DNA of 38,663 bases, from positions 1 through 38,663 of IMG/VR virus record IMGVR_UViG_3300032330_001921. One strand, written 5' to 3'. Made by a program: the position numbers and the translations under genes. Shown one piece after another: positions 1 to 38,663 of this stretch (within the stretch, counting starts at the first letter, position 1; the number at the start of each line of letters is the position of its first letter). Below the pieces are notes generated by a model. The model was not told the origin of the DNA, did not search any database, and worked only from the letters and a program-made list of their open reading frames with translations. The stretch is from a virus. Its lineage: Duplodnaviria > Caudoviricetes.

Positions 1-1
1 A

Positions 2-715
2 GGGGTTTGCTCTGAGCTAATCAAGACAGTTAAAGAGTATCAGCAAACTGTGAAAGCTACTTCTCCTTATGTTGGAGTAGTGTTGGCTCTTCCAAAGCTA
101 TCAGAAGGCAAGAAGGTAAGTTTAAATGCTTATGAAACTTTGAAAGAAGTGTGCCAACTTGTAGAAGATAAGGTAGTTTCTCCGCTTATTATTCTTGATA
201 ATGAAAAAATTAATACTCTTTACCCTAAGTTACCAGTAAGTAAATTTTGGCAAGTAGCTAATTCAAATATTTCTGCTTTATTTCATCTATTTAATAATAT
301 TGTTACCAAGAGTAGCCAGCATTCTACTTTTGATAGCAATGATTTGAGAACTGTATTAGATTCTGGAATTATGGTATTTGGAATGACTAATGTTCCAAAT
401 TTGGGCAGCGAAGCTGATATTTCTAAGGCTGTAAGAGAAAATCTTAAGAGAAATGTGTTGTGTGGAGATTTGGATCTTGGATCAGGAAAGATTGCCGCTA
501 CAGTTGCTATCGCAGACGAAAAGACTCTCGACAGTATTCCTCAAGAATATTTGGATAATGCATTTAATCAACTGAATAGAACTCTACAGTCTGGAAGTAC
601 AGTTCATCAAGGAGTTTATAAAGGAAATAAGGAAGGCCTTTCTATATTTACTGCTATTGCTGGAATTTCGACTCCTCAAGGAAAGCTAGATGCCCTTTTG
701 AAGTCTAGTCAGTAA
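2..715 (+). CDS. Tubulin/FtsZ-family GTPase (PhuZ/TubZ-like), 5'-truncated by the window edge
   Basis: Frame is open from base 2 (GVCSELIK...). Contains 'VVLALPKLSEG', 'LIILDNEKI' and 'TFDSNDLRTVL', matching the FtsZ/tubulin T5-T7 region (xDxxD). The GGGTG signature would lie just upstream of the window. Confidence 0.75.
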   Translation, partial: GVCSELIKTVKEYQQTVKATSPYVGVVLALPKLSEGKKVSLNAYETLKEVCQLVEDKVVSPLIILDNEKINTLYPKLPVSKFWQVANSNISALFHLFNNIVTKSSQHSTFDSNDLRTVLDSGIMVFGMTNVPNLGSEADISKAVRENLKRNVLCGDLDLGSGKIAATVAIADEKTLDSIPQEYLDNAFNQLNRTLQSGSTVHQGVYKGNKEGLSIFTAIAGISTPQGKLDALLKSSQ

Positions 716-716
716 T

Positions 717-1583
717 ATGCGTCCCAGAGTAGCTGTTTGCTTAACTGGAGAAGTAAGGGGAATAAATTCTTGCGTTCCAACGCTCTATAAAAACATATTA
801 GAGCCTTTGAGCGCAGGAATTTTTTATTGTTTTAATAAGCACGATCCAATTAAAGACGATAAAGTTAATGTATTCAATAATAGGCTAGTCAAAGGCAGGA
901 TATATGAAAAGCCAGATCTAAGAAAGACTTTAGTCCCAGATTCTTTATATAGTAAATTAGATGAGCAAGATTTTTACTTTCAATCTAACTGGTTAGGAAC
1001 TGTAAATGGATGCACTGGAGGAGTTTGCTATAGGCATTGGGATTTTAAGAATTTAGCTTTTTTAATAACTCCTTATGTAAACGATTATGATTATTTTATT
1101 GTAACAAGAACAGACTTTCATTATTTATTTCCTATATTTGATTTTTCTATTTTAAATGGTCAAGAAATAATAAAGCATTCAGGCTTCGATAATACAGACG
1201 GCAAAGGAATGAACTGGGAATTTATAATTTGTCATAGAAGCAAAATTTTAGAATATTTAAATTCTCCTTATCTATTTATGAATGATCCCATGTTGCAAAA
1301 CTGCATGATTCAAGAGATAAGACAAAGACATAGGAATAACGAATGCTTTCAAAAAATAATAGCAGAATTCTATGAATGGAAAATATCAGAAATGGACATC
1401 AATTGCTTTATTAGCGCAGACTCCATGCAAGAAAGAACTACTTGGGGAGAAATAGATTTAGAAAAAAATTTTGGAGTGTGTTTTAAATATAGAGACATGA
1501 TGTATAAGGCTTATGATAATTATGAAAGGTTCAAAGTAAACAAGTCTTGGATTTCACAAGATCAATTTATAAAAGTTTCATAA
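717..1583 (+). CDS. Putative glycosyltransferase-like protein
   Basis: N-terminal 'RVAVCLTGEVRG' and internal 'YDYFIVTRTD' resemble the IALCxSGqxR...YDxVIRxRxD proteins common in large phages and giant viruses. Confidence 0.5.
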   Translation: MRPRVAVCLTGEVRGINSCVPTLYKNILEPLSAGIFYCFNKHDPIKDDKVNVFNNRLVKGRIYEKPDLRKTLVPDSLYSKLDEQDFYFQSNWLGTVNGCTGGVCYRHWDFKNLAFLITPYVNDYDYFIVTRTDFHYLFPIFDFSILNGQEIIKHSGFDNTDGKGMNWEFIICHRSKILEYLNSPYLFMNDPMLQNCMIQEIRQRHRNNECFQKIIAEFYEWKISEMDINCFISADSMQERTTWGEIDLEKNFGVCFKYRDMMYKAYDNYERFKVNKSWISQDQFIKVS

Positions 1584-1601
1584 TTTTAAAAAATATAAAT
1601 T

Positions 1602-1630
1602 TTGAAAAGACTCTAATCAAATAATAGAAT
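1602..1630 (+). promoter_or_regulatory. sigma70-like promoter (17-bp spacer)
   Basis: TTGAAA-N17-TAGAAT, 7 nt before ATG 1638 (leaderless geometry). Confidence 0.5.
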
Positions 1631-1637
1631 ATTCGTC

Positions 1638-2180
1638 ATGTCTCGTCACGCTAATCTTCCTTTTCATATTTATGTTAATGTAGATAATAGATTTCTTGGC
1701 GATAAAATGCCTTCTGGTTATACTCCAGCAATTTGGCATTCTGTTTTTTGTAGGTCTAATCAAGTATTAATGTGCCATGTTTTGCTTGAGTCTGGAGCTA
1801 ATTGGACTGGTTTGCCCATCCATGCTATTTCAACCAAGAAAGCTTTTGAGTTTACTTCTGATGATTTAATGCCTTGGGCGGCAATGGGAGAAGACTTAGA
1901 TATATTTAATGTCAAATATCTTGAAGGCGTAGAATGTAAGACGACAGAGCCAATAGAATCAAAAGGCAGACACACTGGAATAATGATTGATTGGAAAGAT
2001 GGCTTTAGCAGATATGCCCAAGAGCATAAGCCATTAAATATGATAGAATTAGAAAATGGGCAATTTGCTTTTCTGCCAAATAATTTTATTGTTTATGAAG
2101 ACAAGCATTTTGTTAATAAAGACGCTCAAAGTAATTTTAAACATTACAAGCGAGGCGAAAAGATTTATTGGGGTAAATAA
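1638..2180 (+). CDS. Conserved phage hypothetical protein
   Basis: 180-aa ORF with promoter and terminator; 'LLESGANWTGLPIHAI' and 'NGQFAFLPNN' recall a family seen in aquatic phages. Confidence 0.7.
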   Translation: MSRHANLPFHIYVNVDNRFLGDKMPSGYTPAIWHSVFCRSNQVLMCHVLLESGANWTGLPIHAISTKKAFEFTSDDLMPWAAMGEDLDIFNVKYLEGVECKTTEPIESKGRHTGIMIDWKDGFSRYAQEHKPLNMIELENGQFAFLPNNFIVYEDKHFVNKDAQSNFKHYKRGEKIYWGK

Positions 2181-2214
2181 AAAAGCCAGCCTTTCGGCTG
2201 GCGTGTTTGTTTTT
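2181..2214. terminator. Bidirectional intrinsic terminator
   Basis: GCCAGCC-TTTC-GGCTGGC hairpin with an A-run on the left and a T-rich tail on the right, between convergent genes. Confidence 0.75.
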
Positions 2215-2221
2215 AATTAAG

Positions 2222-3481
2222 TTACCTCTTAGAATTACCGGGGTATTCTTTTAAGTCTTTATCCAACTCTTCAGGAGTAAAGATTTTATCTTTTGTTATT
2301 TGATTTTCTATAGGATAATCAAGGTGAACAGTTTTTTTGTATTCTAGTTGATATTCCATATCGTCTTCAGTAAAGGCTCCTTCTCTTTCTCCATGTTCTT
2401 TTTCTAAAGTGGGTTCAACAATAGTTTTATAAGCCTGATCTACTACTTTAGTATTATGTTTATTTAAAATAAGAGGAGGTTGAAATAGAGCGGCATTTGT
2501 TAATTGATCAACTGTCTTAGTTAAAGAGTCTCCTATTTTATAGTTTCCTCCATTATTTGTTACTCTATATTTGACAACTTTACCCATATCATTTGGCAAA
2601 TCTTCAACATCTTCAACTACGCCTTCGCTACCATAGTGCTTGCAACTAGGATTAATGTTTTTAACTTTTGAGCCGATTTCAAAATCTCTTTCTAGTCCAT
2701 TCTTAGTAATAGAAGCGAAACCTTCTTTAGGGTACATTAAATATCCATGAATACTGTTGACATAATTTTCTAGCAAAGCAATATCTGATAGCACCCAAGG
2801 ATCAGAACATCTTGCAGCAATAACTGGATCAGATTTTACAGCTTCAATCATTGCAGACATTTTTTCTGCACCAGCACTAAATATAGTTACTGCCATCTCA
2901 GCAGCTTCTTGACTATTGAACAGCATTTCTTCTGGATCTTTTTCCACTTCAATGTCGTCTGCTTTTGCAAACTCTGGGCAAATCTTAAGTAATTCGATTT
3001 GATCCCATAGAGTAATTCCATCCCAATCTTCTTCGCCGCCTTGAGCTTTCTTTAGCGCATCTTGCTTTGGATAATCTTTATCTCCCGGCTTTGCTGGTTT
3101 ATAGTTTTGACCAAGGCGTTCTTTCTTTTTTTGAATATTATACCAAAGTCCTTTCTTAGCTTCTGATTCAGCGTCTACTTGAACAGAACCTTGAACTGGA
3201 GCATTAGCTCTCCATTGTCTGCAAGACCAATAATTAGCTTTCCATTTTGGGCCGGGACTCTTATCGCAACCATGCCTAGCTCTATAGCTCTTTCTTCTTG
3301 CAGGATCATCTCTTTTGATTTCCATATTTGGATCACCAAAATTAACTTTTACAACATTTCCTTTGTCATTTTTTACATAGACAGAGAATTTCTTTGGACC
3401 CTTTGGAGTCCTGAATGGTTTATTTAATGCTTTTTGCTGTTTTGCAGCAAGAATTTGAGTGGATAAATCAACAGTAGTCAT
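2222..3481 (-). CDS. Multidomain phage protein with N-terminal DUF6321-like domain
   Basis: 'KKFSVYVKNDKGNVVKVNFGDPNMEIKRDDPARRKSYRARHGC...ANYWSC' is the DUF6321-type motif; followed by a basic 'GLWYNIQKKKER' module and an SH3/KOW-like 'IGSKVKNINPSCKHYGSEGVV' module. Confidence 0.65.
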   Translation of the reverse strand: MTTVDLSTQILAAKQQKALNKPFRTPKGPKKFSVYVKNDKGNVVKVNFGDPNMEIKRDDPARRKSYRARHGCDKSPGPKWKANYWSCRQWRANAPVQGSVQVDAESEAKKGLWYNIQKKKERLGQNYKPAKPGDKDYPKQDALKKAQGGEEDWDGITLWDQIELLKICPEFAKADDIEVEKDPEEMLFNSQEAAEMAVTIFSAGAEKMSAMIEAVKSDPVIAARCSDPWVLSDIALLENYVNSIHGYLMYPKEGFASITKNGLERDFEIGSKVKNINPSCKHYGSEGVVEDVEDLPNDMGKVVKYRVTNNGGNYKIGDSLTKTVDQLTNAALFQPPLILNKHNTKVVDQAYKTIVEPTLEKEHGEREGAFTEDDMEYQLEYKKTVHLDYPIENQITKDKIFTPEELDKDLKEYPGNSKR

Positions 3482-3494
3482 AACTTATTTCTAT

Positions 3495-3500
3495 TACACT
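3495..3500 (-). promoter_or_regulatory. AGTGTA motif, putative phage late promoter
   Basis: AGTGTA 13 nt upstream of the 3481 start; the same motif occurs at 4052, 11381(-) and 38502. Confidence 0.5.
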
Positions 3501-3517
3501 TTTTGTAAAACAATAAC

Positions 3518-3545
3518 TTGACTTTTTCTAACCAATAAACATTAT
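3518..3545 (+). promoter_or_regulatory. sigma70-like promoter (16-bp spacer)
   Basis: TTGACT-N16-CATTAT, 8 nt before ATG 3554. Confidence 0.55.
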
Positions 3546-3553
3546 GTAACGAA

Positions 3554-4051
3554 ATGAATTTAGATCGCCCAAATTGGAATGATTATTTTCTGGGGTTAGC
3601 TTTCATAGCTTCTTCTCGCAGCAGAGATCAAGAAACAAAACATGGAACAGTTATAGTAGATAATAATAATATTGTTCTTGGCACTGGTTACAATTCTTTT
3701 ATTAGGGGTATAAATGATCAAAGTTTGCCAGCTTTAAGGCCAAATAAGTACCCTTTTATGATACATTCTGAATTGAATGCTATTTTAAATTGTAGAGTTT
3801 TGCCAAGAGAAGCAGGAGGCGGCAGAGCTTATGTAACTGGGAAATGCTGCAATAACTGTTTGCAATCCCTAATCCAAGCAGGAGTTAATGAAATATATAT
3901 GGCAAATAGAAAAGGAACTATGCTTGAAGATGAAGCTAGTTTGTCAGTTTGTAACCAAATAATAGAGCAATCTGGCATTGCAGTTCGTGTTATGAATTAC
4001 GATTTATCTTGGATTAAACAAATAGCAGAATACTACAATATCAATAAATAA
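3554..4051 (+). CDS. dCMP deaminase
   Basis: 'RPNWNDYF', 'RSRD', 'GTGYN', 'IHSELNAI' (HxE) and 'CCNNC' (CxxC Zn site) are cytidine/deoxycytidylate deaminase motifs. Confidence 0.92.
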   Translation: MNLDRPNWNDYFLGLAFIASSRSRDQETKHGTVIVDNNNIVLGTGYNSFIRGINDQSLPALRPNKYPFMIHSELNAILNCRVLPREAGGGRAYVTGKCCNNCLQSLIQAGVNEIYMANRKGTMLEDEASLSVCNQIIEQSGIAVRVMNYDLSWIKQIAEYYNINK

Positions 4052-4057
4052 AGTGTA
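4052..4057 (+). promoter_or_regulatory. AGTGTA motif, putative phage late promoter
   Basis: 9 nt upstream of ATG 4067. Confidence 0.45.
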
Positions 4058-4066
4058 TTTTAAAAT

Positions 4067-4264
4067 ATGAAAGTAGAAATAAGTTCAAAATTATATAAGA
4101 AATTTCAAAAACTAGAAGATACAGAAGAGTTAAACGAAATAGAAACTTTAGATTATTTTCAAGAAATCCTAGAAGATTTAATGGATGATTACATTTTAGA
4201 ACATTTAAATAGACAAGAAGATAACTACAAAATAGAAGAGGACGACAATAATGAACAAGAATGA
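4067..4264 (+). CDS. Hypothetical acidic protein
   Basis: 65-aa ORF in operon-like packing. Confidence 0.65.
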   Translation: MKVEISSKLYKKFQKLEDTEELNEIETLDYFQEILEDLMDDYILEHLNRQEDNYKIEEDDNNEQE

Positions 4265-4424
4265 GCCAAATAAAGCAGTGTTGAATGAATTAGTTGATGA
4301 ATTAATAAGAGCAACAATTCAAGAAGACTTAAAACTTAAAGAATTAGATAAGTCTATTGATCCAGCATCAATTAGCTATTCAACTCATCTAGCCAAAACA
4401 ATTAAAGAATTCATAAATGAATAA
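4251..4424 (+). CDS. Hypothetical protein (57 aa, not in ORF track)
   Basis: ATG 4251 to TAA 4424 (MNKNEPNKAVLNELVDELIR...) fills the gap and overlaps both neighbours. Confidence 0.6.
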   Translation: MNKNEPNKAVLNELVDELIRATIQEDLKLKELDKSIDPASISYSTHLAKTIKEFINE

Positions 4425-4719
4425 AGATAATTTATCTAAAGCTCAAGATATAATTAAAAGAGTAGATTTATCTAATCAAAGCATTGTCTGGTGGGAAAAC
4501 GAAATTGCAAAGCTAATGGAAGAACTAGACAAGATAGAAAATTCTAAAAAGAAAAAAGATAAGCAAAGAACTATAGAATTGCTAACTCAATTAGAAGCCC
4601 TACTCCCAAGAGGCAGATTAGAGATAGATACGATAGATAAGCTAGAGCAAGAGGTCCAAGAATTTATTAAACATGAAAAAGAAACGAAGCAAAATCCAAA
4701 AAAAGGCCCAAGGAAGTAA
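4417..4719 (+). CDS. Hypothetical coiled-coil protein
   Basis: 100-aa helical ORF, tightly packed. Confidence 0.7.
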   Translation: MNKDNLSKAQDIIKRVDLSNQSIVWWENEIAKLMEELDKIENSKKKKDKQRTIELLTQLEALLPRGRLEIDTIDKLEQEVQEFIKHEKETKQNPKKGPRK

Positions 4720-4870
4720 ATCATTTAACTTTTATCAAGTAGTTTCTAAAAATAAGAAATTTAATTTTGGAGCTTTCCCAGCCAACAAAGAAGGGCTAGG
4801 CATGGCTAGGAGTTGGGCGGAGAAAATGACTGAAGAAACTGGTGAAAAGTTCATGGTGAAAAAGCGTTGA
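4673..4870 (+). CDS. Hypothetical basic protein
   Basis: 65-aa ORF followed by a hairpin. Confidence 0.6.
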   Translation: MKKKRSKIQKKAQGSKSFNFYQVVSKNKKFNFGAFPANKEGLGMARSWAEKMTEETGEKFMVKKR

Positions 4871-4888
4871 CAAACGTAAAAGTCTCTG

Positions 4889-4913
4889 AAAACCCCGGTT
4901 TTGCTGGGGTTTT
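4889..4913 (+). terminator. Putative terminator hairpin
   Basis: AAAACCCCGG-N5-CTGGGGTTTT. Confidence 0.5.
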
Positions 4914-4940
4914 GACGCGAAAAAATTTTCCGAAAAGGGC

Positions 4941-4968
4941 TTGATCGCAGAGCAAGATGGTGTAGATT
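4941..4968 (+). promoter_or_regulatory. sigma70-like promoter (16-bp spacer)
   Basis: TTGATC-N16-TAGATT upstream of rIIA. Confidence 0.55.
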
Positions 4969-5008
4969 CGTTGCGTAGTCTGAGTCTCAACCTTAACTTG
5001 CAGCGCAA

Positions 5009-7165
5009 ATGATCGTCCTAGAAAAGTCCTACCAAGTTCGTAAGTCCGGCATCGAAAACGAGGGAGTCTCTTTCGGAATCAAGAAAGAGGGTCTTGCTCA
5101 CATTTTCAACGTCCTTCGCAATCAGCTTTACTCAAACAAGATTCTCGCGGTTATCCGAGAGTATTCTTGCAACGCTTACGACGCTCACGTTGAAGCGGGA
5201 GTTGCTGATCAAAAGTTCATCGTCACCTGTCCCACCTTTGATGACCCGTCTTTTTCAGTGCGGGATTTCGGGTCTGGGCTTTCTCCTGAAGGTATCGCTG
5301 AAGTGTACGCCTACTATGGCGAATCTACCAAGCGTCAGAGCAACGCTCTGATTGGTCAACTCGGTCTTGGCTCTAAGTCTGGTTTCGCTTATGGCGACAA
5401 CTTCGTAATTAAGAGTTATCACGATGGCACTCTTTATACCTACAACGCTTTCCTCGACGAGAGCAAGATCGGGCAGATTCTCCTTATGAACGAGGAGTCT
5501 ACCTCAGAAAACAATGGAGTAGAGATTGTTATTCCTGTTAAGATCAAAGATCTTCATTCTTTCAAGGAAACTATCGCTCAGTTCTTCAAGCATTTCAAAA
5601 ACAAGCCCATCATTAAGAATATCCCTCAAGAGTATCTTGATGAGCAATGGAAGCTAGACGAGCTTGTCTTGAATGGCGATGGCTGGTCTTTCCTCAAGTC
5701 TCGCAACTCTTGGGATGCTACTCCTTCTGTTGCCATTATGGGTAATGTTGCTTATCCTATTAATGGCGACTCTGTTGAAGGTTTGAGTCATGTTTTCCAT
5801 ACGAATTTTATTGTTGAATTTGAAATCGGAGAACTTGAGGTCGCTGCTTCCCGTGAAGCTCTTCAGTTCAGCACTGTCACTCAGAACGCAATCAAGAAGC
5901 GTTTCAAGTCTATTATGACTGAAGTAGACTCTAAGATCAAAGATAAGATCACAAATGCTAAAAGCCTTTTTGAAGCCAAGGCTATTTACAACAGTTTGAC
6001 TAATAATCATGGCGATTTTTATCGCTTCAAGAGTCACTTCAATAACATCTCTTGGAATAACCAAAAGTTGGAGGATTATCGCCTGATTCCTACCAACACT
6101 GTTGCCAAGCAAATGAAGGTCTATGAAATCCTAAAGAGTGGTCGCTCAGAGCGGATTATCAGTAAGACTGTTGATAACAAAATTATCAATTGCACCTCTT
6201 GGGCTAGGCTTTACGTTGATGACACTAAGACTAAGTTCATGCCCCGCTTGGCGCACTATGTCTTTGACAAGACGCATGGCATTCAACATATTTATGTTAT
6301 TAGTTTCGAGAATGACGTTGCCAAGAAGGCGTATCTGAGTGACGTTGGCATGGAAGAGAAGGAACTCGTTTACACTTCTAGTGAGAAGATTAATAAGATT
6401 GTTTATCCCAAAGATACTTCTGGCGTTTCTGTAGACGAGAATCCCAAGCATATCTCTTCAGAATTCAAGCTGGATCTCTCCGCGACTCACAGTTGGTATA
6501 AAATCAAGAGCGATCAATTCAAACAGGCTTCTTTTAACTTGGATGACGGCGGGGTTTACTTGCATATCAATAGGTTTTATTGCAAATCTTATTTTGATAG
6601 AAATGATCCTGAGTGTATTATTGATGCAACTCAATTTATAAGGTTGCTTAATCTTACTAACAAAGCGTTCAAGATTGACTTTCCTGAGATCGCTTGTTTC
6701 AAGGAGGATACAGCAGAAAAGGTTGCTGGTAATCCCAAGTGGAAGAGCCTAAAGAAGTATGTTGAGGATTACATTTCTGTTCATTGGACAGACAATCAAA
6801 GCCAAAAGCTGGCAAATTATGTTGAGTATAAGCAGTTCACAAGGCACAATGCAACGGAAATGCGCTTTATGAGGCGCATCAAGAAGATTGCTGTTGTTAA
6901 AGATTTTAGTGATTTGGTTGAATCTTTTAACTTGCAAACCGTAAATACCATTATTGCTGATGAACTTATTGCCACATTTGAACGCACTGGTTTGCTTGGA
7001 ACCGTCACCGCGAACCTGAAGCCCACTCATTCTCTCGAAATTGAATTTAATAAGATTAAAGATCAGTTTGAGATTTTTAAGGCAATTAACTGGTACGAAG
7101 ACAAAAACGCTCCTATCGTCGAAAAATATCTCCAACTTGAAGAAAAAAGTTTGACAGCCGCCTGA
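5009..7165 (+). CDS. rIIA: rIIA-like protein (N-terminal GHKL/HSP90-like ATPase)
   Basis: 'LYSNKILAVIREYSCNAYDAH', 'VRDFGSGLS', 'YGESTKRQSNALIGQLGLGSKSGFAY', 'MGNVAYPI', 'SREALQ'; adjacent to rIIB. Confidence 0.88.
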   Translation: MIVLEKSYQVRKSGIENEGVSFGIKKEGLAHIFNVLRNQLYSNKILAVIREYSCNAYDAHVEAGVADQKFIVTCPTFDDPSFSVRDFGSGLSPEGIAEVYAYYGESTKRQSNALIGQLGLGSKSGFAYGDNFVIKSYHDGTLYTYNAFLDESKIGQILLMNEESTSENNGVEIVIPVKIKDLHSFKETIAQFFKHFKNKPIIKNIPQEYLDEQWKLDELVLNGDGWSFLKSRNSWDATPSVAIMGNVAYPINGDSVEGLSHVFHTNFIVEFEIGELEVAASREALQFSTVTQNAIKKRFKSIMTEVDSKIKDKITNAKSLFEAKAIYNSLTNNHGDFYRFKSHFNNISWNNQKLEDYRLIPTNTVAKQMKVYEILKSGRSERIISKTVDNKIINCTSWARLYVDDTKTKFMPRLAHYVFDKTHGIQHIYVISFENDVAKKAYLSDVGMEEKELVYTSSEKINKIVYPKDTSGVSVDENPKHISSEFKLDLSATHSWYKIKSDQFKQASFNLDDGGVYLHINRFYCKSYFDRNDPECIIDATQFIRLLNLTNKAFKIDFPEIACFKEDTAEKVAGNPKWKSLKKYVEDYISVHWTDNQSQKLANYVEYKQFTRHNATEMRFMRRIKKIAVVKDFSDLVESFNLQTVNTIIADELIATFERTGLLGTVTANLKPTHSLEIEFNKIKDQFEIFKAINWYEDKNAPIVEKYLQLEEKSLTAA

Positions 7166-7178
7166 ACTTCCCCATAAT
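7151..7178 (+). promoter_or_regulatory. sigma70-like promoter (16-bp spacer)
   Basis: TTGACA-N16-CATAAT overlapping the rIIA end, upstream of rIIB. Confidence 0.65.
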
Positions 7179-7191
7179 CCACTCGTAGTCT

Positions 7192-8091
7192 ATGAAAACA
7201 CCTGCATTTATTCTCACCGAGAATTCGCTCACGGTCAGCCTTGAAGGCAAGACCTACACTATCAACTCTGGCAACCCTTGCTGGAAACAGGCAATCGAAT
7301 GCCTCAAGCGCAAAGATTACGATGCGCTAAAGGAATGCGTCTCAATTAAGAAGGCTATTTCTTCTTTCACTGGAGATAAAGTTAAAGTTGTCGATGGCAC
7401 GATCTTCTTCAACGGAGAGCCGATCCATAACTATCTGACAGATAAGATCTTGTCCTTCATGGAGAAGGGTCTTCCGCATGAGAGCTTGATTAAGTTCTTG
7501 GAGCGTTTGATGGCTAACCCTTCTCGTCGAGCCGTCAATGAACTGTACGCATTCTTGGCTCACAAGAATATGCCTATCACTGACGCTGGCACATTTTTGG
7601 CGTATAAGAGTGTCCGTTCAGATTATACTGATCATCATACTGGTAATTTCAATAACTCAATTGGAAATACTTTGCAGATGATCCGCAACAATGTTTGCGA
7701 TGATCATAACCAAGGCTGTTCAGTTGGCTTCCACGCTGGATCACTTGAATATGCTTCTAGTTTTGGAGGCCATGATTCAATCCTTCTGATTGTCGAGATT
7801 GATCCTGCTGATGTTGTTTCTGTTCCTTCTGATTGCAACTGTCAGAAGCTCCGCACTTGCAAGTATAAAGTTGTGGCTAAGTACGATGGTCCGCTGCCGC
7901 AGCACTACACTAAAGATGCTGAATCGGCTTACCAACCTCAAGACGATGAAGATGATAATGATCTTGATTTTGATGATGGTTGGGATAACGATGATAAATC
8001 TGAAGAAATCTCCGTTATTACCGTTCAGGTTGGAGATAAATCTCATAAATTTGTAAGGGACTCCAAAGGTCGCTTTGCAAAGCAAGGTTAA
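7192..8091 (+). CDS. rIIB: rIIB-like protein
   Basis: 'FLERLMANPSRRAVNELYAFL...PITDAGTFLAYKSVRSDYTDHHTG...CSVGFHAGSLEYA...DPADVVSVPSD...KLRTCKYKVV' is the rIIB core. Confidence 0.92.
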   Translation: MKTPAFILTENSLTVSLEGKTYTINSGNPCWKQAIECLKRKDYDALKECVSIKKAISSFTGDKVKVVDGTIFFNGEPIHNYLTDKILSFMEKGLPHESLIKFLERLMANPSRRAVNELYAFLAHKNMPITDAGTFLAYKSVRSDYTDHHTGNFNNSIGNTLQMIRNNVCDDHNQGCSVGFHAGSLEYASSFGGHDSILLIVEIDPADVVSVPSDCNCQKLRTCKYKVVAKYDGPLPQHYTKDAESAYQPQDDEDDNDLDFDDGWDNDDKSEEISVITVQVGDKSHKFVRDSKGRFAKQG

Positions 8092-8104
8092 GTAGACTAC
8101 AATT

Positions 8105-8132
8105 GGGGGCGGGGGAAACCTCGCCCCCTTTC
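8105..8132 (+). terminator. GC-rich hairpin, putative terminator
   Basis: GGGGGCGGGG-GAAA-CCTCGCCCCC followed by a short T run. Confidence 0.6.
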
Positions 8133-8136
8133 TAAT

Positions 8137-8859
8137 ATGCAATTGGATTTTATTGGTAATATTTACAATAACTCTCTTATACAAGGAGACTTATTTGATG
8201 GTCCGATTGTAAGGAAACCTTTTACTAAAGATGTAGAAGAATTCTTCCATTCTATCTCTTCTAGTGAAATACAAGAGCATCATAATTACTGGTCTAAATT
8301 AACCCCAGAAGAACCAGAGCAAAAGTTTCAGAGATATTTATTTGCTTTTCTTTCTGTGCATACTACATGGGAGAACAATGTAAAAGCCTATATTAGAATC
8401 AAAGACTTCTGGAATTGGATGGGCAATGAAGAAGAGTTGCGCTCCAGATTGATTGAGTGTGGAGTGGGGCTTCACAATAATAGAGTAAGATTTATAACTA
8501 ATTTTTCTAAAGATTACTGGCAGAATCGCAAGTCAGATTACGAGAAGAAGAATTCAGAAAAGTGGACTGAATACCGTGACAGGCTAGAGAGTCGCATCTT
8601 GGGGCTTGGTCTGGCGAAGACTAGCTTCGCTCTTGAGATGCAGCATCCACTAGAGGCGCACTGCTTTTGCGCTGATACTCACCTCTTTCAATTATATAAA
8701 TTAAATCAATCAAAGCACGGCAGACAATACAAGAATATAGAAGATCATTGGCTTACTTGGAGCAAGATGTTTAATATTCCTAGTTATATTGCTAGGGCTA
8801 TATTCTGGAATCGTAAACAAAAACAAAACAACTGCCACTATTGGGCGCACTGCCTATGA
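8137..8859 (+). CDS. HhH-superfamily DNA glycosylase/lyase (OGG2-like)
   Basis: 'ILGLGLAKTSFAL' helix-hairpin-helix followed by 'ADTHLFQ' (catalytic Asp). Confidence 0.6.
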   Translation: MQLDFIGNIYNNSLIQGDLFDGPIVRKPFTKDVEEFFHSISSSEIQEHHNYWSKLTPEEPEQKFQRYLFAFLSVHTTWENNVKAYIRIKDFWNWMGNEEELRSRLIECGVGLHNNRVRFITNFSKDYWQNRKSDYEKKNSEKWTEYRDRLESRILGLGLAKTSFALEMQHPLEAHCFCADTHLFQLYKLNQSKHGRQYKNIEDHWLTWSKMFNIPSYIARAIFWNRKQKQNNCHYWAHCL

Positions 8860-9680
8860 ATAAAAGCTACGAACTATACATTTCAGAAATTAAAAACAGC
8901 ATCGTCTCTTCTCAAGAAGAGTTGAGACTTGCCCAAATTTACAAAGATAGATGCTCTGGTTGGGAAGACGCAAGAGATGCAGTAATTAAATCAAATCTTT
9001 TATATGTAGTAAAAGTAGCATTTGAGTATTCTCAAGACCCTATTAAAGTAAGCGACTTAATATCTGAGGGTAACATGGGGCTTCTTGATTCTTTGAATAG
9101 ATTTGATCCTTCTTTGGGCATTAAATTAATTACTTTTGCAAATAAAGAAATTCGCGGCAGAATGGTTAAATTTATCTTAAAGAATAATTACTTCTCTGCT
9201 TTTAAATTATCATTTAAGACAAGAAACGAAGCTAACAAAGTAAAAGCATTCTTTGATGATTACTTGTCTGCAACTGGAGAAAAGCCATCAGTAGAAGAAA
9301 TCAAGAAAAAATTCCAAATCAATACATACGATGCAGAAATGTATCTATGTATGGCAGATTCTAAAACAATTTCTATTGATTATGTTGTTGAGTATGAAGG
9401 CAAAGAAGAAAAAATTGTTGTAGAAGATGAATCAGTTGTTAGGCCAGATCAAGAGTTAAATAATAAACAAGTATCAGAAATTGTATTGAAAATTGTAGCC
9501 CGACTTCCTCTAAGAGAAAGAACAGTTATTAATAGGAGATTTGGATTGAATGGCGAGGAGGCCGCTGACCTTCAAACTATTGGCTTGCAATTTGACTTGA
9601 CAAAAGAACGAATCAGGCAAATCGAAGTGTCTGCTATCAAGAAGATTCAGAGCGAGATGGAGCGGCTAAAAGTCAAGTAA
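8856..9680 (+). CDS. sigma70-family RNA polymerase sigma factor (RpoD/RpoH-like regions 1.2-4)
   Basis: 'SNLLYVVKVA', 'DLISEGNMGLLDSLNRFDPSLGIKLITFA', 'LPLRERTVINRRFGL...LQTIG..FDLTKERIRQIE'. Start moved to ATG 8856 (ATGA overlap with the upstream stop). Confidence 0.92.
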   Translation: MNKSYELYISEIKNSIVSSQEELRLAQIYKDRCSGWEDARDAVIKSNLLYVVKVAFEYSQDPIKVSDLISEGNMGLLDSLNRFDPSLGIKLITFANKEIRGRMVKFILKNNYFSAFKLSFKTRNEANKVKAFFDDYLSATGEKPSVEEIKKKFQINTYDAEMYLCMADSKTISIDYVVEYEGKEEKIVVEDESVVRPDQELNNKQVSEIVLKIVARLPLRERTVINRRFGLNGEEAADLQTIGLQFDLTKERIRQIEVSAIKKIQSEMERLKVK

Positions 9681-9818
9681 TATATGGATTATTACGGAGA
9701 TTCTTTTTATTGCCTTTTTTTCCTTTCTTATATCGTGGTGTGGGTGATATGCACGATTTTGGACCAGTGTCAAGAATGAGATTTGGAAAAAATCTGCAAA
9801 AAATCTTAAAGCCCACTA

Positions 9819-9846
9819 TTGACTTTCGATCCCCCTGCTCCATAGT
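9819..9846 (+). promoter_or_regulatory. sigma70-like promoter (16-bp spacer)
   Basis: TTGACT-N16-CATAGT, followed by a 5' hairpin GATCAAGGG/CCCTCAGATC. Confidence 0.6.
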
Positions 9847-9898
9847 AGACGCAGATCAAGGGATCACCCCTCAGATCAGCAGCAAAAAATAAAAACGT

Positions 9899-10156
9899 AT
9901 GGCAAAGACCAAAGGCACTAAGCACCATGTAGTCATCAAGCTGGAAGACCTGAACAAGATGTTCAAGGATTCCGATGTTATCCCTGTTCCCAAGGGATTT
10001 GTTAAGAGCATTGAGTTTCTTCTCTCTGCTCATAATGTCTCCCTCTCTGAGGTGAGCAAGGATACTGCATCTGCTCCAGTGATTGAGCAAGAGCGTGAGA
10101 CAAAGGAGGAATCTGAATCTCCTGTTATGTTCACTGTCTCTGAACCGACTGAATAA
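9899..10156 (+). CDS. Hypothetical protein
   Basis: 85-aa ORF downstream of a promoter. Confidence 0.75.
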   Translation: MAKTKGTKHHVVIKLEDLNKMFKDSDVIPVPKGFVKSIEFLLSAHNVSLSEVSKDTASAPVIEQERETKEESESPVMFTVSEPTE

Positions 10157-10160
10157 GTAA

Positions 10161-11090
10161 ATGATTATGGGGTTCGACAAAATCATAGGACAAGAAAAGG
10201 TTAAGAAGAGGCTCAACTTCTTCTTAGAGGGCCAAGCTAAGTCCCGCTTGTCTCCCCATATTCTTTTCTCTGCCCCTAGAGGCAGCGGTAAGACGCTGAT
10301 CGCGCAAACTTATGCCAATCAGCTTATCAACAGCGAAGGCAAAAAGAGGAAATCAATTACAATTAATTGCTCTACTCTAATCCGCCTTAAGCGTTTCGTA
10401 AACGATATCCTTGTGCCTCATGTAGTTGGCAAAGAGATTACAATCTTGTTTGATGAAGCAAGCGAGATTCCAAGGGACATTACTATGGCCCTACTAACAA
10501 TCCTCAATCCAAATCAACAAAATAGCAATTCATTTTCTTACGATGATATGACTATTGAATTTGATTTCAGAAATGTTACTTTCTTGTTTGCTACAACAGA
10601 GGCTCACAAGATTGATCATGCTCTGATGGATCGACTGGAGCGAGTAGATCTTGAACAGTATTCAGCGGAAAATCTTTCTGCTATTGTTCAGAAGAACTCT
10701 ACCGCCGATATTGCTGATGTAGCTATGGAGCAAATCAGTAAAGTCTTGCGGGGTAATGCTCGCAAAGCCACTCAGATGGCAAACCATATTGGCCTCTATT
10801 TGTCTGCAAAGAACAAAAAGACTTTTGATATGGATGACTGGAAAGAATTCTGTACTAATATGGGAATTAATCCTTTGGGATTGAGTCCTATGGAGATTAG
10901 AGTTCTTCAGTGCCTTGCCGAAAGGAGTGAAACTACTCTTACTAACCTAAGTGCTAAAACTCACATGACTCGGCAGTCTTTGCAAAGAGATGTAGAAATG
11001 TATCTCCAAAAGACAAACCTGATTGAAGTTACTCCTACTGGTCGCAAACTGACTCATGTTGGTAGACAGTATTTGGAGAATTTGAAGTAA
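10161..11090 (+). CDS. ruvB: RuvB-like AAA+ ATPase (Holliday-junction branch-migration motor family)
   Basis: 'FDKIIGQEKVK', Walker A 'APRGSGKT', Walker B 'ILFDE', 'FATTE', 'ALMDR', 'RGNARKA', C-terminal winged helix 'VEMYLQKTNLIEVTPTGR'. Confidence 0.85.
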   Translation: MIMGFDKIIGQEKVKKRLNFFLEGQAKSRLSPHILFSAPRGSGKTLIAQTYANQLINSEGKKRKSITINCSTLIRLKRFVNDILVPHVVGKEITILFDEASEIPRDITMALLTILNPNQQNSNSFSYDDMTIEFDFRNVTFLFATTEAHKIDHALMDRLERVDLEQYSAENLSAIVQKNSTADIADVAMEQISKVLRGNARKATQMANHIGLYLSAKNKKTFDMDDWKEFCTNMGINPLGLSPMEIRVLQCLAERSETTLTNLSAKTHMTRQSLQRDVEMYLQKTNLIEVTPTGRKLTHVGRQYLENLK

Positions 11091-11092
11091 AT

Positions 11093-11126
11093 AAAAAAGC
11101 GGGGGGCGTAAACCCCCCGCTTGTTT
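11093..11126. terminator. Bidirectional intrinsic terminator
   Basis: AAGCGGGGGG-CGTAAA-CCCCCCGCTT between convergent genes. Confidence 0.8.
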
Positions 11127-11137
11127 GATTAAATATT

Positions 11138-11371
11138 TTAGTTTAGAGGTCTAACGCTACCTTCATAGTAATAAAAGATAGTTCCTGCTGACGCATTCGT
11201 AACATTTCCAGTTACTAAAAATGGAGCATTATCAAGATACAATTGATTAGTTAGAGAAGTGGGTATGTTTACTCCATTAGCAGTGAATCCACTAATTGCA
11301 GCAGTAATAGCAATATCATATCCTTGTTTTCCAAGTATTGTTCCTGATAAATTGACAGCAGAGAAATTCAT
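11138..11371 (-). CDS. Hypothetical small beta-rich protein (possibly virion-associated)
   Basis: G/T/N/S-rich ORF. The second ATG (11371) is preferred because it lies 9 nt after an AGTGTA motif, as at 4067. Confidence 0.6.
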   Translation of the reverse strand: MNFSAVNLSGTILGKQGYDIAITAAISGFTANGVNIPTSLTNQLYLDNAPFLVTGNVTNASAGTIFYYYEGSVRPLN

Positions 11372-11380
11372 AAACTTCAT

Positions 11381-11386
11381 TACACT
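11381..11386 (-). promoter_or_regulatory. AGTGTA motif, putative phage late promoter
   Basis: Reverse complement reads AAGTGTA upstream of the minus-strand gene. Confidence 0.45.
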
Positions 11387-11400
11387 TAAATAAAAAGATT

Positions 11401-11736
11401 ATGGAAATTGTAGTAAATTATTTCGACAAGGACGACAATGAAAAATCAATCAAAGCAAAGGTTGACATTTCAGCTTATTTCAATGGCATCGGACCCAACG
11501 AGTATTGGGGCAGCAAAGGGTACGACAAGGGAGATCTTTTCTTAGATGTCAATGAAATTATTTATGATAAAAAAGGCTTGACTGAAGAAGAGATCAAGCA
11601 AATAGAAGAATACTTTGAAAGCCAAGAATTCCATGAAGAAATCCTGCGAAAACACCTTGACAAGCAGCAAGCGGAGAGAGAAGATGCCGCCGAAGCCTCT
11701 TACGAAGCTCGAAAAGAAGCTGATTTTAGCTATTGA
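11401..11736 (+). CDS. Hypothetical acidic protein
   Basis: 111-aa ORF; 'GIGPNEYWGSKGYDKG' motif. Confidence 0.75.
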   Translation: MEIVVNYFDKDDNEKSIKAKVDISAYFNGIGPNEYWGSKGYDKGDLFLDVNEIIYDKKGLTEEEIKQIEEYFESQEFHEEILRKHLDKQQAEREDAAEASYEARKEADFSY

Positions 11737-11742
11737 AAACTC

Positions 11743-11770
11743 TTGCAATCGACTGAAAACCCACTAAACT
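11743..11770 (+). promoter_or_regulatory. sigma70-like promoter (16-bp spacer)
   Basis: TTGCAA-N16-TAAACT, 10 nt before ATG 11781. Confidence 0.6.
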
Positions 11771-11780
11771 CACGCCTGAT

Positions 11781-12311
11781 ATGAAAATCGTTGATCTGAT
11801 CGCCTCTCAAGCTGGCCTTGCTCGTTTTGCCAGCTTCACTTACTGCTCCAAGTCCACTGGCGAGGTCGCCAGATACACCTTGCAGCTTGGATTCAGCTAC
11901 CGCAACATCCTCCAGAAGAGCATCATGGAGCTTGAAGTTGACAAGCAGATTATGGCAGATTTGCCTCGACAAGCGGCAGACGAGATCCTAGCCTCTCTCA
12001 ACGCAAGCCTCTCTGGCACTCAAACTAAATACACAAAGAAAGACATCTACGAAGATTACAAGGTCGATGGCAAGACTATCCAAGGCATTAAAGTAAATAA
12101 GAATGATGGCTCTCTTAAAATCTTTGGTCTAGTTACTTCTAAGGTTCAGATTACTCCTCCAGTTGCTCCATACAAAGAAACTAAGAGTGCGCCTCTTACC
12201 ATCGAAAAGAATCGCATTACAAAGACTCTGCCAATTGGACGTTTCCGAGAGTTTGCTCTTGATAATTTAATTGTGGCTAAGGTCAATGGTGAGACTCTTG
12301 TTCTTGAATGA
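11781..12311 (+). CDS. Hypothetical protein, paralog of 24287..24817
   Basis: Shares 'SQAGLARFASFTY.SK.TGEVARYT.QLGFSY' and 'G.FREFAL.NL.V.K.NGETL'. Confidence 0.85.
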   Translation: MKIVDLIASQAGLARFASFTYCSKSTGEVARYTLQLGFSYRNILQKSIMELEVDKQIMADLPRQAADEILASLNASLSGTQTKYTKKDIYEDYKVDGKTIQGIKVNKNDGSLKIFGLVTSKVQITPPVAPYKETKSAPLTIEKNRITKTLPIGRFREFALDNLIVAKVNGETLVLE

Positions 12312-12469
12312 AAAAAAAGTGGCTACCGCATAATATGATCGTCGTAAATAAAGTAGGACTTGATCTATTCAATGTATCTTATGTTAAATATGTAGATCAC
12401 GATGTAATTCAGCTTATCAAATATGACTTGAGTGCTGAAGATGTTGCTCAATTTCTCGGTAATAACTAA
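12308..12469 (+). CDS. Hypothetical protein (53 aa, not in ORF track)
   Basis: ATGA overlap with the previous stop; MKKKWLPHNMIVVNKVGLDLF... Confidence 0.5.
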   Translation: MKKKWLPHNMIVVNKVGLDLFNVSYVKYVDHDVIQLIKYDLSAEDVAQFLGNN

Positions 12470-12490
12470 ATCTTCAATATAACTTTTAAA

Positions 12491-12592
12491 TAAAAGAAGT
12501 AAAACAAAGGTAATGCAGCGGAGTTTTTTTCATTTTTCTCTGGTCAATTGACCGCCTGTCTGGTAACTGCATAAAAGCCAGACCTTCTTTTA
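12491..12592 (+). ncRNA. Putative pseudoknotted structured RNA
   Basis: ATGCAG(12513-18)/CTGCAT(12567-72) crossed by GTCTGGT(12558-64)/GCCAGAC(12577-83); outer TAAAAGAAG/CTTCTTTTA. Confidence 0.5.
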
Positions 12593-12606
12593 TCTTTTTT
12601 TTCTTT

Positions 12607-13176
12607 ATGAATATTATTGAATATTATAGTATCAGCGATGGTTACGATGATGATAGTCTTCCTGATCCTTTAAAACTTAACTACAGCACCAAAGAGAAGG
12701 CTATTGAAGCAGTTATTAATAATTATAAGCCTCGTTTTACTGTCAACGAGATCTATGATAAGATTCGATTTCATGGGGTTTATCAAAATTATAGTTCTAC
12801 TTTTTATAAGTTCAGTGAAGGAATTTATCATAATCATGCTGGTTACTATGTGATTTCTCTTGGAGAGACTCAACATAAAATTAGAGAAGGCAGTGATGGT
12901 GTTATTGAATTCTTTGCTGAGTTATTTATTCTTTTTGTAGAAGCTAAGAGGCTATATCTTCCTGAAGTTAAGGTAGCTGGTCAACCTTATCAACCAGCTA
13001 AAAATGAAATCCAAAAGATTCAAGAAATTGGGCCTTTTCCTTTATTTAAATGCAAGAAGTATGGCAGCGAATACATTTATGGTCTTGACAGCAACATGGA
13101 CAATTGGTACAAAACTTCCAGAGCTACTATTCAAGAAAATATTTACGTCAGTCACAACAGATTAGAAATTCATTAA
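12607..13176 (+). CDS. Hypothetical protein
   Basis: 189-aa ORF. Confidence 0.75.
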   Translation: MNIIEYYSISDGYDDDSLPDPLKLNYSTKEKAIEAVINNYKPRFTVNEIYDKIRFHGVYQNYSSTFYKFSEGIYHNHAGYYVISLGETQHKIREGSDGVIEFFAELFILFVEAKRLYLPEVKVAGQPYQPAKNEIQKIQEIGPFPLFKCKKYGSEYIYGLDSNMDNWYKTSRATIQENIYVSHNRLEIH

Positions 13177-13177
13177 A

Positions 13178-13714
13178 ATGAACGATCAATACAAAGCAGC
13201 ATACAAACAAAATTACGCATGGTGGGACGCAAAAGGCGCAGACTTGCCAAAGGGATTGTTTACAAAATTTAACGAATCCTTTAAAGCATGGGAGAAGCGT
13301 CGAGGTTTTGCAACTGAAACTGATTTCGTTGGGAATCCCTTGGAAGGCAACGAAAGCAAGCCTGATCCTGTCAAAAAGCTACGAGGTAGACCTCTTGCTC
13401 TCAAGCTGGCTTTCGAGAGTAAAAAGAGAGTGCTTGCCAAAGAAGCAGCAAAATCAGCAAAAAAAGCTGAGAAAAAAGGCTTGAAAGATCCTCGCATGGA
13501 CACTAAGTTCTCTCCAGACATTGTTGGAAAGCAGTATTCCAGCGGCAACAACGCTCAACGTAAGATAAAGCAGTATATCTTAAAGAATCATCTTATTATT
13601 CCTCCTGATTATGAATTTGGAGTAAATAAAATTGACTGGGGCAAGTACGAAATCACCGGAACTCGCAAGCAAACAAAGCAACCCTCAAAGAAAAAAAATG
13701 AAAATAGTAATTAA
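13178..13714 (+). CDS. Hypothetical basic protein
   Basis: 178-aa ORF with an AT-hook-like 'RGRP'. Confidence 0.7.
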   Translation: MNDQYKAAYKQNYAWWDAKGADLPKGLFTKFNESFKAWEKRRGFATETDFVGNPLEGNESKPDPVKKLRGRPLALKLAFESKKRVLAKEAAKSAKKAEKKGLKDPRMDTKFSPDIVGKQYSSGNNAQRKIKQYILKNHLIIPPDYEFGVNKIDWGKYEITGTRKQTKQPSKKKNENSN

Positions 13715-14045
13715 TAAAAAGCACGGCGGCTTTGGCCTTAGCGAAGAAGCTGTTCTATTATATGGTGATAAAAAAAATCTTAACATCATAGCTAAAGAAG
13801 ATGAAAAAATTAAAACCATTACTCATTACTTCTTAAATGAAGAGAAAGAAGAAAATGGATTCGGTGAGTGGGAGATCGAAAGAAATGATCCAGTCCTCAT
13901 TGAAGTTGTCGAACAGCTTGGTGATTTAGCGAATGGACATTATTCTAAATTGAAGATTGTTGAAGTGCCTGATGATGTTAAATGGTATATTCACGATTAT
14001 GATGGTTTTGAACAAGTCCATGAATGTCACCGTGTCTGGGAATAA
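13698..14045 (+). CDS. Conserved phage hypothetical protein
   Basis: 'MKIVINKKHGGFGLS...RNDPVLIEVVEQLG...LKIVEVPDDVKWYIHDYDGFEQVHECHRVW' is a widespread phage family. Start moved to ATG 13698. Confidence 0.85.
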   Translation: MKIVINKKHGGFGLSEEAVLLYGDKKNLNIIAKEDEKIKTITHYFLNEEKEENGFGEWEIERNDPVLIEVVEQLGDLANGHYSKLKIVEVPDDVKWYIHDYDGFEQVHECHRVWE

Positions 14046-14047
14046 TT

Positions 14048-14944
14048 ATGAAAGAAATTAAAGAACTAAAAGTCTATATCTGCCCCGAGACTGGCAAGAA
14101 GTGTCGCTCCCGTGCAGAAGCAGAGCGTAGTGCTGTCGCAGCAATCAAGGCTAAAGAAGACGCTATAATTGCAGCAGCGCAATATAAACTAGCTCAAGAA
14201 TCTAATCTTATAAAGAAAGATTGGATTCGCTTAAATGCTACAAATGTTTCAGAAATTGAAAACCTAATTGTAGAAAAAGCAAAAGAATTCTGGGGATTTG
14301 ATTGCGAGGTTAGTATTAATGTTACTTTTGGGCAAGTGAGTAACTCTCACGGTGCGCCAATTGGAAAGAAAACTAATTGGAGTGGCGGCGACAAAAATTA
14401 TCCTACTAGTTTTCTTGGCTGGTCTGGTGGCGTTAAAGGATCTATTAAAAATTACAAAAAGAGTAAAAACAGCGGAGAATCTGCTAATTCTCTTCTTTTT
14501 GGTAGTTATTATGCAGGTACTGGAGGCCCCGGCTTTAGAGGTTTCCATACTAGTTCAGGATGCCCCGGCGATGCAGGAGGTCAATATCCTATGGATATTG
14601 GTTTCTATTTCTTTCTTGAAGACTTTCCTAAGCTCGCTGAGTCTTACGAATTATTCAAGATAGAGTATCAAAAAATTATTAATCATAAAGGCAATTTGCA
14701 ATCTCAAGATGAAGCTGCAAATCGTTATGCTAATGGTTGTCAAGATGTTCTTGATCTTGAAGCCCAAGCGTATGAATTAATGAAAAAAGCCAACATATTG
14801 AAGAGCCAGCATAGTCAAAAATATATCCTTGACAATCCTGTCCAAGCCCCTACGATAGACCCGCAACTCGACACTATTAAAGAAAATTTCCGCACTTGTT
14901 TCGGATACGGAGAATTCAGCAACTATTATGGAAACGAAGACTAA
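14048..14944 (+). CDS. Hypothetical protein
   Basis: Start moved to ATG 14048; N-terminal 'CPETGKKC'. Confidence 0.8.
   Translation: MKEIKELKVYICPETGKKCRSRAEAERSAVAAIKAKEDAIIAAAQYKLAQESNLIKKDWIRLNATNVSEIENLIVEKAKEFWGFDCEVSINVTFGQVSNSHGAPIGKKTNWSGGDKNYPTSFLGWSGGVKGSIKNYKKSKNSGESANSLLFGSYYAGTGGPGFRGFHTSSGCPGDAGGQYPMDIGFYFFLEDFPKLAESYELFKIEYQKIINHKGNLQSQDEAANRYANGCQDVLDLEAQAYELMKKANILKSQHSQKYILDNPVQAPTIDPQLDTIKENFRTCFGYGEFSNYYGNED
14829..14856 (+). promoter_or_regulatory. Intragenic sigma70-like promoter (16-bp spacer)
   Basis: TTGACA-N16-TACGAT, about 70 nt upstream of ATG 14928. Confidence 0.45.
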
Positions 14945-15494
14945 AAATCTAAACGCAGAATTCAAGAAAGCAAACAAAGCTCAAAAAAGAGTAATGATTG
15001 CTCAAGATGTCCTTGCCCAACTCAAGGCCAAGAGGTATATTGCTGAGAGTGGATGTTGGGTGCAACCAAATTACAATCCTACTGATACTTGGGCAGATAT
15101 TAAATACACAGACTCTGTTCAAGAGTTATTCGCAGAAAAGAAAATCGAATCTTGCAATGTATGCGCTCTTGGCGGACTCTTTATGAGTTGCACAAATTTC
15201 AATAATAATACTTTACTTGAAGATCTTGATGATGTTTCAGAAGATTTGGGAGCTTTGGTTGAGGAAGAAGAGAAACTGTCTAATAAATTCAATAAAATAT
15301 TCAGCACTTCTCAACTAAAATTGATCGAATCTTATTTTGAAGCAAACGATGGATTCTTTCGAGATTATGATGAAGATGATCGTATTGAAGTATTTTATAA
15401 TAAATATCCATCTGAAAAAAAGCGTCTCCAATTAATCATGGAGAATATTGTAGAAAATGAAGGAACTTTTGTTCCTGAAAAGTTGAAGATATGA
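14928..15494 (+). CDS. Hypothetical protein
   Basis: 188 aa; 'CNVCALGGLF' and 'RLQLIMENIVENEGTF'. Confidence 0.8.
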   Translation: METKTKNLNAEFKKANKAQKRVMIAQDVLAQLKAKRYIAESGCWVQPNYNPTDTWADIKYTDSVQELFAEKKIESCNVCALGGLFMSCTNFNNNTLLEDLDDVSEDLGALVEEEEKLSNKFNKIFSTSQLKLIESYFEANDGFFRDYDEDDRIEVFYNKYPSEKKRLQLIMENIVENEGTFVPEKLKI

Positions 15495-15652
15495 CTTGCT
15501 TAAAGGTCAAAAAAGAAGCAAAACTAGAAGAGTGCGCCGTTGCTTGGAGCGGCGACACTCTTTCTGTTTGTAATCAATGTCGCATGAGTATTTGGGATTT
15601 TGATTTTGATGAGTTTCATATTATGAATGATGGAGAGCCTTTTATTAATTAA
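15491..15652 (+). CDS. Hypothetical protein (53 aa, not in ORF track)
   Basis: ATGA overlap; Cys-containing MTCLKVKKEAKLEECAVAW... Confidence 0.5.
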   Translation: MTCLKVKKEAKLEECAVAWSGDTLSVCNQCRMSIWDFDFDEFHIMNDGEPFIN

Positions 15653-15654
15653 TT

Positions 15655-15894
15655 ATGAAATATAGAAAAAAACCCATAGTTATCGAAGCGACGCAATGGT
15701 TCCAACATGGCGACCATCCTAAAGTAAAAATCTTTTTTGATGGACCGGGAGATATGACGCTTGGAAGGATTTCCACGCTAGAAGGTGATCTCATAGTAAC
15801 TCCCGGCGATTATATTATCACTGGTGTCAAAGGAGAACATTATCCTTGCAAACCTGATATCTTTGAAGCCACTTACGAGAAAGTAGAAGAATAA
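15655..15894 (+). CDS. PGDYG-like conserved phage protein
   Basis: 'MKYRKKPIVIEATQW...TLEG...PGDYIITGVKGEHYPCKPDIFEATYE'. Confidence 0.85.
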   Translation: MKYRKKPIVIEATQWFQHGDHPKVKIFFDGPGDMTLGRISTLEGDLIVTPGDYIITGVKGEHYPCKPDIFEATYEKVEE

Positions 15895-15895
15895 T

Positions 15896-16072
15896 ATGAA
15901 AAAAGGCGATAAACTTATCCACACCGACATCGTTGGTAAAAAACATGAAGTGACATACACCGGAACTCGACGCATAGTTAAAGATTGTGAGTTTGAGTTT
16001 TTTGTAGATGATAAAGGAGATGGTTGTTTCTTTACTGACTCTGAGGTGAAAAAGATGGAGAAGAAAGATTAA
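15896..16072 (+). CDS. Hypothetical protein (58 aa, not in ORF track)
   Basis: Fills the gap exactly; MKKGDKLIHTDIVGKKHEVTYTG... Confidence 0.65.
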   Translation: MKKGDKLIHTDIVGKKHEVTYTGTRRIVKDCEFEFFVDDKGDGCFFTDSEVKKMEKKD

Positions 16073-16073
16073 T

Positions 16074-16256
16074 ATGAAAATGACAGATGAAAATAAATTA
16101 AAAATTGTAACCTTAAGCCACAACATTAAAGCCTTGTGCTATATACTTGACAAAAAAACATTCAGTGAACATTGTGTCACTAGTGGTACTTTTACTGAAA
16201 TTGATTCTTTGTTTGAATTGGCTAAGGAATTGAAAGAAATGAACAAAGAAGAATGA
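16074..16256 (+). CDS. Hypothetical protein
   Basis: Tightly packed ORF. Confidence 0.6.
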   Translation: MKMTDENKLKIVTLSHNIKALCYILDKKTFSEHCVTSGTFTEIDSLFELAKELKEMNKEE

Positions 16257-16459
16257 ACGAAATCCAACTCTCTAATCTTTACCGCGAAACTTGCGGTGCT
16301 TATAACAAAGCCAAAGACGCGCAAGACTTAATAATAATGATGAACGTATTGCATCTTAGACTTGAGCATAATATGGCATACCATAAGATTGCAAAAAGGT
16401 GTGGTATTAAAGTGAATAAGGTGAAGTTGATTTTATTTAACTATGAATCCAGATCCTAA
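16253..16459 (+). CDS. Hypothetical protein, possible HTH
   Basis: 'MAYHKIAKRCGIKVNKVKLIL' is HTH-like; ATGA overlap. Confidence 0.6.
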   Translation: MNEIQLSNLYRETCGAYNKAKDAQDLIIMMNVLHLRLEHNMAYHKIAKRCGIKVNKVKLILFNYESRS

Positions 16460-16727
16460 TTTGTGGGCAGAAATCCCTCAAGAAGTCAAGGACGCTGCCA
16501 TCCTGCTTGGAAATTATTTCAAGAAAAAAGGTATTGACAGTTGGACATTGTATGACGTATCTTCGCGTCAGAATTTCAATGGAGCCTACAACCAAGGGCT
16601 AGACACTGCAATCAGCCTCGTTAGTGAGGGCAGCGACATGGAAACTATCATTTGCGGATTAGAAAATAGTAAAAAACAATTCTCAAATGAAGGCGGCGAC
16701 GGTATTGATTATACAAAGAGTTTTTAA
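16443..16727 (+). CDS. Hypothetical protein
   Basis: Packed ORF. Confidence 0.7.
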   Translation: MNPDPNLWAEIPQEVKDAAILLGNYFKKKGIDSWTLYDVSSRQNFNGAYNQGLDTAISLVSEGSDMETIICGLENSKKQFSNEGGDGIDYTKSF

Positions 16728-16729
16728 AT

Positions 16730-16936
16730 ATGAAATACAAATACGACAAGAAGAATCTGGTCATTGCCTTCAAGAATCTCGCTGAATGGGCTGAGAATCT
16801 TAACGCCAAGGAAGATAAAAAGGTGATAGACGATACTTGGAATGAGTTGGACTGTTTAATGTTTATGGTTCAAGAGCGTAACCCTTTTGCTTTTGGCCCT
16901 GAAGGTTGCGAGTCAACGATTATGGGAAAAGATTGA
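16730..16936 (+). CDS. Hypothetical protein
   Basis: Packed ORF. Confidence 0.7.
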   Translation: MKYKYDKKNLVIAFKNLAEWAENLNAKEDKKVIDDTWNELDCLMFMVQERNPFAFGPEGCESTIMGKD

Positions 16937-17039
16937 AAAAAGTCAAAAAACCTTGAAAGATTCACTCGACTCGCAACATATAATTAGTGTAGACTTCGCT
17001 CCAAGCGAGTAGAAGACTCAAAAAGAAATAAATAAAAAT

Positions 17040-17249
17040 ATGATACAAGAATCATCAATGCAATCAGCATTAGATAATATAGAACAATTAGAACTAAAAC
17101 TTGAATCGGCAAAATCACGCATTATTAATCTTGAAGATTACATTCATCGACTTGAAAAAGCGGCGGATGATTTGAGTGATTGCAAAGATACTTCTAAATA
17201 TTCAATCGCAATTCTGAAATTTAAAATAGTAAAAGAAACAAAACCATGA
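17040..17249 (+). CDS. Hypothetical coiled-coil protein
   Basis: 69-aa helical ORF. Confidence 0.6.
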   Translation: MIQESSMQSALDNIEQLELKLESAKSRIINLEDYIHRLEKAADDLSDCKDTSKYSIAILKFKIVKETKP

Positions 17250-17317
17250 ACGAAAACTTTCATCTTCAAGAAATTGAAGGAATAAACAAAATAAATTACT
17301 GAGTTGCCTTAATTTAT

Positions 17318-17713
17318 ATGAAATATACGCCAGAAAACATTACTCACTTGGAGCCGAATCAAATCTTTGTTTACGGAGCGAATTCCGGCGGCAGACATGG
17401 TGCAGGAGCCGCAAAATTAGCCTTGCGTTGGGGCGCAAAGATGGGAGAATACGGGTTGAACGGTCAGACCTACGGCATCCCCACAAAAGATCACAATATT
17501 CGCACTTTGCCCCTTGACAAGATTCAAGTTCATGTTAATGATTTCCTTGCGACGGCGTTCTCTCACCCTGAATATGAGTTTTTAGTAACCGCAGTGGGGA
17601 CAGGATTGGCGGGATATCATGCTAAAGACATTGCCCCTTTATTTAAAACAGTTAAAACAACAGGAGTATTTGAAAATGTAATCTTGCCAGAAGAGTTTTA
17701 TAAATATATTTAA
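17318..17713 (+). CDS. Macrodomain-like phage protein (A1S_2505 family)
   Basis: 'YTPENITHLEPNQIFVYGAN..GRHGAGAA', 'GQTYGIPTK', 'FLVTAVGTGLAGY'. Confidence 0.8.
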   Translation: MKYTPENITHLEPNQIFVYGANSGGRHGAGAAKLALRWGAKMGEYGLNGQTYGIPTKDHNIRTLPLDKIQVHVNDFLATAFSHPEYEFLVTAVGTGLAGYHAKDIAPLFKTVKTTGVFENVILPEEFYKYI

Positions 17714-17716
17714 TAT

Positions 17717-17995
17717 ATGAATACACAAGTTACAATTATCGGCAAACAGCAGAGCGAAAAAACAAAAACTGCTATTAAATTCAAGTGTTTTTTGAATGAT
17801 GTCGATCCAAAGAGCAACAAGATATTGCACCTCGTAAGTGAAGAATATTTCCATCCACACTCATACAATTTCATCGAACTGATTTGCCGGGATTATATGC
17901 TTGGTTCTGATTTGATGTTTGCCTATAACGATCCAAATGATCGTAGTGTTGGGCGTTTATATATTGGTAACTTTAACGATGGTGTAGTGGAATAA
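17717..17995 (+). CDS. Hypothetical protein
   Basis: Packed ORF. Confidence 0.7.
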   Translation: MNTQVTIIGKQQSEKTKTAIKFKCFLNDVDPKSNKILHLVSEEYFHPHSYNFIELICRDYMLGSDLMFAYNDPNDRSVGRLYIGNFNDGVVE

Positions 17996-18000
17996 ATAAT

Positions 18001-18342
18001 ATGAGCTACATTGGCGTTGCCCCGCAAGATCAAGAGAACTTTCAACATAAGGTAGTTGAAGCTCAAATTGATTTTAGTAATTACATTTATCCTGATTCAA
18101 AAGAAAGTTACTGGGCAACTGTAGATCGCTACTGGCCCCAGATTAAAGATATTGTTTTGAAGTTTACTTATCTTGATCCAGATGACTTAGATAAGTGGGC
18201 AAAAGAAAGAAATTCTGAAATTGCAAGTGTTTTTAATGATGCTTGGTTTAATGCGCCAGACAATGGCAGGATTCATTTGATTCCTGCTTGGCATATCTTT
18301 TGTGATCTTTGTTCCGAAAGCTACTTACTCCATGAAAATTGA
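18001..18342 (+). CDS. Hypothetical protein
   Basis: 'AWFNAPD...IHLIPAWHIFCDLCSE'. Confidence 0.75.
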   Translation: MSYIGVAPQDQENFQHKVVEAQIDFSNYIYPDSKESYWATVDRYWPQIKDIVLKFTYLDPDDLDKWAKERNSEIASVFNDAWFNAPDNGRIHLIPAWHIFCDLCSESYLLHEN

Positions 18343-18514
18343 CAAAAAAAACCTCTTGACAGTGGGTCTGGCGGGGCTTATAAGCGCGACTCTGCTGGCT
18401 TTTGGACCTAAAGCGGGATATGTCCATTGTCAACTCTCAATTTGGCTGATGAAATTTTCGATAATTTCCCTTGCAATCTGGTTCTGCACCAGCGAGACTA
18501 GCAAAAATGAATAA
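18332..18514 (+). CDS. Hypothetical membrane protein
   Basis: Start at ATG 18332; two hydrophobic segments. Confidence 0.55.
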   Translation: MKIDKKNLLTVGLAGLISATLLAFGPKAGYVHCQLSIWLMKFSIISLAIWFCTSETSKNE

Positions 18515-18803
18515 GCTGGAGAAGGCCCGATACCGTAATATCTTGAAGAAGGCGGCAAAAGTTAATCGTCTTCTCAAGAAAGGTTATCTTGTATTTGATC
18601 ACTATGGAACCAAGACAGGAAAATTCAAATACTGTAAAAAACAAAAATACCTTTACCAAGGCAATGAGCAAGGCCGAGTAGTTTATGTAGGCAGGAAAGA
18701 GTCTCTCTGGATTTCTGCTCTTGGCATTCCCATTAAAGAGTATAATGCTAATCGCTTCGATAAATGGACAGCAGTTCATCCCAAAGATATCAAAAAGATT
18801 TAA
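18507..18803 (+). CDS. Hypothetical basic protein
   Basis: Start moved to ATG 18507. Confidence 0.7.
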   Translation: MNKLEKARYRNILKKAAKVNRLLKKGYLVFDHYGTKTGKFKYCKKQKYLYQGNEQGRVVYVGRKESLWISALGIPIKEYNANRFDKWTAVHPKDIKKI

Positions 18804-18808
18804 ATAAT

Positions 18809-18991
18809 ATGACAATTTATCTTGTTTATGGCTTAGACAGAGATGATTGTTGCGAAGAGCCTTATGTTAAAAAGGCTTTTGCTTGCGAAAAAGAAGCAGA
18901 AAAATACTGCGAATCAAATTCCGCATCTCTTTATGATAGAGACTGGTATGTTGCGGAAATGAAGCTAGAGCGGCCTCCTAATTTAGATTAA
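18809..18991 (+). CDS. Hypothetical protein
   Basis: Start moved to ATG 18809; 'IYLVY...KAF..EKEAEKYC' is typical of small phage proteins. Confidence 0.7.
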   Translation: MTIYLVYGLDRDDCCEEPYVKKAFACEKEAEKYCESNSASLYDRDWYVAEMKLERPPNLD

Positions 18992-18993
18992 CT

Positions 18994-19227
18994 ATGAAAG
19001 TAAAAGACTTAATTCAAGAATTACAAAAGCTCGACTCTGAGTTGCTTGTGGTAGTTGCAGGATACGAGGGAGGAGTAGATGAACTTAAGAATCTTACTCA
19101 ATATAAGATCGAATTAAATACCTATAAAGATTGGGCGTTTTTTGGAGATCATGCAGTTTTAGATGACATTGGACACAGATATAGTTTGTCTTCTACTATT
19201 GTTGACGGAGTAAAATTAGAAAAATAA
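18994..19227 (+). CDS. Hypothetical protein
   Basis: 'MKVKDLIQELQKLDSELLVVVAGYEGG' is a common phage N-terminus. Confidence 0.8.
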   Translation: MKVKDLIQELQKLDSELLVVVAGYEGGVDELKNLTQYKIELNTYKDWAFFGDHAVLDDIGHRYSLSSTIVDGVKLEK

Positions 19228-19229
19228 TT

Positions 19230-19544
19230 ATGAAAATTAAACACATCAATGGACTAGAAGTAGATACAGACAAATTGCCAGACATGGAAGCAATTGTAAT
19301 TGAAAAAGTAGAAGAGTTTAGGTTATTTTGTTTAGATAATAAAATTCCTTTTCTTTTATTTATTGACCCCAAGGGAGCCGCAAAGATAGGAGATTTTCTT
19401 TCTTTCTGGAACTATAGCAATAGATCAATAGAATATAAACAAGGAGATGCAATTAATATGTATCCCATATTTGTTTGTATTGATACTTATATTAGACACG
19501 TTTCAAACAATCAAATTGCTATAAAAGATATAAGCCAAGAATAA
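19230..19544 (+). CDS. Hypothetical protein
   Basis: Packed ORF. Confidence 0.7.
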   Translation: MKIKHINGLEVDTDKLPDMEAIVIEKVEEFRLFCLDNKIPFLLFIDPKGAAKIGDFLSFWNYSNRSIEYKQGDAINMYPIFVCIDTYIRHVSNNQIAIKDISQE

Positions 19545-19748
19545 ATGTCTTACATACTAGAAATAGAGACTCCTGTCTGCATTAATCTGTTTATTTATGA
19601 GAAAAATCATAAAGGACTGAAAAAAGCAATTTCTAGGGCAGAGGCATTTTTCCGCTTGCAACCTGACTCCGTTGCTCGTATCATGGACGATTTTGACAAT
19701 AGCGAAGTCTGGAGCAGTTGCGATGCCAATTGCCTTAAAAAAAGTTAA
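19545..19748 (+). CDS. Hypothetical protein
   Basis: Packed ORF. Confidence 0.65.
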   Translation: MSYILEIETPVCINLFIYEKNHKGLKKAISRAEAFFRLQPDSVARIMDDFDNSEVWSSCDANCLKKS

Positions 19749-19757
19749 ATTTACCTC

Positions 19758-19785
19758 TTGAAAAGCTGAAAAGACCTGATAAATT
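19758..19785 (+). promoter_or_regulatory. sigma70-like promoter (16-bp spacer, extended -10)
   Basis: TTGAAA-N16-TAAATT with TG at the extended position; 8 nt before ATG 19794. Confidence 0.6.
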
Positions 19786-19793
19786 CGTTCCCG

Positions 19794-19979
19794 ATGAAGA
19801 TTGCATCACTGACTGTCGATGACGTTGTTAAGCTCCGAGTTGCTCTTAACAATGCAGAAAACGCACTCAAGCGTCTCATGGCTACTGAAAGCAACTGGCA
19901 AGTTATCTATAATGGAGAACTTGAGCAAGTAAAAGAAGCCAGAGAAGCTCTCTCTAAGTCAATGCAGCGCGAACCATAA
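19794..19979 (+). CDS. Hypothetical protein
   Basis: 61-aa helical ORF directly after a promoter. Confidence 0.65.
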   Translation: MKIASLTVDDVVKLRVALNNAENALKRLMATESNWQVIYNGELEQVKEAREALSKSMQREP

Positions 19980-20012
19980 ACAAATAACTAAAACCCTCGA
20001 CTGTAAAAACGC

Positions 20013-20417
20013 ATGAATAAGAAAATTGTTTTGACCTTTGCCGCCTGTTCTGTTCTTCTGTTTGGCTTTTCTAAGAAGAGTTATTCTGATGCTGAACTGA
20101 TTAAAGCTATCCACAAGGTTGAATCTGGTGGCAGAACTGATAAGAAGATCGTTGGCGATGGCGGAAAAGCTATTGGACCACTTCAGATTCATTATGCAGC
20201 TTGGAAAGATGCTACAGACTTTGATAAGTCAATTGGGGGCAAATACTCAGATTGCAATAATTTAGAGTATTCAAAGAAGATTTTTGTTGCTTACATGAGC
20301 AGATATGCTAAGGGTAAAGACGCTGAAACTAAAGCCAGAATCTGGAATGGTGGCATTGCAGGAGCAGATAGTGGATCTACCAAGAAGTATTGGGCTAAAG
20401 TTAAAGCTAATCTTTAA
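20013..20417 (+). CDS. Secreted lysozyme-fold protein (i-type lysozyme/destabilase or SLT-like)
   Basis: Signal-like N-terminus; 'AIHKVESGG' (catalytic E), 'GDGGKAIGPLQIH..AWKDA', 'YMSRY', 'ARIWNGG', 'YWAKV'. Confidence 0.75.
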   Translation: MNKKIVLTFAACSVLLFGFSKKSYSDAELIKAIHKVESGGRTDKKIVGDGGKAIGPLQIHYAAWKDATDFDKSIGGKYSDCNNLEYSKKIFVAYMSRYAKGKDAETKARIWNGGIAGADSGSTKKYWAKVKANL

Positions 20418-20421
20418 TGAT

Positions 20422-20529
20422 ATGAATAATAATAACTTTGATAAGTTCTTTAATGTTATTTTGGGTTTGACTTGCGTTAATGTTATCCTTGGCATCATTG
20501 TAGTGTGTGTAGCACTTAATATTCTATAA
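20422..20529 (+). CDS. Small membrane peptide
   Basis: MNNNNFDKFFNVILGLTCVNVILGIIVVCVALNIL; one hydrophobic helix, directly after the lysozyme gene. Confidence 0.45.
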   Translation: MNNNNFDKFFNVILGLTCVNVILGIIVVCVALNIL

Positions 20530-20535
20530 AATAAT

Positions 20536-20907
20536 ATGGAAATTAAATTCAAAGACGGCAATTTGCAGATTGACTTACACAATCTTCTTGATAATATCAG
20601 GGAAGAAGATTTGAGTGAGTTTTTGGAGAGCATTTCCTGCAATGATAAGGTAATTAAACACGTTACCGATCAGATTCTTGACAAGTGGACAGAAAACGTC
20701 TACTCAGGAAGCTCAAACATCACTGCTTCCGCCGAGGTTTACTTTGGCCTTGACAAGGCATGGCGAGAGGTGGCAAAACGCTCAGGCGAGGTCGCAAAGC
20801 GCGAAATTGAGAGGCTAGAGGAAGCTCTCAAACGGCGCAATCAGGAGTATTTTGATCTAGTTAATGAGTTTTCAAGAAAGAACAGAGAAGGTAGATATCA
20901 GGATTAA
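20536..20907 (+). CDS. Hypothetical protein
   Basis: 123-aa ORF. Confidence 0.75.
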   Translation: MEIKFKDGNLQIDLHNLLDNIREEDLSEFLESISCNDKVIKHVTDQILDKWTENVYSGSSNITASAEVYFGLDKAWREVAKRSGEVAKREIERLEEALKRRNQEYFDLVNEFSRKNREGRYQD

Positions 20908-20910
20908 TTT

Positions 20911-21216
20911 ATGATGCATCCATACCATAAGTATGTTGTTTTATTTGATAGAGATTTAGACTTTATGGTCTCAGAATCTTTAGAAGGCAACGTGCTTGAT
21001 TCAGAAAATTTTGTAAAAAGAATTGAGTTTGATATAGTTCAGTTAAAGAAAAAGAATAAATTGTCTGAAGTTGAATTGAGAGAAAATGACTTGAGGATAG
21101 CCAAAAAAATACTATCTGAAAGTAAGCATAAGTTAGAACTCTGGTATTCCAAGCAAGTTACTCGTATTACTGAAGAGCAAAAAGAGGCTTTGTTTGATAA
21201 CAAAACAGTATCTTAA
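20911..21216 (+). CDS. Hypothetical protein
   Basis: 101-aa ORF ending at a terminator. Confidence 0.7.
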   Translation: MMHPYHKYVVLFDRDLDFMVSESLEGNVLDSENFVKRIEFDIVQLKKKNKLSEVELRENDLRIAKKILSESKHKLELWYSKQVTRITEEQKEALFDNKTVS

Positions 21217-21221
21217 AAGAC

Positions 21222-21259
21222 AAAAGAGCTAATTCGGGGCTGAGAATTAGTTCTTTTTT
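21222..21259 (+). terminator. Intrinsic terminator
   Basis: AAAAGAGCTAATTC...GAATTAGTTCTTTTTT. Confidence 0.65.
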
Positions 21260-21329
21260 GTTTCTTTTTAGATATAAATAAGGGTTAATAAGGTAACTAT
21301 TAGGGAAATATAGGGAGATCTAGTTATTT

Positions 21330-21416
21330 ATGTTATTTGAGACAGTATTGATGTTTATTTTAAGTGCTATTTTTATTGTTGCTTCTTTGGTGTTTTATAG
21401 TACGTTTGAGGACTAG
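21330..21416 (+). CDS. Putative membrane micropeptide (28 aa)
   Basis: MLFETVLMFILSAIFIVASLVFYSTFED. Confidence 0.35.
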   Translation: MLFETVLMFILSAIFIVASLVFYSTFED

Positions 21417-21679
21417 GAAAGCCACTGAAAAACAGCGTTTTTGTTGGCTTTTTATCAAATATTACATCTTTCCCATACAAGAATAAATAGAGATAAATAT
21501 AGGACTAAGTATAGAGTATAATATAAAGAAGAATAGATAGTAGATTATTAGAGTGTTTTGATTGAGGTGGTTCTGCCCCAAATATATATCTACAACTATA
21601 TTACTATATACTCATATAAGAAAAATCAACAAAAAGCCCAATAAAATGGCCCTTTTTTGCAATTTTGTCAAATAAAAAA

Positions 21680-21769
21680 ATGAGAAAAAATAAAAAAATA
21701 TTCTTGAATTACTTGTTATTTTGTGCAGCGTTAGCTGCTCTAGCTTTGTGTTTGTATTGTTTTCTATAG
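21680..21769 (+). CDS. Putative membrane micropeptide (29 aa)
   Basis: MRKNKKIFLNYLLFCAALAALALCLYCFL; basic N-terminus plus hydrophobic helix. Confidence 0.35.
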   Translation: MRKNKKIFLNYLLFCAALAALALCLYCFL

Positions 21770-21871
21770 GGGTTTTTATAAGATTTTCATAGGGGTAAAT
21801 ACAAAATAATAATAACTAAACTCCAAATATTAATCAAAATTGTACCTAATATAAGCAATAAAACAAAAATG

Positions 21872-22122
21872 TATTAGTTTTTCTCCGGGGTAAATAAGAA
21901 TAAACAAAGAAATTTTGCCCGAGACGGGGCTAAATAACCATTTTGTTGTATTTTTCAGAAATAAAATATGCAAAAATGCCAATGTTTATTAGGTTTTCTC
22001 CGGGTAAAATAGAATTTAATTTTAATTCTTATAGTTTCCTATATAGAGAATAATAACAATTTTGCGCGAATTTTGAGCAAATAGACTTAAATAAAGAAAT
22101 TTTGTGCGATTTTGAGCAAATA
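21872..22122. repeat. Imperfect direct repeats in an AT-rich non-coding tract
   Basis: TATTAG.TTTTCTCCGGG(G)TAAA.(T)AGAAT at 21872 and 21987; AATTTTG.GCGA(A)TTTTGAGCAAATA at 22058 and 22098; related AAAGAAATTTTGCCCGA at 21906. Confidence 0.7.
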
Positions 22123-22132
22123 AAGAACAAAT

Positions 22133-22264
22133 ATGGTAATAATAATAATGGGAGTTATAGTGTTAATTAGTAGTTTCGCTGCGAGTAATTCTTTGGGAAT
22201 GGTTTGTGGATTAATTATGGTGATGGGAGGGTGTTTCTTCGGGGACAATAATTATGAAAAATAA
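22133..22264 (+). CDS. Putative two-helix membrane peptide (43 aa)
   Basis: MVIIIMGVIVLISSFAASNSLGMVCGLIMVMGGCFFGDNNYEK. Confidence 0.4.
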   Translation: MVIIIMGVIVLISSFAASNSLGMVCGLIMVMGGCFFGDNNYEK

Positions 22265-22267
22265 ATC

Positions 22268-22295
22268 TTGCAGTCGGGGCAAAGTCTGGTAAGGT
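22268..22295 (+). promoter_or_regulatory. sigma70-like promoter (16-bp spacer, extended -10)
   Basis: TTGCAG-N16-TAAGGT, 7 nt before GTG 22303 (leaderless). Confidence 0.6.
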
Positions 22296-22302
22296 TTGAC
22301 TC

Positions 22303-22932
22303 GTGATTCTTGCAACTGCTCTTGAAATTGTGGGTGGCCTGTCCAGCCCGTCGAAAATGCCTTGCCATTCTTGGTCAACTCCTGCCAAGTATTGCAAGAC
22401 AGGAAAGAAACTTGCTCAGGTTTCCGGCTCTATCTGCGCAGATTGCTATGCAGCAAAGGGTTTCTATCGTATGCCCAACGTCAAAAACTGTTTGGAAAAG
22501 CGATTCCAGTCTCTTTCCAATCCTGAATGGGTAAAGGCAATGACTTTGTCAATCTCAGGGTCGGAAGGGTCGGGCTTTTTTCGTTGGCATGACTCTGGAG
22601 ACATCCAATCTCTTGAGCATTTGGAAATGATTGTTCAAGTAGCTAAAAACCTACCTACAATAAAGTTCTGGATACCAACAAGAGAATATTCTTTTGTTTC
22701 TGATTACTTAAAGAAACACGGGGCTTTTCCTGATAACTTAACTGTTCGTTTATCTGCTTACATGGTAGACGGTCAGCCTCCGGTTGCCTTAGCTAATCGC
22801 TTGGGCTTAACTACTTCAGGAGTCGCCACCACTGGGTTTAATTGTCCAGCTAATACGCAAGGCAACAAATGTTTATCTTGCCGCGCTTGCTGGGACAAGA
22901 ATGTTAACAATATCAACTACAAAAAACACTAA
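22303..22932 (+). CDS. GP88-family protein (Cys-rich, radical-SAM-like)
   Basis: 'GGLSSPSKMPCHSWSTPAKYC..G.KLA...SICADCYA', 'FFRWHDSGDIQS', 'FWIPTRE', 'NLTVRLSA', 'CPA...C.SCRACWD'. Confidence 0.85.
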   Translation: MILATALEIVGGLSSPSKMPCHSWSTPAKYCKTGKKLAQVSGSICADCYAAKGFYRMPNVKNCLEKRFQSLSNPEWVKAMTLSISGSEGSGFFRWHDSGDIQSLEHLEMIVQVAKNLPTIKFWIPTREYSFVSDYLKKHGAFPDNLTVRLSAYMVDGQPPVALANRLGLTTSGVATTGFNCPANTQGNKCLSCRACWDKNVNNINYKKH

Positions 22933-22940
22933 ATCTTTTT

Positions 22941-23081
22941 TAACTAAACCAGCAACGATTCAATAACAAAGAGAGCAAATTGCACTGGATCAAGTAGTTA
23001 TTGATAAAGAAATTGCATAAGAAACAAGCTCAGGTAAGAGATTGCTCCCGGTAGGCCACAGCCTCTGTTTCAGTTTAGTTA
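22941..23081 (+). ncRNA. Putative multi-stem structured RNA
   Basis: TAACTAAAC/GTTTAGTTA closing stem, TCAATAAC/GTTATTGA, GAAACA/TGTTTC, and a crossing GAGCAA/TTGCTC. Confidence 0.4.
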
Positions 23082-23094
23082 TTCTTTTCTATTT

Positions 23095-23154
23095 ATGGCT
23101 CCTTATTTGATTTTTATTTTTCTTGTTTGGCTTATATTTGAATTGCTAGAATAA
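23095..23154 (+). CDS. Putative membrane micropeptide (19 aa)
   Basis: MAPYLIFIFLVWLIFELLE. Confidence 0.35.
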   Translation: MAPYLIFIFLVWLIFELLE

Positions 23155-23196
23155 TAATAAAAGAGAACAATAATAATAAAAAGCTTTAATAATAAT

Positions 23197-23301
23197 ATGC
23201 AAATAGATCCTGAACACTTAGAAGGTTTTTGGAATAAGTTTATTATTTGTTTGACTATAGTAGTTTGGTTAATGTTTTTTATGGGCCGAAAAAGTTCTTG
23301 A
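23197..23301 (+). CDS. Putative membrane micropeptide (34 aa)
   Basis: MQIDPEHLEGFWNKFIICLTIVVWLMFFMGRKSS. Confidence 0.45.
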   Translation: MQIDPEHLEGFWNKFIICLTIVVWLMFFMGRKSS

Positions 23302-23322
23302 AATACCAGCCCCACCCATGTC

Positions 23323-23526
23323 ATGCTGAGTCCCGCAATGAGAACCTTAGAGCTAGACCAAAACAAAGACGGGCAATGGAAGTACCGCATCATCGAAACC
23401 ATTGGGAACGAAAGGAGAACCTTAGTTGATTGGGAATGGGGAACTTACGAAGAAAAGGAAACAATCGAACAAGCACAAGAGCGATTTGGTAGTTTTGATA
23501 AGATTTACATTTTAGATTGGATTTAA
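23323..23526 (+). CDS. Hypothetical protein
   Basis: 67-aa ORF; the start could be the internal ATG (MRTLEL). Confidence 0.65.
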   Translation: MLSPAMRTLELDQNKDGQWKYRIIETIGNERRTLVDWEWGTYEEKETIEQAQERFGSFDKIYILDWI

Positions 23527-23535
23527 TTTAGGAAA

Positions 23536-23562
23536 ACCCTTGGGGTCAGGGTCAAAAGCCCC
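23536..23562 (+). ncRNA. Compact H-type pseudoknot, copy 1
   Basis: S1 ACCCT/AGGGT, S2 GGGGT/GCCCC, loop 3 CAAAA. Confidence 0.6.
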
Positions 23563-23572
23563 GCATAACAAT

Positions 23573-23761
23573 ATGAAAATGGAAATTGACACATCAGATT
23601 TGACTATTCCTTTGAGGTACTACAGGGGATGGGACATTGAGTTCACTACTAGAACAGAAAAGTTCAACTCTCCTCTTCTTTGTTTGTATGGTTTTTCTTC
23701 TGTAGTGGATTTGGAAAAAGCAATTGACTATGCTCTGGAAAAGCGGGCAAAAGCAAAATAA
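23573..23761 (+). CDS. Hypothetical protein
   Basis: Start moved to ATG 23573, just after pseudoknot copy 1. Confidence 0.65.
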   Translation: MKMEIDTSDLTIPLRYYRGWDIEFTTRTEKFNSPLLCLYGFSSVVDLEKAIDYALEKRAKAK

Positions 23762-23768
23762 GAAAACA

Positions 23769-23794
23769 ACCTTGGGGTCAGGTCAAAAAGCCCC
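23769..23794 (+). ncRNA. Compact H-type pseudoknot, copy 2
   Basis: S1 ACCT/AGGT, S2 GGGGT/GCCCC, loop 3 CAAAAA. Confidence 0.6.
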
Positions 23795-23803
23795 GTTTAT
23801 TAA

Positions 23804-24025
23804 ATGAAAATCTTACATAAAAATACTACTTTTGAAACAAATACCATAATTTTGTTAAATGATATCAAATATCTGATTACTACCAGAGGCGAATTATTCC
23901 CAGATAATAAAAAAAGTAAGGCAATTACTTTTGACTTTAAGAGACTAGATGGAGTTAAGCTAACAAATAAAGAAGAAAAGATTGGCGACAAAATCTTTGA
24001 TGAAATAATAAAGGATCAAAAATGA
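23804..24025 (+). CDS. Hypothetical protein
   Basis: 73-aa ORF after pseudoknot copy 2. Confidence 0.6.
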   Translation: MKILHKNTTFETNTIILLNDIKYLITTRGELFPDNKKSKAITFDFKRLDGVKLTNKEEKIGDKIFDEIIKDQK

Positions 24026-24132
24026 TAGTTATTCTTGTAATGGTATTGATTTTTCTAATGATGAATAACAAATAACATTAGAATAATAACCGAATAATAA
24101 TAAATAACTGAAATAATAATAAAGTAAACAAA

Positions 24133-24165
24133 GGGAGCGCGGAGCGTACACCAGCCCGCGCTCCC
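24133..24165. repeat. GC-rich inverted repeat after an AAT tract
   Basis: GGGAGCGCGG-N13-CCGCGCTCCC. Confidence 0.7.
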
Positions 24166-24215
24166 GTGCAAGAGAAAAGCCCAGAAACAGGGCAAAAAAT
24201 TGCATAAAATATTTA

Positions 24216-24243
24216 TTGCAAATCTCAGGAAGTGGGCTAAGGT
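24216..24243 (+). promoter_or_regulatory. sigma70-like promoter (16-bp spacer)
   Basis: TTGCAA-N16-TAAGGT. Confidence 0.6.
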
Positions 24244-24286
24244 AGTGGGGTCGGTGGGAATTAACCCCCTGACTAACCATTGAAAA

Positions 24287-24817
24287 ATGATCGTTGATAA
24301 GATTAGTTCGCAAGCGGGATTGGCTCGCTTCGCGTCATTCACCTACCAGAGCAAAACGACTGGTGAGGTTGCCCGATACACAATCCAGTTGGGTTTCTCA
24401 TACAAGAATTGCTTGGAAAAGAGCAAGCTGGCTTTGGAAATCGAATCTGGTTCACTTAGTGGATTGGATAAGCAAGCGGCGGAAGAATTGCTTAACAGTT
24501 TCACTGCTTCCCTGAATGGGACGCAAGAGAATTACACAAAGGAACACGTTTACGTTGACGTGTCTGATTCGTCTGGCAAAACTGTTCAGGGAATTAAGCG
24601 AAACATTAATGACGGTTCACTTCAGATTTTTGGTTTGCTTCACAGCAAAGTCCAGATTACTCCCCCAACTATCGAAGACAAACCAGTTAAGTCCCGCCCC
24701 CTCACTATTGCCAAAAACAAACTGCGAAAGGATCTCCCTGTGGGTAAGTTTAGGGAATTCGCTTTGGAAAACCTCAATGTAGTTAAACTGAATGGCGAGA
24801 CTTTGGAACTTGCCTAA
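24287..24817 (+). CDS. Hypothetical protein, paralog of 11781..12311
   Basis: Collinear similarity over the full 176 aa. Confidence 0.85.
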   Translation: MIVDKISSQAGLARFASFTYQSKTTGEVARYTIQLGFSYKNCLEKSKLALEIESGSLSGLDKQAAEELLNSFTASLNGTQENYTKEHVYVDVSDSSGKTVQGIKRNINDGSLQIFGLLHSKVQITPPTIEDKPVKSRPLTIAKNKLRKDLPVGKFREFALENLNVVKLNGETLELA

Positions 24818-24829
24818 CGATAACTAAAC

Positions 24830-24853
24830 GGGAGCGGGGCAGTCCCCGCTCCC
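24830..24853 (+). other. Strong intergenic hairpin without a U-tail
   Basis: GGGAGCGGGG-CAGT-CCCCGCTCCC. Confidence 0.65.
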
Positions 24854-24880
24854 TAACTTCAACAATTAACTAAACAAAAA

Positions 24881-25717
24881 ATGAACTATCCTGTCAAAAA
24901 CGCTCTTCGTCAACTGGTTTGCAAAGTCTATGATGCAGCCACCAAAGACAAACAAACAATCACAACTGTTTCACTACCGGGTGATTGCTGGGAGTTTGAG
25001 CATTTTGTTAATGATAATTATAACTTCCGTAAGTCGTTTGGCAATCCAATCAAAAAAATAGATAACCACCTCTTTGAGAGAAACAAAATAATCTTTGATA
25101 CTAATCAAGGAACAGCCAAAGAGTTTACTGATACAGGTATCTTTTATTACTACAATCAGGAAGTTAAGCATAACGATGAAGACTTCTTTCCCACTGAGAG
25201 TGAGTGTGTTTTTACTTGGTTTGATTTCTGCGGCAATCCTAATTTCTTTAATCTGAATTACTGCCATAGCTGGACAGCAAAGCAAACTCACTTACTTACT
25301 TTTAATCTCGCTTGGCGTTGTTCAGATAATATCCCAACAGATATCTTAACTGCCTGTAAATACCAAACCAAACAACAAGCAGTTCTTGATTATCTGCAAA
25401 AGGTTATTGATACAGAATACAAAGAGTTTAGGTATCAGATTGCATTTTCTATTCCTTATGTGTCTAATCACACACCAATGATTCTTATTTGTATAACTAA
25501 TGATATCGGGGTGATTATTGAAGATTATGGTCTCTGCCAGAAAACAGAAAAGCTACCTGCTCCCCCTGCTCTTATTAAAGTTAAAGCAGATAAACAAGAT
25601 ATCTATTCTGATTTACTAAGCGGCATGAGTGACAAAGAGGCTATGGATAAGCATTCGCTTAAGACCATGCAACTAGCGGCGCACAAAGCATGGTTAACTA
25701 TGTGGGGTAAATGGTAG
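24881..25717 (+). CDS. Hypothetical protein, possibly methyltransferase-like fold
   Basis: 278 aa; 'TVSLPG', 'HLFERN' and 'FTWFDFCG' are spaced like Rossmann MTase motifs (weak); C-terminal helical 'LAAHKAWLTM'. Confidence 0.7.
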   Translation: MNYPVKNALRQLVCKVYDAATKDKQTITTVSLPGDCWEFEHFVNDNYNFRKSFGNPIKKIDNHLFERNKIIFDTNQGTAKEFTDTGIFYYYNQEVKHNDEDFFPTESECVFTWFDFCGNPNFFNLNYCHSWTAKQTHLLTFNLAWRCSDNIPTDILTACKYQTKQQAVLDYLQKVIDTEYKEFRYQIAFSIPYVSNHTPMILICITNDIGVIIEDYGLCQKTEKLPAPPALIKVKADKQDIYSDLLSGMSDKEAMDKHSLKTMQLAAHKAWLTMWGKW

Positions 25718-25729
25718 TTTAGTTTAGTT

Positions 25730-25755
25730 TCCTTGGGGTTAGGATAAAAAGCCCC
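25730..25755 (+). ncRNA. Compact H-type pseudoknot, copy 3
   Basis: S1 TCCT/AGGA, S2 GGGGT/GCCCC, loop 3 TAAAAA. Confidence 0.6.
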
Positions 25756-25767
25756 TCTTTTAATAAT

Positions 25768-25929
25768 ATGAATAACTTTTCTCAGATACTCAATAAGCTT
25801 GATGAAGTGGATATCAAATTAGGTTCTATTAATAATAATGAAATAAATGATATCTTGATTGAATTATCTTTTGCTATTGATCTAATAACAGAACAACTTC
25901 AAATATTGAGCAAGAATAATAATAAATAA
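25768..25929 (+). CDS. Hypothetical protein (53 aa, not in ORF track)
   Basis: MNNFSQILNKLDEVDIKLG...; starts 12 nt after pseudoknot copy 3. Confidence 0.45.
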   Translation: MNNFSQILNKLDEVDIKLGSINNNEINDILIELSFAIDLITEQLQILSKNNNK

Positions 25930-26052
25930 AGTAATAATAATAACAGAGGAATAAATAATAAGGCCTAGCCCCGCCAGCCCCGGCCAGCAAACCAGCCAAG
26001 ATAACCAGACAACTAAGGGCAGTCAACTAAGAAAAAAAGCCAGAAAAAGAGA

Positions 26053-26080
26053 TTGAGTTTTATAAGAGATTGGTTATTCT
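26053..26080 (+). promoter_or_regulatory. sigma70-like promoter (16-bp spacer)
   Basis: TTGAGT-N16-TATTCT with an upstream A-tract; predicted +1 at 26087. Confidence 0.55.
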
Positions 26081-26086
26081 GTTGGT

Positions 26087-26176
26087 GTTCTTTGAAATCC
26101 CGTGAGTCGATCCCGCTGCCCCGATTGGGGACCAGCGGGCTGGCATCGTGCTATCGGCAAACGGATTGAAAGGAAC
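26087..26176 (+). ncRNA. Structured 5' leader RNA (three-way junction), copy A
   Basis: Stems GTTCTTT/AAGGAAC, AATC.CGT/ACGGATT, GTCGAT/ATCGGC, CCCGCTG-CCCC/GGGG-CAGCGGG, GGCA/TGCT; covaries with copy B. Confidence 0.75.
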
Positions 26177-26183
26177 GCACACT

Positions 26184-27038
26184 ATGGCAAGAAACACTGT
26201 TCCCCACAATTCCACCTTCGACTTCCCTGTGGCTTTGGAGCCGCTCCACACACAGGACGGCAGGGATTCTGGTTTGTTTGGTACGGTCCGCAGGGACCAG
26301 ACCGGAGTCCGTGTTTTCGGGTCCGCTTCTGAGCGTTACGGTTTGCTTCTCAATTCCACCTTCGTTGAACAGATCGAAGACGGAATTGCCAAAGCTGGCT
26401 TGTCTGGCTTTGAACGGGAAGCTTTCGTATACGATAATGGAGCCCGGTCCGAGTTCCGTTGGACGTTTAAGAATCGGACCATAAAGGTTCCCAAAGTCGG
26501 GGACGATATCGCGTTTCGGATAACTGCCCGAAACAGTTACGACGGCACATGGAAGGCAAGCTTGCTCGATTCTGTTATGCGTTTGGCTTGTTTGAATGGG
26601 GCAATGCGATCTGAAAACGGATTGCTTCTCTCAAAGAAACACACAAGCAAGTTAGACGTTTCGGTAATCGTGGCTGGTTTGGAAACTATGTTGAAACGGT
26701 TTGAAGAATGGGCTTGGGATTTAGACTTGCTGGTTCTCCCTGTGTCGCAGGCTCAGGGAAGCCACATTCTGGCTCACGCTCAGGAAGACGGAGTTATCTC
26801 CGGCAGCGTCAGGGACGGCATTCTAAGCTTTTGGAATGCGCCCAGACGGCAGGAAGACGAAGACCGGACCTTGATCAACCTGTGGAACGCCGGGACGGAA
26901 TACACTACCCACATTCTGGGTAGGGAGCGGAATCAATATTCCCAAACAATCAACGCAAGGTGGACAAACCACATTCTTGGATTGGGAAGGAATAATGAGC
27001 TATTAAGAGAAGCTTCAATTCCAATAATAAACAATTAA
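26184..27038 (+). CDS. DUF932 (LGT_TIGR03299-like) protein, copy A
   Basis: 'GSASERYGLLLN', 'DNGAR', 'VGDDIAFRITARNSYDGT', 'RLACLNG', 'KHTSK', 'LWNAGTEY.TH'. Start moved to ATG 26184. Confidence 0.85.
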   Translation: MARNTVPHNSTFDFPVALEPLHTQDGRDSGLFGTVRRDQTGVRVFGSASERYGLLLNSTFVEQIEDGIAKAGLSGFEREAFVYDNGARSEFRWTFKNRTIKVPKVGDDIAFRITARNSYDGTWKASLLDSVMRLACLNGAMRSENGLLLSKKHTSKLDVSVIVAGLETMLKRFEEWAWDLDLLVLPVSQAQGSHILAHAQEDGVISGSVRDGILSFWNAPRRQEDEDRTLINLWNAGTEYTTHILGRERNQYSQTINARWTNHILGLGRNNELLREASIPIINN

Positions 27039-27042
27039 TCAC

Positions 27043-27076
27043 AGACCGGGGACGATAAATCCCCGGTCTTTTTTTT
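27043..27076 (+). terminator. Intrinsic terminator
   Basis: AGACCGGGGA-N7-TCCCCGGTCT plus T-run. Confidence 0.85.
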
Positions 27077-27081
27077 GTCTA

Positions 27082-27200
27082 TTAATAATAAATAATCAAA
27101 TAATAATAACACCAGAACAAATAATAATACTCGAATAACAAATAATGTCAGAATAATAAACAATAATGAAATAATAATAAATAATAACTAAATAATAATA
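27082..27200 (+). repeat. (AAT)n-rich low-complexity spacer
   Basis: Degenerate AAT/AATA repeats, nearly devoid of G; similar tracts occur after most terminators between 24.0 and 30.7 kb. Confidence 0.8.
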
Positions 27201-27203
27201 GCA

Positions 27204-27246
27204 GGGGCAGAGGGGGCGGGGCAGGGGCAGAGAAGGAGGGGCGGGG
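27204..27246 (+). other. Potential G-quadruplex
   Basis: Six runs of at least 4 G (GGGGCAGAGGGGGCGGGGCAGGGG...GGGGCGGGG). Confidence 0.6.
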
Positions 27247-27294
27247 CTTTCCCAGTTACTTAAAATGGCTCAATTAGTTACCTAAAAAAAAGAC

Positions 27295-27322
27295 TTCCCA
27301 AATCAGGATTCCATGATAATTT
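27295..27322 (+). promoter_or_regulatory. sigma70-like promoter (16-bp spacer, extended -10)
   Basis: TTCCCA-N16-TAATTT with TG; predicted +1 at 27329. Confidence 0.5.
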
Positions 27323-27328
27323 GATCTC

Positions 27329-27417
27329 GTTCTTTGAAATCCCGTTAGCTGATCCCGGTTCCACTTTGTGGAGCGCCGGGTTGGGATTGTCCTATCGGTG
27401 AACGGATTGAAAAGAGC
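27329..27417 (+). ncRNA. Structured 5' leader RNA (three-way junction), copy B
   Basis: GTTCTTT/AAAGAGC, AATC.CGTT/AACGGATT, GCTGAT/ATCGGT, CCCGG-TTCCAC/GTGGAG-CCGGG, GGGA/TCCT. Confidence 0.75.
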
Positions 27418-27425
27418 ATACAACT

Positions 27426-28283
27426 ATGGCTCGTCAAACTGTCCCCCATTCCAGCAACTTCTCGTTCCCGGTCACTCTGGAACCGTTGACCATTGATGGT
27501 CACGACTCCGGGTTTTTCGGAACGGTGCGCCGGGATGAGGGATTCCCCCGAGTTCTCGGGGTTGCGGGTGAGCGTTACGGGTTGCTCCAGAATGGTGACT
27601 TCATTAACCAGATTGAGGAAGGATTTAAGAAAGCCAACCTCAGCGGGTTTGAACGCGAGGTTGCCGTGATGGATCACGGTGCGCGGTGTCAGGCTCAGTG
27701 GACCTTTAAGAACCGCACCATAAAGGTGCGGAAAGTGGGCGATGAAATGGCGTTCCGCGTTACGGCGCGGAACTCCTACGATGGCTCATGGAAGGTCAGC
27801 ATGGTCGACACCATTGAACGCCTCGCCTGTCTCAACGGCGCGGTACGCTCAGAGAAGGGAATCATGCTTCAGGGGAAGCACACTTCCCGGCTCAACGTGG
27901 ACCGTATCGTTGGCGGTTTGGACATTATGCTAAACCGTTTCGAGAAGTGGGCGAGTGACTTGGATCTCATCGTCATGCCCATCGAACAGGCTCAGGGTTC
28001 CCATATCCTGAGTCATGCTCAGGAAGATGGAATCATCTCAGGCTCAACCCGAGACGGTATCCTGAGTTTCTGGAATGCGCCGCGCCGGAAGGAGGATGAG
28101 GAACGCACCGTTTACAACCTCTGGAACGCCGGGACCGAGTTCTTCACTCACGTCCTGAAACGGGAACGGTTCCAGTATGCCGACACCGTGAACGCCGAGT
28201 TCACGGGATGGATGATGGAACTAGGCCGAGATCACGACAGGCTCAGACAGGTCACTAAACCGCTGGAACTAGTGAACAACTAA
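27426..28283 (+). CDS. DUF932 (LGT_TIGR03299-like) protein, copy B
   Basis: Tandem paralog of 26184..27038 with the same motifs. Confidence 0.85.
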   Translation: MARQTVPHSSNFSFPVTLEPLTIDGHDSGFFGTVRRDEGFPRVLGVAGERYGLLQNGDFINQIEEGFKKANLSGFEREVAVMDHGARCQAQWTFKNRTIKVRKVGDEMAFRVTARNSYDGSWKVSMVDTIERLACLNGAVRSEKGIMLQGKHTSRLNVDRIVGGLDIMLNRFEKWASDLDLIVMPIEQAQGSHILSHAQEDGIISGSTRDGILSFWNAPRRKEDEERTVYNLWNAGTEFFTHVLKRERFQYADTVNAEFTGWMMELGRDHDRLRQVTKPLELVNN

Positions 28284-28290
28284 ACAACAA

Positions 28291-28326
28291 AGCCGGGAGC
28301 GTAACAACTCCCGGCTCTTTTCTTTT
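28291..28326 (+). terminator. Intrinsic terminator
   Basis: AGCCGGGAG-N8-CTCCCGGCT plus T-rich tail. Confidence 0.8.
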
Positions 28327-28348
28327 ATTAGTAGGAAGATTTCACTTT

Positions 28349-28411
28349 ATGCTAATATCAATAATTCTTTTGTTAATAATAATCTATTTCATCTTTCGTT
28401 TACTCGAATAA
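28349..28411 (+). CDS. Putative membrane micropeptide (20 aa)
   Basis: MLISIILLLIIIYFIFRLLE. Confidence 0.35.
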   Translation: MLISIILLLIIIYFIFRLLE

Positions 28412-28569
28412 TAATAAATGATCGAATAATAATAAATACAACAATAATAATAATTCTAATAATAATAAATAAAACAAATATCACTAGAAACTCACAAAAA
28501 AGGCTATTCTTATTTACTTTCAGAGACAGAATTAGTTGATAAGGGAAAAAACAATAGCTGAAAAAGAAG

Positions 28570-28598
28570 TTGATTGTTTGGGTTTATTTATTTAAATT
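28570..28598 (+). promoter_or_regulatory. sigma70-like promoter (17-bp spacer)
   Basis: TTGATT-N17-TAAATT, 9 nt before ATG 28608. Confidence 0.5.
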
Positions 28599-28607
28599 GA
28601 TATCGCC

Positions 28608-28817
28608 ATGTATAAAACAACGCCTGAGCAAAGCAAAACCGAAACGGCCCTTGCCAAAAAGGGGTTTCGTTTCTCCAGTTGGCTTCCTTTCTCTCCGGAT
28701 GCCAACAATCAACCGTCTGAGGGAACCGAGCATCTCGGCACCATCGTTATGGTGAAGCGAGCCACTCGGTTCTCCACTGAGTACCGCGAAATCGAGCCTG
28801 ATGGCTCCATCAACTAA
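28608..28817 (+). CDS. Hypothetical early protein
   Basis: GC-rich ORF after a promoter. Confidence 0.75.
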   Translation: MYKTTPEQSKTETALAKKGFRFSSWLPFSPDANNQPSEGTEHLGTIVMVKRATRFSTEYREIEPDGSIN

Positions 28818-29017
28818 TGGCTTGCGAAGACTACCCCTGCTGCGGGCATGAGCCCGGCAGTTGCCCCATCGTCAACGATCAGGGCGAACTCTGTTATCCC
28901 TGCGCCAAATGCGGCTTCCTGATGCCCCCAAAGGCACGGAGCGCGGTTTGCCAGCCGTGCCACTCAAAGTGGCAACGCCAATGGGACGACGACCCTACTG
29001 GTCAAGATAGTGACTGA
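28817..29017 (+). CDS. Cys-rich putative metal-binding protein
   Basis: 'CEDYPCCGH...C', 'CAKC', 'CQPC'; TAATG coupling with the upstream gene. Confidence 0.75.
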   Translation: MACEDYPCCGHEPGSCPIVNDQGELCYPCAKCGFLMPPKARSAVCQPCHSKWQRQWDDDPTGQDSD

Positions 29018-29023
29018 AATACA

Positions 29024-29051
29024 GCCCCCGGTTAACAGCCGGGGGTTTTTT
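29024..29051 (+). terminator. Intrinsic terminator
   Basis: GCCCCCGG-N7-CCGGGGGT plus T-run. Confidence 0.85.
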
Positions 29052-29214
29052 GTTTCTATAAATAATAATAACATTAAATAATAACGTAATAATAAATAAT
29101 AATAAATAAATAATCTAATAATATAGCGCGGCTTCTGGTGGGGCGGGGCTTCTTGTATCTGGTTTAGCTACAGGCGAAGAGACTCCCACTCGAAAAGAAA
29201 ACAAGAAAAAGAGC

Positions 29215-29242
29215 TATCCAAACCAGATAAGTGTGCTAAATT
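29215..29242 (+). promoter_or_regulatory. sigma70-like promoter (extended -10)
   Basis: TATCCA-N16-TAAATT with TG at 29234. Confidence 0.5.
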
Positions 29243-29246
29243 GATT

Positions 29247-29303
29247 GCAGTTCGAGGGCGTTCCTCGAACCGCAGTAAACGAAACGCCGGTAACAAAAAC
29301 ACT
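29247..29303 (+). ncRNA. Conserved structured 5' leader (family 2), copy A
   Basis: GTTCGAGG-GCGTT-CCTCGAAC hairpin then CGCAGTAAAC...CGGTAACA; repeated at 30839. Confidence 0.65.
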
Positions 29304-29549
29304 ATGCAACGCAACGCAGTCAAACTCACTGAGGCCGAGAAAACGGCCTTCTCCGTGGCCCGCGATGCCCTCAACATCGCCGAAGGCGAGCTGACGCAAC
29401 GCATCATGGAGTTCCAGAACACGCTGGACACCATCACCGACGAGGCCGACCAGACCTACTACAAGAACGAGATCGGCAAGGCCCAAGTGAAGCTGGCCGA
29501 GACCATCATCTCCCGTGAGCGCCTCTGGAGCATCCAATTCAAGTTCTAA
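29304..29549 (+). CDS. Hypothetical helical protein, paralog of 30899..31141
   Basis: Start moved to ATG 29304; C-terminal 'AQVKLAETIISRERLWSI'. Confidence 0.8.
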   Translation: MQRNAVKLTEAEKTAFSVARDALNIAEGELTQRIMEFQNTLDTITDEADQTYYKNEIGKAQVKLAETIISRERLWSIQFKF

Positions 29550-29560
29550 ACAGTAAACAG

Positions 29561-29586
29561 GGTGGCCCCTTCGGGGGCCACCTTTT
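29561..29586 (+). terminator. Intrinsic terminator (UUCG tetraloop)
   Basis: GGTGGCCCC-TTCG-GGGGCCACC-TTTT. Confidence 0.85.
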
Positions 29587-29645
29587 GTAATAATATTAAT
29601 AAATAGAACAATAATAATAATAATAATAATAATAATATAAATAAT

Positions 29646-29714
29646 ATGGCAATCTTTCCTATTCTCTTGGGGGTATTTATAATTGCAATGATCTTAGCTA
29701 ACAGAAGAAGATAG
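29646..29714 (+). CDS. Putative membrane micropeptide (22 aa)
   Basis: MAIFPILLGVFIIAMILANRRR. Confidence 0.45.
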   Translation: MAIFPILLGVFIIAMILANRRR

Positions 29715-29739
29715 GTGTTTATTTAACTGATTTATTCTA

Positions 29740-29767
29740 TTGCAAAACGGGCAATCTAAAGTAATCT
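29740..29767 (+). promoter_or_regulatory. sigma70-like promoter (16-bp spacer)
   Basis: TTGCAA-N16-TAATCT, 9 nt before ATG 29777. Confidence 0.6.
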
Positions 29768-29776
29768 AGGAATCGC

Positions 29777-30052
29777 ATGAAGCACTTAACATTATCTCCC
29801 TACCGCGCCGGAATGAAGGTTTGGGTTTCCATCCCTCGCACCGACGACATCGAACATCGCGCTATCGCGGGCATGCTCTTCGCAGAGCGTTCCCAGTACT
29901 ACTGCTGGGGTGAAGAGCAACCCGGCCACCGCATCGGGTTGGAAGCTGTCATTAGAGCCTCAGAGCTTCCGGGATTCTTCCGGGATCTTCAAGATCTCCA
30001 CAAGGTGCGAGACGGTGTTCTAGTATCGTTCCACGCCACCGACTGCCCGTAA
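29777..30052 (+). CDS. Hypothetical early protein
   Basis: GC-rich ORF flanked by promoter and terminator. Confidence 0.75.
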   Translation: MKHLTLSPYRAGMKVWVSIPRTDDIEHRAIAGMLFAERSQYYCWGEEQPGHRIGLEAVIRASELPGFFRDLQDLHKVRDGVLVSFHATDCP

Positions 30053-30068
30053 TACATAAACAACCAAA

Positions 30069-30102
30069 GCCCCTAGGTTAACTCCTAGGGGCATTTTATT
30101 TT
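30069..30102 (+). terminator. Intrinsic terminator
   Basis: GCCCCTAGG-N6-CCTAGGGGC plus T-rich tail. Confidence 0.8.
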
Positions 30103-30143
30103 AAATAATAAAGAATAATAATATCAATATCAATAATAATAAT

Positions 30144-30203
30144 ATGTTCATATTTATAGTTCTATTGTTTATTATCTATGTGATTGCCAAGCTCACAGAC
30201 TAG
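30144..30203 (+). CDS. Putative membrane micropeptide (19 aa)
   Basis: MFIFIVLLFIIYVIAKLTD. Confidence 0.4.
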   Translation: MFIFIVLLFIIYVIAKLTD

Positions 30204-30236
30204 GAAAGCCCACTAAAAGAAAACAAACAAAAGCTC

Positions 30237-30264
30237 TTGTTTATTTAAGATCCTGTAGTAAATT
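30237..30264 (+). promoter_or_regulatory. sigma70-like promoter (16-bp spacer)
   Basis: TTGTTT-N16-TAAATT, followed by a GCAGTTCGGG...CCCGA leader hairpin. Confidence 0.55.
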
Positions 30265-30307
30265 GAATGCAGTTCGGGCCAGTAACCCGACGCTAGAAAG
30301 TCAACCT

Positions 30308-30595
30308 ATGCAATACGTTCAAATCGAAGGCGGGACCATGACAGGTAAGATCATGCACACTGTAGGCGAGTGCAATCTGTGCGCTAAGGAGCGCCTTTCC
30401 GAATTCGTCGACGGGAAAACCCGTATGGGACCGTGGGCGAACATGTGTTTGCCTTGCTTCCGCAAAGTAGGCGTAGGCCTAGGTGTGGGCCGTGGGCAAC
30501 GCTACGCAATGGTCACGGAAGTATCGGGAAGCCTAAGCCTTAAAACCCAAGCGGCACAGGCGCACACGAAAGCGAAAGCCGATTTGTTTATCTAA
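30308..30595 (+). CDS. Small Zn-binding phage protein
   Basis: 'CNLC...FVDGKTRMGPWANMCLPC...GVGLGVGRGQRY' is a recurrent phage family. Start moved to ATG 30308. Confidence 0.8.
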   Translation: MQYVQIEGGTMTGKIMHTVGECNLCAKERLSEFVDGKTRMGPWANMCLPCFRKVGVGLGVGRGQRYAMVTEVSGSLSLKTQAAQAHTKAKADLFI

Positions 30596-30613
30596 AAGCC
30601 CATTTGTCACAAG

Positions 30614-30642
30614 ACCCTCTGTAGTAATACAGGGGGTTTTTT
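30614..30642 (+). terminator. Intrinsic terminator (GNRA loop)
   Basis: ACCCTCTGTA-GTAA-TACAGGGGGT plus T-run. Confidence 0.85.
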
Positions 30643-30714
30643 GTTTTAATAGAATAATAATAGAACAAAGAATAATAATAAAATAATAAATAATAATATA
30701 TATAGTAGTATAGT

Positions 30715-30761
30715 GGTGTAGTGTGTGTGAGCGTGTGTGTGTATGCGGGTGCGCGTGTGTG
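30715..30761. repeat. Alternating purine-pyrimidine (GT/GC)n tract
   Basis: GGTGTAGTGTGTGTGAGCGTGTGTGTGTATGCGGGTGCGCGTGTGTG. Confidence 0.75.
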
Positions 30762-30806
30762 AGAGCTAAGGTGTATTGATACCCAAAAAGAAAAAGGAAA
30801 AAGGGA

Positions 30807-30834
30807 TTGCAAAACAGGTATTCTGTGTTAATTT
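30807..30834 (+). promoter_or_regulatory. sigma70-like promoter (16-bp spacer, extended -10)
   Basis: TTGCAA-N16-TAATTT with TG and an upstream A-tract. Confidence 0.65.
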
Positions 30835-30838
30835 GATT

Positions 30839-30898
30839 GCAGTTCGGGGGCGTTCCCCGGACCGCAGTAAACCAAAACGTCGGTAACACAGTAACACT
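30839..30898 (+). ncRNA. Conserved structured 5' leader (family 2), copy B
   Basis: GTTCGGGG-GCGTT-CCCCGGAC hairpin then CGCAGTAAAC...CGGTAACA. Confidence 0.65.
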
Positions 30899-31141
30899 AT
30901 GTCCAAGTCCAAAACTCCTCAGTCCGTGTTGGACGCGCTTCATGAAGCGCGCAGTGCCTTGTATTCTCAGCAGTTCGAACTGATTCGCAACTGCCAGCGG
31001 ATTCAACGCAGCGTCGACGCCGCCAAGGAAGCGGGCAAGGAAGTCGACTCCTTCGATATCAACTTGCTGGCCGAAGCAAAGGCCAAGCTGGCCGACACTA
31101 TCCTTGCGCGGGAAACGCTGTTCGATATCCCCAGCCTTTAA
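30899..31141 (+). CDS. Hypothetical helical protein, paralog of 29304..29549
   Basis: C-terminal 'AKAKLADTILARETLFDI'. Confidence 0.8.
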   Translation: MSKSKTPQSVLDALHEARSALYSQQFELIRNCQRIQRSVDAAKEAGKEVDSFDINLLAEAKAKLADTILARETLFDIPSL

Positions 31142-31151
31142 ACCACACACT

Positions 31152-31177
31152 GCGGGGCCCTTCGGGGCCCCGCTCTT
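31152..31177 (+). terminator. UUCG hairpin, weak terminator or stabiliser
   Basis: GCGGGGCCC-TTCG-GGGCCCCGC with a poor U-tail. Confidence 0.6.
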
Positions 31178-31183
31178 AACCTC

Positions 31184-31444
31184 ATGATCACCGTCCATAT
31201 TCACGAAGTCACCGGAAGCAATCCGGTTTTCTCAACCGGAACCATCCTTGCCGTTGCCAATCGGCAAAGCAACGCTCCGGGGTTGACGTACAAAGGCACA
31301 CGGCAAGTCACTCATGAGCTTTTCCCGCTTGCCGGGATCATCATGAGCGGTTCATTCGCTTCCTTCGATGGGTGGGAGCAATTCGAAGCCGCAATTGAGG
31401 AGGACGAATTTAAAGCGGCTTGCCGCCACCCCGCTGTGGCGTAA
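31184..31444 (+). CDS. Hypothetical early protein
   Basis: GC-rich 86-aa ORF. Confidence 0.7.
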   Translation: MITVHIHEVTGSNPVFSTGTILAVANRQSNAPGLTYKGTRQVTHELFPLAGIIMSGSFASFDGWEQFEAAIEEDEFKAACRHPAVA

Positions 31445-31477
31445 ATCAAAAAGTCAATTTAAATTTTCACCCTACCG

Positions 31478-31506
31478 GGGTGGGTCCGAAAGGGCCCACC
31501 CTTTTT
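31478..31506 (+). terminator. Intrinsic terminator (GAAA loop)
   Basis: GGGTGGGTCC-GAAA-GGGCCCACCC-TTTTT. Confidence 0.8.
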
Positions 31507-31783
31507 GCTTTTTGTCAACTTTTTTTTTCGAAAAAAAACCCACGGGGCCCTTTTTTCATTCTCCCCAAATTAATTCTATTCTTCTAATAAAACACAATTA
31601 AAAAATTCGGGGCGGATATTTTTTCTTATAGGTCTATTAAGTTAAAAAATAAAAAAAACAAACACACACTCCCACCTTTTAAATTAATACTATATATATC
31701 TCATATAATAAAAAAAACAAAAACAAAAATATACCCAAGGGTTTTCTTTTCTATAGTCCTTTTAAGATGCAAACAAAAAAAAC

Positions 31784-31811
31784 TTGATTCTTTGCGGTTT
31801 CTTCCCATAAT
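31784..31811 (+). promoter_or_regulatory. sigma70-like promoter (16-bp spacer)
   Basis: TTGATT-N16-CATAAT, 8 nt before ATG 31820. Confidence 0.6.
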
Positions 31812-31819
31812 AAAGCGCT

Positions 31820-32512
31820 ATGAATAAACTATTCAATATTGCACTATTAATTGCAACCCTAAATGTTTCGGTTTTTGCCGAAAATGACACAATTACAGCC
31901 GCGATTGACGCGGGCTACACCTCAAGCTACCTAGTGAACAACCTTGTCCAAGCTAAGGACGCTGCTGTTGCTGGAGTAACCCTTGGCAAGACCTATGCGG
32001 GAGTGGATTTCTCCCTTAAGGGTCAGTATCTTCCAATTGCCTCTGGCACGGATTCTAGTCACTGGGGCGTTGGCCTTGGCAAGTCATTCAAGTTAGTTGA
32101 CGAGTTGACGGTTCGTGCTGATGCTGGCGCGACTCGCCACCAGACGGGGCAAGCTCTAATTCAAAACTATACTGAGGTTAATGCCCGAGTGGCCCTTGAG
32201 AACAAGTTCTTTGTTCCTTATGTTAAGGGTATCTATAATGTTGAGCTAGAGCAATCCGGCGCAACGATTGGCCTTGAGAAGCGCTTTGAGTTCTTTGATT
32301 TTAATATCACCCCAGCACTAGAGTATACTTTGCTAACTGATGCTAAGACTTATGCTGCTAAGCTTGCTGTATCTCGTAACATTTGGCGCAATTTGAGTGC
32401 ATTTGCTGAAGTAGATTATATCAAGAATGATTTCTCTACTAGTAATATCAATTTTGCTCTAAAGGAATTTGATGGTGCAGTTGGTACTGGCGGCATTCGT
32501 TGGTCCTTCTAA
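31820..32512 (+). CDS. Outer-membrane beta-barrel (porin-like) protein
   Basis: Sec signal peptide ending 'VFA', alternating amphipathic beta-strands, C-terminal beta-signal 'GGIRWSF'. Confidence 0.75.
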   Translation: MNKLFNIALLIATLNVSVFAENDTITAAIDAGYTSSYLVNNLVQAKDAAVAGVTLGKTYAGVDFSLKGQYLPIASGTDSSHWGVGLGKSFKLVDELTVRADAGATRHQTGQALIQNYTEVNARVALENKFFVPYVKGIYNVELEQSGATIGLEKRFEFFDFNITPALEYTLLTDAKTYAAKLAVSRNIWRNLSAFAEVDYIKNDFSTSNINFALKEFDGAVGTGGIRWSF

Positions 32513-32533
32513 TTAAGACAATTAAGTTAAATC

Positions 32534-32571
32534 AACCCCTAGGTTTAAAAACTTAGGGGTTTTTCTTTTTT
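32534..32571 (+). terminator. Intrinsic terminator
   Basis: AACCCCTAGG...CTTAGGGGTT plus T-run. Confidence 0.8.
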
Positions 32572-32587
32572 ATATATATAATAGGTA

Positions 32588-33316
32588 ATGTCAAAACAAG
32601 ATAAGTCACCAAAAATCCTGCAACGAGACAAGTTTAAGGAAGAGATTAAGATCCGAGAGCTTAATTGGACAGATAAACAAAAAGCCTTTATTGATATAGC
32701 CCTGAATAAGGATGTAAAGATGATGTTTATTAGCGGCCCCGCCGGATCGTCCAAGACATTATTGAGCATCTACTGCGCCCTTCAATTGATTAAAGACAAG
32801 AGAGTTAGTGATATTATGTATATTAGATCTCCAGTAGAGAGCAGTGATAGCAAAATTGGCTTCCTCCCCGGAGATGCAGATGAAAAGCTAAAGTATTATA
32901 ATCTTCCTTTTGCTGATAAGCTAGAAGAGCTACTATCTAAACAATATATTGAAGCTCTTAATAACCAAGGCCGACTTCAGAGCCATCCTTTGTCATTTGT
33001 GCGCGGCATGAGTTGGAATTGCAAGGCTATTATTCTTGATGAAGCTCAGAATTGCACTCAAAAAGAAATAGTAACCCTAATGACAAGAGTTGGAGAGTTT
33101 AGTAAGTGTTTTATTCTTGCTGATCCTGACCAATCTGACTTGGCTTATGGTAAGTCTGGTGGTTTTGAGAAGCTTCAAGCTATCTTTAACGACGAAGAGA
33201 GCAAAGAAAAGGGGCTTTATTCATTCCACTTTACTGAAGACGACATTAAGCGAAGCGATCTAGTTAAATTTATAGTAAAGAAACTAAAGGCTTTTTCTCC
33301 AGCCAGTCGCGTATAA
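32588..33316 (+). CDS. phoH: PhoH-family ATPase
   Basis: 'GPAGSSKT', 'RSPVE...IGFLPG', 'FVRGMSW', 'IILDEAQN', 'TRVGE', 'DPDQSDL', 'DIKRSDLV'. Confidence 0.95.
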   Translation: MSKQDKSPKILQRDKFKEEIKIRELNWTDKQKAFIDIALNKDVKMMFISGPAGSSKTLLSIYCALQLIKDKRVSDIMYIRSPVESSDSKIGFLPGDADEKLKYYNLPFADKLEELLSKQYIEALNNQGRLQSHPLSFVRGMSWNCKAIILDEAQNCTQKEIVTLMTRVGEFSKCFILADPDQSDLAYGKSGGFEKLQAIFNDEESKEKGLYSFHFTEDDIKRSDLVKFIVKKLKAFSPASRV

Positions 33317-33580
33317 ATATTTTGTTAATGTTGCCGCAAATTTACGCACATTCTTCTCTGATTTATCCCAAAAAAAGGCATGAGCAAACTCTTCAATAGT
33401 AACAGCCATCTCTCTGCGCGGCAAGAGGGAGGCTTCTATCAATATTTTGGGAAAATCATTATCTGGGCAGTCGCACAAGCCCTCTGCTCTGTCTCTGGCG
33501 GGGATCTTAATCTTATCAACGGTATATTTTATGCCTTTATCAGTCTTAAAGTTAAAACTTTTAGTGTTTTTTTTAGGCAT
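33284..33580 (-). CDS. Small zincin-like protein (EExxH variant)
   Basis: 'GLCD.P...PKILI...TIEEFAHAFF...SE..V' follows the layout of phage HExxH minimal metallopeptidases. Confidence 0.6.
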   Translation of the reverse strand: MPKKNTKSFNFKTDKGIKYTVDKIKIPARDRAEGLCDCPDNDFPKILIEASLLPRREMAVTIEEFAHAFFWDKSEKNVRKFAATLTKYLYATGWRKSL

Positions 33581-33599
33581 AAGTATTATAATTATTGAT

Positions 33600-34001
33600 A
33601 TGAAAGCATATTGTCAAAAATGCGGTTCGGGAACAGAGTATTCTTTTGATAAGCCAAAGTTCTGCGCTTCCTGCGGCGCTGCTTTGTCTGTCTCTCACGC
33701 TTCTGCTGTTCCCAAGGCACCTATTCAAAGACAGCCTCAACGTAAAATTACACCTGATATCGAAGAGGAGGAAATTGTAACAGAAAGAGTGCCAGACAAT
33801 ATTCATAAGCTAGATGTAGAAATAGAAGTCCCTACTAATAGAAAAGTAAAACTTGAAAATTTAATGGGAACTCAGAGTCAAGGGTTTGAGCAGGAAAATT
33901 CACAAGGAATAAAGCTTAATAAAAAAGATGTGATGGAATCCTTCAAGGTGGAAGCTGGATTTTATCCCTCGCGTCAAACCATGAATGAACAAGAAGAATA
34001 A
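33600..34001 (+). CDS. Zinc-ribbon protein
   Basis: Start moved to ATG 33600; 'YCQKCG...PKFCASCG'. Confidence 0.8.
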   Translation: MKAYCQKCGSGTEYSFDKPKFCASCGAALSVSHASAVPKAPIQRQPQRKITPDIEEEEIVTERVPDNIHKLDVEIEVPTNRKVKLENLMGTQSQGFEQENSQGIKLNKKDVMESFKVEAGFYPSRQTMNEQEE

Positions 34002-34668
34002 AGAACGATTTGAAAAGTCAATCCATTTGATTAATTCTGAAATAAATAAAAGAAAAAACAAATGGACACTCTCTGCGCTAAATTGGATCGACTTCGAAGA
34101 CGTTTCTCAAATCATTAGATTCCATTTATATAAAAAATGGGAACTATATGATCCCAAAAAGCCAATGTTGCCTTGGATAAACCGTATTATCTCTAATCAG
34201 ATCAAAAATTTGATTAGAAATAACTACGGAAATTATGCTAGACCATGCCTTAAGTGCGCCGCTGCCGTTGGAGACAACGGTTGTCGCATTTATGGAAGTC
34301 AAGATGACAACTGCCCCATGTTCAAGAGCTGGTGCAAAACAAAAAAGAATGCTTATGATTTAAAGATGGCTGTTTCTATAGAAGATCATTCTTTCGAAAT
34401 AAATAATCAAGCATGTAACTCATCAGACATACAAAAAGCTTCAGAAAACTTACACATAAAGATGCGCGAAGTTCTAAAGCCTATCGAATGGAAAGTCTAT
34501 GAGCTCTTATATATAAATAATAAATCAGAAGAGCAAGTATGCAAGCTTTTGAATTTTAAATATGATAAAAATGCCAAGACAGCTTACAATAAACAGCTTA
34601 GGAACATTCAGAAATCAATAATAAAGAAAGCAAAAGAATGTCTGGCTGATGGAGAAATAGATCTATGA
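33985..34668 (+). CDS. ECF-like sigma factor with a Cys-rich insertion
   Basis: Region-2-like 'DFEDVSQII...KWELYDPKKPMLPWINRIISNQIKNLIRN'; 'CLKC...C...C'; region-4-like 'LKPIEWKVYELLYI.NKSEEQVCKLL'. Confidence 0.65.
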   Translation: MNKKNKERFEKSIHLINSEINKRKNKWTLSALNWIDFEDVSQIIRFHLYKKWELYDPKKPMLPWINRIISNQIKNLIRNNYGNYARPCLKCAAAVGDNGCRIYGSQDDNCPMFKSWCKTKKNAYDLKMAVSIEDHSFEINNQACNSSDIQKASENLHIKMREVLKPIEWKVYELLYINNKSEEQVCKLLNFKYDKNAKTAYNKQLRNIQKSIIKKAKECLADGEIDL

Positions 34669-35750
34669 ATGAACCAGTATTAAATGAAGAGCAGCAAGCT
34701 TTAATAATTAAAATTTGGAACGATAACAAAGAAAATCCGCCCAGCCTTCAAGAATTAACCCAAAAAGTATTTCCAGATATTCCAAATATTGATGGCAGGA
34801 GTCTTTATGGTAAAGCTGTGAAGAAGTTCCTTGCCTCAAGAGACTTAAAAGTAAAAACAAAGAGCGAATATACTCCAAAAGACAGAGTAGAGTTCACTCA
34901 AGAGCAAAAAGATTTTATTACTAATAATGCTACAATGATGACGGCAGTTGATTTGGCCCGATCTTTGTTTAATAATTATACTCTTAGTAATTTATCTATA
35001 GAAGCTAGAAGCGTAGAAGAGTATTTAAATACTTTGCCCAAACAAGTTAGAGCAGTGCAGACTGAAGAAGAGCAACAGGGCGATTATAAGCCACCCAAGA
35101 ACCAAGAGAGAGCTATGGTTCGAGTAAACAAATATGTTCTCGATGGAATAGACAAAGATAAGATTACCGCAAGGCAAAAGAAAGAATTAAATTCTCTAAT
35201 TTCTTATTTGCATACTTATAGATTTTTGCATCAGATTGGAACTTATTTAGATCCTGTTGACAGAGATTTATTCGAGAGCAGTTTTATTAGATATACATAT
35301 GATAAATCTGATCTAACTCAAGAAGAGGTTGATCAATATATTGTATTAGCTACAGAAGTTGTAATTTCTTCGAATATTCAAGAAACTATTCAAACTTTGC
35401 AAGAGCAAATAAATATAGAAATGGATTCTGGGCAAAAAATCCCCATGCCTCTTGTGGAAGCTGTGACTTCAGCCAGAACAGAATACAACCAGTGTGTTGG
35501 CCGTCAGCAAAAACTCTTGAACGATCTAAAAGTTAAGAGAAGCGAAAGAATGCAAAAACAAGTTAAGGAAAACGCCTCTATTCTTAATCTTGTGCAGATG
35601 TGGAAAGACGAAGACACAAGAAAAGAAATGATAAAAATGGCAGAAATGCGAAGAGAAGTTTTAAAAGGAGAGATTGGTCGCTTATCATCTATGGATGATG
35701 TCAAAGCTCGTATCTTTGGCCTAACAGAGGAGGAAGTTTTAGATGGTTAA
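34665..35750 (+). CDS. Hypothetical protein (HTH plus coiled coil; possible terminase small subunit)
   Basis: 361 aa, N-terminal HTH-like repeats and C-terminal coiled coil, upstream of terL. Confidence 0.75.
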   Translation: MNEPVLNEEQQALIIKIWNDNKENPPSLQELTQKVFPDIPNIDGRSLYGKAVKKFLASRDLKVKTKSEYTPKDRVEFTQEQKDFITNNATMMTAVDLARSLFNNYTLSNLSIEARSVEEYLNTLPKQVRAVQTEEEQQGDYKPPKNQERAMVRVNKYVLDGIDKDKITARQKKELNSLISYLHTYRFLHQIGTYLDPVDRDLFESSFIRYTYDKSDLTQEEVDQYIVLATEVVISSNIQETIQTLQEQINIEMDSGQKIPMPLVEAVTSARTEYNQCVGRQQKLLNDLKVKRSERMQKQVKENASILNLVQMWKDEDTRKEMIKMAEMRREVLKGEIGRLSSMDDVKARIFGLTEEEVLDG

Positions 35751-36663
35751 ATGTAAAATTTGTAATTTAGAATTCGAAACAGACAAGAATTTTCATGGAC
35801 ATCTCAAGTCTCACAAGTTGAGAATGGTAGAATACTACCAAACTCACGAACCGAGACGAGATTTGCTCACTGGAGAATTAATAAACTTTAAAAATAAAGA
35901 TTATTATTTTTCTAACGACTTTAATAATAAGAACTCCATGAAAAAATGGTTAAGTCAGCAAGATGTTAGTGTGCAGAAGTCTTATTTAAAAAAATTATTA
36001 ACACAAAGAAAAGAAAAACACAACTTAACTTATGCGCCTACTGAAGTTGAGCTTCGCTCTATTACTAGCCCCCCTGTTCCTTATTATCACAAGCTTTTCT
36101 TGGATTATTATGGGCTTTGTAATGAGATTGGACTCAAAAATAAATACGAATACCCAAAAGAAGAACTCAAATATTCTATAATTGATGGATTTAAAATATT
36201 TATTGATACCAGAGAGCAGATGCCTCTAGTTATTGATTACCCCACAGAAGTCAAAGGACTAAAATTCGGAGACTATGCTATCAACGATCCTGAAAACAAA
36301 TGCTATATAGAAAGAAAATCAATCTCTGACTTTATCGGCACCATGAGTGGCGGTTATAAAAGATTCTGTCGCGAGATAGAGCGTTCTGTGGCAGCAGAAG
36401 CAAATCTGATAGTATTAGTGGAACGTCCTTTGCAGGAGTGCTTGAGCTTTCAATATCTTAATTATGTTTCTAAGAAAATCAAAGTCACTCCAGAGTTTGT
36501 TTTCTTCAACGTAAGAGAGCTTATCCAAAAATATTCTAATGTACAATTTTTATTTGTAGATGGTAGAGAAGAATGCGTTAGAATAATGAAAAAAGTATTT
36601 TTTAGCAAAGGAGAATATAAAAAATACGACTTACAATTAATGTACGATTTAAAACTACTGTAA
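35743..36663 (+). CDS. ERCC4/XPF-type PD-(D/E)xK nuclease with N-terminal C2H2 zinc finger
   Basis: 'CKIC...HLKSH'; 'IFIDTREQ', 'GDY', 'IERKSISDF', 'RFCREIER'. Confidence 0.85.
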   Translation: MVKCKICNLEFETDKNFHGHLKSHKLRMVEYYQTHEPRRDLLTGELINFKNKDYYFSNDFNNKNSMKKWLSQQDVSVQKSYLKKLLTQRKEKHNLTYAPTEVELRSITSPPVPYYHKLFLDYYGLCNEIGLKNKYEYPKEELKYSIIDGFKIFIDTREQMPLVIDYPTEVKGLKFGDYAINDPENKCYIERKSISDFIGTMSGGYKRFCREIERSVAAEANLIVLVERPLQECLSFQYLNYVSKKIKVTPEFVFFNVRELIQKYSNVQFLFVDGREECVRIMKKVFFSKGEYKKYDLQLMYDLKLL

Positions 36664-36664
36664 T

Positions 36665-38503
36665 ATGTGGCACGAAACGACTAAGTATAAGAAAAAAACA
36701 GAAAATTACAACGAGATCTTTAAACAGCTTCAGGGGGAGCTAGAAGATAAAGAAGCTAAAATCACATTAGCAAAATTTCTTCGTCAGAATCTTTATTTTA
36801 CTACTTATTTATTAACAGGAGTTAAGCTTGCGCCTTATCAGGAGATTACCCTTAAGGGCATGTTTAATAGAAATTTTAATATGTGTGTTTGGGGTCGTGG
36901 TTGCGCCAAGTCATTCATAGCTAGTGTTTATTGTGTATTGCAATGTATATTTGAGCCAAATACAAAGATCTTAATTGCTGGACCTACGTTTCGTACAGCA
37001 AGAGCTATATTTAATAATATAGAAAAGATGACTGAATCTAAAGGCGCAGAATTATTGATGCAAGCTTTTGGAGCGAAGAGCAAGAGAAACGATCTTTACG
37101 AATGGGATATCAATGGTGGATCTATCAGAGCTATTCCTCTAAGCGGCGAAAAGATTCGTGGTTTCCGCGCTAACATTCTTGTGCTTGATGAGTTTCTTTT
37201 ACTTCCAGAAGAAATCATTAAAAATGTATTGATGCCATTCCTAGTTGCGCCTCAAGACATGAAAAGGCGTATTGATATTAGAGAAATGGAAGACTTGCTA
37301 ATTAAAAATGGCAAGATGAAAGAAGAAGACAGAATGGTATTCGTAAATAATTCTAAAATGATAGCTTTGTCTTCTGCTAGTTATACATTTGAGAATTTAT
37401 ATAAAACTTATCAAGAGTGGGTAAACCAAATAACCTCTCCAGAAAGAGGAGAGTCTTCTTATTTTGTTTCTCAACTAGGATTTGAAGCTTTACCTGCGGA
37501 GATGATAGATAAAACAATTATTGAAGAAGCTCAAAGCGGAGGAACGTCTCACTCAGCATTTCTTAGAGAATATTGCGCTCAATTTACAGATGGTTCAGAT
37601 AGTTATTTCAGCGCAAAAAAGATGGAAGAATGCACTCTAAAAGATGAGCATCCTCATACTCTAATAAGAGGAACTCCTGGCAAAAAATACATAATAGGAG
37701 TTGATCCTAACATGAGTGATAGCCCGAATGCAGACTACTTTGCTATGGCTGTTATGGAATTAGATGAGGAAACAGGAATAGGAATACTTGTACATACTTA
37801 CGCTGGATTAGGAAACTTAAATAACCACGTTAAATACTTTGGTTATCTCATGACTCATTTTGATGTAGTATCTATTGTTCTTGATAATGCTGGTTCAGAT
37901 ATATTTATAGATACATGCAACCAATCTGATATATTCAAAAACTCAAAAATAAATATTAAACTTTTAGATTTCGTTGCTGAATCAGAAGGCCAAGAATATG
38001 AGATGCAAGTTAAGAATGCAAGATCTCAATACAATCTCTCAGAAAAAAGAATAGCATTTAGCCAAGTATTCTCTTCTGGATTTATTAGAAAAGGTAATGA
38101 ATATTTACAAGCTTGCATAGATTACAAAAAAGTTTTATTCGCTTCTAGAACTTGTTCTAATGATAAATTTTTTGATGAAGCTATAAGTGCGACACTGCCT
38201 AGAGAATTAATATTTACTGGAGATAAAGAAGACTGGACCAATCTAGACTTCATAGAAAATCAAGATGACTTCATTTATCAAACAAAAAAACAATGTTCTA
38301 TGGTAGAATACACCACTACTTCTAGAGGCATGCAAAATTTTGATTTGCCTCAACATTTAAAACGAGGCTCTTCAGCTACAAGAGCTAGAAAAGATAATTA
38401 TTCTGCGTTTATGTTGGCTAATTGGGGTGTTAAATGTTATAACGATATAATGAAACAAAATGTAGAAACTACTACATTTACATTTACTCCAGTAATGTTT
38501 TAG
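36665..38503 (+). CDS. terL: Terminase large subunit
   Basis: 'LAPYQ' Q-motif, Walker A 'GRGCAKS', 'AGPTFRTAR', 'IRGFRANILVLDE', 'ALSSA', 'FLREYCAQF', RNase-H-like 'GVDP...D', C-terminal 'KDNYSA'. Confidence 0.92.
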   Translation: MWHETTKYKKKTENYNEIFKQLQGELEDKEAKITLAKFLRQNLYFTTYLLTGVKLAPYQEITLKGMFNRNFNMCVWGRGCAKSFIASVYCVLQCIFEPNTKILIAGPTFRTARAIFNNIEKMTESKGAELLMQAFGAKSKRNDLYEWDINGGSIRAIPLSGEKIRGFRANILVLDEFLLLPEEIIKNVLMPFLVAPQDMKRRIDIREMEDLLIKNGKMKEEDRMVFVNNSKMIALSSASYTFENLYKTYQEWVNQITSPERGESSYFVSQLGFEALPAEMIDKTIIEEAQSGGTSHSAFLREYCAQFTDGSDSYFSAKKMEECTLKDEHPHTLIRGTPGKKYIIGVDPNMSDSPNADYFAMAVMELDEETGIGILVHTYAGLGNLNNHVKYFGYLMTHFDVVSIVLDNAGSDIFIDTCNQSDIFKNSKINIKLLDFVAESEGQEYEMQVKNARSQYNLSEKRIAFSQVFSSGFIRKGNEYLQACIDYKKVLFASRTCSNDKFFDEAISATLPRELIFTGDKEDWTNLDFIENQDDFIYQTKKQCSMVEYTTTSRGMQNFDLPQHLKRGSSATRARKDNYSAFMLANWGVKCYNDIMKQNVETTTFTFTPVMF

Positions 38504-38507
38504 TGTA
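38502..38507 (+). promoter_or_regulatory. AGTGTA motif, putative phage late promoter
   Basis: 13 nt upstream of ATG 38521. Confidence 0.5.
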
Positions 38508-38520
38508 ACTCTAATATAGT

Positions 38521-38663
38521 ATGGCGAATTTAGTCAGAAGGAAACAGGTGGATCAAGTTGAGTTTTCCGGCTTCTTTGTTGAAGTCGGAGATAAAAACTA
38601 TTATCCAATTGCCTCTAATCCTTCTGGATTCCTTACTCAAGCTGGATTGAACTCAGCTACAGG
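38521..38663 (+). CDS. Start of a gene running off the window (possibly virion structural)
   Basis: MANLVRRKQVDQVEFSGFFVEVGDKNYYPIASNPSGFLTQ..., open to the end. Confidence 0.65.
   Translation, partial: MANLVRRKQVDQVEFSGFFVEVGDKNYYPIASNPSGFLTQAGLNSAT

Follow-up and report, generated by a model that had tools for sequence, protein, structure and literature searches.

A probable structured leader RNA in front of DUF932 genes in a clade of large T4-like phages

Known leader RNAs and the two DUF932 units

In phage T4, the proteins gp32 and gp43 repress their own structured leaders (outlined in PMC3014915 and PMC535899). The leaders described here resemble these gene 32 and gene 43 operators, as far as those outlines go, in that a structured leader lies by the start codon in a T4-like phage, structure is kept while sequence diverges, and autogenous repression is a candidate mode of control; as expected of an operator, structured RNA overlaps or adjoins the initiation region. 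However, no pseudoknot or short hairpin of the kind outlined for T4 is involved: the entire leader of 77-122 nt folds back on itself, starting at the predicted +1, and no nucleic-acid-binding activity is known for the DUF932 protein encoded downstream. In the case of T4 e, soc, 49 and I-TevI, a later promoter yields a shorter, translatable transcript. The initiation sites of these genes are sequestered (summarised in PMC3014915), and a helix over the ribosome-binding region is a feature shared with the DUF932 leaders; according to that summary, the T4 helices form on longer early transcripts, whereas the DUF932 leader helix would form on the primary transcript. No second promoter was seen inside the DUF932 leader element. 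The 5'-terminal stem-loops of E. coli ompA and papA, as sketched in PMC3997798, are similar in that the predicted first nucleotide is paired, leaving no 5' overhang. Compared with that sketch of these stabilisers, the DUF932 leader is much larger, often branched, and overlaps the initiation region.

DUF932 proteins are common in phages and mobile elements, in the latter often accompanied by the radC gene, and we know of no fold or function for the family. A link to phage defence, without a mechanism, is suggested in the summary of 10.1101/2025.06.20.660599. The radC RNA motif (RF01754) is, in the brief account of PMC2864571, likewise a candidate cis-acting structured RNA; unlike the case of that motif, Rfam gave no match to our element at any threshold tried, and the host elements differ. 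By analogy with these systems, the leader would most likely work like the T4 operators and initiation-hiding helices combined with a 5'-terminal stabiliser, and it most likely falls into no catalogued family.

The window, i.e. the whole stretch of 38,663 nt that was analysed, is part of the genome of a T4-like phage (rIIA, rIIB and terminase are present) and also codes for sigma-70-like factors, RuvB and PhoH. Two consecutive units share the layout of promoter, leader, DUF932 gene and terminator-like hairpin:

26053..26080, + strand: predicted sigma70-type promoter of paralog 1, from sequence (-35 TTGAGT, 16-nt spacer, -10 TATTCT at 26075-26080)
26087..26176, + strand: leader RNA 1, 90 nt (basal stem P1, GA internal loop, P2, three-way junction, long arm P3, side hairpin P4)
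26184..27038, + strand: DUF932 paralog 1, 284 aa (open reading frame; Pfam PF06067, E 1.9e-7)
27043..27069, + strand: intrinsic-terminator-like hairpin ending unit 1
27295..27322, + strand: predicted promoter of paralog 2 (-35 TTCCCA, 16-nt spacer, -10 TAATTT at 27317-27322)
27329..27417, + strand: leader RNA 2, 89 nt, with the architecture of leader RNA 1
27426..28283, + strand: DUF932 paralog 2, 285 aa (Pfam PF06067, E 3.1e-9; protein model with pLDDT 93)
28291..28316, + strand: intrinsic-terminator-like hairpin ending unit 2

In both leaders the first G is the seventh base past the -10-like hexamer, and the stems stop 7 and 8 nt before the ATG at 26184 and 27426, respectively, as the sequence-only reading had it. 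Its coordinates and pairings, the latter kept although the two copies diverge in sequence, were likewise borne out, and both folds beat their shuffles: leader 1 reaches -41.4 kcal/mol (z -4.33) and leader 2 -37.6 kcal/mol (z -4.44), with none of 200 shuffles as good in either case. The GAAATCCCGT/ACGGATTGAAA core, said to be invariant, is so between the two window copies but not in relatives (GACATCC, GAGATTC; GGATAGA, GAATCGA, GGATCAG). The 3' strand of leader 1 contains GAAAGGA. No terminator-like site was found within either leader, the next ones coming after the stop codons. An independent small RNA was rejected, since there is no terminator of its own between element and gene.

That the element is not a named RNA family agrees with Rfam 15, which gives no window match at the gathering threshold. 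With E up to 10, one chance match overlaps leader 1 (snoTBR6, E 8, 16.9 bits, opposite strand); with E up to 1, none of the matches in eight relatives was convincing. Titles and abstract openings of the literature on DUF932, TIGR03299, DUF945 in phages and phage leader motifs revealed no such RNA.

The two proteins are 66% identical, and both exceed the curated Pfam cut-off of 23 bits (31.6 and 37.4 bits). For the protein model, Foldseek found no PDB match, nor was a solved relative found by sequence, and the best viral fold matches include DUF932/TIGR03299 entries. A VIA fold search gave a best Z of 6.5, with the C-terminal domain of T4 MotA (Z 5.5) among unrelated rows and no nucleic-acid-binding assignment. 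Residues C135, N137, H152, G191 and P219 are invariant in 67 homologs; the pI is about 6.4 and the net charge near neutral.

Conservation and spread of the leader

Relatives were collected from 2 viral and 34 metagenome loci. Without three genes whose start is cut off, 55 gene starts are available, including the two of the window. A GTTC-starting fold that closes near the ATG was found at all 55 starts of this one DUF932 clade (54 by an automatic rule, one, L146, by hand), the GTTC start being part of the search rule and hence not independent. The 32 distinct leaders among them are 77-122 nt long, with z-scores from -1.5 to -6.0 for the 31 that were scored. The promoters of the clade resemble canonical sigma70 sites: a hexamer of the form xAxxxT lies at -12 to -7 in 31 of the 32 distinct promoters and at -13 to -8 in the remaining one, and the leader stem begins at the predicted +1 in all 32, where the start is predicted from the -10 spacing. 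The other end is fixed as well, with 7-11 nt between leader and AUG in 31 of 31 scored leaders. As a separate observation, the best -35/-10 spacer is 16 nt, the usual one being 17 nt, in 26 of 31 scorable distinct promoters.

Between these ends, a basal stem of 6-8 bp and the internal loops are constant, and most leaders have a short distal hairpin with a GNNU or UUN loop. The three-way junction proposed earlier is present in the window copies but is not a defining feature, because six of the 32 distinct leaders are unbranched; the six that lack the side hairpin (L144, L151, L145, L152, L154 and L155) all belong to the paralog-1 lineage. Junction linkers differ between close and distant leaders. 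The 5' strand is the most constant part: its columns 1-4, 7-9, 11-12 and 15-16 are invariant in 25 of 25 close leaders, whereas their 3' partners drift between A and G.

A model (R1) built from the 25 close leaders matched 47 of the 55 gene starts; its only other matches in 200 kb were ten weak ones on the opposite strand at the very places already matched, and within the window it found just the two copies. Eight distant gene starts were missed, with best overlapping scores of 9.5 and 8.4 bits (E 4.1 and 8.5), and the homology of these eight leaders to the close set therefore rests on position, GTTC start, fold and the protein tree.

Pairing was assessed in several ways. In the 25 close leaders, 94.2% of 840 cells are paired and 13 of 34 pairs show two-sided change, with none of 500 shuffles as high on both counts; controls slid along the alignment had 33-53% of cells paired. 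The count of further pair types in the same leaders was no better than in shuffles (388 of 500). When the tree was taken into account, 15-18 branch-level co-substitutions were found at paired columns, where chance would give about 3.3 (0 of 500 for every one of 20 reconstructions), with 9-13 clean compensatory events at 8-10 pairs; one-sided changes kept the pair in 32-34 cases and broke it in 16-19. Covariation, claimed earlier from two copies, thus stands after tree correction, at about 16 paired co-substitutions vs 3 expected, with the structure drawn from these very sequences and the tree from their alignment, and with helix replacement accounting for some distal-arm events. The three distant leaders of 117-122 nt show two-sided change in 12 of 28 pairs of a structure that was predicted on the same three-sequence alignment.

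The folded molecule is likely the mRNA, as indicated by a G-U bias (108 G-U vs 18 A-C cells) and by the better fold of the + strand in 31 of 32 distinct leaders. DNA folding is much weaker, with a mean of -17 vs -39 kcal/mol. What lies at the DUF932 start is a real, uncatalogued structured leader RNA, which most likely acts in cis and represents, in a clade of large T4-like phages, an RNA family backed by covariation.

In a protein tree of 39 chosen rows, obtained by a quick method with long branches flagged, the leader-bearing genes form one group (SH-aLRT 100) that splits into paralog-1 and paralog-2 lineages. As both lineages within this group carry the leader, it is likely older than the duplication. 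Outside the clade the picture is different. An alignment search gave 211 viral loci with distant homologs, of which 80 were kept (27-41% identity to its first row), and the leader model had no match within about 3 kb of these 80 DUF932 genes. Among 36 distinct confident starts of distant genes, a promoter-like site lies within 60 nt of 29, 13 appear to be leaderless, and the upstream z is -2.5 or less in two; for all 59 distinct upstream regions, ten reach this z, mostly where starts are uncertain. The leader accordingly appears to be a clade-limited addition, and the idea of an obligate RNA partner of DUF932 falls with these absences. At two distant DUF932 loci (L198, L206) there is a minimal GTTCT-GAGGG-AGAAC hairpin. 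A loose DNA pattern scan of viral contigs was too unspecific, with DUF932 at none of 120 loci, and a tighter pattern gave four loci, two of them already known and two without DUF932 or model match. No match was obtained by tblastn against annotated phages, and a search of genome contigs likewise gave none.

The two paralogs' leaders are not equally independent along their length. In the 5' basal arm, paralogs that share a genome resemble each other more closely (0.878) than is seen between genomes (0.833; 0 of 5000 permutations with 11 distinct pairs, related pairs that the test takes as independent), and base +10 is the same in both paralogs at 18 of 19 loci that hold both. No such within-genome effect was seen for the 3' arm and the distal part (4203 and 1589 of 5000 permutations). 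The suggestion that the two variants are paralog-specific can therefore be upheld for the distal arms only. Either gene conversion or a shared reader may have homogenised the 5' arm. Three variable C-terminal positions of paralog 1 separate the A from the C variant at +10, which we read as chance, and no convincing trans antisense partner of the 5' arm was found in the window, itself part of the genome. Mosaicism was observed as well: between L142 (1670-1759), L143 (1672-1761) and the window, promoter-leader modules and DUF932 coding regions differ in their nearest relatives, and in L142 paralog 1 is 96% identical to the window protein, yet its leader and promoter have diverged.

Overlap with translation initiation and possible roles

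The 3' strand of the basal stem spans about -8 to -20 relative to the start codon and is on average 82-83% paired in the window copies. Mean unpaired probability is 0.17-0.18 at -20 to -9, while spacer and AUG are largely open (0.68-0.79). Opening positions -20 to +3 costs 6.9-18.6 kcal/mol in 31 leaders vs a median of 4.75 kcal/mol for 48 other window genes, several of which have a high cost too (up to 22.6 kcal/mol). The basal stem alone has a median opening cost of 7.4 kcal/mol, an amount that could perhaps be overcome by a binding ribosome or by a protein. Shine-Dalgarno-like pairing of -4 kcal/mol or better occurs at 19 of 26 distinct leader ends vs 9 of 51 other starts in the window, the scoring being done with an assumed anti-SD tail; seven of the 26, including L146, L152 and L154, have no such run. 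Several distant DUF932 genes have short unstructured leaders in which a GAAAG(G)A-like run is left open.

We tentatively favour the view that the 5'-terminal leader shields the mRNA and, as an operator bound by a protein, gates its translation; DUF932 itself would be the first candidate for that protein. The first G would be the transcription start; the inner arms would fold first, and the weak 7-bp basal stem would close as the initiation region emerges. A ribosome could then initiate only once the basal stem and the next helix are open, a balance that might be shifted by a protein reading the nearly invariant 5' arm or the internal loops. Such recognition would tune both paralogs together. 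Several points tell against this operator. The purine-rich 3' strand may simply be the complement of GTTCTTT; window genes are mostly SD-free, so that hiding a Shine-Dalgarno sequence may be irrelevant in the host; GTTC hairpins start other early units, and such 5' folds may stabilise transcripts as a general habit; and the common 5' arm could stem from gene conversion, not selection. The RNA data consist of contigs from four of six listed runs, and those of run X1 also cover spacers and terminators, so that neither transcription nor transcript ends are shown by them.

The stabilising habit just mentioned leads to the alternative that survives best, a constitutive, ligand-free 5' cap that blocks 5'-end-dependent decay and fixes the translation rate, elaborated from a simple GTTC hairpin. 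The predicted folds pair the first base, and RppH of B. subtilis requires at least two unpaired 5' nucleotides, as stated in the summary of PMC3997798. Simple GTTC or GTC hairpins begin other early units, L198 and L206 have the minimal form, and junction and side hairpin are dispensable. However, a hairpin of 15-20 nt would be enough for this purpose, yet an irregular, covarying structure of 77-122 nt is kept in both paralog lineages, and many distant DUF932 genes do without any leader. We regard a pure cap as somewhat unlikely.

The operator reading has an extension that we consider fairly unlikely, though of wider consequence: DUF932 proteins may be structured-RNA-binding proteins, with the leader mimicking their real host target and the paralogs reading the shared 5' arm in joint self-regulation. 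The leader would then be a ready-made ligand revealing the family's role. Whichever reading applies, it provides a handle on DUF932 in the shape of two proteins, two leaders and their natural variants. Binding of DUF932 to the leader would be the first molecular activity of the family; failing that, the leader would still illustrate in compact form how an early gene with often leaderless relatives is tuned by a phage whose host seems to be SD-poor.

RNase III cleavage is known from the early sites of phage T7. RNase III also cuts structured leaders in the autoregulation of rnc and pnp (mentioned in PMC3997798), and in the DUF932 leaders it or another nuclease might cut the irregular basal helix of about 22 bp, free the initiation region and release a stable RNA of 70-110 nt. 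Every leader retains a long helix, nearly unbroken apart from small internal loops, that would suit this, but the interruption of the helix by two internal loops and a bulge makes processing quite improbable, and no processed ends were seen in the RNA contigs. Another proposal is that DUF932 uses the leader as its working ligand (decoy, scaffold or cofactor RNA, made in 1:1 linkage with the protein) and that control is not its main role. A single origin together with the DUF932 clade (SH-aLRT 100) would fit, but the leader is absent within about 3 kb of the 80 distant genes, no terminator frees it, and leaders and coding regions recombine freely, as in L142 with its much changed leader in front of a 96% identical paralog 1; we find this very doubtful.

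The usual initiation footprint of the ribosome extends from about -20 to +15. A translation enhancer, in which a rigid domain would attach to the ribosome in an SD-poor host and offer it the spacer of 7-11 nt and the AUG much like a capped leaderless message, would account for the narrow spacer range and the mostly open spacer and AUG (0.68-0.79), and would suit an SD-poor genome with leaderless starts in many relatives. No positive sign of ribosome contact was seen, however, and the stem overlaps the footprint, so that an enhancer is highly improbable.

A metabolite riboswitch, an RNA thermometer or a single-stranded DNA signal can hardly be credited, given the lack of an Rfam match, of a conserved alternative fold and of a conserved junction. 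The riboswitch-like behaviour once considered is not supported by the data: forcing the initiation region open in 31 leaders revealed no shared alternative helix, the window leaders contain no terminator, and no ligand-binding junction nucleotides are conserved, the side hairpin being absent in 6 of 32 leaders and the linkers differing. A U-rich anti-SD strand with wobble pairs, as present here, is thermometer-like, but the basal stem is predicted to be more than 99% closed from 4 to 37 °C. The occurrence of DUF932 genes in mobile elements would be in line with a DNA signal, against which the G-U bias and the weaker DNA folding favour sense RNA. Single-stranded DNA promoters of the Frpo type have a template-strand fold, with -35 and -10 inside a hairpin pointing at the gene; this type was rejected, as the sense strand is favoured and the promoter lies upstream of the fold.

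The surrounding early region and the host

The DUF932 units belong to a row of short units at about 22200-31200, in most of which an AT-rich spacer and a promoter-like site come with one or two genes and a hairpin that resembles a terminator; this train probably represents the early region. ARAGORN found no tRNA or tmRNA genes in the window. Most genes of the window phage lack a Shine-Dalgarno sequence, with SD-like pairing of -4 kcal/mol or better at 9 of 51 window starts vs 24% of 500 random positions, scored with an assumed anti-SD tail that may not be that of the host. Bacteroidota and some Verrucomicrobia are among the SD-scarce groups named in the summary of PMC10783764. The PhoH gene (32588-33316) has a 97% identical homolog (L243) on a 2.8-kb contig of a Crocinitomicaceae MAG, possibly mis-binned phage DNA or a weak host hint. 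At 31820-32512 (+), a phage protein resembles TorF-family outer-membrane porins in its language-model features.

Early units are set apart by long AAT-rich spacers (21800-30710), often with a G-rich patch next to them. Those at 22303, 28608 and 29777 (+) look leaderless or nearly so, with the start codon 7-9 nt past a -10-like hexamer, and simple GTC or GTTC 5' hairpins occur at the predicted start of others (24249-24274 and 30272-30289, +). A 31-nt intergenic hairpin-like repeat, family D14, is present in three copies between small genes (23533-23563, 23765-23795 and 25726-25756, +). A second conserved leader type lies at the predicted +1 of two further early units (29250-29303 and 30842-30898, +), for which the window search of Rfam gave no match. 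The loop of its GTTC hairpin, (G/A)CGTT, can pair with AACG(C/T) within a second hairpin, possibly as a kissing-loop pseudoknot. Across eight aligned copies, G-C, G-U and A-U all occur as the loop pair, and in the first stem pairing is mostly retained despite changes in sequence.
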